Shown here: one piece after another, positions 1 through 54,845 of the stretch
Position numbering within the stretch: the first letter of the stretch is position 1
Layout: each line of letters opens with the position of its first letter
NCBI GenBank assembly: GCA_045658225.1
Contig: JAZOUO010000103.1
Coordinates: 1-54,845 of the forward strand
Reading direction: 5' to 3'
From: Eubacteriales bacterium
GTDB taxonomy: Bacteria; Bacillota; Clostridia; Oscillospirales; CAG-272
DNA length: 54,845 nt
Translations under genes and position numbers: made by a program
The notes under the pieces: generated by a model
The model's input: the letters and a program-made list of their open reading frames with translations, nothing else
Told to the model about the DNA's origin: nothing
The model's database searches: none

Positions 1-403
1 CAATTACCTCGCCCTTTTTTACGGAGTCGCCCGTTTTTTTGCATAGCATAATGCCTGCAGAAAGGTCGATCGCGTCCTCTTTTTTATTTCTGCCCGCGCC
101 TAGGAGAAGGCTTGCCGTACCGTAGCTTTCGGCATTTACGGCGGTGATATATCCGCTCTCTACTCCCGTGATCGTAATGTCCGACTCCTTTGTGTCAAGC
201 CATACGAGTACGTCCTGCAGCGTGCTGCCCATACCGACGGTGATGTCGCCGTGGTAAATGTTTTGTGTGATGCCCTCAATCCGCACGTTGACCGTTACGG
301 GCGGCTGTGCCGCAGATACCTGCATGACCGCGGCAAATGCCCCCACAGTCAGTACACAGCAAAGGAGACAGGCTATCGCCACGAGTGTTTTGATTCTTCT
401 CAT
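1..403 (-). CDS. Partial CDS (runs off the window): signal peptide + DUF4430/transcobalamin-like N-terminus joined in frame to a pyrimidine-nucleoside phosphorylase C-terminal-like segment
   Basis: Not in the ORF track. ATG at 403 with AGGAGGA RBS (411-417). My translation: MRRIKTLVAIACLLCCVLTVGAFAAVMQVSAAQPPVTVNVRIEGITQNIYHGDITV...SGYITAVNAESYGTASLLLGAGRNKKEDAIDLSAGIMLCKKTGDSVKKGEVI. The last ~50 aa match the Pdp/DeoA C-terminal motif LGAGR..KED.ID...GI.L.KK.GD.V.KGE. Confidence 0.7.
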   Translation of the reverse strand, partial: MRRIKTLVAIACLLCCVLTVGAFAAVMQVSAAQPPVTVNVRIEGITQNIYHGDITVGMGSTLQDVLVWLDTKESDITITGVESGYITAVNAESYGTASLLLGAGRNKKEDAIDLSAGIMLCKKTGDSVKKGEVI

Positions 404-432
404 TTCAGAATCCTCCTCTAGATGTATATTTT

Positions 433-646
433 TATCACGGCGAGCGACCCGACTCATTTTGGGTTGCATATTTTGGCTCTCGCTTTTGGCGAGTAGATTT
501 CGAGATGGAATTTTCGTCAGCGACTCAAGGCATACATGGAGGTATGTCGAGGAGCAAGACGGAAATTATAGCCGAAATATACCGACAAAAAATACGGTAA
601 TGGCTGTTGCTGCAGATTCTCACTGCATTCCCTCAGTTCCGTGACA
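433..646 (-). ncRNA. Cobalamin (B12) riboswitch
   Basis: Minus strand: P1 TGTCACGG...CCGTGATA; core AGGGAATGCAGTGAGAATCTGCAGCAACAGCCATTACCGTA; B12-box-like GAGTCGGGTCGCTCGCC. Lies between a consensus promoter and the RBS of the CDS starting at 403. Confidence 0.8.
457..592. repeat. Palindromic MITE/REP-like insert inside the B12 riboswitch
   Basis: Imperfect terminal inverted repeats (TTTTGGGTTGCATATTTTGGCT / AGCCGAAATATACCGACAAAA) and internal hairpins CTCGC-TTTTG-GCGAG and GGCATAC-ATGGAG-GTATGTC. Confidence 0.5.
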
Positions 647-650
647 CTTA

Positions 651-679
651 ATTATAGCACTTATCCCGCAACAAGTCAA
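651..679 (-). promoter_or_regulatory. SigA promoter for the B12-riboswitch transcript
   Basis: TTGACT-17 bp-TATAAT with extended TG on the minus strand, immediately upstream of P1. Confidence 0.75.
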
Positions 680-769
680 TTCAAAAGCGCAAAAATTTAT
701 TTTTCCTCTTGAAATTGCTCAAATATTGTGATATACCCATTGTAATTACATTATAAACGGAGACTTATT

Positions 770-1771
770 ATGTTTCAGAATCAACTCGTTTCCTTCTCGG
801 GTATTCAGCCCAGCGGAAATCTTACAATAGGAAATTATCTCGGAGCTTTGAAGAATTTTTCGTCTTACTCCGAGAAATACAAGTGCTTTTACTGCGTCGT
901 TGACTCACACGCCATAACCGTGCGTCAGAACCCCGCAGACCTTCGCCGTCGCACATACGAGACATTGGCTCTTTATATGGCGGCAGGACTTGACCCCGAA
1001 AAGAATACTCTTTACGTTCAGTCACACGTTCACGAGCACGCGGAGCTTGCTTGGATCCTCAACTGCTTTACAATGTTCGGCGAGCTTTCAAGAATGACAC
1101 AGTTCAAGGATAAGTCTGCGCGTCACGCAGACAACATCAATGCGGGTTTGTTCACCTACCCCGCACTTATGGCAGCGGATATTTTGCTTTATCAGACAGA
1201 CGTCGTTCCCGTAGGCATTGACCAGAAACAGCACGTTGAGCTTTGCCGCGACATTGCGACAAGAATGAATCAGCTCTACCCCAATCTGTTTACTATCCCC
1301 GAGCCTATAATTTCCAAGAACGGAAAAAAGATAATGTCCCTGTCCGAGCCTACCAAGAAGATGAGTAAGTCGGACGAAAATCCCAACGCGATAGTTTATA
1401 TTCTTGACGACAGAGACACAATCATCCGCAAGTTCAAGAGAGCCGTCACCGACTCGGATACCGTAGTTCGCTACGCCGAGGGTAAGGACGGAATAAACAA
1501 CCTTATGACTATCTACTCCTGCTTTACAGGCAAGGAGCTTGACGAAATAGAGCGCGAGTTTGAGGGCAAGGGTTATGGCGACTTCAAGCTTGCGGTAGGT
1601 GAGGTTTGCGCAGATGCATTAGCTCCCGTTCAGCAGAGATACAACCAGATACTCTCGGACAAGGCAGGCCTTGAGGCACAGATGAAGAAGGGTGCCGAGG
1701 AAGCGTCCTACGTCGCTCGCCGTACACTCGGCAAGGTACAGAAAAAGCTTGGCTTCGTTCAGGTGAGATAA
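770..1771 (+). CDS. trpS: Tryptophanyl-tRNA synthetase
   Basis: SGIQPSGNLTIGNYLGA (HIGH variant), YPALMAADILLY, VPVGIDQKQH and KMSKS motifs. Confidence 0.97.
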   Translation: MFQNQLVSFSGIQPSGNLTIGNYLGALKNFSSYSEKYKCFYCVVDSHAITVRQNPADLRRRTYETLALYMAAGLDPEKNTLYVQSHVHEHAELAWILNCFTMFGELSRMTQFKDKSARHADNINAGLFTYPALMAADILLYQTDVVPVGIDQKQHVELCRDIATRMNQLYPNLFTIPEPIISKNGKKIMSLSEPTKKMSKSDENPNAIVYILDDRDTIIRKFKRAVTDSDTVVRYAEGKDGINNLMTIYSCFTGKELDEIEREFEGKGYGDFKLAVGEVCADALAPVQQRYNQILSDKAGLEAQMKKGAEEASYVARRTLGKVQKKLGFVQVR

Positions 1772-1781
1772 TAACTTCAAT

Positions 1782-1812
1782 AAAAAATTCCCGACGGTTG
1801 TCGGGAGTTTTT
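1782..1812. terminator. Bidirectional intrinsic terminator between trpS and thiT
   Basis: A-tract, TCCCGAC-GGTT-GTCGGGA hairpin, T-tract, between convergent genes. Confidence 0.8.
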
Positions 1813-1816
1813 GTTT

Positions 1817-2413
1817 TTATACACTTTTCTTTATAGGTTTTAAGGTCTTGGGGTCAAGAGCCGCGCAGATCGCGACTGCCAGGATGCCTGTAAGTATCGC
1901 GTTGGGAAGCATATACGACGCATTGTAAACAAGTGAATACACCCACACGTTCATTCCCTCGGGCGCGTAGCTTCCCCAGAGAATAACTCCCGAAAGAAAG
2001 CTGCACAAAAATCTAATAACGCATACCGCAACGGCTCCTACTCCGTAGCCGACAAGTCTGTGCTTTCCGAAAAGTTTTGTGAAAAGGTCGGAGAGACCTA
2101 CAACCGAGAATGCTATGACGTAGTCAAGAAGCACGCAAAGAGCTACCGCCCACCAAGTATTTGCGGGGGGCACGTAAAAGCCCAACATCATTTGAAGCAA
2201 CGAGTAAACAAAACCAACGCCAACACCCCAACCAATGCCATGTCTGTAGGAATAGTATGCTATTGGAAGCATACTGATGGTAATAGTTCCGCCGAACGGT
2301 AAAAGTGCTCCAATACCTGTTATGGTGTTAAGCCACACGCACAGAAGCTCGATAACATAAGCCAGAGCAATGATTATCGCACCCTCTGTGACACAAAGAA
2401 GCCTTTTCTTCAT
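1817..2413 (-). CDS. thiT: ECF thiamine transporter S-component ThiT
   Basis: LPFGGTITISMLPI, LLDYVIAF, RFLCSFLSGVILW and YSLVYNASYM motifs; TPP riboswitch upstream; start moved to the ATG at 2413 (AAGGAGGA RBS). Confidence 0.9.
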   Translation of the reverse strand: MKKRLLCVTEGAIIIALAYVIELLCVWLNTITGIGALLPFGGTITISMLPIAYYSYRHGIGWGVGVGFVYSLLQMMLGFYVPPANTWWAVALCVLLDYVIAFSVVGLSDLFTKLFGKHRLVGYGVGAVAVCVIRFLCSFLSGVILWGSYAPEGMNVWVYSLVYNASYMLPNAILTGILAVAICAALDPKTLKPIKKSV

Positions 2414-2504
2414 TGTGATTTCCTCCTTAAAATAAAAATTTGTCCGCACGAAAAATCTTCCGGTGGACAAATTTACGCGATTTCAAGTGAAATCACTTAT
2501 GTGA

Positions 2505-2632
2505 ATCTTTCCTACGCCGGTATTATCCGTATCAGGTACGAGAGCTATGCTCTCAGGGTTCGGAATTCTTCCATCTCAGCCGTATCCTCAGCACATTAGA
2601 TTGTGCATATGTGGAGTTCAGCACCCCCGATT
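2505..2632 (-). ncRNA. TPP riboswitch
   Basis: Minus strand GGGGTGC...GCTGAGA...ACCC...ACCTGATACGGATAATACCGGCGTAGGAA, the THI-box consensus. The hairpin at 2436-2474 may be the expression platform. Confidence 0.93.
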
Positions 2633-2663
2633 TTTTATGCGGTGATCGCTTTGCGACCTCTGA

Positions 2664-2692
2664 ATTATACTACACCTCGCGACCTTTGTCAA
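2664..2692 (-). promoter_or_regulatory. SigA promoter for TPP riboswitch-thiT
   Basis: Perfect TTGACA-17 bp-TATAAT on the minus strand. Confidence 0.85.
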
Positions 2693-2727
2693 GACAATTT
2701 TTGCGTATTTATTTTTTATTTACAATT

Positions 2728-2734
2728 TTCGACA
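2728..2734 (-). promoter_or_regulatory. Possible Spo0A box upstream of sigK
   Basis: TTCGACA (TGTCGAA on the minus strand) about 100 bp upstream of sigK. A 7-mer can occur by chance. Confidence 0.35.
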
Positions 2735-2836
2735 ACTAAAAAATCAAAAATTTCTGATTGTCCGTCGGGATAAGTACAGGCAAGGCTCTCATATCATTCA
2801 GTAAACATTTTACTTACCTGAAGGGAGTCGATAGAT

Positions 2837-3523
2837 ATGATAGTCTTCGCCTTGATTTTAGCAACTCTTGCAAAGCTGGTACAGCCGGTGCTGGGCATAG
2901 GCAGTGCGCAAAACTTTCCCGAAACACTGAGCAAGGAAGAAGAAAGCCTTTATTTTGAGAGAAAAATTCAGGGAGATGAGGATGCCAGACAAAAGCTTAT
3001 TTTGCACAACCTGCGACTTGTATCCCATATAGTCAGAAAATACTATTCCTCATCAAAAAACCAAGAGGACCTTATCTCCATAGGGACTATAGGACTCGTC
3101 AAAGCAGTGGATTCCTTTAACGCAGAAAATGGCGCAAGATTTGCCACCTACGCTTCAAAATGTATTCAAAATGAGATACTTATGAACTTTCGCTCACAGA
3201 AAAGGAGGGCTTGCGAGGTCTCCATCAACGACACCATAGACGTTGACAGAGACGGCAACCCCTTAACCTATATAGACGTTCTCAGTAGCGACGAAAACGT
3301 GACAGACGAGGTGCAAAGAAAGATACTTACCGACAAAGCTATCAAATATATTAACACAAAGCTATCTCCTCGCGAACGTCAAATAATTATTATGCGATAC
3401 GGACTTATGGGCACGCCCGAGCAGACGCAAAAGCAAATAGCGGATAAGATAGGAATCTCGCGTTCATACGTGAGTAGAATTGAAAAAAGCGCGCTTGAGA
3501 AACTGCGAGATTTGTTGACATAA
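2837..3523 (+). CDS. sigK: Sporulation sigma factor pro-SigK, uninterrupted
   Basis: Hydrophobic pro-sequence, FP.TLSKEEE, HNLRLVSHIVRKY, EDLISIGTIGLVKA, FATYASKCIQNEILM, and C-terminal HTH ISRSYVSRIEK. Confidence 0.88.
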   Translation: MIVFALILATLAKLVQPVLGIGSAQNFPETLSKEEESLYFERKIQGDEDARQKLILHNLRLVSHIVRKYYSSSKNQEDLISIGTIGLVKAVDSFNAENGARFATYASKCIQNEILMNFRSQKRRACEVSINDTIDVDRDGNPLTYIDVLSSDENVTDEVQRKILTDKAIKYINTKLSPRERQIIIMRYGLMGTPEQTQKQIADKIGISRSYVSRIEKSALEKLRDLLT

Positions 3524-3535
3524 TTGAGGTTGTAC

Positions 3536-3846
3536 GATACTTTCTGCCAATAGCTGCAGAAAGTATCCAAAGAAAGCCACTTAAGATGGGAGAGTGTCCT
3601 ATTTTTTCTCCCGAAAAAATTTTGCTACGCAAAACGGATGACCCTCTCCCCTCTCAAGACTCTCCTCTCTCCACGAGTTTGCAAGCAAACTCGTTATATA
3701 TGGTGAGGCGATGTAATATCCGTCTTAACTACGATAAACGGCTCCCGAGTAGGCGTTTGTGTAGTGGGTTTCAAGAGGGAGGGAGGAATCGCAACCTCCC
3801 TCTCTTTGCGGTGTTTTGGCTACTTTGTCACTGCTGACAAAGTAGC
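3536..3846. repeat. Multi-hairpin intergenic element (MITE/REP-like) with TACTTT...AAAGTA terminal hairpins
   Basis: Hairpins at 3536-3567, 3620-3634, 3673-3694, ~3728-3765, 3774-3805 and 3819-3846. The two terminal hairpins share the TACTTT/AAAGTA core. Confidence 0.6.
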
Positions 3847-3852
3847 AAGAAT

Positions 3853-4221
3853 TCAACCTCTTCTATTCCCCTTAAATATCAACGCGGCAAGATATCCGAA
3901 AAACAGCGCGGCTGCCGTCCCTGCGGCAGCGGCAGTCAACCCACCGCTGAAAATGCCAACTATGCCGTCTTTATCCACCGCTTCCCTAACTCCTTTGGAA
4001 ATATTATATCCAAAGCCTGTAAGGGGCACAGATGCTCCCGCACCTGCATACTCCGCAAAGGGCTCATAAAGCCCAACCGCACCCAAAATAACACCTACGA
4101 CCACGTAAAGCACAAGTATCCTCGCGGGCGTGAGCTTGGTCTTATCTATCAGTATCTGCGCTATAACGCACAACAGTCCTCCAAAAATTATCGCTCTTAC
4201 AAGCAGTGCCCAGTCTAACAT
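3853..4221 (-). CDS. spoVAE: Stage V sporulation protein AE (SpoVAC/SpoVAEb family)
   Basis: GGLLCVIAQILIDKTKLTPARILV and AGAGASVPLTGFGY motifs; directly downstream of spoVAD. Confidence 0.9.
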   Translation of the reverse strand: MLDWALLVRAIIFGGLLCVIAQILIDKTKLTPARILVLYVVVGVILGAVGLYEPFAEYAGAGASVPLTGFGYNISKGVREAVDKDGIVGIFSGGLTAAAAGTAAALFFGYLAALIFKGNRRG

Positions 4222-4233
4222 ATCTATATCTCC

Positions 4234-5223
4234 TTACTCAATTTTGAAATTCAACAGATGTCCTATTGCAGGTATCGCCTGCCCTTGCTTCAGACTATCG
4301 GGACTCATCATCGCGCCCGAGGCGATAAACAGTATGTTTTTAAGCTCGCCACGCTCCATCTTGGGTAAAATATACGCCGAAAGCACGCTTGCCGCACAAC
4401 CGCATCCAGAACCCCCCGCATGCGTGTCCTGCTTGTCCTTATCAAACATCAGTATTCCGCAGTCATTGTAAACCTGACTCACATCATGCCCCTCAAGACT
4501 CATAAGCTCCTTGAATATCTCGCCACCCTCGTGCCCGAGGTCGCCCGTGAGTATAAGGTCATAGTCATCAGGTGTAGTTTTGCTCTCGCGCAAAAAACGC
4601 GAGCAGGTGTCAACTATCGCGGGTGCCATCGCAGCACCCATATTTGCCGCATCGCAAATTCCCTTTTCCATTACACGCCCTGGCAGTGCGGCGCGTATTT
4701 TGACCTTGCCTGCACTACCGTCTCCTATGATAAACGCTCCCGCGCCCGTGACCGTCCACTGCGCTGTGGGCGGACGCTGACCGCCGTACTCAATGGGTGT
4801 TCTGTACTGTCTTTCCGCAGAGCAGTTGTGCGACGACGTTGCGGCGGCGCAAATATCATATACGCCGTGAGTCGTCATAATAGACGCGAGCATTATTCCC
4901 TCGGCTGACGTTGAGCAAGCACCGTAAATTCCAAAGTAGGGTATATTGCAGCCCAACAGTCCGTACGCCGAGCTCGTGCATTGATTGAGCAGATCGCCCG
5001 CAAAAAGTGCACCTATGTCGTCAAAGGTAAGATTGCTTTTTTTAAGTGCAATATTGAACGCGAGACGGAGCATCTCTCCCTCTGCCTCCTCCCAGGTTTT
5101 CTGACCAAATCTGTCGGTCTGATCGTGCATATCGAAAAGGTTTCCGAGAGGGCCCTCAAATTCCTTTTTTCCTACCGCGTTTCCGTAATTTATAAAAGAT
5201 GAATCAAGCTTGATTATACTCAT
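4234..5223 (-). CDS. spoVAD: Stage V sporulation protein AD
   Basis: AGDLLNQC, GACST, SAERQYRTPIEYGGQRPPTAQWTVTGAGA and HAGGSGCGC motifs. Confidence 0.95.
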   Translation of the reverse strand: MSIIKLDSSFINYGNAVGKKEFEGPLGNLFDMHDQTDRFGQKTWEEAEGEMLRLAFNIALKKSNLTFDDIGALFAGDLLNQCTSSAYGLLGCNIPYFGIYGACSTSAEGIMLASIMTTHGVYDICAAATSSHNCSAERQYRTPIEYGGQRPPTAQWTVTGAGAFIIGDGSAGKVKIRAALPGRVMEKGICDAANMGAAMAPAIVDTCSRFLRESKTTPDDYDLILTGDLGHEGGEIFKELMSLEGHDVSQVYNDCGILMFDKDKQDTHAGGSGCGCAASVLSAYILPKMERGELKNILFIASGAMMSPDSLKQGQAIPAIGHLLNFKIE

Positions 5224-5250
5224 TTTGTTATTCCCTGCCGTTTTTATTTT

Positions 5251-5280
5251 TATTGTGCTTTTTTGCAGTCTGCGCTATGC
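5251..5280 (-). promoter_or_regulatory. SigG-type forespore promoter for spoVAD-spoVAE
   Basis: GCATA-18 bp-CACAATA compared with the B. subtilis SigG consensus GHATR-N18-CATnnTA; spoVA is SigG-dependent in B. subtilis. Confidence 0.55.
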
Positions 5281-5303
5281 GTGTTTTTTATTGCCAAAAA
5301 CTG

Positions 5304-5332
5304 TTGAAAAATTTATCAACATATGATATAAT
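5304..5332 (+). promoter_or_regulatory. SigA promoter for udp
   Basis: TTGAAA-17 bp-TATAAT with extended TG. Confidence 0.7.
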
Positions 5333-5373
5333 AAAAACGTAAAAGGCAAAAATCTAATCTAAAGGAGTATTTT

Positions 5374-6153
5374 ATGCTTGAATCAAAAACTATTCAGTAT
5401 CACATAAACGTGGGAAAGGGTGACATAGGAAAATACTGTATCCTTCCCGGAGACCCCGGCAGATGCGAGAAGATCGCTGCCCATTTTGACAACCCTGTAC
5501 ACATCTCCTCTAATCGCGAATACAACATATATAACGGATACATAAACGGAGAGCTTGTCACAGTTTGCTCTACGGGCATCGGCGGTCCCTCCGCTGCGAT
5601 AGCTATGGAGGAGCTTGCGGCTTGCGGCGCGCACACGTTTATACGCGTAGGCACTTGCGGGGGAATTTCTCTTAAGGTTAAATCGGGTGACGTAGTTATC
5701 GCGTCAGGCGCAGTTCGCCAGGACGGAACGTCGCTTGAATACGCACCTCTTGAATTCCCTGCGGTATCCGATAGCGAGGCTCTTTTCGCTCTTGTTAACT
5801 CAGCTAAAAAGCTTGGCCATAATTATCACACGGGCGTTGTTCAGGCAAAGGACTCCTTCTACGGTCAGCATTCTCCTGCCCGTATGCCCACAAGTCAGAA
5901 GCTTCTCTATCAGTGGGAGGCTTGGAAGAGACTTGGCGTGCTTGCAAGTGAGATGGAATCCGGTGCTCTGTTTACCGTTGCGGCATCTCTTGGCGTACGT
6001 TGCGGCTCTGTATTTTCAGTCGTCTGGAATCAGGAAAGATTCGAGGCCGGACTTGACACGGGTAATGACGAGACGCACGACACAGAAGCGGCAATCCGAG
6101 TGGCAATACAAGCAATATACGATCTTATCCAGGACAGCCGCGCAAATTCTTGA
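5374..6153 (+). CDS. udp: Uridine phosphorylase
   Basis: [35 protein letters not shown] and EMES motifs. Confidence 0.92.
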
Positions 6154-6194
6154 TTTTAAGTTAAGTCTGACACAAAATTTTTAGGAGGTGTAAA

Positions 6195-6521
6195 ATGCCC
6201 AACCCAATACAGTATAAAAAGGTTGCAAGCGTCTATGTAAAACGGGACAAGCTTAAAGCATCCTCGGGCAACAGCGTTATATACGATATACTGGACGCGC
6301 TGGAAAAAACAGCGCGAGTGCTGGCGGCAATAAACAGAGTCGTTATGGGCGACCCTCACTCCGATTATCAGAAAAGAAAGATCAGACGAATCAAAAAATA
6401 CGCAAAGATTAGTAAGACCACGGGTATGCTGATACTCAAAAAACAAAAAAAGGCTACCGCCCTCAAAGGACTTAAGCCCGCAAAGAAATGGTCGCCCAAG
6501 AAAAAGTGGTTGATATTATAA
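6195..6521 (+). CDS. Hypothetical small Lys/Arg-rich protein
   Basis: Strong RBS (AGGAGGTG), fills the gap between udp and a terminator; no recognisable domain. Confidence 0.65.
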   Translation: MPNPIQYKKVASVYVKRDKLKASSGNSVIYDILDALEKTARVLAAINRVVMGDPHSDYQKRKIRRIKKYAKISKTTGMLILKKQKKATALKGLKPAKKWSPKKKWLIL

Positions 6522-6524
6522 CTA

Positions 6525-6552
6525 AAAAGGTGTTGCTTTTGCAACACCTTTT
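6525..6552. terminator. Bidirectional terminator
   Basis: AAAAGGTGTTGC-TTTT-GCAACACCTTTT perfect hairpin between convergent genes. Confidence 0.8.
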
Positions 6553-7222
6553 ATTTCATTCTCAGCTTTTTCAAATACTCTTTTTGCTCATTCGTTATCC
6601 GATAGCTCTCAACCGCCTTTTGAATAGCCTTGTTATGAACCCATATGGGCAAAGCTTTTTTCTCTATATACGGCAAGGTTTCATCCCACAGATTTGCAAG
6701 CGCAGTCGCAAAATACCACGCTATCATCATATTTACGTAATATTCCTGACTTGTTATTTTCGCAACTCTTTCGTGATATTCTGTTTTGAAGCCGTCATCC
6801 AGATAATAAAGCATGAGCGTCTCTATGCCAAATCGCAGAGTGTACGTGTGGCTCGAAGAAAGCCATTTGTCTATCTCCAAAAGCAGCCTTTCCTTGTTTT
6901 TCTTAAAGCATTTTGGACGCATAGAGTCACATGTCCCCCAGTTGTCAACATACGGCAAAAATGCATTGATCTCGGCTATGCAACTATCAAAATCATTTAT
7001 CTGCTCAATAACAAACGCGTGAAGGTTGTCCTCCTCGTAATATTTGTGAGGAAGCTCGCAGAGAAAATCCTCTGCATCCTTTGTGCCCGCAAGTTCTCTT
7101 GCAAGTTTGCGAAGCTCGGGAGTTCTCACGCCAATTATGCGGTCTTCACTCACTGTGGGCAGAAGCTTACTTTGAAAGCTTTTGTATTCCTTATCCTGAA
7201 TCTCAAAAAGTCTTTGTTTCAT
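6551..7222 (-). CDS. DNA alkylation repair protein (AlkD-like)
   Basis: IIGVRTPELR, LPYVDNWGTCD, EYYVNMMIAWYFATAL and HNKAIQKAVES, typical of the family. Confidence 0.85.
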   Translation of the reverse strand: MKQRLFEIQDKEYKSFQSKLLPTVSEDRIIGVRTPELRKLARELAGTKDAEDFLCELPHKYYEEDNLHAFVIEQINDFDSCIAEINAFLPYVDNWGTCDSMRPKCFKKNKERLLLEIDKWLSSSHTYTLRFGIETLMLYYLDDGFKTEYHERVAKITSQEYYVNMMIAWYFATALANLWDETLPYIEKKALPIWVHNKAIQKAVESYRITNEQKEYLKKLRMK

Positions 7223-7262
7223 TTTATCCTTTCAAAAAACGGCAGAAGAACTGCCGTTTTTG

Positions 7263-7976
7263 TTATATCTGAATATTTTTTATTCTCTTTTTCATTCTAT
7301 ACACGTCGCGGAGCATTTTGAATGAATCACTCCAGACGTTGACCGTGGACTCGCGGTGGTTTATTACCTTGACAGGCAGCTCATCAATTTTTATACCAAG
7401 CTTGTTTGCCCAGAGAATACATTCAAAGTCAAACGCAAAGCGGTTGACCTCGCATCGAGAAAAGACATTTTTGGCTGTCTCGCCCGAAAAAGCCTTACAT
7501 CCACACTGCGAGTCGGAGATTTTAAAGCCACCCACCAGACACAATACCTTTACGTATGATTTTGACGCTATTTTCCTGATAAACGTGTATCCTTCGTATC
7601 CGTCCTTGGAGAGATTTCTTGATCCTATAAGCATCTGCATTTGCGGATTTTTCTCGAACTCGTCTCGCACACGACCAATCACATCCGTGCCGTATGCGAG
7701 GTCGGCGTCGGTGAACATAACAATATCCCCCTCCGCTTCAAGCATAGCCATACGGACGGTATATCCCTTGCCCATATTCTCTTTATTTTCTATGACCTTG
7801 ACGCGCGGCAAAGCCATCTCTCTTACAATGTCTCCGCAACTGTCCCGCGAGCCATCGTTCGAAAAGATTATCTCATAGTCATCAAAGTGCTCCGACATAT
7901 AATCCGAAAGTGTCCTTGCGGTATCCGCAATTATTGACGCCTCGTTATACATAGGAATACAAAGTGAAAATTTCAT
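7263..7976 (-). CDS. Family 2 glycosyltransferase (polyprenol-phosphate sugar transferase-like)
   Basis: IPMYNE, NDGSRD, NMGKG, DAD (DxD), DSQCGCKAF and FAFDFE. Confidence 0.88.
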   Translation of the reverse strand: MKFSLCIPMYNEASIIADTARTLSDYMSEHFDDYEIIFSNDGSRDSCGDIVREMALPRVKVIENKENMGKGYTVRMAMLEAEGDIVMFTDADLAYGTDVIGRVRDEFEKNPQMQMLIGSRNLSKDGYEGYTFIRKIASKSYVKVLCLVGGFKISDSQCGCKAFSGETAKNVFSRCEVNRFAFDFECILWANKLGIKIDELPVKVINHRESTVNVWSDSFKMLRDVYRMKKRIKNIQI

Positions 7977-8001
7977 TTCAGTCTATACCCTTCTGAAAAT
8001 T

Positions 8002-8841
8002 TTAATGCGACTTTTTATATACGTATATCTCAAATTCAACCTCGGTCTTTAGGCACTCCACGTCTAGAAGCTTTTCCTTGTCTGCCTCGGAGGTGCGCCA
8101 ATAATAAGGTGTCATTGAGAAAAGATTGTCCACATCGCTTTGTCCGTTTACTTCTATCTTGTATTTCAGGTCCAGTCGCTCAATCATATCTGCATTTACA
8201 GGCAGATCTGCACGCTCTTTGTTTTCATACGTGGACTCGTAAAGCACGCGCTTGAGCCCCATAAGATGATCCTTGCCCGCACCGACAACTATAAGCACAC
8301 CGCCGTCTTTAAGAACTCGCATATACTCGCTCTCTGCGCATGGCGCAAATATGTTTAACACACAGTTGACGCTTGCGTCCTTTACGGGAAGCTCGAACAC
8401 ACTGCCCGTTGCATAAAACGTGTTGTCTATACCTTGACGTTTTGCGGATTTTGCTCCCGCAGAAACTCCAAATTTGGACAAATCAAATCCAAGCACAAAT
8501 CCAAATTTTTCAGCTATTTTATTGGTATAATAGCCCTCTCCGCAACCCGCATCAAGTATAACAGCATCATCTCCGATATGTTTCGATACGACCTCGCAAA
8601 GCTTTTGTGCCAAAGGAAGATAATAGTCACCCGAGAGGAAATTCCGTCTTGCAGCTATTGCCTGCTTGGAATCTCCCGCCCCCTGCTGCGACAGACTCAC
8701 GTATCCGTCAGCCGAAAAATCAAAGCAATGCCGTCTTTGTCCTGTGCAGAACAGGCTTTTTTTGTTTTCCGATTCATATACGTCACTTGAACACACGGGG
8801 CATTTTATAATTGTCTTTAAAATAATATCTCTGTCCGTCAT
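8002..8841 (-). CDS. rlmA: 23S rRNA m1G745/748 methyltransferase (RlmA family)
   Basis: N-terminal zinc finger CPVC...C...H-C-FD and SAM motif LDAGCGEGYY; ATG at 8841 has a GGAGG RBS. Confidence 0.8.
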   Translation of the reverse strand: MTDRDIILKTIIKCPVCSSDVYESENKKSLFCTGQRRHCFDFSADGYVSLSQQGAGDSKQAIAARRNFLSGDYYLPLAQKLCEVVSKHIGDDAVILDAGCGEGYYTNKIAEKFGFVLGFDLSKFGVSAGAKSAKRQGIDNTFYATGSVFELPVKDASVNCVLNIFAPCAESEYMRVLKDGGVLIVVGAGKDHLMGLKRVLYESTYENKERADLPVNADMIERLDLKYKIEVNGQSDVDNLFSMTPYYWRTSEADKEKLLDVECLKTEVEFEIYVYKKSH

Positions 8842-8923
8842 AAATACCTCCGTTGTGTTTTTCAAGTAATTATACCATTAAACTCCCAAAAATTCAAGTG
8901 CCTTTTTAGAGTGACATTAAATT

Positions 8924-10414
8924 TTATTTGAGCGCGATAAACTCACTTCTTACTATTTCAAGCTCAAACCAGAAGGTAGAGCCCTCTCCGAGCTTGCTGT
9001 TAAGTCCGTAATGCGCGTTGTGAGATTCAAGTACACCCTTTACTATGGAAAGTCCAAGTCCCGTTCCTATTCTTGCGCGCTTGTGCACCTTGTCAACCTT
9101 GTAATATCTGTCCCAGACAAGCGGCATATCTTCTTTATCTATTCCCTCGCCCGTGTCGGTCACAGAAATACGTACTACACCCTCGCTATGACTCTGAACA
9201 ACCTTTACGTACTTATCATCACCCGTGTAGTTTATAGCGTTATTTATGAGATTGTAAATAACCTGCAAAATCATAGTTCTATCCGCACGCACGTATATCT
9301 CTCTGTCAAAGTCAAAGGTAATTCTGTATCCGTCTCGCTCGGTGAGCTTTGAATATCTGCTCATTACCTCGTTTACCGTCTGCGTGAGGTTAAATTCCTC
9401 AAGTTCGGGCTTTCTCGCGCCAGAACGTATCTTGGACAGGTCAAGCATGTCATTTACAAGCTCGTTAAGTCTTTCGGTCTCGTCTATTATGACCTGAAGA
9501 TTTTCGGGAGTATTCTCGTCAGGAATATCTCTCATTACTTCACCGTATCCCTTTATCATAGTCAGTGGAGTACGCAGATCATGGGATATGTTTGCCACAA
9601 GCTCCTTTTGAAGAGCGTCGGTCTTTGAGAGCTCGTACGCGGCATAATTGAGCGCGTCGGCAAGCTCTTGAGATTCTCGGTAATTTCCACCCTTAAAATG
9701 CGCGTTATAGTTGCCTTGAGCCAACATCTCTGCCGACTTGCCCATCTCCTTGAGTGGCTTGCACACCGACTTTGAAATACTGAGAGCTACGATAAGAGCT
9801 GCAATGAGAAGTATAAATGCTATCCAACTAAACTGCATCTGCAATGTGTTTACCGTCGCATTAAGCGGCAAATGATCAGAGTTGAGCATTATAACATACG
9901 TGTTGCCCCCCGACTCCTTGAGCGAGACGTACACCGTCCCGAAATTGCTGTGCTTTGGATGCGAATTCGAGTGAGCAAGCTGCTCTATATAAAGTCTGTC
10001 CTCGGCTGTCATGGCCTTGTGGCAATAATTTGACAGCGTCTTGTCCGACACGTGATGTATAAAACAAGTGGGAGAAACACAAACATCCTTTACTATCTCC
10101 CTTGCCTCGCCACTCTCAACTATGAATACACGTATGCATTCGTCATATTCAGCCGCGTAAAAGCTGGCGGTATTATTAAGCTCTGCTATGTTGGGAAGCG
10201 TTGCGGTGAGTGCCTTGTCAGTTGCCTCAAGCTCGTCCATTTTGCTTTGTTCATAAAACCAGTTTAATAGCGCAACCTGAAACACCCATATTACGATAAG
10301 CATTACCGCAACGAATATCAGCAAAGCGCCAAACAACCGCCACGAAACTCCCATTTCGTAGCGGCTATTTATTCTTTTCCTTTTTTCCTGCGTCTGATAC
10401 GCATTGTTGTTCAT
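8924..10414 (-). CDS. HAMP-domain sensor histidine kinase
   Basis: Two TM segments, H-box ANISHDLRTPLT, N-box NLINNAINY, G-boxes DTGEGI and GTGLGL. Confidence 0.93.
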   Translation of the reverse strand: MNNNAYQTQEKRKRINSRYEMGVSWRLFGALLIFVAVMLIVIWVFQVALLNWFYEQSKMDELEATDKALTATLPNIAELNNTASFYAAEYDECIRVFIVESGEAREIVKDVCVSPTCFIHHVSDKTLSNYCHKAMTAEDRLYIEQLAHSNSHPKHSNFGTVYVSLKESGGNTYVIMLNSDHLPLNATVNTLQMQFSWIAFILLIAALIVALSISKSVCKPLKEMGKSAEMLAQGNYNAHFKGGNYRESQELADALNYAAYELSKTDALQKELVANISHDLRTPLTMIKGYGEVMRDIPDENTPENLQVIIDETERLNELVNDMLDLSKIRSGARKPELEEFNLTQTVNEVMSRYSKLTERDGYRITFDFDREIYVRADRTMILQVIYNLINNAINYTGDDKYVKVVQSHSEGVVRISVTDTGEGIDKEDMPLVWDRYYKVDKVHKRARIGTGLGLSIVKGVLESHNAHYGLNSKLGEGSTFWFELEIVRSEFIALK

Positions 10415-10441
10415 AGTTTTCTCCGTCACAAAGTAAAATTA

Positions 10442-11146
10442 TCAGTTCTCACCTTCAAATCTATAGCCAACTCCTCGGAGCGTGACTATATATTTGCTAT
10501 ATTCACCAAGGCTTTTGCGCAACAGCTTTATGTGAGTGTCAAGTGTGCGCGCGTCTCCGTAGAAATCATATCCCCAGACCTCACTGATAAGCTTTTCTCG
10601 CGAAAGAGCAATATTTCTATTGTCCAGCATATAGAAAAACAGGTCGTATTCCTTGGGTGACATTTCTATTCTTTGTCCCTTTATGTATACTATTCGAGCA
10701 GTCACATCGGCCTTGAGTCCGCCTCCGTCAAGCTCAATAATGATATTCTGTTTTTTCTGCGCTCCCATGTCAGTCGCCACCGCGCCCGACGCACGCTTCA
10801 TTACGGCGCCTATGCGGAGCATAAGCTCCTTGGGAGAAAAGGGCTTTACCACATAATCGTCAACGCCAAGCTCAAATCCGTTTATTTTGTCGTATTCCTC
10901 TCCGCGCGCCGAAAGCATTATGATAGGAGTCTGCGATACCTTTCTTATCTCTCTGCAAGCGGAAAATCCGTCAAGCTCCGGCATCATAATGTCCATTATA
11001 ATAATGTCAAACTTTTCTCTGCGGCAAAGTCTTACCGCCTCCATTCCGTCACCTGCCTCGGTCACCATATGGCCCTCAAATTCAGCGTATTTTTTTATTA
11101 TCGAGCGAATTCTCGCTTCGTCGTCAACTACAAGTATGTGAAACAT
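10442..11146 (-). CDS. OmpR/PhoB-family response regulator
   Basis: VVDDE, DIMMPELDG, DDYVVKPF and winged-helix RTLDTHIKLLR...TLRGVGY. Confidence 0.95.
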   Translation of the reverse strand: MFHILVVDDEARIRSIIKKYAEFEGHMVTEAGDGMEAVRLCRREKFDIIIMDIMMPELDGFSACREIRKVSQTPIIMLSARGEEYDKINGFELGVDDYVVKPFSPKELMLRIGAVMKRASGAVATDMGAQKKQNIIIELDGGGLKADVTARIVYIKGQRIEMSPKEYDLFFYMLDNRNIALSREKLISEVWGYDFYGDARTLDTHIKLLRKSLGEYSKYIVTLRGVGYRFEGEN

Positions 11147-11180
11147 ATTTCTCGTCCTTTCTGTAAATAGTCATTTAAGA

Positions 11181-11771
11181 TTATTCAAAATCCACATAAT
11201 CCGCTGCTCTCTCGCGTAGGATTATACAAACCGCCAGTGTTTCTCCTTTTCGTTCCACCGTTAGAGTTATCTCGTCTCCCACAGAACAATCATTCATTGC
11301 CTGCTCTATATCCTCCGATACGGATATATCTACTCCGTTCACAGATATTATTTTATCTCCGAATATCAATTCATCCGTGTATTCCGAGTTGGTCACGATA
11401 ACTCCCGTGGAGGTAATACCGTATTGGGAGTAATAATATAGATTTTCCGAGGTCACATCAATCGCGCTAATGCCGTGATCTCCAATCTTCGATTCACCGC
11501 CTATTGTCGCAGCAGAGGTACCGTTCTTGCCTTCACCGAAAAAATTCTTTATAGCCAATGCTCCAAATACGATCCCGGGCAAAATCGTCATAAAAGAAAT
11601 CATTATTGACATCATGGCGATAATAATGTATTTAATAACCATTGCGCGCGTTTTTATTTTTTTCGTATCCTTAGGTGTGTAGCTATATGAATACTGCCCC
11701 TCGCCTTCCTGCTTGTAGGATTGGTCGTAGTTATTATTCACACCGTCATGATTATTGTCATAATTATTCAT
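11181..11771 (-). CDS. Membrane-anchored PDZ-domain protein (HtrA-like layout, no protease domain)
   Basis: Low-complexity N-terminus, one TM helix, short linker, C-terminal PDZ (GVIVT...GDKIISVNG...VGDEITLTVERKGE); no GNSGG motif. Confidence 0.75.
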   Translation of the reverse strand: MNNYDNNHDGVNNNYDQSYKQEGEGQYSYSYTPKDTKKIKTRAMVIKYIIIAMMSIMISFMTILPGIVFGALAIKNFFGEGKNGTSAATIGGESKIGDHGISAIDVTSENLYYYSQYGITSTGVIVTNSEYTDELIFGDKIISVNGVDISVSEDIEQAMNDCSVGDEITLTVERKGETLAVCIILRERAADYVDFE

Positions 11772-11804
11772 AAAACCACTTCCTTTCCATTATTTATCAA
11801 TTTG

Positions 11805-11838
11805 ATTATATTCAAAATTTGTGACGATTTAATGACGA
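11805..11838 (-). promoter_or_regulatory. Promoter with an OmpR/PhoB-type direct-repeat operator
   Basis: Minus strand TCGTCAT-TAAA-TCGTCAC, then 10 bp, then TATAAT; 11-bp periodicity and no consensus -35. Confidence 0.6.
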
Positions 11839-11959
11839 ACAATTAAAAAGTCATTGAATTATTAAAATATTCTTGTTTTTGCGCCGATTATTTGGTATAA
11901 TATAATTAGTATTCGATTACTATAGTCAAAAATCGACAAGGATGCATTGGGGAGTAAGT

Positions 11960-14900
11960 ATGATCAATCTCATTTTCGGCTGCGCAGGAAGTGGCAAGAC
12001 AAGCCGCATAACGCAGGAAATTAAAAACTCCATATCACAGAACAAGCGCACTTATCTGCTCGTTCCAGAGCAGCAGGTGTTTGTTGCAGAGTCATTGCTG
12101 GCAGATCTACCGGACAGCGCTGGGCTTTATTTTGAGGTCATAAGCTTCTCCCGTCTGTGTGAGCTTGTGTTTGGAAAATACGGCGGTATAAGCTATACTT
12201 CTATCACTGACGGCATGCGCAACCTAATCATGTGGAAAAGCATACGCCAGCTCTCCCCCTTTCTCTCAAATTATAGCCGAACCCTGCCAGACGCCAGCCT
12301 TGCAAGTCTTATGCTTGCCACGGCAGATGAGCTGCGCGCTAACTCCATATCCATAAAAGCACTTGAGGACGCAATAGAAAACACAGAACAAAATGACGTA
12401 AAGGACAAGCTCTCGGATATAAACGCCGTTATTGCAACCTTTTATGAAAATCTTGAATTATCTCTTGGAGAGGGTGCAATCGCAGCTGAAAACAAATTTG
12501 AACGTCTTTATGACTGCCTTTGCAAACACAATTTTTTTGAAGGTGCTGACGTATTCATAGATTCGTTTACGGACTTTACGGGCATTCAACACAAGATACT
12601 TGAACAAATAATGAAACAGGCAGACAATACATATATATCCGTCTACTCCAAGGAGCGCGGATATCATGCGCCACATAATTCAAGTATCACCGAAACCATA
12701 AAAAAGCTTACCCGTGCATCTCGCGAAAGCGGAAGAAATTTTGATGATATTATTCTGGGTGGAAACGTTCGAACTCATAGCCCACAGCTCAAAATACTTG
12801 AAAAACATCTTTGGGATTTCACCGCAAAAAAGGAGTCCCTTCCCGAAGTTCCCGAGGAACTTTCGCACGACATAGAAATGATAGAGTGCGAAAACGAGTA
12901 CGAGGAGACGGAATGTGCCGCGCTGAAAATACTTCAGGCGCGTAAAAACGGTCTGAAATATTCTGATATAGCAGTTATTCTGCGCAACCCCGATGAACGC
13001 TCAGGAATTATAAACGCGGTGTTTTCAAAATACAATATCCCATATTTCATATCCGAGAAAACACAACTAACATCCACCCCTGCGGCGAGATTTATGCTCT
13101 CGTCTCTGCGCTGCGTGGCGAGAAACTACCGTCTTGGTGACGTATTAACGCTACTGAAAACAGGACTTTGCGGTATTGACGACAGAGATGCGGATATGTT
13201 TGAGGAATATTGCCTTACGTGGAATATCCAAGGTAAGACATTCGCATCCCAGGTGTGGAATATGAACCCCTCAGGATACGTTGTAGATAACAGCAAACGA
13301 GCAGCGGATATACTTGAAGCTGCAAACAAAGTCCGCAAGACACTCATATCCCCTCTTGAAGAACTGAAAATCCAGATGAAATCGGCAGGTGGCAATGCCA
13401 CTGAGCTTTGTCGCGCCCTATATTCCTATATGGAGCATCATGGACTTTCAGATCGCCTGTGTAATCTGGCAGAGCTAGAGCTGGAGCTTGGTAATATCAA
13501 GGATGCGGGCGAAATACTGCGTGTATACGACGTGATTGTCTCCACTCTCTCACAAATATGCTGTGCCTTGGGCGATGAACAGCTCACGCCCGACGAGCTT
13601 ATGACCGCTATCGAGATAATGCTTGCTGGCACGGAGATAGCTTCTGTACCGTCCATAAGCGAGTGCGTGACCATAGGCTCAGCGGCAACACTTAGAGTTG
13701 AGGGTGTAAAGCTTGGTATAATTATGGGACTGTGCGAGGGAGTATTTCCGTCTATCCCCAAAGATGCAGGACTTCTTTGCGAGTCTGACAAGGAAATTCT
13801 GTCGGAGGTCGGTATCACCTTCAAGGCAAGACGCCAGCGACTTATGTCCGATGAACTTTTCTATGTCTACAGGGCTATGACCACTCCCTCTGAGAAGCTG
13901 ATAGTCACAACTTATTCCTCAAGCATTTCGGGCGGCTCGGTCTCTCCATCAACGCCTTGGCGCAGACTGCTTACATTGTTTGAAATACCGATAGAGCATT
14001 TTAACGGCAAGTCTGTAAAGGCTATGTCTGATCATAAGAGGACATTTGGCGAAATTATGGAGCTTGAGGGACATAAAAAAGAATATTTTGGCGATAGTCT
14101 GTCGCTTGATGATACTATCCCCACAGAAAAGTTGCAGTCCATTCTCGGAGATTCGCTTTATCTGTCCAAAACGAAAATACAGAATTTCGTCAAGTGTCCT
14201 ATGCTCTATTGGAGCAAGCATATGCTTGACCTTCGTCCGCGCGAGCTCGCAACAGTAAGCGCGGCGGAATCGGGAACTCTTATACACTACGTTCTTGAAA
14301 ATCTTTTCCGCGAGATACGTCTTACAGACGGTTCTCTGCACCCACAGACCTCCACACAGATACTCTCGCTCACGGATAAATGGGTGGACAGATATATTGA
14401 GCTTACAAACTGCCCCAAAACTCCCGCTATCATGTTTGCTTTCTCAAAGCTCAGAAATATGGCGTACCTTATGGCAAACAACATATCCGAGGAGTTCTCA
14501 ATGTCGGATTTCAAGATGTTCTCCTTTGAGCAGAGCATTTCTAATTACGGCGCAAGATCACTCAAGCCTTTTGAGATAACCTTGAGTTCTATTGAAAATT
14601 CCCCTACCGTCTATCTCGGCGGAAGCGCAGACAGAGTTGACACATACACAAAGGACGGCATAACCTACGTGCGAATTATAGACTATAAAACTGGCAGCGT
14701 ATCCTTTAATGAGGAAAAGGTTGTCTCAGGTGCAGATCTACAGCTTCCCGCTTATCTCTTCGCTATAGCCTCCGAGAAAAACAAATCTGCATTTGGTAAT
14801 GCGGAAGCAGTCATTCCGGGTGCTTCTTTGTACGTATCCGCTATAGAATCCGCGGGAGACATATCCATAGCGCGAAGCGGTATGATATACGACGGTGAGG

Positions 14901-15169
14901 ATTTCCTTTTAGCATCAAATAAAAATCTTAATTACGACTATATCAGCACCGCTGCGGCAAACGCAGCCAAAAAGGACAAGCTTGACAGTTGCTCCGAGCT
15001 TTACTCCGAGGAAAAAATATCTCAAATGAAGGATATTCTCACCCAAACAGTCGAGAACACCGCAAACCAGATATTCTCGGGAGTTGCCACACGCACCCCA
15101 TCGGCAGAAAGCTGCAAATACTGTCCTGTGCGTCATTCCTGTCCTGTTGCAGTTAAATCCAAATTTTAA
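11960..15169 (+). CDS. addB: ATP-dependent helicase/nuclease subunit B
   Basis: GCAGSGKT, LLVPEQ, nuclease motif ADRVD...IIDYKTG, QLPAY and Fe-S cysteines (CP...CKYCPVRHSC); upstream of addA. Confidence 0.9.
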   Translation: MINLIFGCAGSGKTSRITQEIKNSISQNKRTYLLVPEQQVFVAESLLADLPDSAGLYFEVISFSRLCELVFGKYGGISYTSITDGMRNLIMWKSIRQLSPFLSNYSRTLPDASLASLMLATADELRANSISIKALEDAIENTEQNDVKDKLSDINAVIATFYENLELSLGEGAIAAENKFERLYDCLCKHNFFEGADVFIDSFTDFTGIQHKILEQIMKQADNTYISVYSKERGYHAPHNSSITETIKKLTRASRESGRNFDDIILGGNVRTHSPQLKILEKHLWDFTAKKESLPEVPEELSHDIEMIECENEYEETECAALKILQARKNGLKYSDIAVILRNPDERSGIINAVFSKYNIPYFISEKTQLTSTPAARFMLSSLRCVARNYRLGDVLTLLKTGLCGIDDRDADMFEEYCLTWNIQGKTFASQVWNMNPSGYVVDNSKRAADILEAANKVRKTLISPLEELKIQMKSAGGNATELCRALYSYMEHHGLSDRLCNLAELELELGNIKDAGEILRVYDVIVSTLSQICCALGDEQLTPDELMTAIEIMLAGTEIASVPSISECVTIGSAATLRVEGVKLGIIMGLCEGVFPSIPKDAGLLCESDKEILSEVGITFKARRQRLMSDELFYVYRAMTTPSEKLIVTTYSSSISGGSVSPSTPWRRLLTLFEIPIEHFNGKSVKAMSDHKRTFGEIMELEGHKKEYFGDSLSLDDTIPTEKLQSILGDSLYLSKTKIQNFVKCPMLYWSKHMLDLRPRELATVSAAESGTLIHYVLENLFREIRLTDGSLHPQTSTQILSLTDKWVDRYIELTNCPKTPAIMFAFSKLRNMAYLMANNISEEFSMSDFKMFSFEQSISNYGARSLKPFEITLSSIENSPTVYLGGSADRVDTYTKDGITYVRIIDYKTGSVSFNEEKVVSGADLQLPAYLFAIASEKNKSAFGNAEAVIPGASLYVSAIESAGDISIARSGMIYDGEDFLLASNKNLNYDYISTAAANAAKKDKLDSCSELYSEEKISQMKDILTQTVENTANQIFSGVATRTPSAESCKYCPVRHSCPVAVKSKF

Positions 15170-15183
15170 GAAAGGAGAGCATT

Positions 15184-18100
15184 ATGGCAGAATCCAAGTT
15201 TACTCCTGCGCAACAGCAAGCGCTGGACATAAGCGGCAGAAACGTGCTCGTGAGCGCCGCCGCGGGATCGGGTAAGACCTTTACTCTGACACAGAGAATT
15301 ATCAAAAACATTCTTGAAAAAAACGCAGATATATCCAAAATATTGGTCGTCACATTTACACGCGCCGCGGCAAGTGAGCTTAAAAGCCGCATTTCCTCGG
15401 CGATAATGGACGCGATAGCGCAAAACCCCGAAAACACTCACCTGCAAAATCAGATGCTACTTCTTGGCGAGGCAGATATATGCACTATCGACTCGTTTTT
15501 GTCGCGTCCCGTGCGCGAGAATTTTGAAAAGCTCGGACTTCCCGTGTCAATGAGAATAGCGGACGATGCAGAAATAGCTGCCCTCAGTCATTCCGTACTT
15601 GAGGAAGTTATGGCATCTCTTTATGAAAAATACAACGTCTGCGACGACTGCAATCTCGCAGACATAAACCTCAACACCCCTCTGACAGACCTGCTCTCTC
15701 TTTTGACCACAACAGTCAAGGACTCGTCTGAAATAGCCCCATTCCTTATAAAGCTTCACGGCAAGCTTATAACCTCTCCTCGCGGAGTCGGGCTGCTTTC
15801 CGACTTTGCTCAAAGACTGAAGGAAGATGCCTCCCGCGATTTTCTTGCAACACTTGAAGGTCAGCTTGTCTGCCGCGAGCTTGAAAAGATTATAGATGGC
15901 GCTATTGCTTTCTATGATAATTCGTATGATTTCCTTGCGAACGATAGCTTACTGGTCAAGCAGTACCTCCCCGCTTTTGAAGAAGATAAGAATGAGCTTA
16001 TATCCATATCCGAATCTACAAATCAAGGTTATGAGCTTCTGTGCAGAAAAATAAACACCTTCCCCTCACAAAAGCTCGGCATAGTAAAAGCCACGCAAAA
16101 AACACCCGAAAGCATAAAGCTTCACGAGTCAAGAAAAGAAATAGTTTCGCAGATAAAGGATTTCCGCAATGAATATCTGTGCTACAATCAAGACGAAATA
16201 CGAGCAATGTATCTCAAGACCGCAGAGATAACAGAGGTTCTTTACACTCTGCTGGCAGAATTTGATCGCAGATATATGCAGGAAAAAATCAACCTTGGAA
16301 TATACGAATTCTCGGATATGCCAAGATATATGATAAAGCTACTTCAGAATGAGGACGGCTCGCCAAGCGATACGGCAACAAGAATTGCCGAAGGATATGA
16401 CGAGATATATATCGACGAGTATCAGGACGTAAACGAAATACAGGACAGTATATTCAAGCTCATAAGCCGCAACAATCGCTTTATGGTTGGAGATATAAAG
16501 CAGAGCATCTACGGCTTCCGTGATGCAGAGCCGACCTTCTTCTCAAATTACAGAAACAGCTATCCTATGTACTCACCTGAGAGTGAGGGTGAGGATATTC
16601 CCGAGGGCTCGACAATATTTATGTCCAACAATTTCAGAAGCGACAAGCGTGTTATAGACTTTTCAAATGCAGTCTGCTCGCCTATGTTTAAGGCTTGCGG
16701 AAAATCCATATCCTACACGTCCGACGACGACCTTGTGTTCAGCAAAAAACGCCCCGAGGGATATGTCTCCCCCAAAATCGACATACATATTTTTGCTAAG
16801 GGCATGCCCGAGGATGCCAAGAAAAACGTTCTCTGGGCAGAAATTGACGATATATCCACCCCCGAAAGTCAACCGAGAGACGACGGCTTTGACGAGGAAG
16901 CAGTAGTTGTTGCAAACCAAATTGCTGAGCTTATAAGACACGGCAAAAAGGCTGATAACACTCCAATAAAGCCGCGTGACATTGCTATTCTTGTGCGAAA
17001 GAACAAGTCCATCCCGTCTATTACCAAGGCTCTCCGCGCTTTAAATATAGAATATCTTTTGGCGTCAAAAAGTGAGCTTTTGCAGAGCCGCGAAATGACT
17101 TTGCTCTCAGAGCTTGTAAATATAATCGACAATCCCAGATGTGACGTTCCTCTGTGCAGCATCCTTACTTGCGAAAGCCTGCCCGAAAATATAAGATTTT
17201 CAATGGGCGAGCTTATAAGCATACGTGCACATTCGGACAAAAACGCCTCTCTTTACGACGCCATTCTGACATACGGCAGAGACGGCGAGGGGGATCCGCT
17301 TGACACTTTACTTTCGCAAAAATGCCGCGAGATCACAAGAAAGCTCACGTCCTTGCGCGCGCTCTCAACAAAGCTCTCCGCGGAAAAATTTTTGCGCGCA
17401 CTTACAGCAGATAATATGTTCTCCTGTTTTGTCGAGTCAGACGCATTTACGTTTATGTACGACTCGGCTTGCAAGTACACAAAGAGCTACTGGAACGGAC
17501 TCTCGGGCTTTATCAGATATTTTAATAACATTATTGAAAATGGCTCAATAAGCGGCGAGGTCAAGCCCGTGGAGAACGCTGTAAATATAGTCACGATGCA
17601 TTCCTCCAAAGGACTCCAGTACAACACCTGTTTCCTTTATGATTGCGGTCTGCCGTTCAACACAAAGGATTTTCAAAAGTCCTTGATATATGATAAGGAC
17701 ATCTGTGTTGGTATGCATATTCCAATGCGCGAGGAAGGTGAGGTAAATACCAAAAAGCTTGACAGCATAATACACAAGGCTACAGCGCTGGATATGCAGA
17801 GCAAGGCACTGCAGGAGGAGATGAGAATTCTTTACGTGGCGCTCACCAGAGCCGAGGAAAGACTTATTATCTCAGGCACAGTCGCAGGAAACTCTACCTA
17901 CAAGAGCTTTTTTGAAAAATTTAACCTTTACGGCATATCAAATGTATCTACTATATCTCAGCCCTCTCTTCTCGGTTGGGTAGTAGGCTCTATGTATATT
18001 GACGGACATGATAGATCCACGTATAATGTCACTCTGCACTCGCTTTTGAATAATACACATCTTTGTGATCCTTTTGAGAGCAAGGAAATTAACACACAAT

Positions 18101-18960
18101 CACAGAATGTTGACCCAAATGTTTTAGAATATGCCGAACTGATGTCCTCGCCCCCATCTCTTCGCCCCGAGGAAATAATACTCTCGGCAATTCCCTCGAA
18201 CGTGGCGGCGTCCAAGGTGTCAGAGAAAATGCTTGACGAAAGTGTATTTTCCAACATCAACACCGGCGTGCTTTTCTCACAGTCAGATGATAACGGTCAG
18301 ATTAAAGAGAGCGAAAAGGCGGATAACGCACAGATAATTAAAAACAGAATTGAACTTATGCGCTCACAGCCGCCAAGCTTTGACAGTCTGCTTGACGTCA
18401 ACAAAAAGCCCACCGCCACAGAGCGCGGAACGGCAATGCATGCATTTTTGCAGTACTGCGATTACGAAAACATACGTGCAAACGGACTTGAGCAGGAAAT
18501 ATTCCGTCTGCGTGAAGGTGGCTTCATTTCAAGCCGAACCGCAGACATTCTTGACCGCTTCCAGCTTGAAAGATTTGTCAGAAGCAAATTCTTCTCTGTT
18601 ATCACAAGCGCAAAGAGTGTTCGCCGCGAGTTCAAGTTCGGAATGTTCAGACCCGCATCGGAATTCACACAAAATACAGAGCTTTCGAGCCTTATATCCG
18701 ACAAAAAAATATTTGTACAGGGCTCAATTGACCTGATTATTGAAAATCACGACGGCTCGATATTCCTTTGCGACTACAAGACTGACAGAATATCCCCTGA
18801 GGAGCGCAAAAATCCTGCGCTTCTGCAAGCGCGTATGACCGAAGCACACAAGCATCAGCTTGACCAGTACGCCTACGCAATAGAGCGTATTTTCGGCAAA
18901 CAGCCCGAGCGCATATATATTCTCTCACTCGCACTCGGCGATGCGGTGGAGATAAAATAA
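15184..18960 (+). CDS. addA: ATP-dependent helicase/nuclease subunit A
   Basis: UvrD motifs SAAAGSGKT, TFTRAAA, IDEYQD, VGDIKQSIYGFR, TMHSSKGL and YVALTRA; C-terminal RecB-type nuclease GSIDL...DYKTD. Confidence 0.93.
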   Translation: MAESKFTPAQQQALDISGRNVLVSAAAGSGKTFTLTQRIIKNILEKNADISKILVVTFTRAAASELKSRISSAIMDAIAQNPENTHLQNQMLLLGEADICTIDSFLSRPVRENFEKLGLPVSMRIADDAEIAALSHSVLEEVMASLYEKYNVCDDCNLADINLNTPLTDLLSLLTTTVKDSSEIAPFLIKLHGKLITSPRGVGLLSDFAQRLKEDASRDFLATLEGQLVCRELEKIIDGAIAFYDNSYDFLANDSLLVKQYLPAFEEDKNELISISESTNQGYELLCRKINTFPSQKLGIVKATQKTPESIKLHESRKEIVSQIKDFRNEYLCYNQDEIRAMYLKTAEITEVLYTLLAEFDRRYMQEKINLGIYEFSDMPRYMIKLLQNEDGSPSDTATRIAEGYDEIYIDEYQDVNEIQDSIFKLISRNNRFMVGDIKQSIYGFRDAEPTFFSNYRNSYPMYSPESEGEDIPEGSTIFMSNNFRSDKRVIDFSNAVCSPMFKACGKSISYTSDDDLVFSKKRPEGYVSPKIDIHIFAKGMPEDAKKNVLWAEIDDISTPESQPRDDGFDEEAVVVANQIAELIRHGKKADNTPIKPRDIAILVRKNKSIPSITKALRALNIEYLLASKSELLQSREMTLLSELVNIIDNPRCDVPLCSILTCESLPENIRFSMGELISIRAHSDKNASLYDAILTYGRDGEGDPLDTLLSQKCREITRKLTSLRALSTKLSAEKFLRALTADNMFSCFVESDAFTFMYDSACKYTKSYWNGLSGFIRYFNNIIENGSISGEVKPVENAVNIVTMHSSKGLQYNTCFLYDCGLPFNTKDFQKSLIYDKDICVGMHIPMREEGEVNTKKLDSIIHKATALDMQSKALQEEMRILYVALTRAEERLIISGTVAGNSTYKSFFEKFNLYGISNVSTISQPSLLGWVVGSMYIDGHDRSTYNVTLHSLLNNTHLCDPFESKEINTQSQNVDPNVLEYAELMSSPPSLRPEEIILSAIPSNVAASKVSEKMLDESVFSNINTGVLFSQSDDNGQIKESEKADNAQIIKNRIELMRSQPPSFDSLLDVNKKPTATERGTAMHAFLQYCDYENIRANGLEQEIFRLREGGFISSRTADILDRFQLERFVRSKFFSVITSAKSVRREFKFGMFRPASEFTQNTELSSLISDKKIFVQGSIDLIIENHDGSIFLCDYKTDRISPEERKNPALLQARMTEAHKHQLDQYAYAIERIFGKQPERIYILSLALGDAVEIK

Positions 18961-18970
18961 AAAGCAAAAC

Positions 18971-18997
18971 AAAGGGCGGTGTAATGCACCGCCCTTT
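18971..18997 (+). terminator. Terminator after addA
   Basis: AAAGGGCGGTG-TAATG-CACCGCCCTTT hairpin. Confidence 0.7.
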
Positions 18998-19003
18998 ATG
19001 TGT

Positions 19004-19031
19004 CACAATCCTTGTATTTTCGTCATAAAAT
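19004..19031 (+). promoter_or_regulatory. SigK-type promoter for the DUF11 gene
   Basis: CACA-16 bp-CATAAAAT matches the B. subtilis SigK consensus mACm-N16-CATA---T. Confidence 0.5.
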
Positions 19032-19088
19032 GACAGTAGAGACCGCTTTATGCAGAGTCCCCCTAAAATATACAGAAAGGTATTTATT

Positions 19089-19964
19089 ATGGCACAAAAT
19101 ATAGAAAACCGCGCGCAGATAACCTTTAATTACGGAAACGTGACGGGCGCGTCTGCGGCATCCAACCTTGCAACTACTACTCTGCAAGGACCTCTCACCG
19201 TCACCAAAAACTCGCTGAATGCGTTTTATTCGGCTGACGATGAGATTACTTATATAATCACACTTGAAAACACTGGCAACTCCGCCATTGAGGGTGTGAC
19301 AGTCACCGACGACCTTGGCAGATTTACTCCCCCCGGAATGACTCAACCCGTCACTCCCTTGACATATGTTGGCCCTGCTCAGCTTTACGTAAACGGTGTC
19401 CTCTCAAATCAGCTTACTGTGGAAATAACGGGTACGGGCGAGCTTCAGTTCAACATTCCCTCTCTTCCCGGCAGCTCCAACGCGATAATAGTTTATATCG
19501 TTCAAGTCAACGAATTCGCACCTCTCTCAGTTGAGTTCGGCAGCATTACTAACGACGTGATAGCAGACGCAGAAGGTCTTTGCGAATCGGGCGAGGATAG
19601 CAACACAATCAATGTTCTTCCTGCGGCAGACATACATCTTATCAAGCAGATGTCTCCCGACCCCGTAGTCTGCGGCGAGCAGATAACCTACACGATAAAC
19701 ATTTATAACTACGGAAATGTCGCGGCAACAAACGTACAGCTTACCGACGTATTTAATCCTGCACCCACGGATATATCTGTGTATGTAAACGGCGTTCTGA
19801 CCGACAACTACACGTATAACGAGGCAAGCGGCTTGCTTACCCTCCCCACGACCACAGACGAAAGCGTCATTATCCCTGCAGCAACCTACACACGCGATAC
19901 AGCAACCGGCGTTGTGACAACACAGCCCGGATTGGTCACAGTAGTTATCACGGGAACTATTTAA
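19089..19964 (+). CDS. DUF11 (conserved repeat, Ig-like) domain protein without signal peptide
   Basis: Two repeats, LTVTK...ITYIITLENTGN..IEGVTVTDDL and LIKQMSPDPVVCGEQITYTINIYNYGNVAATNVQLTD; ATG at 19089 with AGAAAGG RBS. Confidence 0.8.
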   Translation: MAQNIENRAQITFNYGNVTGASAASNLATTTLQGPLTVTKNSLNAFYSADDEITYIITLENTGNSAIEGVTVTDDLGRFTPPGMTQPVTPLTYVGPAQLYVNGVLSNQLTVEITGTGELQFNIPSLPGSSNAIIVYIVQVNEFAPLSVEFGSITNDVIADAEGLCESGEDSNTINVLPAADIHLIKQMSPDPVVCGEQITYTINIYNYGNVAATNVQLTDVFNPAPTDISVYVNGVLTDNYTYNEASGLLTLPTTTDESVIIPAATYTRDTATGVVTTQPGLVTVVITGTI

Positions 19965-19975
19965 CCCTAAAAAAT

Positions 19976-20005
19976 AAGGCTTTTACACCTCGGTGTAAAA
20001 GCCTT
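19976..20005. terminator. Bidirectional terminator between the DUF11 gene and eno
   Basis: AAGGCTTTTACACC-TC-GGTGTAAAAGCCTT perfect inverted repeat. Confidence 0.75.
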
Positions 20006-20009
20006 CTGT

Positions 20010-21332
20010 TTATTCAAAAAACTCTCCGCAAAACGTCTTTGCAGTAGGTCTTATGCTACCAAAGTTAAAGCCATACTTTGCGCCTTTCCCAAGTGATGAC
20101 TCAATTCTTATAAGCCTGTTATATTTTGCAACTCTCTCACTTCGGCATGGTGCGCCCGACTTGATGAATTTCGTTCCGAGTCCTACTGCAAGGTCTGCAA
20201 TGGTGGTGTCCTCTGTTTCTCCCGAACGGTGCGACATAATTGATATATATTCTTTTGCATACGCTGTGCTTGTGACGTCAATAACCTCGGTAAGCGTTCC
20301 AACTTGATTGGGCTTGACAAGCACTGCGTTTCCCGCGCCCATGCCAATTCCCTCCTTGAGTCGCTTGACGTTGGTCACGAAAAGGTCATCACCCACAAGC
20401 ATACACCTTTTGCCTATGCGCTCGGTAAGCTTGCTCCAACCCATAAAATCACGCTGGTCAAGTCCGTCCTCTATGGAAATTATGGGATACAAATTGCAAA
20501 GTTTTTCCCAAAAATCTATAAGTCCATCCCTGTCATACTCCATACCTCTTTTTTTGAGCTTGTAGCAATTCTCGGACTCGCTGTACCACTCGGATGCAGC
20601 AGCGTCAAGCGCAAGCTTGACGGAATCCGAATATCCGCACGCCTCAATAGCTCTACATATATATTCCAATGCCTGCTCGTCGGAGTCAAGACTTGGCGCG
20701 TATCCGCCCTCGTCACCCACTGCTACAGACTTTTTCTCTTTTTTGAGTATCTCGCCAAGCTTGTGATATATCTCGCTTCCCATTCTTACCGCATCAGTAA
20801 AGGACGGCGCGGCGGTGGGAACTATCATAAACTCCTGTATCTCAATATTATTATTTGCATGAGCTCCGCCATTGAGGATATTCATCATAGGGATAGGCAA
20901 TACCTTTGCCTCCATTCCTCCGACAAATTTATAAAGCGGCATGCGATAGCTGTTTGCGCAAGCTCTCGCGTTTGCAAGCGAGACTGCCAATATGGTATTT
21001 GCTCCAAGCTTTTGCTTGTTTTCCGTACCGTCAAGCTCACAAAGTATTCTATCAACCTCGCTCTGCTCGGTCGCATATACACCGATAAGTGCGGGGGAAA
21101 TCGTGCGGCATACACTGTTTACCGCCGAAAGCACCCCTCGTCCATTGTATCGCGAGCCGTCTCCGTCTCGCTTTTCTACTGCCTCGTATATGCCCGTGGA
21201 CGCCCCCGACGGCACCGATGCCACACCCAAGCTTCCGTCTGAAAGCACCACCGTAGCCTCTATGGTAGGGTTTCCCCTTGAATCAAGAATCTCTCTTGCG
21301 CTGCATTTTATTATTTGCGGTTTTGTCACCAC
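20010..21332 (-). CDS. eno: Enolase
   Basis: REILDSRGNPT, VPSGASTG, GDEGG, SIEDG, VGDDLFVTN and SHRSGETED all intact; GTG start. Confidence 0.95.
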   Translation of the reverse strand: MVTKPQIIKCSAREILDSRGNPTIEATVVLSDGSLGVASVPSGASTGIYEAVEKRDGDGSRYNGRGVLSAVNSVCRTISPALIGVYATEQSEVDRILCELDGTENKQKLGANTILAVSLANARACANSYRMPLYKFVGGMEAKVLPIPMMNILNGGAHANNNIEIQEFMIVPTAAPSFTDAVRMGSEIYHKLGEILKKEKKSVAVGDEGGYAPSLDSDEQALEYICRAIEACGYSDSVKLALDAAASEWYSESENCYKLKKRGMEYDRDGLIDFWEKLCNLYPIISIEDGLDQRDFMGWSKLTERIGKRCMLVGDDLFVTNVKRLKEGIGMGAGNAVLVKPNQVGTLTEVIDVTSTAYAKEYISIMSHRSGETEDTTIADLAVGLGTKFIKSGAPCRSERVAKYNRLIRIESSLGKGAKYGFNFGSIRPTAKTFCGEFFE

Positions 21333-21477
21333 TCTGTACCTCCCAGGTCCTTGATATTACTATTCTTTCCCTTCACAACTCATTATATGCGTAAATTACA
21401 TTTATATGAAAAGCTTCATATCAAAAACAAAAGTCAAGCACTCTGCTCAAAAGGCTTATTAGCGCTTGACTTTTATT

Positions 21478-22701
21478 TTATTTAGTTATTGTTTCTGACT
21501 TAATCTTTTGCGAAAGCTCTCCGCCAAAGCATATCCAGATGCTATCAAAATTCTTGTCTGAAGAAATTATTTTAGACGCATCCTTATAGGTTCTGCAAAC
21601 CGAAACCGACTTTGAGTGATACTCGTTCAGGTCGTAATTGTGACCGCAAACTAATATCTTATTTATCTTTTCGTCTGGAATAGACGAGAGCAACTTTTCC
21701 ATCTCCGCATTGCTCTCTGCGGGAATACACACCGAGAATTTTTTGTCCTCTCCGAATATCTCGCAAAAGGTCTTATACATAAGGCAGACCTCGTCGGACT
21801 CGGCTGAATTGTCTGTTATGACGGTTGGTGTGTAGGAAATAATCTCAAACGATCCACAGCTTCCTGCCGACTCAATACCTGAAAGCATCGCAGACACGGG
21901 AATTCTTATTCCCTCTCTGCGTATTGCCATAATCGCCTCTATTGACGTCATAGCGCAGTCGCGCATAATAAGCGATGGAGTCTTGAGGCAAAAGCCGTCT
22001 CTGCCATTGTAATTGAAAACAATTTTTCTCGATGATTGCTCAACTAATTCAAACTGCGCCTTTGCAGGAATAAAAAGCCTCTGTCCCGACGGCGCGCAGA
22101 CGGTGGATATGTAGTTGTAAATATCGCTTCTTTGATTTCCACTGACCACCTCGCGAGTGCCACATCTTACCGCGTCGCACAGACGGTGAATTTTCTCTGT
22201 CGCACGCTCGGTGTCATACACGGTGGGTATTATCGCAAGCTCGAAAGGCGCGCAGACTCTGTCAAATCTCTCAGTTCCCTCAAGGATGATAAATTCACAC
22301 CCACTAAGTCTACACAAAAGAAGTGAAAGAACAAAAATTATTTCTTCCCTGCAATACTCGCTCTCATAATTTTTATTTACCTTGCTTTTTATCTCGGCAA
22401 CGCACTTGTTATAGTCTTCGATAGAGGGTATCTCGCCACCAACGAATACCGAGGCGCGCGAATCAAGCCCGCGGGTAGAGCATATTCTACCTATTCTGTA
22501 TCCCGCCGCTTTTATTATGCCTTCAAGCAAAAGCGCACAGCCATGACCCGCAACGCCCTCGGGAACATGGATAAATCTCACCCCTCGGTTTATCTGCCCT
22601 AAAGACAAGCAAAGCTCGGCTATCCTCTTGAGCGATACTCCGTCTCCCGCTGACGCAAGTCTGAAGCCGTCTATATATTTTAATGAATTTACATATTTCA
22701 T
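21478..22701 (-). CDS. FolC/folylpolyglutamate-synthase-like protein with degenerate active site
   Basis: Collinear with FolC (MKY...L.RI.EL...LG...RFIHV...IIKAAGYRIG), but the P-loop GTNGKGS reads EGVAGHG and TSPH reads CSTR. Confidence 0.65.
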   Translation of the reverse strand: MKYVNSLKYIDGFRLASAGDGVSLKRIAELCLSLGQINRGVRFIHVPEGVAGHGCALLLEGIIKAAGYRIGRICSTRGLDSRASVFVGGEIPSIEDYNKCVAEIKSKVNKNYESEYCREEIIFVLSLLLCRLSGCEFIILEGTERFDRVCAPFELAIIPTVYDTERATEKIHRLCDAVRCGTREVVSGNQRSDIYNYISTVCAPSGQRLFIPAKAQFELVEQSSRKIVFNYNGRDGFCLKTPSLIMRDCAMTSIEAIMAIRREGIRIPVSAMLSGIESAGSCGSFEIISYTPTVITDNSAESDEVCLMYKTFCEIFGEDKKFSVCIPAESNAEMEKLLSSIPDEKINKILVCGHNYDLNEYHSKSVSVCRTYKDASKIISSDKNFDSIWICFGGELSQKIKSETITK

Positions 22702-22704
22702 TTT

Positions 22705-24642
22705 TTATAGTCCTTTGAAAATTTTAATTGAATTTTCAGGTATTAAAACACTTCCGGTGTATTTTTCACCGTCTATGAGTTCGAGATAAGACTCTGTACT
22801 CGGTATGTTGAGCTGATAGTCCTCTCCTCTGTTGGCTACAACTATAAGCTTTGAATTTCCCTTATTTCGCATAAAGCATATAGAACTTTCGCTGTGATCC
22901 AGAATACAGAAATCTCCACCGTCAAGTGCCTGCTCATTTCGTCGTATGCTACCCAGCTTTTTGTAAAAATCAAGTATCTCAGTGCGCGTGGAATTGTCAA
23001 GCTCATGCCACGGGAAAGGCATACGGCAGAATGGATCGCGATATCCCTCAAGTCCCACCTCGTCACCGTAATAGAGTGACGGTATTCCGTAAACAGTGTA
23101 TTGCAATGCCGCCGCTATCTTGAGAAGCTTTATTCCGCGCTTGAGCTGAATTTTGGAAAGTCTTGCACGGGAAAGATCCTGCATGCTTCTATCCTCGTCA
23201 CCCATATCTCTGCCGAGTACGGTAAGTATTCTCTCCGTATCGTGAGTTCCGATTATATTCATAAGCTTATCCGAGACTTGTCTGGGATACGAGGAATATA
23301 TCTCCACAAGAGTGTTGTAAAGTGTCTCGGCGTCTCCATAGGTGCAAAAATCAATTATTGACGAGCGCAAAGGGTAATTCATAACGCTGTCAAGCTGTCT
23401 GCCCTGAAAATATCTTCTTCTTTGTCCGTATGCGGATTTTTCAGCGGCGTTTTCCCAAACCTCACCAATAATAACCGCCTGACCGTCAGAGCATTTTTTT
23501 ACGCGCTCTCTAAGCTCGTCCAAAAACTCATCGCAAAGCTCGTCAGCCACGTCAAGTCTCCAACCGCCAATTCCCATCTCGGTATATTTTTGCAGGACAC
23601 CGCCCTCGCCTGTAAAGAACTTACGACAGCTTTCGTTTGAGTGGTTGAGTCTTGGAAGTATGTCTATTCCCCACCATGACTCATATTCATACGGATGGTC
23701 CTTGAAATTATACCAATCAAAGTATTTCGAGCTTTTGTCGTTATATGCTCCGCCATCTCCATATCTGCGGCGACGGTTGAAATACAGACTGTCGTCTCCC
23801 GTGTGGTTGAAAACCCCGTCAAGAATTATTGATATTCCTTTGTCCTTGGCTTTATCTATAAGGTTGCCTAGCGCCGCCTCGCCACCGAACATCTCGTCGA
23901 TCTTCATATAGTCTCCCGTGTCGTACTTGTGGTTTGAATATGCCTCAAATACGGGGCAAAGGTATATAACGCTTACGCCAAGCTCAGAAAGATAGTCAAG
24001 CTTTTCCGCAACACCCCAAAGATTACCACCAAAAAACATATTGTTCTTCAGTGGGTCTCCTATATGGGCGGCAAATTGAGGAATTCCGTTTTCCCAGTCC
24101 TCATTTATGATGGCATCCTTGCGGATTGGCAGATTTTTTGCCTGCTGGCTCTCACCCTTGAAAAATCGATCGGTAAATATCTGATACATAACACCGTGAC
24201 CAAAGCTATCCGGCGTTTTGTAGTCCTTCTCATATACAAGAAGTCTGAATCTTTTGCCCTGTTTTTCGGAAAGAGTAAAATCAAGATTATTCTGTGTGTC
24301 CGTATAGACTGTTTTGTCGCCGCGGACAAACACTATCTCATAATAAAAAAGTCCGCAGCCTTTCTCACCGCACAGCGCTTGAGTGTCAATAGAGAGACAG
24401 TATATATCGCTCACGGCGTCCGAACCTTTGAAAATCATGGGAATATCGGCATCTCTCTCTCCATCGCGGCATATACGCAAAACGGGAGTTGTAATTCCCA
24501 AAATACGTGATATAGATACCTCAATATCCACTACCGTGCCGCAACAAAATGCGCCCATGTTTGATACGTCACGCGCGCCCTCAAATTTTCGTATATTGAC
24601 GTCTGCATACTCGTCTATCTGTGAAAAAAGCTTTGGAAGCAT
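22705..24642 (-). CDS. GH13 neopullulanase/amylopullulanase-type glycosidase
   Basis: MYQIFTDRF, SNHKYDT, ILDGVFNH, GWRLDVADE, IGEVWE, GTHDTER and YYGDEVG; within the glg operon. Confidence 0.9.
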   Translation of the reverse strand: MLPKLFSQIDEYADVNIRKFEGARDVSNMGAFCCGTVVDIEVSISRILGITTPVLRICRDGERDADIPMIFKGSDAVSDIYCLSIDTQALCGEKGCGLFYYEIVFVRGDKTVYTDTQNNLDFTLSEKQGKRFRLLVYEKDYKTPDSFGHGVMYQIFTDRFFKGESQQAKNLPIRKDAIINEDWENGIPQFAAHIGDPLKNNMFFGGNLWGVAEKLDYLSELGVSVIYLCPVFEAYSNHKYDTGDYMKIDEMFGGEAALGNLIDKAKDKGISIILDGVFNHTGDDSLYFNRRRRYGDGGAYNDKSSKYFDWYNFKDHPYEYESWWGIDILPRLNHSNESCRKFFTGEGGVLQKYTEMGIGGWRLDVADELCDEFLDELRERVKKCSDGQAVIIGEVWENAAEKSAYGQRRRYFQGRQLDSVMNYPLRSSIIDFCTYGDAETLYNTLVEIYSSYPRQVSDKLMNIIGTHDTERILTVLGRDMGDEDRSMQDLSRARLSKIQLKRGIKLLKIAAALQYTVYGIPSLYYGDEVGLEGYRDPFCRMPFPWHELDNSTRTEILDFYKKLGSIRRNEQALDGGDFCILDHSESSICFMRNKGNSKLIVVANRGEDYQLNIPSTESYLELIDGEKYTGSVLIPENSIKIFKGL

Positions 24643-24703
24643 ATAGTCCTCGTTTGATGTTATTTATATGGGGGAAACCTTATGGGCTTCCCCCTTACGT
24701 TTG

Positions 24704-27130
24704 TTATTTTATAGGCTTGATATTCCAGAATTTCTCCGCATACTCGTCAATACATCTGTCTGCGGCAAAATAGCCCGATGCCGCTGTGTTAAGAAGCGAC
24801 ATTCTCGACCAGTTTTTCCTATCCGCGTATGCAGATATAAGTCTGTCATGTGTTAGTCTGTAGGATTCGAAATCAGCAAGACACATGAAGGGGTCCGCAA
24901 CGCCGTATCCCGACGCGAGAAGATACGTTGCTATATCGGCAAACGATTCGCCTGCAAAGCCGATATAAAGGTGATTGATTATCTTCTTGAGTCTTTCGTT
25001 ATTGGCATAGAATTCCGTGGAATGATATCCTCGTGTCCAGAGGTCCTCAACCTCCCTTGCGGTCATACCGAAAATAAACATATTCTCCTCACCTGCCGCC
25101 GCGAGCATCTCAATATTAGCACCGTCAAGCGTACCAATTGTGAGCGCGCCGTTTATCATAAGCTTCATACAGCCCGTACCACTCGCTTCCTTACCCGCGA
25201 GAGATATCTGCTCGGATATTTCCGCAGAGGGTATGAGTATTTCAGCTGTTGTGACGTCATAGTTCTCAAGGAAGACAACGTCAAGCTTTTCCTTGATCTC
25301 GGGATGAGAATCAATATCCTTTGAAAGCGCACAGATAAGCTGGATTATTCTCTTTGCCATATGGTAGCCGGGAGCTGCCTTTGCACCGAAAATAAATGTC
25401 TGCGGCTGTATTTCAAGGTTGGGGTTGTTCTTTATATCAATATAAAGTCCGATTATATTGAGCACGTTGAGGAGCTGACGCTTGTACTCGTGAAGTCTCT
25501 TTATCTGTACGTCAAAGACTGTGTGAGTATTGAGCTTCTTTCCAGTCTTGTGATACAGATGCTCTGCAAATCTTACCTTGTTATTATGCTTTATTTTGCG
25601 TATCTGATCAAGCACTGCCGCGTCATCCGCAAACTTTGCAAATTCTGAAAGCTCTGTGGGGTTATGTCTGTATCCCGTACCTATTGTTTCGTCAAGAAGT
25701 CCTGCGAGCTCGGGATTGGAATAACAGAGCCAGCGACGGTGAGCTATACCGTTGGTGACGTTGTCAAACCTGTCGGGATACATATTGTAAAAGTCGTTGA
25801 ATACGCTCTTTTTGAGAATATCGGAGTGAAGCTTGGATACACCGTTTACAGAGTGAGATCCGACTACCGAAAGGTTAGCCATTCTGACAGTGCCGTAGCC
25901 TACGATGCTCATATTGGATATTCTCTGCCAGTTCCCGGGGAATGCCTGCCAAGCCTCGCGGCAAAATCTCTCGTTTATCTCACAAACGATCTGATACATT
26001 CTGGGAAGCTTGAGTCTGAACAGATCCTCGTTCCACTTTTCAAGTGCCTCGGGGAGAACTGTGTGGTTAGTATAAGAGCATATCTTTACTACCTTACTCC
26101 ACGCCTCTTCCCAAGAATAGAAGTAATCGTCTATGAGTATTCTCATAAGCTCGGGGATACAAAGCGCGGGGTGGGTGTCGTTAATGTGTATTGCTATCTT
26201 GTCCTCAAGATTCTGGAGCGTTCCGTAGGTCGCCATATGGTCGCGGATAATACTCTGAACCGATGCGGAAACAAGGAAATACTGCTGGGAAAGACGGAGA
26301 AGCTTGCCCTCCTCGTGATTATCCGAGGGGTAAAGCACCTTGCATATCGCCTCCGCTTTTGTGCTGTTCTGCACCGCTTGTGCATACTGTCCCTGCGTGA
26401 AAAGTCCCATATTGAAGTTGTGTATATCTCTTGCCTTCCAAAGACGGAGACGGCTCGCCGCACTGCTGTCAGCGCCCGATATCATCATATCGTAAGGTAT
26501 AGCCTCTATTTCCTCGGCGTCCTCGTAGTAGACCTCCATATGTCCGTCAACCCACTTCTCCTTTACCTTTCCGCCAAAGCGTACGACAAAGGGGCGGTCG
26601 GTTCTCGGAACGAGCCATACATCACCGCCGGGAAGCCACACGTCGGGAAGTTCTACCTGCATTCCGTCAACTATTTTCTGCTTGAACAAGCCGTACTCAT
26701 AGCAGATTGAAAATCCCGTTGCAGGGTAATCAAGAGACGAAAGAGAATCCATAAAGCACGCCGCAAGTCTGCCAAGACCGCCGTTTCCGAGTCCCGCGTC
26801 GGGCTCACAGTCGTAAAGCGAGTCAAGCTCTATGCCAAAGTTGCCAAGAGCCTTCTCGTACTCGTCAACAAGTCCAAGATTGTGAAGATTAGTTTTGAGC
26901 GAACGACCAAGCAAAAACTCCATGCACATATAGTACACGCGCTTTGCGCCCTGCTTGTTCACTTCTTTTTTAAATGCGCCTCTTTTTTCAGTGAGAATAT
27001 CTCTTACGGTGATGGCTACCGCCTTATACATCTGCTCCTTGGACGCTTCGGCAGGGGTACAGCCGAAGTATCTTGCGAGCTTTACTTCTATGTTTTCTTT
27101 GATTTGCGTTGAATTAAGATTTTTATTCAT
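24704..27130 (-). CDS. glgP: Glycogen/starch phosphorylase
   Basis: GLGNGGLGRLAACF, HINDTHP, KRLHEYKRQ and PLP-lysine motif EASGTGCMK. Confidence 0.96.
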   Translation of the reverse strand: MNKNLNSTQIKENIEVKLARYFGCTPAEASKEQMYKAVAITVRDILTEKRGAFKKEVNKQGAKRVYYMCMEFLLGRSLKTNLHNLGLVDEYEKALGNFGIELDSLYDCEPDAGLGNGGLGRLAACFMDSLSSLDYPATGFSICYEYGLFKQKIVDGMQVELPDVWLPGGDVWLVPRTDRPFVVRFGGKVKEKWVDGHMEVYYEDAEEIEAIPYDMMISGADSSAASRLRLWKARDIHNFNMGLFTQGQYAQAVQNSTKAEAICKVLYPSDNHEEGKLLRLSQQYFLVSASVQSIIRDHMATYGTLQNLEDKIAIHINDTHPALCIPELMRILIDDYFYSWEEAWSKVVKICSYTNHTVLPEALEKWNEDLFRLKLPRMYQIVCEINERFCREAWQAFPGNWQRISNMSIVGYGTVRMANLSVVGSHSVNGVSKLHSDILKKSVFNDFYNMYPDRFDNVTNGIAHRRWLCYSNPELAGLLDETIGTGYRHNPTELSEFAKFADDAAVLDQIRKIKHNNKVRFAEHLYHKTGKKLNTHTVFDVQIKRLHEYKRQLLNVLNIIGLYIDIKNNPNLEIQPQTFIFGAKAAPGYHMAKRIIQLICALSKDIDSHPEIKEKLDVVFLENYDVTTAEILIPSAEISEQISLAGKEASGTGCMKLMINGALTIGTLDGANIEMLAAAGEENMFIFGMTAREVEDLWTRGYHSTEFYANNERLKKIINHLYIGFAGESFADIATYLLASGYGVADPFMCLADFESYRLTHDRLISAYADRKNWSRMSLLNTAASGYFAADRCIDEYAEKFWNIKPIK

Positions 27131-27178
27131 TAAAGGACCTTTCTATGACGGCGTATCCGTCACACAAAAACAATATAT

Positions 27179-28621
27179 TCAAATTGAATTATACATTTGC
27201 ATATAGCTCTGAGCAGATGTCTTCCAGGAGAAATCCGTGCCCATTATCTTGCTTGCAAACTTCTTATATTTCTTCTTGTCGTCATACATATCAAGCGCCG
27301 CGTTTATACGTTCGTAAAGCTCGTAGGACGAGTAATTTGCAAAGGTAAATCCATTGCCCATAAGCTCTCCGTCATTTTCCCAATAAGGCTTGATCGAGTC
27401 GTACAGTCCGCCCGTTTCGCGCACTACGGGAATAGCACCATATCTTGACGCTATCATCTGCGAAAGTCCGCAAGGCTCGCTCTTTGAGGGCATTACGAAA
27501 ATATCTGCTGCCGCATATATCTTCTTTGAGAGATCTCTGTCGTAAAGCATGAGCGCTCTTACCTTGTCGGGATAAGTGTTCTCAAGGCCTACGAAGAAAT
27601 CCTCATATTGCTGCTCGCCCTTGCCGAGCACAACAAACTGAATGTCTCGCTCGCCGACAAGCTGATATGCCATATCGCACACAAGGTCAAGTCCCTTGTG
27701 TGTTGCGAGTCGGGAGATAATAGCTATCATAGGAACATCAGCTCTTTCTGGGAGACCGTATGTCTTCTGAAGCTCGAGCTTATTCTCTGCCTTGGCAGAG
27801 ATAAAATTGCGTCTGTCATAATTCTTAACGATAACCTCATCCTTTGACGGATTGTAATAATCGTAGTCTATGCCGTTGAGAATACCCGTGAGCTTGTGCG
27901 AGTTTCTGTAAAGAACATGATAAAGTCCGTGTGAATACTCCACTCCCTTTATCTCCTCAGCATATCTCGGGCTTACTGTGCTAACCTTATCAGCACACTC
28001 TATTGCCGCTTTCATAAGATTTATACAGTTGTCATATTTCATAAGAGCATAATGCTCGGGGCCGAGATCGAATACATCTCCGAGTATAGCAAGATCATAC
28101 TTGCCCTGATACTCTATATTATGTATCGTGAATACGCTCTTTATATTCTCATATCCGTCTTTTTGGTGAAATTTGGTGTTCAGATATACCACGGACAAAG
28201 CCGACTGCCAATCGTTTGCGTGAAGCACATCGGGATAAAAGTCTATGTGAGGAAGCATTTCAAGCACAGCCTTGCAGAAATACGCGTATCTCTCTCCGTC
28301 GTCGAAAAATCCGTAAAGACCTCCGTCGCGCTTGAAATAATACTCGTTGTCTATAAAGTAGTACTTAACTCCGTCCTTCTCAAGACTCTTAACGCCACAA
28401 TACTGATTTCTCCACGAAAGAGCAACAGTAAATATAGCCTCGTCCTTCATCTGCTCTCGCCACTTGTTGGAAACAGCGGAATAAAGCGGCATAACGACTC
28501 TTACGTCATTATCGCGGCTGAGCGCCTTGAGAGCCGCGGGGAGCGAGCCCATAACATCGCCAAGTCCGCCCGTTGCAGCAAAAGGCATTGTCTCTGCGCC
28601 TACAAAAAGTATTTTTTTCAT
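27179..28621 (-). CDS. glgA: Glycogen synthase
   Basis: TGGLGDV, HANDWQ, FTIHNIEYQG and PSKSEPCGLSQM. Confidence 0.95.
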   Translation of the reverse strand: MKKILFVGAETMPFAATGGLGDVMGSLPAALKALSRDNDVRVVMPLYSAVSNKWREQMKDEAIFTVALSWRNQYCGVKSLEKDGVKYYFIDNEYYFKRDGGLYGFFDDGERYAYFCKAVLEMLPHIDFYPDVLHANDWQSALSVVYLNTKFHQKDGYENIKSVFTIHNIEYQGKYDLAILGDVFDLGPEHYALMKYDNCINLMKAAIECADKVSTVSPRYAEEIKGVEYSHGLYHVLYRNSHKLTGILNGIDYDYYNPSKDEVIVKNYDRRNFISAKAENKLELQKTYGLPERADVPMIAIISRLATHKGLDLVCDMAYQLVGERDIQFVVLGKGEQQYEDFFVGLENTYPDKVRALMLYDRDLSKKIYAAADIFVMPSKSEPCGLSQMIASRYGAIPVVRETGGLYDSIKPYWENDGELMGNGFTFANYSSYELYERINAALDMYDDKKKYKKFASKIMGTDFSWKTSAQSYMQMYNSI

Positions 28622-28645
28622 ATTATTTCCCTTTCTGGTTTCAGC

Positions 28646-29782
28646 TTACACGGTGACGCTCTTACCAATAAAGAACGGCATTGTTTCGTGTCCCGAAAGA
28701 ACACGTCCATTCTTGACCATTACGTTCTTATCAGCTACGACACAGTTAAGAGTAGCACCCTCGCAAATATAGGCATCCTGGAAAAGTATAGAGTTCTTTA
28801 CTACCGCACCCTTGCAGACGTGAACTCCTCTAAATATAATAGAGTTTTCAACAGTGCCCTCTATAACACAACCGTCAGCAATAACCGAATTTTTTACCTT
28901 TGCGCCGTTGCAATAGCGAGTGGGAGCAGAGTTTCGCACCTTTGTAAGTATGGGATAATTCTTGTCTCCAAAAAGACCTTCTCTAACACTCTGCTCAAGG
29001 AGCTGCATAGAGCAAGAGAAGTAGGTTTCCATAGAGTTGATATTCAAATGGAATCCATCATACTCGTATATTCTGTAATTTGCCTTATCTACCTCACGCG
29101 CAAGTATATCGTGCAAAAATCTATGGTATCCGTGCGCCATAGAATTCCTCATGATGCTAACAAGGTACGAGCGCTTGATTATCATTATATTGGTGTAAAC
29201 GCGAGTCACTCCGTCAAAGCGCTTTCTCTCTGAAAAATCAGTGACTCTTCCACTCTCATCTGCATCAATAACAACTATCTGCTCCGCAGACACTACACCT
29301 GTAAGATCTTGTGTCTTTGTGATAAACGTGATATCAGCGCCACTCTTGTCGTGCTCTGTTATAACCTTTGTGAGATCTATGTTGCAGATAACGTCACAGT
29401 CTGCCAATACAAGATGATCTTCCTTGCATCTGTTGATAAAGTTAGCCGCGCCCATTATAGCCTCGAGTCTTGAAGATGAGAAACCGGATGCATTATTATC
29501 AAACGAGGTTATGTGAGGGGGAATGATCTTTATACCGCCTGAACGTCTTGCAAGATCCCAGTCTTTGCCCGTTCCCAGATGGTCCAGAAGTGACTCGTAG
29601 TTATTGTTGGCAATAACACCAACCTTGGTAATTCCCGAATTTACCATATTTGAGAGCATAAAGTCGATAAGTCTGTATCTGGCTCCGAAGGGTACGCTTG
29701 CCATAGTTCTTGTTCTTGTAAGCTCGGGTATAGTATTATCGTGTATATTCGCAAATATAAGTCCTGCTACTGTCATATCCAT
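28646..29782 (-). CDS. glgD: ADP-glucose pyrophosphorylase regulatory subunit
   Basis: ASVPFGARYRLIDFMLSNMVNSGI and HLGTGKDWDLAR; lacks the LAGGQG catalytic motif, as expected; follows glgC. Confidence 0.92.
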   Translation of the reverse strand: MDMTVAGLIFANIHDNTIPELTRTRTMASVPFGARYRLIDFMLSNMVNSGITKVGVIANNNYESLLDHLGTGKDWDLARRSGGIKIIPPHITSFDNNASGFSSSRLEAIMGAANFINRCKEDHLVLADCDVICNIDLTKVITEHDKSGADITFITKTQDLTGVVSAEQIVVIDADESGRVTDFSERKRFDGVTRVYTNIMIIKRSYLVSIMRNSMAHGYHRFLHDILAREVDKANYRIYEYDGFHLNINSMETYFSCSMQLLEQSVREGLFGDKNYPILTKVRNSAPTRYCNGAKVKNSVIADGCVIEGTVENSIIFRGVHVCKGAVVKNSILFQDAYICEGATLNCVVADKNVMVKNGRVLSGHETMPFFIGKSVTV

Positions 29783-29791
29783 TCCCTCCTA

Positions 29792-30979
29792 TCAGTTTGA
29801 TTCACTTATCATAGCGCCGTCTTCAATAACCGCGCCGTTTTGTATCTCTACGTCCTCGCCGATGACAGTCACGCCCTTGGCACTCGCGCGAGGTGCGCCA
29901 ACCTTTGCGTTCTCACCAATAGAAACGCCCGAGTCGATTATGGAATATCTTACGTCTGCTCCGCTATGGATAGTCAAATCACCCATAAGAACACAGTCCT
30001 CAACGTATGCGCCTGCCTCTATCTTTACGTTTGCTCCGATAACGCAATTCTTAACCTTGCCGTATATCTCGCAGCCTTCGGTCATATAGCAGTTCTCTAT
30101 CTCAGCGTCGCTGCCCACGAACTGAGGTCCACGCGCGGAATGTCTGGAATAAATCTTCCAGTCATCACCGCCGATGTTGAGCACGGGGTTGCTTCCAAGC
30201 AGGTCCATATTAGCTTCCCAAAGAGAAGAAATAGTTCCTACGTCCTTCCAATATCCCTCAAAGCTGTAAGCGAACATTCTCTGTCCGTCTGCGAGCATGT
30301 TAGGGATTATGTTCTTTCCAAAATCGTTGGAGGAATTCTCGTCCGCCTCGTCAGCAACGAGATACTGCTCAAGCTTGTCGCGTCTGAATATGTAAATACC
30401 CATAGACGCCTTGGTGCTGTCTGGATTCTTAGGCTTTTCGCTAAACTTGTATATTGTTCCGTCCTCATACGTGCTCATAATACCGAAACGGCTTGCCTCC
30501 TCGATCGGCACGTCTATAACGGCGATAGTACAGTCCGCATTCTTTTCCTTGTGATATGCGAGCATTTTCGCATAGTCCATTTTGTATATATGGTCACCCG
30601 AAAGGATAACGACATGGTCTGTTTCATATCTGTTTATAAACTGGAGATTCTGATAGATAGCGTTTGCGGTGCCCTTGTACCAGTCCGCAGACTTCTGACC
30701 CTGATAAGGAGGAAGCACGGTCACTCCGCCCCATACTCTGTCAAGGTCCCAGGGCTGACCGTTCCCAATATATTCGTTAAGTACGAGAGGTTGATACTGC
30801 GTAAGAACTCCGACGGTATCAATACCCGAGTTTATGCAGTTTGAAAGCGGAAAGTCAATGATACGGTATTTTCCACCGAACTGTACCGCAGGCTTTGCGG
30901 TCTTTGTAGTAAGCGCGTAAAGTCTTGAACCCTGTCCGCCTGCCAAGAGCATAGCGACACATTCTTTTTTCTTGAACAT
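29792..30979 (-). CDS. glgC: Glucose-1-phosphate adenylyltransferase
   Basis: [42 protein letters not shown] and YWKDVGT. Confidence 0.96.
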
Positions 30980-31046
30980 AGACTTGTCTCCTTAAATTTT
31001 AATATGTTTATGGTCTTGCGTTATATATATGTTTTGGGTCTCAAAT

Positions 31047-32981
31047 TTATTTTGCTTTTTTGACACGGCGCGTCTTGCGAGCAGGGTTTTGAGGAATCTC
31101 CTTTTCCTTGTCAAAGCAAAGTATACATGCGCCAAGAGGTGGCATGCGGAAATGCAAAGTCTCTTTCTCATACTCATAAAAGCTCTCAAGCTCGACCCCC
31201 GTGTTGGTCACTCCGCTTCCGCCGTACTTTTCATCATCGGAATTGAACAGCTCTTTGTAAATTCCTGCGCGTTCAACCTTGATTGTGAAGTTCTCGTAGG
31301 TTGCGGGGGTAAAGTTCAAAACTACTATAAGCTCTCGCCCTCCCTCGCCTATTCTGCGGAAGGATAAGATGCTCCTTGGAGAGTCATCGGCATCTATCCA
31401 TTGGAAGCCCTTCCATGAGTCGTCTATCTGCCACAGTTCGGGACGCGAAAGATAGAAGTTGTTAATCTCAGCGCAATAGAGCTGATATCTTGCGTGCATA
31501 TCGTAATCAAGCATAAACCACTCTATGCTGTCGTCATAATTCCATTCTCTGAACTGCGCTATCTCGTTGCCCATAAAGTTGAGCTTTTTGCCGGGGTGAG
31601 TCATCTGCCACGCAAGGAACACCCTCGCGCCCGCAAATTTTCTCCAATAGTCACCTGCCATTTTATCAACAAAAGATTTTTTTCCGTGCACCACCTCATC
31701 GTGAGATATGGGAAGCACGTATCTTTCGTTAAATGCATACATAAGCGGAAATGTCAGCTTGTCGTGATGATATTTTCTGTGTATGTGGTCTTCTTCTGCA
31801 TACGACAACGTATCGTTCATCCAACCCATATTCCATTTCATATCAAACCCCAGACCGTCATTCTCAAAGCCCGTGATATTTGACCAAGCGCTTGACTCCT
31901 CAGCTATTGTAAGCACGTCGGGATATTCGCTCTTTATTGATGAATTGAGTTTTTTGAAAAATGCCATTGCTTCGAGATTTCGGTTGTCTCCATATACATT
32001 AGGCACCCATTCCTCCGGCATTCTGTCGTAGTCCAAATAAAGCATTGATGCTACCGCGTCTATACGCAAGCCGTCGATGTGATATTTGTCTATCCAATAA
32101 AATGCGTTTGATACAAGGAAGGACTGTATCTCCTCACGACCAACGTCAAAGCATCTTGTTCCCCAGCCCTTATGCTCCATGCGGTCCTTGCCCTGATATT
32201 CGTAAAGAGGCTGACCGTCAAACTCGTAAAGTCCGAATGCATCCTTGGGAAAATGCGCAGGCACCCAGTCCATAATAACACCTATTCCTGCGGTGTGCAT
32301 AATGTCAATGAAATTCATAAGCTGATGAGGCGTGCCAAAACGAGATGTCGGAGCATAATAGCCACCCACCTGATAGCCCCACGAGCCGTCAAACGGATGC
32401 TCGGACACGGGCATTATCTCAACATGGGTATATCCCATCTGCTTTACGTAAGGTGCGAGATCGTCGGCAAGCTCCTTGTAGTTAAAATAGCTTCCGTCAT
32501 CATGTCTTTTCCACGAGCCAAGGTGCAACTCGTATATATTCATAGGTTGCTTGTAGAAGCCCTCGCGACTCAAGTCAAATCTGTGAGATAGCCATCCCTC
32601 ATCGTGCCATTCGTATTCTTTTTCCATGTCGTATATGACACTCGCCGCCTCGGGAGGAGATTGCATCGCCACTCCATATGGGTCAGACTTATATATCTCC
32701 CTGCCGTGATTGATAAGCTTGTACTTGTAAACGTCTCCTTGCTTTACGGTATCTGCGGGAAGCGATGCCTCCCAAATTCCACCGTCGCTAATTCTCTGCA
32801 TAGGACAGTCATTTGTCCAAGAATTAAAGCTTCCCACGACAAAAGCCGCCTCTGCATTCGGCGCCCAAACTCTGAAGAAAACCCTATCTTCTTCTGTGTG
32901 AGCACCCATATATTTGTAAGCTCGGCGTGACGTTCCCTGATGAAACAGATATTTATCCTGGGAATAGTTTTTATCTGCCAT
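31047..32981 (-). CDS. glgB: 1,4-alpha-glucan branching enzyme
   Basis: FRVWAPNA, YELHLGSW, SWGYQ, DWVPAHF, GLRIDAVASMLY, IAEES and ISHDEVVHGK; ATG at 32981 with GGAGG RBS. Confidence 0.96.
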   Translation of the reverse strand: MADKNYSQDKYLFHQGTSRRAYKYMGAHTEEDRVFFRVWAPNAEAAFVVGSFNSWTNDCPMQRISDGGIWEASLPADTVKQGDVYKYKLINHGREIYKSDPYGVAMQSPPEAASVIYDMEKEYEWHDEGWLSHRFDLSREGFYKQPMNIYELHLGSWKRHDDGSYFNYKELADDLAPYVKQMGYTHVEIMPVSEHPFDGSWGYQVGGYYAPTSRFGTPHQLMNFIDIMHTAGIGVIMDWVPAHFPKDAFGLYEFDGQPLYEYQGKDRMEHKGWGTRCFDVGREEIQSFLVSNAFYWIDKYHIDGLRIDAVASMLYLDYDRMPEEWVPNVYGDNRNLEAMAFFKKLNSSIKSEYPDVLTIAEESSAWSNITGFENDGLGFDMKWNMGWMNDTLSYAEEDHIHRKYHHDKLTFPLMYAFNERYVLPISHDEVVHGKKSFVDKMAGDYWRKFAGARVFLAWQMTHPGKKLNFMGNEIAQFREWNYDDSIEWFMLDYDMHARYQLYCAEINNFYLSRPELWQIDDSWKGFQWIDADDSPRSILSFRRIGEGGRELIVVLNFTPATYENFTIKVERAGIYKELFNSDDEKYGGSGVTNTGVELESFYEYEKETLHFRMPPLGACILCFDKEKEIPQNPARKTRRVKKAK

Positions 32982-33038
32982 AGGCCCTCCGAAACAAGTT
33001 AGATTTTTTACCACTTTTTACAAATTTACTCATCTTAA

Positions 33039-33067
33039 ATTATATCACAATAAACTTTCATTGTCAA
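33039..33067 (-). promoter_or_regulatory. SigA promoter of the glg operon
   Basis: TTGACA-17 bp-TATAAT with extended TG. Confidence 0.8.
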
Positions 33068-33132
33068 CGACCAAATGTCGGTTTTTTGCGACAGATAATC
33101 CAATATATCTATTTTTTTCAAAAACTCCGGAC

Positions 33133-33160
33133 TTGACACTTTCTATTTTTATGGTATAAT
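33133..33160 (+). promoter_or_regulatory. SigA promoter of the ABC/Gld-like operon
   Basis: TTGACA-16 bp-TATAAT with extended TG. Confidence 0.7.
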
Positions 33161-33193
33161 TGTAATTGGAGTAAAATAAAACACTTGGAGGCT

Positions 33194-33865
33194 ATGATCT
33201 TGATAAACATAACTAATCTAAGTCAAAAAAATAATGGGCATATTCTTTTAGACAATATAAATCTGACCGTACCCTCAAAAACTGTTTTCGGTATTTTTTG
33301 TCAGGCAAAAGCGGAAAGATCGGCTCTTATGGAAGCTCTTTCTGGAGCTTCTGCTATTACAGATGGCGAAATTTCAATTTGCGGACATAATATAACCTCG
33401 GAAAGACTTAACGCGCAGAGTCTTATCGGTTATATGCCCGAGGGTATGTCCTTTTATAAGAATATGACCGTTGTTGAATTTTTATCATTCATAACGGATG
33501 CAAAGGGTCTTGATTTTGAGCAGGCTCAAACTAACATAAAAAACGCCCTCACCGCAACAGGTCTTCTTGCGGTCAAGGATGCGATAATATCAAAACTAAG
33601 GCCCGCGGGCAAGGCTAGACTCGGCATAGCGCAAGCCATAGTCTCAGATCCCTCTGTTCTTCTCTTTAACAATCCCACGCGTGATTTGAACAAAAACGAG
33701 GTTCAGGAAATATTTAAGCTCATAAATACTCTCTCAAGATCAAAGTCTGCAATCATAACATCTGACGATCCTCAAATGTTTTCCTTCTGCGATAGCGTAG
33801 CAGTCATCACTGACGGAAAGCTTGATACAGATATTAAAGATTTTCTTGGAAAGGGGGCAAAATAA
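33194..33865 (+). CDS. ABC-2/GldA-like ATP-binding protein with degenerate motifs
   Basis: ABC NBD layout (LDNINLTV, IGYMPE, LGIAQAIVSDP), but Walker A reads CQAKAERS, signature LRPAG, Walker B LLFNNPT and H-loop TSDD. Confidence 0.8.
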   Translation: MILINITNLSQKNNGHILLDNINLTVPSKTVFGIFCQAKAERSALMEALSGASAITDGEISICGHNITSERLNAQSLIGYMPEGMSFYKNMTVVEFLSFITDAKGLDFEQAQTNIKNALTATGLLAVKDAIISKLRPAGKARLGIAQAIVSDPSVLLFNNPTRDLNKNEVQEIFKLINTLSRSKSAIITSDDPQMFSFCDSVAVITDGKLDTDIKDFLGKGAK

Positions 33866-36228
33866 TGTTCGCAATTTTTAAGCGTGAGCTTAAAGCTCAT
33901 TTGGCAAATGTATTCGGCTGGCTTTTTATTGCCGTATGGATTGGATTGATAGGACTTTCGGTGATCCTGACAAATCTTGTGAGCGCTGTCCCTCAAATAG
34001 AATACGGCATTAAAACTCTGCTTATTGCGATGGTCTTGGCTGTTCCCTTTTTATGCATGCCAGTTTTTGCATCCGAAAACAAAAGCGGAAATATAAAATT
34101 TCTTCTTTCGCTTCCGATAAAGACACACAATATTGTTCTCGGTAAATATTTTGCGGCTCTGACAATATTCGCAATTCCCACGTTGGTTCTTGCCATAATG
34201 CCATTGCTTCTTTCATTGTACGGCACGGTTCTCTTTGCTCCGTCGTATGCGTCAATACTCGCGTATTTCCTTATCGGAGCATGTATGATAGCAATATGTA
34301 TGTTCATAGGCGTACATTCCCGCAGATGTGTTGTCACACTTGCCGTCGGTGTACTTGCTTCGGCAGTCCTCTATGCAGGTCCCGTGCTTTCGGCATACGT
34401 TCCTACATCTCCCATAGCATCACTTATAGCGATAATCGCCTTGGAGCTTGTAATTTGCCTTATTGTTTGGCTGTTATCCAGAAAACTGACAGTTGGTGGG
34501 GGAGCTTTTGGCATATTTGTCATTCCCACCTCGATTTCGTATCTCGTATCACCAAATGGCTTTTCTTCTCTTTTTCAAAAAATATTCTCGTTCATTTCTC
34601 CTTTTGGAAGAATGTCGAATTTCGCTCTTGGAATATTTGATCTGAAGGATGTTATATATCTGCTATCCGTTGCCGCGCTGTTTGTTTTCCTTACATACAG
34701 GGCGATCGAAAAAACAAGAAGCACATCTAAGAACGCAAATATGAAATCAATAGCTGTCACAGCAGTATCGTTTGTACTTGTCATCGCAATAAATCTTGGA
34801 ATTTTCGCTATCCCTTCTGCATTTATTTCATTTGATGCTTCGGGACTTAACATATATTCGCTCTCGGAGACATCAAAGAACTTCGCTGCAGAAGCAGACG
34901 AGGACGTGACTATATATTTCCTATGTGAGCAAGGCATTCCCGACGCCCAAATAGAGCAAATTATTCTGGAATACGAGGCTACAAGCTCGCATATAGATTA
35001 TAAACTGATAAATGTCACCTCAACCCCCGATTTTGTCGCTAAATACATAGGCGTGTCTTATTATCACGTAAACAGTGACGGAATAAGACCTTTGAGCAAT
35101 CACAGCGTCATAATAGAGAGCGCGAAAAGGTACACTGTTATAAATTCCTCTAATTACTACAGCTACAAGATTGGATCATACCGTTATACTGAGGATGAAT
35201 TCCTTGCTCTATGTCAGCAGGCGATATCAGAGGGATACGACATATCTCAAATAGGATATGAAACCTTCTTGGATGTCGACAGAGTTCTCCTGTCTGGTAT
35301 TGAGTATGTCCTGTTGGATAATGTCAACACAGTATTTACCCTTAAAGGACATGGCGAGCAAGCTATTTCCGAGTCGTTTTACAGTAATATAGAGCATTCT
35401 AAAAATGGAAGCTTTGACGAACTGATCCTTGATAAATTCGACTCTGTTCCCGATTATTGCTCGGCGCTTGTCATATCCTCTCCCACGACTGACATTTCAA
35501 CAGATGACGCCAACAAAATAATAGAATACATTGATTGCGGAGGCGAGATTATTCTGATAACTTCTCCGGAAAACACGCAAATGCCAAATCTTCTGCGCGT
35601 GGCAGAGGCATTTGGACTTACTGCCGAAGACGGAGTTATCAAAGACAATGACAAAAATCATCACATGAACGACAATCCCGCATACCTTGTCCTTGATTCG
35701 AATGACGATCATTCTGTCTCATATTTTGTACGTACAAACTATTCCTCACAAAACAGTGACGTATATGCAAGATTTCCTAATGCTCACCCCATAGTCAAGA
35801 CAGAATTGTCAGATAGTAGTATTGAAATAAAGGAACTGTTTACAACTTCTGAAAAAGCAACCGTTTCGGGTAATGATGAGGCTAAAAAATTCGTCACCGC
35901 ATACAGTGCCCAAAAGACAATAGATATTGAAACCGAAAACACGGCAAACCTTTTCTGGTTTTCATCATACGAGGCATTTTCCCAAAAGACCGAAGATGCT
36001 CACCCGATAAATATTGTGTATCTGCTTGTCTCGCTTTCATACGTTGGAGGAGTACAGGATTTTGAAACATCGCTGGACGTACAGTCAAGAAATATTTCGG
36101 GGGCGTTTTTAAAGGTTCCTAAAAGCATACCTATTGTATGGGGAATAACCTTTGCACTTATTGCTCTCATAATTCTATGCTCGGGCGTCGCATTGTACGT
36201 AAGCAGAAGGACACGCAAAAAGTTCTGA
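33865..36228 (+). CDS. Fused ABC-2 permease (GldF-like) + GldG-like extracytoplasmic domain
   Basis: N-half MFAIFKRELK...ENKSGNIKFLLSLP...IVLGKYFA; C-half FDASGLNIYSLSETS...TLKGHGE...LVISSPTTDIS...GG, ending in a TM helix and basic tail. Confidence 0.8.
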   Translation: MFAIFKRELKAHLANVFGWLFIAVWIGLIGLSVILTNLVSAVPQIEYGIKTLLIAMVLAVPFLCMPVFASENKSGNIKFLLSLPIKTHNIVLGKYFAALTIFAIPTLVLAIMPLLLSLYGTVLFAPSYASILAYFLIGACMIAICMFIGVHSRRCVVTLAVGVLASAVLYAGPVLSAYVPTSPIASLIAIIALELVICLIVWLLSRKLTVGGGAFGIFVIPTSISYLVSPNGFSSLFQKIFSFISPFGRMSNFALGIFDLKDVIYLLSVAALFVFLTYRAIEKTRSTSKNANMKSIAVTAVSFVLVIAINLGIFAIPSAFISFDASGLNIYSLSETSKNFAAEADEDVTIYFLCEQGIPDAQIEQIILEYEATSSHIDYKLINVTSTPDFVAKYIGVSYYHVNSDGIRPLSNHSVIIESAKRYTVINSSNYYSYKIGSYRYTEDEFLALCQQAISEGYDISQIGYETFLDVDRVLLSGIEYVLLDNVNTVFTLKGHGEQAISESFYSNIEHSKNGSFDELILDKFDSVPDYCSALVISSPTTDISTDDANKIIEYIDCGGEIILITSPENTQMPNLLRVAEAFGLTAEDGVIKDNDKNHHMNDNPAYLVLDSNDDHSVSYFVRTNYSSQNSDVYARFPNAHPIVKTELSDSSIEIKELFTTSEKATVSGNDEAKKFVTAYSAQKTIDIETENTANLFWFSSYEAFSQKTEDAHPINIVYLLVSLSYVGGVQDFETSLDVQSRNISGAFLKVPKSIPIVWGITFALIALIILCSGVALYVSRRTRKKF

Positions 36229-36294
36229 TTCTATAAACTAGTTTTCCCTTTGGTTTAACAATTTATAAAATAGCTTTACTGAAAGGACATATTG

Positions 36295-36693
36295 ATGAAT
36301 ATTGCATTTTTTCTCACCCCTAAAAACAACGTTGCTTTTCTTACTATGGGAGACAGTATGCGTCAGGGGCTTGAGAAGCTCCGAAGCCACGGATATACTG
36401 CCTTGCCCGTCATAAAGGAAACGGGAGAATATGCGGGTTATGTCAGCGAGGGAGATTTTTTGAGAAGCATATTTAACATAGGAACAATAGATATAGCTGA
36501 CCTTGAAGATATCTCTATTGACGATGCTGTTCACAAGGAGGACTTCACGGTCCGTATAACCGCGTCAATGGAAAACCTGCTCTCAACCATTCTCGATCAT
36601 AATTTCGTTCCTGTGGTCGATGACAGAGGAATGTTTATGGGCATCGTCACAAGACGTGCAATACTTAAATATTTTTCAGAAAAACAGCTTTAG
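36295..36693 (+). CDS. Tandem CBS-domain protein (YkuL/DarB-like)
   Basis: MNIAFFLTPK, GYTALPVI, SEGDFL and NFVPVVDDRGMFMGIVTRR. Confidence 0.8.
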   Translation: MNIAFFLTPKNNVAFLTMGDSMRQGLEKLRSHGYTALPVIKETGEYAGYVSEGDFLRSIFNIGTIDIADLEDISIDDAVHKEDFTVRITASMENLLSTILDHNFVPVVDDRGMFMGIVTRRAILKYFSEKQL

Positions 36694-36699
36694 TTCAAC

Positions 36700-36732
36700 C
36701 CACGCCGCCATTTTTGCGGCGGGGGCTTTTTT
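36700..36732 (+). terminator. Terminator after the CBS gene
   Basis: GC-rich hairpin CGCCGC...GCGGCG followed by a T-tract. Confidence 0.55.
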
Positions 36733-36778
36733 ATCGGATTTTACGTTTGTATATACAAAAAATACCGAGATAAATTTC

Positions 36779-36807
36779 TTGACAATACAGATTGTTTTTG
36801 TTATAAT
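36779..36807 (+). promoter_or_regulatory. SigA promoter for holB-ricT
   Basis: TTGACA-17 bp-TATAAT with extended TG. Confidence 0.8.
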
Positions 36808-36843
36808 ATAGTTTGTATAATTGTTTGTTGAAGGGAGAAAGTC

Positions 36844-37875
36844 ATGAATAATATGTTTGTGTCAATAGTCGGCAATAGGACTTTGTGTTCAAGACTTGCT
36901 CGTGCTGTAGATGACAGCTCCCTCTCCCACGCATACATTATTGAAGGCGGTGCGGGAAGCGGCAGACACACCATCGCGCTTCAGACAATAGCTGCCATGT
37001 CCTGCGCTCAAAAAAGTAGTACGGGAGCAACTCTGCCTTGCGAAAAATGTATATCTTGCAGAAAGATACTTGAAGGTCGCTCGCCCGACATTATACGAAT
37101 AGGTCCCGAGGGTGACAAGGTAAGTATCGGAGTTGAGTCTATAAGATTCCTCAAGAGCGATATATATCTGCCGCCGACTGATCTGCCAATCAAGGCTTAT
37201 ATTATTGACGGCGCAGACGCCATGACACATCAGGCACAGAACGCGTTTTTGCTTTCTCTTGAAGAACCGCCCGAATACGTGCTTTTCTTCTTAATTTGCG
37301 AAAACTCCTCTGCTCTGCTTGAAACAGTCAAAAGCCGCGCTCCCATTCTCCGCACAGAAAAAATATCCCGCGAAGAAATTGAGGAATATGTGCTAACCCA
37401 CGAACGCAAAGCAGTAGAGCTCAAGGCGCAATCTCCTGAGGAGTTTGCCGAGATAATCTGCGCCGCGGACGGAAGCATAGGCTACGCGCTATCCCTTCTT
37501 GATACAAAAAAGCGCAAGCAAATACTTGAAAACCGCAGAATAGCAAAGGATTTTATAAGTCTTGCATCAGGAAAGCTCAATCAGGATAAGCTTGAGCTTG
37601 TGTCCTCGCTTGGTTCAAAGCGTCACGAAATATGCGACAGACTTTATTACATCCAGAACGCACTACGCGATCTGATCTTGCTCAAAAAGAGTGACGATGC
37701 GCCTCTCTGCTTTTACGCGGATCGAGATGAGGCTTGCGAGCTTTCAACACATTTCACGTCCAAAAAACTTCTTATGTTGTTTGGAGCGACCGAGCAGGCT
37801 ATCGACGATCTCTCCAGAAATTCTAACGTAAAGCTAACAACTGCAAATATGCTGAAAAATTCAGAGCTTATTTAA
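36844..37875 (+). CDS. holB: DNA polymerase III delta-prime subunit
   Basis: SHAYIIEG, zinc-binding C...PCEKCISC, AQNAFLLSLEEPP and LLETVKSR; conserved synteny with yaaT. Confidence 0.88.
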   Translation: MNNMFVSIVGNRTLCSRLARAVDDSSLSHAYIIEGGAGSGRHTIALQTIAAMSCAQKSSTGATLPCEKCISCRKILEGRSPDIIRIGPEGDKVSIGVESIRFLKSDIYLPPTDLPIKAYIIDGADAMTHQAQNAFLLSLEEPPEYVLFFLICENSSALLETVKSRAPILRTEKISREEIEEYVLTHERKAVELKAQSPEEFAEIICAADGSIGYALSLLDTKKRKQILENRRIAKDFISLASGKLNQDKLELVSSLGSKRHEICDRLYYIQNALRDLILLKKSDDAPLCFYADRDEACELSTHFTSKKLLMLFGATEQAIDDLSRNSNVKLTTANMLKNSELI

Positions 37876-37891
37876 AAATGAAAGGATAATT

Positions 37892-38959
37892 ATGGATTCA
37901 AATAACAACAATTTTTCAAACCAGCAAAATAAAAAGCGCCACAAAAAGCCTTATTATAAAAAGCGCAAGCACAATAATAAGCCTGCAGAGGCTCAGGCAC
38001 AGAATGCCGAGCAGGTAAAGGATTTTGAGCTTGATGCGGCTATAAGCGAAGAGGACATGTTCTCTCCCGAGATGGAATGCGACACACCCGAGGTGACTGT
38101 TAGCATAAGCACCGACGATACCCCAAAAATTCACGTTGCGGGAGTAAGATTCAAGGCAAACGGAAAAATATATTTCTTTGATAGAAACGGTATTGATGTT
38201 CTTGACGGATCATACGTTATAGTTGAGACCGCGCGCGGCCCCGAGTTTGGTGAGGTAGCGTTTGGTGACAAGGCGGTTGCCGAAACATCCTTGGTGCTTC
38301 CTCTCCGCCCTGTTTTGCGTATCGCAACTAAGGAAGATAAGGCTCACAACGACGAAAACAAGCGTCGCGAGCAGGAGGCTTTCAATATCTGTCTTGAAAA
38401 GATACAGAAGCACGAGTTGGATATGAAGCTCGTTGAGGCGCAGTACACGTTTGACAATTCAAAGCTTCTCTTTTATTTCACGAGCGCGGGACGAGTTGAC
38501 TTCCGTGAGCTTGTAAAGGACCTTGCAGGTGTATTCAAGACGCGAATTGAACTTCGCCAGATAGGTATTCGTGACGAGGCGAAGATAATGGGCGGTCTTG
38601 GCGCTTGCGGCAGACCTCTTTGCTGTACAACCTTCCTCTCAGACTTCGTTCAGGTATCTATAAAAATGGCAAAGGAACAGAATCTCTCACTCAATTCGGG
38701 TAAGATTTCGGGTTGCTGCGGCAGACTCATGTGCTGCTTGCAATATGAATATTCCACCTACGAGGAGGAGACCGCAAAAACTCCTGTGCTAGAGTCTAAA
38801 GTAAAAACTCCCGACGGAGTTGGTATTGTCACCGAGGTAATGCCCTTGGCGGGCAAGATAAAGGTGCGTCTTGACGACCACCCCGATGTCGCCCCCAAGA
38901 CCTTCCATCGCGATGAGGTAAAGGTGCTTTCCCGCCCCGAGCGTAAGGAAGAAAAATAA
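37892..38959 (+). CDS. ricT: PSP1-domain protein RicT/YaaT
   Basis: GVRFKANGKIYFF, RVDFRELVKDLA, GACGRPLCC and ISGCCGRLMCCLQYE. Confidence 0.92.
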   Translation: MDSNNNNFSNQQNKKRHKKPYYKKRKHNNKPAEAQAQNAEQVKDFELDAAISEEDMFSPEMECDTPEVTVSISTDDTPKIHVAGVRFKANGKIYFFDRNGIDVLDGSYVIVETARGPEFGEVAFGDKAVAETSLVLPLRPVLRIATKEDKAHNDENKRREQEAFNICLEKIQKHELDMKLVEAQYTFDNSKLLFYFTSAGRVDFRELVKDLAGVFKTRIELRQIGIRDEAKIMGGLGACGRPLCCTTFLSDFVQVSIKMAKEQNLSLNSGKISGCCGRLMCCLQYEYSTYEEETAKTPVLESKVKTPDGVGIVTEVMPLAGKIKVRLDDHPDVAPKTFHRDEVKVLSRPERKEEK

Positions 38960-38995
38960 TTTTTATTAAAAACACAAAAAAATTTCAATTAGGTG

Positions 38996-39024
38996 TTGAA
39001 ATAATTGATTTTTTGTGATACAAT
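38996..39024 (+). promoter_or_regulatory. SigA promoter for the ferredoxin
   Basis: TTGAAA-17 bp-TACAAT with extended TG. Confidence 0.65.
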
Positions 39025-39060
39025 GTACTCGTAAAATATTTTTAAACGGAGGATGATACT

Positions 39061-39231
39061 ATGGCATACAAGATTACCGAAGATTGCATCGGTTGCGGCG
39101 CTTGCGCAGCAGACTGTCCCGTTGAGGCTATCTCTGAGGGCGACGGTATATATGTAGTTGATGCAGACAAGTGCATCGATTGCGGTAACTGTGCAGACAC
39201 CTGCCCCGTAGGTGCACCCGTTCAGGCATAA
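39061..39231 (+). CDS. fdx: Clostridial 2[4Fe-4S] ferredoxin (56 aa; absent from the ORF track)
   Basis: [56 protein letters not shown]: two CxxCxxCxxxCP motifs; GGAGG RBS; own promoter and terminator. Confidence 0.95.
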
Positions 39232-39237
39232 TTACTT

Positions 39238-39272
39238 AGTTTACGCCGAGTTTACACTCGGCGTAAACTTTT
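39238..39272 (+). terminator. Terminator after the ferredoxin
   Basis: AGTTTACGCCGAG...CTCGGCGTAAACT followed by T residues. Confidence 0.8.
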
Positions 39273-39286
39273 AGATGGAGAAAATT

Positions 39287-40054
39287 ATGAATTTACAGAA
39301 CAGTTCTGTTAAAATAAATGAAAATCTTACTCTGTCGCAGGACAGTCGCGGGTTGACCTTTGGTACGGATGCATATCTTCTGTCAGCGTATATGTCGGGC
39401 GGCTCAAAAAAGCGCGCGGCAGACCTTGGCAGTGGCACGGGCGTGATTTCTCTCTTGTGTCAATCAAGGAACAAGTTTGCCCACGTGTATGCAGTTGAGG
39501 TGCAACAGAGCTTTGCAAGTCTTATAGAGCAAAATGCAAAGGAAAATCAGCTTGACGAGAAAATAACTGCCATACATTCTGATTTGCGCGATATACGCTC
39601 TGCTCACACAAACGGTGAGCTTGACTGCGTGTTTGCAAATCCCCCGTATATGAAAGCTGATTCGGGTAAACGCAATCAGCACGGCGAAAAATTCATCGCG
39701 CGCCACGAGGTGTTTGGCACTATTGATGATTTTTGTGCCTGCGCGTACCGACTTCTCAAGCACGGCGGTAAATTTTGCACCGTCTGGCGTCCCGACAGAC
39801 TCACCGACCTCCTCTGCGCCCTGCGCGCAAACAGACTTGAGCCAAAGGTAATTATATTTGTTCACGCGTATCCGTCAGCTCCTCCCTCGATGATCATAAC
39901 CGAGGCGGTAAAGGGCGGCGCGTCGGGAAACAAACTGTACCCGCCGCTCTATCTGTCAGAGAGTCTGGCAGACAGCAAAAACAGTATCCTTTCGGCAGAT
40001 GCAAAAACAATATACGACACCTGCTCGTTTGATGCCTTCCTAGGCAAAAAATAA
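39287..40054 (+). CDS. tRNA1(Val) A37 N6-methyltransferase (YabB/TrmN6 family)
   Basis: FGTDAYLL, DLGSGTGVI, NPPY and ARHE; holB-yaaT neighbourhood. Confidence 0.85.
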   Translation: MNLQNSSVKINENLTLSQDSRGLTFGTDAYLLSAYMSGGSKKRAADLGSGTGVISLLCQSRNKFAHVYAVEVQQSFASLIEQNAKENQLDEKITAIHSDLRDIRSAHTNGELDCVFANPPYMKADSGKRNQHGEKFIARHEVFGTIDDFCACAYRLLKHGGKFCTVWRPDRLTDLLCALRANRLEPKVIIFVHAYPSAPPSMIITEAVKGGASGNKLYPPLYLSESLADSKNSILSADAKTIYDTCSFDAFLGKK

Positions 40055-40087
40055 TCGGGATATACTCCCGCAAAGTTAGGACAAGCT

Positions 40088-40867
40088 ATGGAAAATATGA
40101 AGAGCGTCTTGAGCTATACAAGACGCGCAATAGATGATTATTCAATGATAAACGAGGGCGACAAGATCGCCGTTGGCGTCTCCGCGGGAAAAGACTCCCT
40201 TACCCTGCTCTGCGCTATGGCTAATCTTCGCCGCTTTTATCCAAAAAAATTTGAGCTTATCGCGATTACAATAGATATGGGCTTTGAGCCAAAACAGGAT
40301 TTCTCTGCTATAAAGGAGTTGTGTGACAAGCTCAACGTGGAATACCACGTAGTCCCCACGGAAATATCCAAGATAATTTTCGACGTGAGAAAAGAAAAAA
40401 ATCCCTGCTCACTCTGCGCTAAAATGCGTCGTGGCGCGCTTAATACCGCGGCAAAGGAGCTGGGCTGCACGACTGTCGCTCTCGGACATCATTTTGACGA
40501 CGTTGTCGAGACCTTTATGCTCAACCTATTTTTTGAGGGCAGACTTGGATGCTTCTCTCCCGTGACGTATCTTTCGCGTGTGGGAATAAGCGTCATACGA
40601 CCTATGATATATATGCCCGAAAAGGACGTTTCGGAATTCTCCCGCAAAAATTCTCTGCCCGTCATATCCTCCCCCTGCCCCGCAGACAAGACCACCGAGC
40701 GCGAGGAGATGAAGACACTTCTCCGTACTCTTGAAAGAGAAAACCGCGGACTTCGCTACCGCATTTTCGGCGCGATATGTCGCGGCGAGCTTGACGGATT
40801 CAAGGACGCTGGAAAAATGGACGGAATAAAGAAATATTCCGACGAGGACACAAATACCGAGGCTTAA
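40088..40867 (+). CDS. ttcA: tRNA 2-thiocytidine biosynthesis TtcA-family protein
   Basis: PP-loop VSAGKDS, CSLCAKMRRG, LGHHFDD and IRPMIY. Confidence 0.8.
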   Translation: MENMKSVLSYTRRAIDDYSMINEGDKIAVGVSAGKDSLTLLCAMANLRRFYPKKFELIAITIDMGFEPKQDFSAIKELCDKLNVEYHVVPTEISKIIFDVRKEKNPCSLCAKMRRGALNTAAKELGCTTVALGHHFDDVVETFMLNLFFEGRLGCFSPVTYLSRVGISVIRPMIYMPEKDVSEFSRKNSLPVISSPCPADKTTEREEMKTLLRTLERENRGLRYRIFGAICRGELDGFKDAGKMDGIKKYSDEDTNTEA

Positions 40868-41042
40868 TATGCCAAAGCGCACAAAAATCACAAAAACCGC
40901 GAAAAAATCACTGAAAAATTTTCCGTATTTACAATAACATTTTTCAAAAAAATACTGTACAATAAATCAATTTTGTGATAAAATTATTATGTTGAATCTT
41001 GTCGCTTTATAGGCGATCTCAAAGAAAGGTAAGGTCATAAAA

Positions 41043-41741
41043 ATGAAGAAGCTTTACACAGGAAAAACAAAGGATGTTTACCAGCTTGAAAACGGCAACG
41101 TATTGTTGAAGTTCAAGGATGACTGCACGGGCAAGGACGGCGTGTTCGATCCCGGTGAAAACTCGGTAGGTCTTACCATTGAGGGTATAGGCAGAGCAAA
41201 TCTCGAGACCTCTGTTCACTACTTTGAGTTGCTTAAGGCAGCAGGAATAAAGACTCACTACGTTTCTGCAGACCTTGAAAATGCTACAATGGAGGTTCTC
41301 CCCGCAGAGTGCCTCGGCAAAGCGCAGGGCGGCGTCGGACTTGAGGTTATTTGCCGTCTCGTTGCTACCGGTAGCTTTATCCGCAGATACGGCGAGTACA
41401 TAAAGAACGGCACACGCATCCCAGGCGGATATGTTGAGTGTACGTTCAAGAACGATGCAAAGGGCGACCCGCTTGTGACAGGCGAGGGACTTGAGGTTCT
41501 TGGCGTTATGTCTCCCGAGATGTTCCAGAGCATGAAGGAGCAAACGCTTGCTATCACAAAGATAGTTGCTGACGATCTCGCTTCTATCGGTCTTGACCTT
41601 TGGGATATTAAGTTCGAGTTCGGCTACAACAATGGCGAAGTAGTGCTTATCGACGAGATCGCTTCGGGTAATATGAGAGTTTATAAGGGCGACACCATAG
41701 TTGAGCCCGTTGAGCTCACAAAGCTTATTCTTAACAGATAA
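41043..41741 (+). CDS. purC: SAICAR synthetase
   Basis: [29 protein letters not shown] and LIDEI. Confidence 0.92.
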
Positions 41742-41757
41742 TCAATACAAACAAAAC

Positions 41758-41792
41758 GCGCCCCAAGGCTTTAACCTTGGGGCGTTATTTTT
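41758..41792. terminator. Bidirectional terminator between purC and the NCS2 permease
   Basis: GCCCCAAGG-CTTTAA-CCTTGGGGC hairpin between convergent genes. Confidence 0.7.
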
Positions 41793-43131
41793 ATATCGGA
41801 AGTGCCGAAAGCACGTATTTGAGAAGAAACAGTGCGATAACCACGTACATAACGGGGTGTATCTTTTTGATCTTACCTGCCGCGATGGTGACAACGACGT
41901 AAGACATAAGTCCAAACGCTATGCCGTCGGTTATGGAATAAAACATCGGCATACCGAAAACAGTGATAAACGCGGGAATAGATTCCTCAAGATTATCCCA
42001 CTTTACCTCCCTGAGCGAGCCCGCCATCATAACACCTACCACGATAAGCACGGGGGCTGTTGCCGCGGCGGGTACAAATCCAAGTATAGGCGAGAGGAAT
42101 ATCGAGAGTGCAAAGCATGCACCCGTCACCATTGATGTCAGAGACGTTCTGCCGCCTGCCGAGATGCCTGCTGTGGATTCAACGTAGGTTGTGACTGTTG
42201 ACGTGCCTATCACAGCACCCGCCGAGGTGGCAATAGCGTCTGCGAGCATTGCGCGCTCAAGCTTTGGCATATTGCCGTTCTCATCAAGATACCCCGCCTT
42301 GTCTGCCGCGCCGATAAGAGTGCCGAGCGTGTCAAACATATTTACAAGCACGAGGGTTATCATAACCGACAAAAGCGAAGCAACAGACGTCTGGAACAGC
42401 TCGCCAAATCCTCCGAACATATCTCCGAAAAGGCTGAAATCGAGGTCGGGAACCCACGTTGTAGGCATACTGACACCTACGTCAACCTTAAATACAAACT
42501 GCAATATACAAGCTACCGCGCTCGTTCCAAGGATGGATATGAACAGTCCTCCCTTGACCTTTGCGATAACAAGAACTATCGTAAGCGCAAGACCAAAGAG
42601 CGCAAGAAGTGTTGACGGCTCTCTGAACGAGCCCATTGAGATAATGGTGTCAGGGTTGCTTACGACAAGCCCCGCGTTCTTAAAGCCGAGCAGCGCGATA
42701 AAGAAGCCTATGCCCGCAGCTATTGCCTTTTTCATATTAAGCGGAATTGCCGCAACTATTGCCTTACGCGCTCCAGTCACCGTGAGAAGTATAAAGAAAA
42801 GTCCCGAGATAAATACCGCCGCAAGCGCAGCTCTGTACGACATACCCAGCGTTCCGCAAAGGGTGTACGTAAAGACCGCATTGAGTCCCATTCCGGGAGC
42901 CTGTGCCAAGGGGTAGTTTGTCAGCAGACCTATAAGCCACGTTCCCATAGCCGCCGAAAGACACGTCGCCACCATTACCGCCGTCGTGGGCATATTGGCG
43001 GGCGAGCCCTCTCCGAGCAGTCTCGGGTTAATAAAAATGATATACGCCATAGCGAAGAAGGTTGTAAGTCCCGCTATGATTTCCGTTTTTACGTTAGTTC
43101 CGTTTTGCTTGAGCTTAAATAACTTTTCCAT
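41791..43131 (-). CDS. NCS2/AzgA-type purine permease
   Basis: FKLKQNGTNVKTEIIAGLTTF, APGMGLNA, FDTLGTL and TYVESTAGISAGGRTSL. Confidence 0.92.
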   Translation of the reverse strand: MEKLFKLKQNGTNVKTEIIAGLTTFFAMAYIIFINPRLLGEGSPANMPTTAVMVATCLSAAMGTWLIGLLTNYPLAQAPGMGLNAVFTYTLCGTLGMSYRAALAAVFISGLFFILLTVTGARKAIVAAIPLNMKKAIAAGIGFFIALLGFKNAGLVVSNPDTIISMGSFREPSTLLALFGLALTIVLVIAKVKGGLFISILGTSAVACILQFVFKVDVGVSMPTTWVPDLDFSLFGDMFGGFGELFQTSVASLLSVMITLVLVNMFDTLGTLIGAADKAGYLDENGNMPKLERAMLADAIATSAGAVIGTSTVTTYVESTAGISAGGRTSLTSMVTGACFALSIFLSPILGFVPAAATAPVLIVVGVMMAGSLREVKWDNLEESIPAFITVFGMPMFYSITDGIAFGLMSYVVVTIAAGKIKKIHPVMYVVIALFLLKYVLSALPI

Positions 43132-43168
43132 TATGTCTCCTCTTGCAAGTGTGAGTCGTAATGGAATA

Positions 43169-43197
43169 ATTATACTATATTAAGAGACAAAAGTCAA
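43169..43197 (-). promoter_or_regulatory. SigA promoter for the NCS2 permease
   Basis: TTGACT-17 bp-TATAAT. Confidence 0.65.
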
Positions 43198-43209
43198 TAG
43201 ATTTGGGCT

Positions 43210-44508
43210 TTACATTTTTTTGTCGTCTGTGGCAGGGTTGTCGATGAGTTGACCGTCCTCTGTAAAACGCGAGCCGTGGCATGGACAGTCCCAAGTATGC
43301 TCTGCTCTGTTGTATTTCAGGACACACCCCAAGTGAGGACATCGGGGCGTAGTTGGCGTTATCCAACCAAGCAATGCCTGACCGAGATTGCAAAAAAGTT
43401 GACCTCTGAGAATACTTCTTGAGGGCGAGAACACGTCGGCATATTTGTTCTCCTTTCCCGTCACCATATCCGCAAGCATTATTGCCGAGAGCATGGCGTT
43501 CGTCATTCCCCACTTGTTAAAGCCCGTGGCAACGAAAAGGTTATTCGTTCCGCAAGAATACTGCCCAATATACGGCATACCGTCAAGCGTCATGCAGTCC
43601 TGCGTTGCCCATCTGTGCGTTATCTTTGCGTTTGGATAATGCTTTTTAGCGAAAACTTCAAGCTCGTTGTAGCCTCCTCCCTGCTTTCCCGTGCGGTGAC
43701 TGCCGCCGCCTAGCAAAAGATACTCGCCATAGTTTCGGAACGAAAGCCCCTTTTCCTCGCAGTCGATATACATCCCTTGCACATCCTCCGCACCCGAGAG
43801 AGCCAGCACGTACGAGCGATGCTGATACATCTTTATGAAATACCAGCCGTGCTTATTGATTATGGGAAAATGCGTCGCCACAATGATGCTTTTTGCCTTT
43901 ATTTTTCCCCTATTCGTCAACACTCCGTCGGGCAAGAATTCAAGAGCCTTTGTCTGCTCGAATATTTTAAGTCCCTGACATATAGAGGACACGAATTTGA
44001 GTGGGTCAAACTGCGCCTGATGTGTGAGCTTCACTGCTCCAACCGTCTTTATAGGCAAAGGAATATCCTTTGCAAAATGTGCCTTAAAGCCTATTTTTTC
44101 ATACGCTCGAAGCTCGTCCTCAATCTTGGTTAAATTGTCCGTCGAATAAACAAAAGCATCCTTTTCCTCAAAATCACAGTCCATGTCACGGCACATTTCC
44201 CTGTATTTATCCAGTGCGTCGGACTGTGCCTCAAAATACAGCCTCGTTTTCTCAACTCCGAATTTTTTGATAAACTCGTGGCAAGTAAGTCCGTGCTGTA
44301 TCGTGATTTTCGCCGTCGTGTTTTTAGTCACACCGCCGCAGATTCTGTCCGCCTCAACAAGCGCGTAATTGACTCCCGCGTCGTCAAGTGTTTTAGCACA
44401 CAAAACGCCCGTAAGTCCACCTCCCACGACGAGCACGTCAACTGATGTGTCTCCGTCAAGCGCATCAAACTGCGGTATTTTTGAATTTTCAGTCCATATA
44501 GATTTCAT
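43210..44508 (-). CDS. FAD-dependent oxidoreductase with C-terminal Rieske domain (YhfW-like)
   Basis: VVGGGLTG, TGFNKWGMT and Rieske CPHLGC...WDCPCHGSRF; real start MKSIW at 44508 with GGAGG RBS. Confidence 0.9.
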   Translation of the reverse strand: MKSIWTENSKIPQFDALDGDTSVDVLVVGGGLTGVLCAKTLDDAGVNYALVEADRICGGVTKNTTAKITIQHGLTCHEFIKKFGVEKTRLYFEAQSDALDKYREMCRDMDCDFEEKDAFVYSTDNLTKIEDELRAYEKIGFKAHFAKDIPLPIKTVGAVKLTHQAQFDPLKFVSSICQGLKIFEQTKALEFLPDGVLTNRGKIKAKSIIVATHFPIINKHGWYFIKMYQHRSYVLALSGAEDVQGMYIDCEEKGLSFRNYGEYLLLGGGSHRTGKQGGGYNELEVFAKKHYPNAKITHRWATQDCMTLDGMPYIGQYSCGTNNLFVATGFNKWGMTNAMLSAIMLADMVTGKENKYADVFSPSRSILRGQLFCNLGQALLGWITPTTPRCPHLGCVLKYNRAEHTWDCPCHGSRFTEDGQLIDNPATDDKKM

Positions 44509-44590
44509 TTTTACGCCTCCAAGCTTTAATGCTTTATTATGCGTAGAATTTCGATTAAATATAAGTTTTTTACATTGGTAAAAAACATCA

Positions 44591-44616
44591 AAAAAGCACC
44601 CCGAGGGGTGCTTTTT
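44591..44616 (-). terminator. Terminator closing the orphan-gene array
   Basis: AAAAAGCACCCC-GA-GGGGTGCTTTTT hairpin. Confidence 0.75.
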
Positions 44617-44629
44617 GCGTTGGCTTGAG

Positions 44630-45175
44630 CTACCAAAATAGATGCCGGTTATAAAAGCAGGAAACAAGCTCTTTCAGCATATAAACCGAAACACAACCAA
44701 CAACGCCGAGCATAATGACGGCAACTATGCGAACAAATATCCTAAGCCATTTTTGTTCCATCGTTTTGGCAAATCTTACCATCAAAAACGCCATATATCC
44801 AAAAACAGAAAGCAATAAAAGCCATATGGCAATGGCACATACTTTTTCATTGAGCGTATCTGTATACATTAAAAACTTGTTGGTTTCAACACCCCAAGGT
44901 TCGATCGGTATTTTGGCAACAAGTAAAAATACAAGGTTAATGATGATCACTACTGATGCGGCTATGTAATATACCAAACCGACAACGGACATTTTGCCTC
45001 GATCCTTTTGTCGTCGTTTTGTTCTTTCAAATAAAGATGTACTATCCAAAAAAACCACACGCAGCACAGGATTCTTGATAGAAATATATTTCCCGGTTTG
45101 AAAGCGGCTGTCGTAACCTGCCAAGATGCGAATGAAAAACAAACAAAATATAAATAACAGATACATCATCAGCAT
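44630..45175 (-). CDS. Hypothetical membrane protein (cassette 1, ~4 TM)
   Basis: Hydrophobic segments; AGAAAGGCGGTG RBS 6 nt before the ATG at 45175; upstream TTGAAA-17-TATACT. Confidence 0.7.
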   Translation of the reverse strand: MLMMYLLFIFCLFFIRILAGYDSRFQTGKYISIKNPVLRVVFLDSTSLFERTKRRQKDRGKMSVVGLVYYIAASVVIIINLVFLLVAKIPIEPWGVETNKFLMYTDTLNEKVCAIAIWLLLLSVFGYMAFLMVRFAKTMEQKWLRIFVRIVAVIMLGVVGCVSVYMLKELVSCFYNRHLFW

Positions 45176-45266
45176 AACAATCACCGCCTTTCTGGGTTTA
45201 GTATATCATAAAACCTTTTACTTTTCAATCTGAAATGAAATGTGCCTAAAAACTGTGGATTTTTCT

Positions 45267-45686
45267 TTATTTTTCTTGATCCGAAGGATTGGTTGAAACA
45301 ATAAAACATACAATTCTCAAAACAATATATGTAAAAAACACAATAAGCAGTGCTATTACATCCTCTTTGAAAATGTCTTTATAATATTCATTAAAAAATA
45401 TGAGCAACAAACTCAAATTAGAAAGAATATTAAGTATTGATTTTGCCACGGTTTTGGGTTTGATAAAAAAATAATAAACGGTATAAAACAAATCCAACTC
45501 GTAGAAAACTACAAATCCACCGAGCACTATGAGCATAGCAGCCCCCACGCCCGCCATAATATCAATGCCGTTAGCTGGATCCATATCATAATTATAGGAA
45601 TCTATTGCAGCTTTAATAAAAACGAACGAGGTAATAACAATCAACGCCAAAAAAATAGAGATAATTATTATTTTTTTCTTCTTCAT
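45267..45686 (-). CDS. Hypothetical membrane protein (cassette 2, ~4 TM)
   Basis: 139 aa, hydrophobic and AT-rich; same RBS/promoter module. Confidence 0.75.
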   Translation of the reverse strand: MKKKKIIIISIFLALIVITSFVFIKAAIDSYNYDMDPANGIDIMAGVGAAMLIVLGGFVVFYELDLFYTVYYFFIKPKTVAKSILNILSNLSLLLIFFNEYYKDIFKEDVIALLIVFFTYIVLRIVCFIVSTNPSDQEK

Positions 45687-45691
45687 GTCTC

Positions 45692-45895
45692 CACCGCCTT
45701 TCTAATTTCATTATATCACACTTGGGGGGGTTGCAATATGTTGAGGAAGAGAATTACAGTAGGGCGGCTGATTTGCAAGCAAATCGGCTTGCTCCCGCTG
45801 CTTTCCAGAGGTGACGGCCTGATTTAGAACCCTTACATAAAACGCAAGCGTTTTATGTGTATCGTTTCAAGTGACGGTCAGCGACTCAAAAAAGA
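45692..45895. repeat. ~200-bp cassette repeat copy A (RBS/promoter + GTAG-REP + tRNA-Cys-3'-derived palindrome)
   Basis: Aligns by eye with 46330-46532; shares e.g. GTTGCAATATGTTGAGGAA and AATTACAGTAGGGCGGCTGATTTGCAAGCAAATCGGCTTGCTCCCGC. Confidence 0.9.
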
Positions 45896-45904
45896 TGCCA
45901 ATCG

Positions 45905-46324
45905 TTATTCTATATTTTCTTTTTGTCTATCATTCCTCATCGTTTTGATATGCTTAATGATCGATATAATTTCCATCACAAAAATTGTCACAGCACATAT
46001 GGCAATTCTAATATTGGGAAACTCACTTTTGGCAAATACAATCGGGATCGTAGCGATTATTACCAATGCCATTGCACCATTAAAGATAGGATGAATTTTC
46101 TTAAATATTTTTATTACAGAAAGAACCGCATCTATAAAGTAAAATAATAAACTACACAGTGCCACTATGAGAGCCAATATGGCTAAAGCAAACGATTTAC
46201 TTACGCCACTTTCCGGTTCAATCTCATTGATCGATGTGATAAACGCGCCAAGTAGCAATCCCACGCTAATTATTGTAATCAACATACCAACCATTGCAGG
46301 TATTTTGGAGTAAATTTTTTTCAT
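45905..46324 (-). CDS. Hypothetical membrane protein (cassette 3, ~4 TM)
   Basis: 139 aa hydrophobic ORF; promoter TTGCAA-17-TATAAT (46349-46377) and the same RBS. Confidence 0.75.
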   Translation of the reverse strand: MKKIYSKIPAMVGMLITIISVGLLLGAFITSINEIEPESGVSKSFALAILALIVALCSLLFYFIDAVLSVIKIFKKIHPIFNGAMALVIIATIPIVFAKSEFPNIRIAICAVTIFVMEIISIIKHIKTMRNDRQKENIE

Positions 46325-46329
46325 ATCTA

Positions 46330-46550
46330 CACCGCCTTTCTTGACTTTATTATATCACATTCCTTGGTGGGTTGCAATATGTTGAGGAATAAAATTACAG
46401 TAGGGCGGCTGATTTGCAAGCAAATCGGCTTGCTCCCGCCGTTTTCCAGAAGTGACGATGAGATTTGAACCCTTATTTTGCCCAAGGGCGAGTTGTATCG
46501 GTTCAACTGACGATCGGCGGCTCCAAAAAAGACAGACACCCGATTGGGTG
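46330..46550. repeat. ~200-bp cassette repeat copy B
   Basis: Direct repeat of copy A; contains AAGTGACGATGAGATTTGAACC (tRNA-Cys 3' remnant) and a partial terminator. Confidence 0.9.
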
Positions 46551-46561
46551 CAAATATAATC

Positions 46562-46672
46562 ATCGGATTTGAACCCTTACATAAAACGCAGGCGTTTTAT
46601 GTGTATCGGTTCAACTGACGGTCGGCGGCTCCAAAAAAAAGACAGACACCTAATTAGGTGCCTGTCTTTTTT
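46562..46672. repeat. tRNA-linked repeat copy C, including the tRNA-operon terminator (46633-46672)
   Basis: ATCGGATTTGAACC + hairpin CATAAAACGC-AG-GCGTTTTATG + ATCGGTTCAACTGACGGTCGGCGGCTCCA + AAAAAAGACAGACACC-TAATTA-GGTGCCTGTCTTTTTT. Confidence 0.85.
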
Positions 46673-46747
46673 TGGAGGTGACGATCGGATTTGAACCGAT
46701 GGATAACGGTGTTGCAGACCGGGGCCTTACCACTTGGCTACGTCACC
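46673..46747 (-). tRNA. tRNA-Cys(GCA)
   Basis: GGTGACGTAGCCAAGTGGTAAGGC...CTGCAAC...GGTTCAAATCCGATCGTCACCTCCA; cloverleaf with encoded CCA. Confidence 0.93.
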
Positions 46748-46754
46748 AAAAAAA

Positions 46755-46830
46755 TGGAGCGGATTACGGGGCTCGAACCCGCCACCTTCGCCTTGGCAAG
46801 GCGACGCTCTACCAAATGAGCTAAATCCGC
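46755..46830 (-). tRNA. tRNA-Gly(GCC)
   Basis: GCGGATTTAGCTCATTTGGTAGAGC...CTTGCCAAG...GGTTCGAGCCCCGTAATCCGCTCCA. Confidence 0.95.
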
Positions 46831-46833
46831 ATA

Positions 46834-46910
46834 TGGCGACCCGAAGGGGACTCGAACCCCTGACCTCTAGCGTGACAGGCTAGCGTTCTAACCAACTGAA
46901 CTACCGGGCC
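46834..46910 (-). tRNA. tRNA-Asp(GTC)
   Basis: GGCCCGGTAGTTCAGTTGGTTAGAACGCTAGCCTGTCACGCTAG...GGTTCGAGTCCCCTTCGGGTCGCCA. Confidence 0.95.
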
Positions 46911-46912
46911 AT

Positions 46913-46996
46913 AATTTGACGCTTCGCGTCAAATTGGACTAGTTTGTGCTTCGCACAAACTGCCTATTGTATGCTCTCATTTTGCTTCGCAAAATG
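46913..46996. repeat. Three tandem hairpins, each centred on GCTTCGC, in the Val-Asp spacer
   Basis: AATTTGAC-GCTTCGC-GTCAAATT, AGTTTGT-GCTTCGC-ACAAACT and CATTTT-GCTTCGC-AAAATG. Confidence 0.75.
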
Positions 46997-47034
46997 GGCT
47001 TTGGTTTATCCCTCTATTGAGAGTTAAACTTAAA

Positions 47035-47110
47035 TGGTGGAAACAATAGGGCTCGAACCTATGACCCTCTGCTTGTAAGGCAGATGCTCTCCCAACTGAG
47101 CTATGCTTCC
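47035..47110 (-). tRNA. tRNA-Val(TAC)
   Basis: GGAAGCATAGCTCAGTTGGGAGAGCATCTGCCTTACAAGCAGA...GGTTCGAGCCCTATTGTTTCCACCA. Confidence 0.95.
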
Positions 47111-47143
47111 ATAATCGCGCGGCTTCTGCCTTGCGACTTACCC

Positions 47144-47172
47144 ATTATATCATAGACGAAATTGTTTGTCAA
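47144..47172 (-). promoter_or_regulatory. Strong SigA promoter of the tRNA operon
   Basis: TTGACA-17 bp-TATAAT, extended TG, and an upstream A/T-rich UP-like tract. Confidence 0.85.
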
Positions 47173-47220
47173 TACTTTTTTTGAAAAAATTTTTATTTTT
47201 TCTTGCGCCTCAAAATTTTG

Positions 47221-47258
47221 AAAAAAAGCATTTTCCGACAAGGGAAAATGCCTTTTTT
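47221..47258 (-). terminator. Terminator after the cysteine desulfurase
   Basis: AAAAAAAGCATTTTCC...GGAAAATGCCTTTTTT inverted repeat. Confidence 0.7.
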
Positions 47259-47261
47259 ATA

Positions 47262-48422
47262 TCATCTTTTGAACCTTACGAGTAAACCTATGCCATCCGC
47301 CAGCACCCGACCGAGTTCTTTTATTTCGTCCTCGGTATTATACTCGCACAAACTGACTCTTATCGTCGAATCCGCCTGCTCCTTTGTAAGGCCAAATCCA
47401 ACAAGCGCGCTTGAAATATGCTGAGAGTGAGACGAGCAAGCCGAGCCCGCCGACACGCATATTCCCTTTGCCGACAAGAAATTGAGCATAGTTTCACTCT
47501 TTATGCTAGGAAGTCTTACGCTGATAATATGTGGCGCGCGCTCGCCTGTGGGAGTGTTTATCTGCGCGCCTGCGCGTATAATCTCTTCTTCGGCAAGCCG
47601 GCGAAGACCTATAAGCTTTTCTCTGTTCTCTGAAAGCTTGTCAAGACCAACCTTTGCCGCCGCAGAAAAACCGACTATGCCGAGAACATTCTCCGTTCCC
47701 GAACGCAATCCACCCTCCTGACCGCCGCCTATTATATAAGGTATTATTTTTTTCGTCTTTATTATCTCGGGAGAAACATAAAGCGCGCCAACCCCCTTTG
47801 GTCCGTGTATCTTGTGCGCGCTGATACTCACGAGATCCGCGCCAAGCTTTTGCGGGCTGAACGGTATTTTCAAATATCCCTGAACCGCGTCACAATGTGT
47901 CACAACGTCAGGATTGATTTTCTTTGCCGCAGAAAAAATTCTCTGAACGTCATAGACCGCGCCTGTCTCATTGTTTACCATCATTACGGACACCAAAAGC
48001 ACTCCGCCGTCCATTTGCTTTTCAAAGGTCTCAAAATCAAAGACTCCGCCACGTGTGGATATTCTTACCACTTCAAAGCCGTCGCGCTCAAGCCTTTGCA
48101 TAACGTTTTCAACCGACGGATGCTCCGAGTCTGTGGTTATTATCTTATTCCCACGGCGCTTGTCCTTGGAATAAACACTTCCGAGAATAGCGAGGTTGTT
48201 CGCCTCAGTACCCGACGAGGTGAATACCACTCTTTGAGCCTCACTCTTTTTAAGTCCGAGCGATAGCGCGACGTTCTCCCTTGCCTGCTCTATCTGCTTT
48301 TTTGCTTCAAGACCCAATGCATGTCTTGACGAGGGATTACCGTAGACGTCAAGCATATGAGATATACTCTGCTTTGAAGCCTCACAGAGTGCCGTAGTTG
48401 CGCTGTTATCAAAATAAATCAT
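47262..48422 (-). CDS. iscS: Cysteine desulfurase (IscS/NifS family)
   Basis: IYFDNSATT, GNPSSRH, FTSSGTEANN, PLP-lysine SAHKIHGPKG, RSGTEN and catalytic SAGSACSS. Confidence 0.88.
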   Translation of the reverse strand: MIYFDNSATTALCEASKQSISHMLDVYGNPSSRHALGLEAKKQIEQARENVALSLGLKKSEAQRVVFTSSGTEANNLAILGSVYSKDKRRGNKIITTDSEHPSVENVMQRLERDGFEVVRISTRGGVFDFETFEKQMDGGVLLVSVMMVNNETGAVYDVQRIFSAAKKINPDVVTHCDAVQGYLKIPFSPQKLGADLVSISAHKIHGPKGVGALYVSPEIIKTKKIIPYIIGGGQEGGLRSGTENVLGIVGFSAAAKVGLDKLSENREKLIGLRRLAEEEIIRAGAQINTPTGERAPHIISVRLPSIKSETMLNFLSAKGICVSAGSACSSHSQHISSALVGFGLTKEQADSTIRVSLCEYNTEDEIKELGRVLADGIGLLVRFKR

Positions 48423-48432
48423 TACAGTTTCC

Positions 48433-49524
48433 TTATTTTACCTTAAAATGCTCTATCATTTTGTTTGCGTCTGCAATATGAGCATCATAATTTTCCGCTG
48501 TAGCGGTGTAGGTTATAACGTAGTATATCTCGCCCTTGAGAATTATAACCTGCTTGAATTTGTACTCTACTCCGCCACTCTTGCCAGCAAAAGTACCTAC
48601 CATACTTCCTTCAATACCGCCCGCGGTCTGAACAGAGCTTTCGCCCTCAACAAATTCGGTCAGAATATTCTCGTACTTCTTCATACAGCTCTTCCAATAC
48701 GTCTCGACCGAATGCTCCGTCTCGCTTGGCATAATGAACTGCACCGTAAGGTTCGACTTGTCAGCCGTATAAACATTGGTTATCTGACCGCTATTGTCAA
48801 CGTGCCAATCGGTAGGAGCGAAAAGAATATACGGCCTTTCCTTTGAGGACGCGAGCTTCATTCCCTCGGGAGCTTCCACCTTGTCATATTTTTTGTTATC
48901 CTCGCTGACGTACGCATCGGCAAACTTGAAATAGCCAATAATTCCAATGTCTTCCTCGTCGGGATTTCCGTTCATATCAACAACTCTCTGCTCGTAATCC
49001 GTATCGGGCGCGCAGAAAACAAGAACGTACATCTGCCCGTTATGTATTGCCATTATCTGCATAAACTTATACGTGACGGGAATGACCTGTTCGGAATCAC
49101 CAATCCCCGTATTCTTTTTCGCAGTGTAAACGTACTTACCTGCCGACTCACCGCCAAGCACCGTCGTGCCGCTTTCGCTCTCGATGTATTTGAAGTCTGT
49201 AAGCTCTGAAGAAAGCTTCTGTGTACAAATCTCCCAATATTCAGCAACAGACTTGCAACCCTTTGCGTCGTGGGGAGTATAAACGCTCACGACTGTGGCG
49301 GGCTCACCCGTAGCCTCACTTGAAAGCGCAAAGTACGCGCTTGTGACTCCGCTGCTCGTGTTAGACGCCCAGCCCTGCGTAGGCACGTACAAACGGAAGG
49401 TGTCGCCTTCCCTTGCTATAAGCTGATATCCATCGGGAACATCCTTTTTAGAGCAACCCGAAAGACTCAAGGCTGATATAATTATACAGAGTGTTAAAAT
49501 TAAAATTCCTACTCTTTTTTTCAA
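48433..49524 (-). CDS. Lipoprotein with two tandem PsbP/DcrB-like domains
   Basis: TTG start; lipobox LSGC; internal repeat (VPDGYQL...FRLYVPTQGW / APEGMKL...YILFAPTDW), each ending KF.Q...Y..(V/I).F/Y.A....Y. Confidence 0.7.
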   Translation of the reverse strand: MKKRVGILILTLCIIISALSLSGCSKKDVPDGYQLIAREGDTFRLYVPTQGWASNTSSGVTSAYFALSSEATGEPATVVSVYTPHDAKGCKSVAEYWEICTQKLSSELTDFKYIESESGTTVLGGESAGKYVYTAKKNTGIGDSEQVIPVTYKFMQIMAIHNGQMYVLVFCAPDTDYEQRVVDMNGNPDEEDIGIIGYFKFADAYVSEDNKKYDKVEAPEGMKLASSKERPYILFAPTDWHVDNSGQITNVYTADKSNLTVQFIMPSETEHSVETYWKSCMKKYENILTEFVEGESSVQTAGGIEGSMVGTFAGKSGGVEYKFKQVIILKGEIYYVITYTATAENYDAHIADANKMIEHFKVK

Positions 49525-49542
49525 TTTTGTATACCTCTTTTT

Positions 49543-50808
49543 TTATTTCTGTCCGAGCATTGACTCCGCCGCAGACATAATGCCTATCTTACCGCTTTCA
49601 TAGGTAAGACCGCCCTGAAAATACACTGTGTAGGGGGGGCGCATAGGGCCATCAGCCGAAAGCTCGATGGACGAGCCCTGAGTGAACGCTCCCGCCGCCA
49701 TAATGACCTGACTTGTATATCCGGGCATTTCCCAAGGCTCGGGAGTGACAAAGGAATCCACGGGAGAGCCCTTTTGTATTCCTCTGCAGAACGCGCAAAG
49801 CAGGTCGGGCGACTCGGTAATTACGGTCTGAATTATGTCCGATCGCTCCTCATCCCAAGCGGGACTTACCTTGTATCCCATATTTCCGAATATATGAGCC
49901 GCGAGATGCGCAGTTTTAAGTGCCTGCGCGGTGGTGTGGGGCGCGTAGAAAAGACCTTTATAAAGGCTCTTATTCTGGCCCATAGTAGCTCCTACCTCAA
50001 GTCCGCAGCCTACTGAGGTAAGTCTATAAGACGCAAGCTCAACCGCGCGTGCAGTTCCCGCAATATATCCGCCAACCTCTGCCATACCGCCGCCGGGATT
50101 CTTTATAAGCGAGCCTATTATCATATCCGCGCCAACGTGTGTGGGCTCGTATTTTTCGGTGAACTCGCCGTAGCAGTTGTCAACAACCACGTAGGTCTCG
50201 GGAGAGATGCTCTTTACTAGCTTTACAAGCTCGCCAATCTCGGCGACTGTCAGGGTGCGTCTGTTAAGATAGCCCTTTGAACGCTGAACGAATATGACCT
50301 TTACGGGCTTGCCTGTGGCAATGTTTTCCGAAAGGACTCTTGCTATTGCTTCAAAATCAAGTGTTTTTTCGTCTATAAGCTCTATCTGTGAGTATTTTAC
50401 GCCAAAATCCGCAAGTGAGCCGTTGCCTGCCTCGCCCGCAATTCCTATGACCTCCTCAAGAGTGTCGTAGGGCTTGCCCGCAACTGACACCATAAGGTCA
50501 CCTGGGCGCAAAAGTCCGAAAAGACCAATAGTGAGAGCCTGCGTGCCGTTGACGATATTGTGGCGGACGAACGCCGCTTCAGCACCCATGACCTCTGCCC
50601 AGATTCTGTCAAGCGTATCCCTGCCTCTATCGTCGTAGCCGTAGCCGCTTGTGGAGTCAAACATAGCGGTCGCAACTCTGTTCTCTCTGAACGAGTCCAT
50701 TATTTTGTTTGTGTTATAAAAGGAAACCTCGTCTATTTTTGCAAATATAGGCGCAAGGTCCACCTCGGCTTTTGCCGTCAAATCAAGTATTGTCTGTGAA
50801 AAATTCAT
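49543..50808 (-). CDS. YnbB / aluminium-resistance PLP-dependent (methionine gamma-lyase-like) protein
   Basis: SGYGYDDRGRD, GKPYDTLEEVIG, QRSKGY, DNCYGEF, GSLIKNPGGG and GSSIELSADGP. Confidence 0.9.
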   Translation of the reverse strand: MNFSQTILDLTAKAEVDLAPIFAKIDEVSFYNTNKIMDSFRENRVATAMFDSTSGYGYDDRGRDTLDRIWAEVMGAEAAFVRHNIVNGTQALTIGLFGLLRPGDLMVSVAGKPYDTLEEVIGIAGEAGNGSLADFGVKYSQIELIDEKTLDFEAIARVLSENIATGKPVKVIFVQRSKGYLNRRTLTVAEIGELVKLVKSISPETYVVVDNCYGEFTEKYEPTHVGADMIIGSLIKNPGGGMAEVGGYIAGTARAVELASYRLTSVGCGLEVGATMGQNKSLYKGLFYAPHTTAQALKTAHLAAHIFGNMGYKVSPAWDEERSDIIQTVITESPDLLCAFCRGIQKGSPVDSFVTPEPWEMPGYTSQVIMAAGAFTQGSSIELSADGPMRPPYTVYFQGGLTYESGKIGIMSAAESMLGQK

Positions 50809-50822
50809 ACTGCCTCAATATA

Positions 50823-51818
50823 TCAAATATTTGCGTCAAATGCAACTGCAAGCTCAACGCAAGCCTGCACGTCGTTCATATCTATCATCTCAACACCTGT
50901 GTGGATATAGCGCGTGGGAATGGAAATCGCTACCGCGCGCGAGCCACCGCGAGCCATCTGCATAGAAGATGTATCCGTGCCCCCATAGGTGAGTATCTCA
51001 CACTGATGCACAATATTATTCTCCTTTGCAAGAGAGATGAGCTTCTGCGTGGTTTCCCAGTCGCAGATTACAGAATTGTCCTTAATCTTTATAGCCGCGC
51101 CGCCGCCAACCGAGCAAGCCATGGGCTTAGCACCGGGCACATCACCTGTTCCCGTCACGTCAAATGCTACGCCAAAGTCAGGCTCGATAGAGTATGCCGC
51201 AGTCTTTGAGCCGCGAACGCCTACCTCCTCCTGTACAGAGAAGCAGAAATAAAGGTCGTTGTTGCAACCGCTATCTGCTAGCTTTCTGGCAATCTCAATG
51301 AGGATAACACAGCCGATTCTGTCATCCATAGGACGACCGCATATCTTTCTGCCTATTCTTGTCACAGAGGATTCAAGATTAAAGCAATCGCCTATCTTTA
51401 CCTTCTTTTCGGCGTCCTTTTTATCCTTTGCGCCGATGTCTATATACACCTTGTCAGCCGCAAGGTCTGCCGCCTTAACGCTAGCCTCGGGAACGAGAAC
51501 TCCCTTTACGCCACTCTCGGATACAACGTATCCGTATGCCACCGCAACAAAATTGATGCCGCCAATGGGACTTACTCTGATAAAGCCTCTGTCGTCGATA
51601 TGAGTGACTATAAAGCCTATTTCGTCCATATGAGCGCAGAGCATTACCTTCTTTTTGTTCTCGCCCTTTCCGTATTTTACGGCGATAAGATTACCCATAG
51701 CGTCCTCCCATACCTTGTCGGTAAGAGGAGCGATATATGTGAGTATTTTATTTGATACAGAATTTTCTCTGCCCGAAACGGACGAGCAGGAGTTAAGTGA
51801 TTTAAGTGTGTTAAGCAT
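50823..51818 (-). CDS. M42-family aminopeptidase (paralogue 3)
   Basis: AHMDEIG, MDDRIGC, QEEVG, DVT, GGTD and RYIHT. Confidence 0.9.
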   Translation of the reverse strand: MLNTLKSLNSCSSVSGRENSVSNKILTYIAPLTDKVWEDAMGNLIAVKYGKGENKKKVMLCAHMDEIGFIVTHIDDRGFIRVSPIGGINFVAVAYGYVVSESGVKGVLVPEASVKAADLAADKVYIDIGAKDKKDAEKKVKIGDCFNLESSVTRIGRKICGRPMDDRIGCVILIEIARKLADSGCNNDLYFCFSVQEEVGVRGSKTAAYSIEPDFGVAFDVTGTGDVPGAKPMACSVGGGAAIKIKDNSVICDWETTQKLISLAKENNIVHQCEILTYGGTDTSSMQMARGGSRAVAISIPTRYIHTGVEMIDMNDVQACVELAVAFDANI

Positions 51819-51836
51819 TTATATAAATTCCTTTCT

Positions 51837-52913
51837 TTATAACTTGCCGCCCGCAACGAGCGCGTATACAAGCTCTCCCATAGCCTCGACGTCATCTGTG
51901 TGGACTACGTTTGAGGCACTGTGGATATATCTGGAGGGTGCGGAGAGTGACAAAACCTTTACTCCCTTGCCGCTTCTCTGAATATTTGCCGAGTCATTTC
52001 CTCCAGAAATATATCTCTTTATCTGCGCCTTGATACCCTTTATCTCGGCTACCGAGAGCGCTATATCAACTATGTTTCTGTCGTAAATCGTGCTTCTGTC
52101 CATAAGGGATATTGCGCCGCCCTCGCCGAGCTTTGCAACACGGCTTGCCTCGGGCACACCGTGTATGTCCGCAACTGCTGTGGATTCAAGAACTATCGCG
52201 GCATCGGGAGATATAGTGTTCGCCGCAACGACCGCGCCCGAAATTCCTATCTCCTCACAGCAGGTAAACGCAAAGTAAACGTCATACTCAAGACCCTTGC
52301 CGTTTGTATGGAGCTTTCTCATAATGTCTATCATTATCGCGCAACCCAGTCTGTCATCAAGAGCCTTGCCCTTTATAAGCTTGTCCTCTGAACCAAAGCG
52401 AACAAAATCCGACTCAAATACGCCAACATCGCCTATCTCAACGTACTCTCTCGCCTCCGTCTCACTCGACGCGCCGATGTCAATATACATTTTGCTTATG
52501 GGAGTGACCTTTGTACGCTCCTCCGCGCTCTGCATGTGTATCGCCTTTGAGGATATAATTCCGTTTATTCTCTTGTCTCCCTCACCGATAATCACCCTTT
52601 TGTCAAGTAACACCGCAGGGGATATTCCTCCGATAGTCATAAACTTGAGGTAGCCCTCCTCGGTAATGTCAGAAACCATAATTCCGACCTCGTCCATGTG
52701 GGCGCATATCATTACCTTTTTGGGAGACTCGGCATTGTACTCAATTCCTCTGCCTGATACCTTTGCAATAACATTGCCTAATCTGTCGCGTGTGTAAGAA
52801 TCGCAATCTCCCTGTATCTGACCTACTATAAAGTCCGCAACCTCGCCCTCACAGCTCGAAGGCCCGAAAAGAAGGCTCAATTTTTCAAGAAGCTCAAGAC
52901 CTGAATATTTCAT
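51837..52913 (-). CDS. M42-family aminopeptidase (paralogue 2)
   Basis: AHMDEVG, KALDDRLGC, CEEIG, GGND and RYIHS. Confidence 0.9.
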   Translation of the reverse strand: MKYSGLELLEKLSLLFGPSSCEGEVADFIVGQIQGDCDSYTRDRLGNVIAKVSGRGIEYNAESPKKVMICAHMDEVGIMVSDITEEGYLKFMTIGGISPAVLLDKRVIIGEGDKRINGIISSKAIHMQSAEERTKVTPISKMYIDIGASSETEAREYVEIGDVGVFESDFVRFGSEDKLIKGKALDDRLGCAIMIDIMRKLHTNGKGLEYDVYFAFTCCEEIGISGAVVAANTISPDAAIVLESTAVADIHGVPEASRVAKLGEGGAISLMDRSTIYDRNIVDIALSVAEIKGIKAQIKRYISGGNDSANIQRSGKGVKVLSLSAPSRYIHSASNVVHTDDVEAMGELVYALVAGGKL

Positions 52914-53953
52914 CTACCGAACACCTCCGCAATTTCCTTGGATCTTATAAACTCGCAGACGAAATCCGAAAGCGCCTGTGCATCGTCAAGCGACAACACC
53001 TCATTTGAGGTATGCATATTCCTGAGAGGAAGGCTCGCGAGCACGGTGGGAATACCGCTCCGAGAAGTTGCCATTTTGTTTGCGTCAGTACCTGTGTTGT
53101 TGGGCTCTGCGTGCAGAGTGTATTTTATTCCCTTATCATCACACAGCGTGCGAGACATCTTGGTGAGGGCTCGGCTCGTCACCGCAGACACCGAGATCGC
53201 AATTCCACTGCCGATAACGCTCCACTTTTTGCCATCCTCCTCAGGCACCCACGAATCGGTAACGTCCATAACCAGCGCATAATCGGGGTCAATGCCATAC
53301 GCAGAGGTAGCCGCTCCAAAGCCGCCGACCTCCTCGCGAGTGGTAAACACAAAATAAATATCTCCCGCAAGATCAGACGCCTCAGTATTAGCTATCGCAT
53401 ACGCCGCGCAAGCGCCGCAAGCCTTGTCATCAAAGGCTTTGCCTGCAAGTCTGCCTCCGAGAAGCTGAGTGTATTTGGGCTTAAAGCCTATGGGCGTGCC
53501 AATAGGACAAAGTCTTTCAAGCTCTTCCTTGGGCAGTCCCGTATCTATGAGTATTGCGTCTATCTCCTTTGCCTTATTGGCATCCTTGGGTTTTATAAGG
53601 TGAGGAGATGTTGACGAAACTACACCGTACACCTCACGCTCTCCGTATATTATCACCTCTGTTGACTGCAAAATTTTCGAGTCAATTCCACCGATATTGG
53701 CAACATTTAAAAATCCGCCATCGTTTATTCCCGACACGATAAGCCCTACCTCGTCAAAGTGACAGTCTATCATGATCTTGGGCGCATTTTCTCTGCCGCA
53801 TCTCTTTATGAAAATATGATTTCCTATTTTGTCTGTATAGCTCTCGTCAAACAAGTCTCCAATAATAGAGTTAAGCTTGTCCGTACTATATCTCTCGCTC
53901 CCCGCCACCGACATCAGCGACGAGAGCGAGATTATAAGCTCTTTGAGTTTCAT
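52910..53953 (-). CDS. M42-family aminopeptidase (paralogue 1)
   Basis: CHFDEVG, KAFDDKAC, REEVG, MDVT, TGTDA and RNMHT. Confidence 0.88.
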   Translation of the reverse strand: MKLKELIISLSSLMSVAGSERYSTDKLNSIIGDLFDESYTDKIGNHIFIKRCGRENAPKIMIDCHFDEVGLIVSGINDGGFLNVANIGGIDSKILQSTEVIIYGEREVYGVVSSTSPHLIKPKDANKAKEIDAILIDTGLPKEELERLCPIGTPIGFKPKYTQLLGGRLAGKAFDDKACGACAAYAIANTEASDLAGDIYFVFTTREEVGGFGAATSAYGIDPDYALVMDVTDSWVPEEDGKKWSVIGSGIAISVSAVTSRALTKMSRTLCDDKGIKYTLHAEPNNTGTDANKMATSRSGIPTVLASLPLRNMHTSNEVLSLDDAQALSDFVCEFIRSKEIAEVFGR

Positions 53954-53971
53954 TTATTTTTGCCTCTCGTT

Positions 53972-54845
53972 TTATTCAAGCTCGTTTACTATCTTTTTGA
54001 AATAATCTCCGCGCTCCTCAAAGTTTTTGAAGGCGTCAAAGCTGGTGCAGGCGGGGGACAAAAGTACGATATCACCCTCATTTGCAAGATCTCTTGCCGC
54101 TCTTACCGCATCCGCAAAGTCGGGCACGAGCCTCACAGGGAGTGCTTCGGGGTCATATTTGGGGCAAGCCTCTATATCTTTTTTTATATCCTGAGCCGTA
54201 GCACCCGTCAGAATAACCGCCTTTACAGACTCGCAAAGGTCGCTTGCCAACGAGTCAAACGGTATTCCCTTTCCCTTGCCACCGCAAATAATGATGGGCT
54301 TCTGCGAAAGCGCCGAGATTGCTGCGTGCGTGCGTGAAGGGCTTGAGTCTATCGAGCTGTTGTAATATTTCACTCCGTCAAGCTCACGGACAAATTCAAG
54401 TCTGTGGGCAACTCCGCCAAATTCGCGTGCGATAGGAGAAATAAGCTCGCGCGACACGTAGCCGTCTGTAATGGCTATCGCTGCCATATAATTTTCAACA
54501 TTATGACGACCGGGAAGTCTTATATCCGAGACCTTGAGTATCTCCTCACGTCCGCCGTATTCACCCTCAATGATGACCGAGCCACTTCTCTCATATATTG
54601 CCTTGCAGCCCCTCTTGTAAGGCGGAACTATGGCGTCATAAGAGCTTTTTCTCGACGAAAAATACGTAATCTTCAGGTCGCTGTTTCTCGCTATCTCTGA
54701 AGTCACGTCATTATCCGCATTGGTTACAAGCGCAGAGATAGGCTTGTGCATACAAATATTGCACTTGGACTGAATATATTCTTCGTATCTATCCTTGTGC
54801 CAATCCAGATGATTGGGGGATATATTTGTAATTATAGCTCTGTCG
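53972..54845 (-). CDS. murD: UDP-N-acetylmuramoyl-L-alanine--D-glutamate ligase (5' end outside the window)
   Basis: Frame stays open to the window edge: ITNISPNHLDWH, PGRHNVEN, HRLE and LLSPACTSFDAFKNFEERG. Confidence 0.92.
   Translation of the reverse strand, partial: DRAIITNISPNHLDWHKDRYEEYIQSKCNICMHKPISALVTNADNDVTSEIARNSDLKITYFSSRKSSYDAIVPPYKRGCKAIYERSGSVIIEGEYGGREEILKVSDIRLPGRHNVENYMAAIAITDGYVSRELISPIAREFGGVAHRLEFVRELDGVKYYNSSIDSSPSRTHAAISALSQKPIIICGGKGKGIPFDSLASDLCESVKAVILTGATAQDIKKDIEACPKYDPEALPVRLVPDFADAVRAARDLANEGDIVLLSPACTSFDAFKNFEERGDYFKKIVNELE

What the first reader, a model, noticed from the sequence alone, without database searches (positions are those of the whole stretch)
44590..46747. 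Candidate tRNA-Cys-anchored gene-cassette array of orphan membrane proteins
Seen: directly downstream of tRNA-Cys are three co-oriented, AT-rich, mutually dissimilar ~4-TM genes (44630-45175, 45267-45686, 45905-46324). Each begins with the same module, TGATATA(A/C)T-N7-AGAAAGGCGGTG-N5-6-ATG, and similarity stops abruptly just after the RBS. Cassettes 2 and 3 are each preceded by a ~200-bp direct repeat containing a degenerate tRNA-Cys 3' end, a GTAG-REP hairpin and the promoter. An extra gene-less partial unit sits next to the tRNA. Cassette 1 has only the promoter/RBS module. I recognised no integrase or transposase in the window. Established: tRNA 3' ends are classic integration sites, and integrons stack cassettes at palindromic attC sites. 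Inference: this is an integron-like, self-promoted cassette array that grows at the tRNA end, either mobilised in trans or shuffled by recombination between repeats. The cargo could be immunity, anti-phage or envelope-variation proteins.
Basis: partly seen in the sequence, partly recalled or inferred. Interest (0 to 1): 0.8.

Follow-up and report, generated by a model that had tools for sequence, protein, structure and literature searches.

The report
Variable small-gene array behind tRNA-Cys
Behind a tRNA gene cluster in an uncultured gut Clostridia genome sit three small membrane-protein genes, each with its own strong promoter and separated by copies of the tRNA's tail, and this layout recurs behind many tRNA genes in the genus with different genes each time.

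Summary
All features lie on the minus strand. After tRNA Val-Asp-Gly-Cys come two gene-less ~108-nt units, then three genes (P3, P2, P1). Each gene has a compact extended -10 promoter and the 12-mer AGAAAGGCGGTG. A ~200-nt repeat (81-87% identical) precedes P3 and P2.

The genes are not orphans. They have 117, 809 and 44 metagenomic homologues, none in Pfam. P2 and P3 may be remote paralogues, but the evidence is weak.

The pattern holds across the genus. Of 97 copies of the 12-mer in 39 genomes, 40 lie within 3 kb downstream of a same-strand tRNA; the null is 2.1%. They precede 42 protein families. The same family sits behind different tRNAs in different species. What follows tRNA-Cys differs in all 12 species read.

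The window contig has no integrase, serine recombinase or IS200-type transposase, and I saw no attC-like site.

Best reading (confidence 0.5): a tRNA-flank flexible islet made of self-contained promoter-gene-terminator units. It turns over by general recombination at conserved tRNAs and repeated modules, and the pseudo-tRNA repeats are local duplications.

A trans-acting site-specific capture system is not excluded (about 0.2).

The parts
47144..47172 (-). Promoter of the tRNA operon (TTGACA-17-TATAAT with TG)
   Evidence: 12 of 12 consensus matches
46673..47110 (-). tRNA operon Val(tac)-Asp(gtc)-Gly(gcc)-Cys(gca). It is the conserved left anchor of the array.
   Evidence: The tRNAs are 92-100% identical across the genus.
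46600..46705 (-). Long imperfect palindrome. It runs from the tRNA-Cys T arm and acceptor end, through the intrinsic terminator, to an inverted copy of the tRNA 3' half.
   Evidence: I2-I5; -50.2 kcal/mol, z -9.9, 0 of 200 shuffles fold as well
46560..46672 (-). Gene-less unit 1: terminator, inverted pseudo 3' half, conserved 10-bp hairpin (ACATAAAACG..CGTTTTATGT), direct pseudo T arm
   Evidence: D2, D3, D6; z -2.7
46447..46559 (-). Gene-less unit 2: a terminator-like hairpin, an inverted pseudo 3' half, a different hairpin, and a direct pseudo T arm plus acceptor end
   Evidence: D2 spacing 108, D4. An 80-85% identical tandem set occurs in G006:C92.
46400..46440 (+). GTAG-led REP-like hairpin, copy 1
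   Evidence: A 95% identical copy lies at G000:C76:2030-2072. Further copies occur in G011 and G006.
46330..46377 (-). Promoter (TTGCAA-17-TATAAT with TG) plus 12-mer SD of gene 3
45905..46324 (-). Gene 3 (P0003, 139 aa), a four-helix membrane protein of a conserved uncharacterised family
   Evidence: (118 proteins including itself). An 80% nt-identical copy lies in G001:C3.
45805..45904 (-). Unit 3: remnant of a terminator T-run, inverted pseudo 3' half, conserved hairpin, direct pseudo T arm plus acceptor end
   Evidence: (D3 87%, D4 73%)
45759..45799 (+). GTAG-led REP-like hairpin, copy 2
   Evidence: (D1)
45692..45745 (-). Promoter-like region (TTGCAA, 15-nt spacer, TGATATAAT) plus 12-mer SD of gene 2
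   Evidence: The scan did not report it because of the 15-nt spacer.
45267..45686 (-). Gene 2 (P0002, 139 aa), a four-helix membrane protein of a second conserved family, possibly a remote paralogue of gene 3
   Evidence: (810 proteins including itself)
45182..45228 (-). Promoter (TTGAAA-17-TATACT with TG) plus 12-mer SD of gene 1
   Evidence: The same TATACT..AAACCC..12-mer variant precedes a gene 3 homologue in G001 and a gene 2 homologue in G007.
44630..45175 (-). Gene 1 (P0001, 181 aa), a hydrophobic protein of a third conserved family
   Evidence: 45 proteins including itself. A homologue with the same module lies at another locus in G011:C48.
44591..44616 (-). Intrinsic terminator that closes the array
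   Evidence: 11 pairs plus T run. An 88-93% identical terminator follows a different cargo gene in G006:C92.
43210..44508 (-). FAD-dependent oxidoreductase with a C-terminal Rieske-like end. The function is my reading of the translation, not a family search. It is the conserved right flank.
   Evidence: A 76% nt-identical copy lies 15 kb from the repeat in G011:C7.

Best explanation
The segment is one instance of a genus-wide layout. I read it as a flexible islet in the 3' flank of a tRNA operon.

**Composition.**
- (a) One to three tandem units made of a terminator plus a pseudo-tRNA. These are local segmental duplications of the tRNA's own 3' part. They resemble the 178-bp repeats behind E. 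coli tyrT (recalled).
- (b) One or more self-contained transcription units. Each has a near-consensus extended -10 promoter and, 6-7 nt later, a 12-nt Shine-Dalgarno sequence. By my recollection of the 16S rRNA 3' end, that sequence matches it in 11 of 12 positions. After it come a small accessory ORF and usually an intrinsic terminator.

**How the units behave.** They resemble phage 'morons'. The promoter/SD travels with the gene.

**How content turns over (inferred).** General recombination does the work: double crossover, unequal crossover and gene conversion. The nearly invariant tRNA genes serve as one anchor. The repeated promoter, terminator and pseudo-tRNA modules, or the next core gene, serve as the other.

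**The three window genes.** They encode conserved but uncharacterised multi-pass membrane proteins. My guess for their role is envelope-level protection, meaning immunity to a membrane-acting toxin or bacteriocin, or phage exclusion. That guess is inference only.

**Shown versus inferred.** Shown: the anatomy, the genus-wide link to tRNAs, the cargo diversity, the patchy distribution, and the absence of a nearby recombinase. Inferred: the recombination mechanism and the protein function.
For: **Anatomy.**

**Module abundance.** The 12-mer occurs 97 times in 29 of 39 genus genomes. Its backwards control occurs 25 times.

**Link to tRNAs.**
- 40 of 97 copies have a same-strand tRNA within 3 kb upstream (Gln 13, Cys 10, Trp 6, Thr 4, Lys 2, Asn 2, Tyr 1, Arg 1, Ser 1).
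- 25 of the other 57 lie less than 3 kb from a contig end.
- The null in the own genome is 2.09% of strand positions.

**Cargo diversity.**
- 75 module ORFs fall into 42 BLASTP clusters.
- One family sits behind tRNA-Trp, tRNA-Arg and tRNA-Cys. Another sits behind tRNA-Tyr and tRNA-Trp.

**The module travels with the gene.**
- 19 of 25 gene 3 homologue loci from other species keep GAAAGG[CT]GG just upstream.
- 15 of those 25 have tRNA-Cys (9) or tRNA-Gln (6) upstream.

**Variable content behind tRNA-Cys.** All 12 species read differ: G000, G001, G004, G005, G007, G011, G015, G018, G019, G020, G049, G052.

**Patchy gene families.** P2 family 3 of 39 genus genomes, P3 family 7 of 39, and P2 family 5 of 301 in an order-wide sample.

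**Pseudo-tRNA copies are local.** In 33 tRNA loci the spacer matches the adjacent tRNA's last 30 nt with a mean score of 13.8, against 6.5 for other tRNAs. 19 of 33 reach a score of 11.

**Within-locus promoter blocks are near-identical** in G052, G050 and G049. This fits duplication or gene conversion.

**No recombinase on the window contig.** The whole MAG has 2 tyrosine recombinases (both elsewhere), 1 IS200-type Y1 transposase (elsewhere) and 0 serine recombinases.

**Alternative joints in co-occurring relatives.** Metagenome contigs confirm the window arrangement. They also show alternative joints that fall at module boundaries: 44622>45182 in 2 of 4 runs and 46637>44591 in 1 of 4.

Against: - No recombination event was observed directly.
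- Direct copies of a tRNA 3' end are the classic scar of integrase-mediated insertion. The G015/G019 difference is a 1.2-kb indel bounded exactly by two copies of the tRNA-Cys end. Site-specific recombination explains that as well as deletion between repeats does.
- A conserved hairpin lies between an inverted and a direct copy of whichever tRNA is adjacent. It is seen at 4 tRNA loci of this genome. Simple decay of duplicates does not explain it.
- At the tRNA-Gln locus a ~75-nt promoter block is conserved in 6 species. The ORFs behind it are unrelated, apart from one pair (L116 and L148) that share the same ORF. This looks like a fixed platform with swapped genes.
- Whether these bacteria take up DNA is unknown.
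- All data come from incomplete MAGs (the own genome is 82% complete), so a recombinase could be unassembled.
- The exact 12-mer also precedes core genes (SpoIIIAA, Fe-ADH, an HTH protein). It is therefore not a cassette-specific mark by itself.
Confidence: 0.5

Rival explanations
1. Site-specific gene capture. The units made of an inverted copy, a hairpin and a direct copy are folded or duplex recombination sites. A tyrosine recombinase encoded elsewhere in the genome, or on a helper element, inserts promoter-bearing mini-cassettes at the T arm and 3' end of tRNA genes. Cassettes stack up next to the tRNA.
For: - In multi-gene arrays each cassette is preceded by a direct copy of the tRNA end. 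In L092 the copies end 49 nt before each of two modules. L094, L153, L159 and the window show the same kind of layout.
- A precise 1.2-kb indel is bounded by tRNA-Cys end copies in G019 versus G015.
- The same cargo family sits behind different tRNAs.
- The conserved hairpin occurs at 4 different tRNA loci of one genome.
- Clean units end in a near-perfect copy of the T arm through CCA at tRNA-Arg and tRNA-Gln loci.
- Two tyrosine recombinases exist elsewhere in the MAG.
Against: - No recombinase lies within 54.8 kb.
- By my reading of ORF starts, without family searches, none was recognisable next to tRNA-Cys in the 12 species read.
- Genes 2 and 1 are not followed by a pseudo-tRNA copy.
- Only 4 of 33 loci have an inverted copy that scores 11 or more.
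- The GTTGAAC...GTTCAAA order does not fit the recalled attC R''/R' consensus.
- Tandem gene-less 108-nt units are easier to explain by slippage or unequal crossover.
Confidence: 0.2
2. These are decayed remains of larger tRNA-integrating elements (prophages, integrative elements or satellites) that accreted in tandem. The integrase and core genes were deleted. What is left is the attachment-site scars and the cargo genes that lay next to the attachment site.
For: - Direct tRNA 3'-end copies are common: 19 of 33 loci.
- The cargo is AT-rich.
- Cargo genes in relatives include types usual on mobile elements: a four-helix 23S_rRNA_IVP protein, an XRE-type regulator, and SUFU, DMP19 and LRR proteins.
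- The C64 array of the own genome lies in an island that starts near tRNA-Asn and holds an IS-like gene, by my reading of the ORF.
Against: - No phage or conjugation genes, and no integrase pseudogene, were seen in the 2-kb window array or in the tRNA-Cys flanks of relatives (ORF starts read by eye).
- The first pseudo-tRNA copy lies only ~100-170 nt from the tRNA in most loci. The 'element' between the copies would therefore be tiny.
- The module is conserved with gene 3 across distant species. This points to long residence, not recent decay.
Confidence: 0.15
3. This is a plain local tandem duplication of one [repeat + 420-nt gene] unit. The two genes then diverged strongly, and nothing is mobile.
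For: - P2 and P3 are both 139 aa. The repeat period is 636-641 nt.
- BLASTP aligns them in register (27% over 60 aa, E 0.026).
- hhalign of the two family profiles gives E 0.0024 over 84 ungapped columns.
- Both AlphaFold models have four helices at nearly the same positions.
Against: - The hhalign probability is only 12%.
- The non-coding repeat is 81-87% identical, while the coding parts gave no nucleotide repeat at the finder's 60% floor.
- Each family is separately widespread (810 and 118 proteins). Each occurs alone behind tRNA-Cys in other species: P2 in G007 and G217, P3 in G019 and G001.
- P1 is unrelated to both.
Confidence: 0.1

Closest known systems
Horizontal-transfer hotspots without mobile elements (Oliveira, Touchon & Rocha 2017, PMC5635113; passages read)
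   Same: - A short chromosomal interval between conserved anchors, often next to a tRNA.
- High gene turnover with no integrase.
- The proposed mechanism is double homologous recombination at the flanks.
   Different: - Here every gene carries the same compact promoter/SD module.
- The units are separated by pseudo-tRNA repeats.
- The pattern recurs behind at least 9 tRNA types in one genus.
- The hotspot paper describes no such internal modular repeats in the passages I read.
Integrons and integrase-less attC clusters (features recalled, not from a call)
   Same: - Co-oriented stack of small unrelated genes.
- Structured repeats between the genes.
- Variable content between relatives.
   Different: - No IntI gene on the contig.
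- The repeats do not fit the recalled attC R''/R' layout.
- Each gene has its own promoter instead of a platform Pc promoter.
- The anchor is a tRNA gene, not attI.
- The host is a Clostridia-class organism (record titles of relatives).
rAID-1 clusters of Bacteroidales (bioRxiv 10.1101/471110, passages read) and polyimmunity loci (Zhang et al. 2012, PMC3482391, passages read)
   Same: - Arrays of small, unrelated, horizontally moving genes.
- Repetitive intergenic sequences 'reminiscent of integrons'.
- Some cargo genes in relatives belong to listed immunity families: SuFu PF05076 and LRR.
   Different: - rAID-1 has a conserved XerD-family recombinase at one end. None is present here.
- The three window proteins match no immunity family.
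- These arrays are short (1-4 genes) and anchored at tRNAs.
E. coli tyrT 3' repeats and rtT RNA. The 178-bp repeat detail is recalled. The operon with rttR and tpr is mentioned in bioRxiv 10.1101/2024.07.17.603846 (passage read).
   Same: Tandem repeats directly downstream of a tRNA gene, each holding a copy of the tRNA's 3' end. This matches the gene-less units at 46447-46672 and those at other tRNA loci.
   Different: - The units here also hold an inverted copy, a conserved hairpin and their own terminator.
- They are followed by promoter-bearing accessory genes.
Phage 'morons' (concept recalled, no call)
   Same: Independent promoter-gene-terminator units of foreign composition, inserted between conserved neighbours.
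   Different: These units lie in the chromosomal flank of a tRNA gene, not in a prophage. No phage genes were seen nearby.
Neisseria minimal mobile elements (search listing only; concept recalled)
   Same: Different genes occupy the same slot between conserved flanks in different strains, and exchange is by homologous recombination.
   Different: The conserved flanks here include non-coding expression modules and tRNA genes. Competence of the host is unknown.

Membership tests
Integron (or integrase-less attC cluster) | IntI-type tyrosine recombinase next to the array | tested here: not met
   PF00589 search of the whole MAG gave 2 hits, on contigs C85 and C59, and none on the window contig C103. 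The MAG is 82% complete.
Integron (or integrase-less attC cluster) | attC sites at the 3' end of each cassette (imperfect palindromes with R''/R' boxes; consensus recalled) | tested here: inconclusive
   Imperfect palindromes exist. By inspection, the GTTGAAC...GTTCAAA order does not fit the recalled consensus. No attC covariance model was available. An Rfam scan at E<=1 gave only tRNAs above the gathering score.
Integron (or integrase-less attC cluster) | Mostly promoterless cassettes read from a platform promoter | tested here: not met
   Each of the three genes has its own extended -10 promoter and SD.
Integrase-mediated tRNA-site genomic island | Direct repeat of the tRNA 3' part bounding the inserted DNA | tested here: met
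   Family D4 has 3 copies including the real tRNA-Cys end. 19 of 33 genus loci have a local direct copy scoring 11 or more. The G019 versus G015 indel is bounded by such copies.
Integrase-mediated tRNA-site genomic island | Integrase gene inside the island | tested here: not met
   for the window contig. None was recognised by eye in the tRNA-Cys flanks of 12 species.
Polyimmunity locus / rAID-1 | Genes belong to known immunity-protein families | tested here: not met
   P1-P3 have no Pfam family above cut-off (best E 0.12). Among 30 cargo proteins of the genus, SUFU, DMP19 and LRR_4 each passed the cut-off once.
Polyimmunity locus / rAID-1 | Adjacent XerD-family recombinase (rAID-1) | tested here: not met
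tRNA 3'-flank tandem repeats (tyrT type) | Tandem units downstream of a tRNA gene, each with a copy of the tRNA 3' end | tested here: met
   Units at 46560-46672 and 46447-46559 have a 108-110 nt period. Three or more such units occur in G006:C92. Further units occur at tRNA-Gln, tRNA-Arg and tRNA-Thr loci.
Simple tandem paralogue pair (P2/P3) | Demonstrable homology between the two proteins | tested here: inconclusive
   BLASTP E 0.026. hhalign E 0.0024 with probability 12%. The four-helix layouts are alike. Foldseek against PDB gave no hit at E<=0.001 for either model.

The most novel reading that the evidence does not exclude
Uncultured gut Oscillospiraceae-like bacteria carry a previously undescribed gene-capture system anchored at tRNA genes. 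In this reading, promoter-bearing mini-cassettes are inserted and stacked at pseudo-tRNA sites. Each site consists of an inverted copy of the tRNA 3' half, a conserved hairpin and a direct T-arm-to-CCA copy. A recombinase encoded in trans does the insertion. The result would be a Firmicutes-type functional analogue of the integron. Every cassette would be self-expressed, and any of at least nine tRNA species could serve as the platform.
Probability: 0.18. Interest if true: 0.85.

Novelty: new variant of a known kind. Interest (0 to 1): 0.55.

Why it matters
If the pattern holds, the 3' flanks of tRNA operons in a whole genus of uncultured animal-gut Clostridia are structured slots. Small accessory genes are kept there, swapped, and expressed from a standard promoter/ribosome-binding module.

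That would give three things:
- A simple sequence rule for finding the flexible, probably conflict-related gene pool of organisms that cannot yet be grown. The rule is a tRNA, then pseudo-tRNA units, then the 12-mer module.
- A set of about 40 uncharacterised small-protein families to test for immunity or phage exclusion.
- A concrete system for asking whether integrase-free hotspots turn over by general recombination or by an unrecognised site-specific mechanism.

For the three window genes alone the finding is modest. They are conserved hypothetical membrane proteins in a variable islet.

Tried and rejected
- **Pfam on P1-P3 (E up to 10).** Nothing reached a cut-off.
- **Foldseek of the AlphaFold models of P2 and P3 against PDB.** No match at E<=0.001. 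The models have moderate confidence (pLDDT 77.4 and 67.8). pdb_via_wide was not tried.
- **Rfam scan of 43000-48500 at E<=1.** Only the four tRNAs passed their gathering score. The microRNA-type hits merely reflect the long hairpin.
- **RAYT idea for the GTAG hairpins.** The only Y1 transposase in the MAG is an IS200-like gene on a 1.75-kb contig. Its end hairpins look unrelated by my reading. Only about 7 GTAGGGCGG-type hairpins were seen by eye among the 58 pattern hits. I dropped the idea.
- **Integrase contig C59.** It is 1.7 kb and holds the integrase only, so it gives no context.
- **Folding of units 2 and 3.** They fold no better than shuffles (z -0.2 and -0.6). I make no claim of a structured RNA for them.
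- **Weak joint 45210>46564.** It has 39 other letters between its sides, and its shorter side is only 21 nt. It occurs in 3 of 4 runs at depth 5.5-8.2 and may come from another organism. I do not use it as evidence.
- **Reading the inverted copy as a degenerate D arm of a direct pseudo-tRNA.** I rejected this for the Cys and Arg loci, because the match extends into the T stem in inverted sense. It does hold for the tRNA-Thr loci, where the unit is a near-full direct pseudo-tRNA.
- **Literature.** Searches for rtT/tyrT, Gut-1 RNA, rAID, minimal mobile elements, SUKH/SuFu and hotspots found no description of this tRNA-flank module. That is six keyword searches, not proof that it is unpublished. 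Supplements were closed and may hold relevant locus lists.
- **Not used.** The protein-atlas search, the search of protein representatives, complex prediction and the metagenome-contig scan.
- **Dropped row.** Locus L071, a 25-residue partial match, was dropped before the counts.

Full report
**What is there.**

Everything in the finding lies on the minus strand. A strong promoter at 47172-47144 (12 of 12 consensus matches) drives tRNA-Val, -Asp, -Gly and -Cys, which span 47110 to 46673.

The terminator after tRNA-Cys is the centre of a palindrome with ~45-nt arms. One arm is the T arm and acceptor end of tRNA-Cys. The other is an inverted, degenerate copy of it. The fold energy is -50.2 kcal/mol with z -9.9, and 0 of 200 shuffles fold as well.

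Two gene-less units of about 108-113 nt follow (46560-46672 and 46447-46559). Each consists of four parts:
- a terminator-like hairpin with a T run;
- an inverted pseudo 3' half;
- a small hairpin;
- a direct pseudo T arm, extended in unit 2 to a pseudo acceptor end.

After these come a GTAG-led hairpin, a promoter, the 12-mer AGAAAGGCGGTG and gene 3 (P3). A third unit, the same GTAG hairpin, a promoter and the 12-mer precede gene 2 (P2). Then, 91 nt later, a promoter and the 12-mer precede gene 1 (P1). A clean terminator (44616-44591) and an FAD-type oxidoreductase gene close the interval.

- The repeat in front of genes 3 and 2 is 81-87% identical.
- The module pattern occurs 3 times in the window and 0 times in each of 100 shuffles.
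- The array has 31-40% GC against 43-53% around it.
- Contigs of three metagenome runs from one study reproduce the arrangement, with pieces at 44515-45781 and 45769-46422. These runs may include the source sample.

**What the module is.**

TGATATAAT is an extended -10 box. A TTGCAA or TTGAAA hexamer lies 17 nt upstream for genes 3 and 1.

By my recollection of the 16S rRNA 3' end, the 12-mer matches its complement in 11 of 12 positions. The central C is the mismatch.

The -10 box and the 12-mer are 6-7 nt apart. The transcript should therefore start at or next to the 12-mer. This is inference.

Most of the shared letters are thus expression signals. The spacers are shared as well, however. 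The TATACT-AAACCC-12-mer variant of gene 1 precedes a gene 3 homologue in G001 and a gene 2 homologue in G007.

**The proteins.**

- P3 has 117 homologues besides itself, P2 has 809 and P1 has 44. They come from metagenomes and MAGs labelled Clostridia, and none has a Pfam domain.
- P2 and P3 are both 139 aa.
- BLASTP aligns them in register at 27% identity (E 0.026).
- The two family profiles align over 84 ungapped columns, but weakly (E 0.0024, probability 12%).
- AlphaFold models of both show four long helices at nearly the same positions (pLDDT 67.8 and 77.4).
- Foldseek finds nothing in PDB for either model.
- P1 is unrelated to both.

Remote paralogy of P2 and P3 is plausible but not shown. 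If it is real, it is far older than the flanking repeats.

**Relatives.**

In 39 species genomes of the genus, the P2 family is found in 3 and the P3 family in 7. Among the 16 high-quality genomes the counts are 0 and 2. In an even sample of 301 genomes of the order, the P2 family is found in 5, spread over three families.

What follows tRNA-Cys differs in each of the 12 species I read:

| Genome | Genes after tRNA-Cys |
|---|---|
| G000 (own) | P3, P2, P1 |
| G001 | a P-loop gene, P3, then others |
| G019 | P3, then an XRE-type gene |
| G015 | that XRE-type gene alone |
| G007 | P2 |
| G011 | a sugar-kinase/ABC-transporter block, 15 kb before the oxidoreductase |
| G004 | a similar ABC-transporter block (no kinase ORF listed) |
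| G049, G052 | other small membrane proteins |
| G005, G018, G020 | unrelated genes |

No integrase was recognisable in these flanks by eye.

G019 differs from G015 by a 1.2-kb insertion that holds the P3 gene. It is bounded exactly by two copies of the tRNA-Cys 3' end.

Outside the genus I examined 25 loci that encode P3 relatives (38-74% identity; one partial row was dropped).
- 15 have tRNA-Cys (9) or tRNA-Gln (6) upstream.
- 19 keep GAAAGG[CT]GG before the start codon.
- 8 share the motif GGCATCTTTT just after the stop codon.

**The genus-wide pattern.**

The 12-mer occurs 97 times in 29 of 39 genomes, against 25 for the reversed control. I fetched all 97 places.
- 40 have a same-strand tRNA gene within 3 kb upstream, usually 150-500 nt away.
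- 25 of the remaining 57 sit less than 3 kb from a contig end.
- In the own genome only 2.09% of strand positions lie that close behind a tRNA.

75 of the ORFs behind the 12-mer also have a -10-like box. They fall into 42 BLASTP clusters. One family sits behind tRNA-Trp, tRNA-Arg and tRNA-Cys in different species. Another sits behind tRNA-Tyr and tRNA-Trp.

I scanned 30 proteins against Pfam (29 cluster representatives plus the LRR gene of the own C64 array). 21 have no family above cut-off. The rest fall into two groups:
- SUFU, DMP19-like, LRR_4, a metallo-beta-lactamase fold, DUF2310 and 23S_rRNA_IVP;
- three evident core genes (SpoIIIAA, Fe-ADH, an HTH protein) that are not tRNA-linked.

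SuFu and LRR proteins are listed as immunity proteins of polymorphic toxin systems (PMC3482391, passages read).

The own genome has two further cases:
- tRNA-Gln on C48, followed by units, a GTAG hairpin, the module and a 134-aa membrane protein;
- a three-gene array on C64 with conserved promoter and terminator modules.

**The pseudo-tRNA units.**

In 33 tRNA loci that have a module downstream, I scored the spacer against the last 30 nt of tRNAs.

| Orientation | Mean score, adjacent tRNA | Mean score, other tRNAs | Loci scoring 11 or more |
|---|---|---|---|
| Direct | 13.8 | 6.5 | 19 of 33 |
| Inverted | 8.3 | 6.4 | 4 of 33 |

- The first direct copy usually ends 100-170 nt after the tRNA. 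In several arrays a further copy precedes the next module.
- Clean examples are a tRNA-Arg locus and a tRNA-Gln locus, where the direct copy runs from the T arm to CCA. At tRNA-Thr loci the unit is a near-full direct pseudo-tRNA with an insert before the T arm.
- A conserved hairpin separates the inverted and direct copies at four tRNA loci of the own genome.
- G006 carries three or more tandem copies of the window's unit 2 type, followed by a different cargo gene. The same terminator that closes the window array follows that gene.

**Interpretation.**

The data show a structured, variable slot behind tRNA genes, filled with self-expressed units. I found no recombinase and no attC-like site, and the promoters belong to the cassettes. 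It is therefore not an integron by membership.

The most economical mechanism is general recombination. The tRNA genes are 92-100% identical across the genus. They would make ideal anchors for exchange between species. The repeated promoter, terminator and pseudo-tRNA modules offer further homology for unequal crossover, deletion and conversion. This matches what is published for integrase-free hotspots (PMC5635113). The gene-less units match tyrT-type repeats (recalled).

Three observations keep a site-specific mechanism alive at about one chance in five:
- the direct tRNA-end copies that bound cassettes;
- the exact G015/G019 indel;
- the conserved hairpin, together with a ~75-nt promoter block at tRNA-Gln that is conserved in 6 species in front of mostly unrelated ORFs.

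Metagenome contigs show alternative joints at module boundaries in co-occurring relatives. Contigs cannot show excision.

**Verdict.**

The three genes themselves are conserved hypothetical membrane proteins. The interesting result is the genus-wide tRNA-flank architecture. I rate it a new variant of known hotspot and cassette-array phenomena.

Noticed in passing
G000:C64:35100-37600 (locus L088), minus strand: This is a second array in the same genome. Its three unrelated small genes are a 166-aa membrane protein, a 296-aa LRR protein and an 89-aa protein. Each sits behind a near-identical extended -10/SD module and in front of a conserved terminator module. The array lies at the end of an island that starts near tRNA-Asn and holds an IS-like gene and four larger genes of unknown role.
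   Followed up: partly
L034:8056-8130 (G019:C72), minus strand: The Rfam Gut-1 RNA motif (RF01706) scores 60.9 bits against a gathering score of 50. It lies in the spacer upstream of the gene 3 homologue. A second, sub-threshold hit (47.2 bits) lies on the other strand nearby. Comparable runs of short GC-rich hairpins with constant spacers flank cassettes in G001.
   Followed up: no
window 46940-46998: Two hairpins with a GCTTCGC/GCGAAGC loop lie between tRNA-Val and tRNA-Asp (repeat D14; terminator-like hits). A third lies at about 46915-46937. Similar mini-hairpins occur in tRNA spacers elsewhere in the genome.
   Followed up: no
L107 and L109 (G016:C65, G041:C17): One or two tandem pseudo-tRNA-Thr copies lie behind tRNA-Thr. 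Each has an intact D arm, anticodon arm and T arm. Each also has a ~47-nt insert before the T arm, a lost 5' acceptor strand, and its own copy of the terminator.
   Followed up: partly
L127, L096, L100, L166 (G047, G041, G021, G012): Four-helix-bundle genes of the 23S_rRNA_IVP family (PF05635, 91.5 bits) recur directly behind tRNA-Trp or tRNA-Tyr with the same module. A copy broken by a stop codon lies in the G001 tRNA-Cys array.
   Followed up: partly
window 45899 and many relatives: The motif GGCATCTTTTTTG(TCAACACG) directly follows the stop codon of many cassette genes. Its reverse complement directly follows the CCA of tRNA-Cys in G001, G015 and G019. Cassette 3' ends therefore carry an inverted copy of the tRNA-Cys 3' flank. 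This is unexplained.
   Followed up: partly
one search place list: Many copies of the 12-mer lie within a few hundred bases of contig ends (for example positions 67, 138, 277, 329, 343, 382). This suggests the modules or units break short-read assemblies, so arrays are probably under-counted in MAGs.
   Followed up: no
G000:C16:462-818: A single IS200-like Y1 transposase gene lies on a 1.75-kb contig. By my reading, its flanking hairpins look like the element's own ends and are unrelated to the GTAG hairpins.
   Followed up: yes
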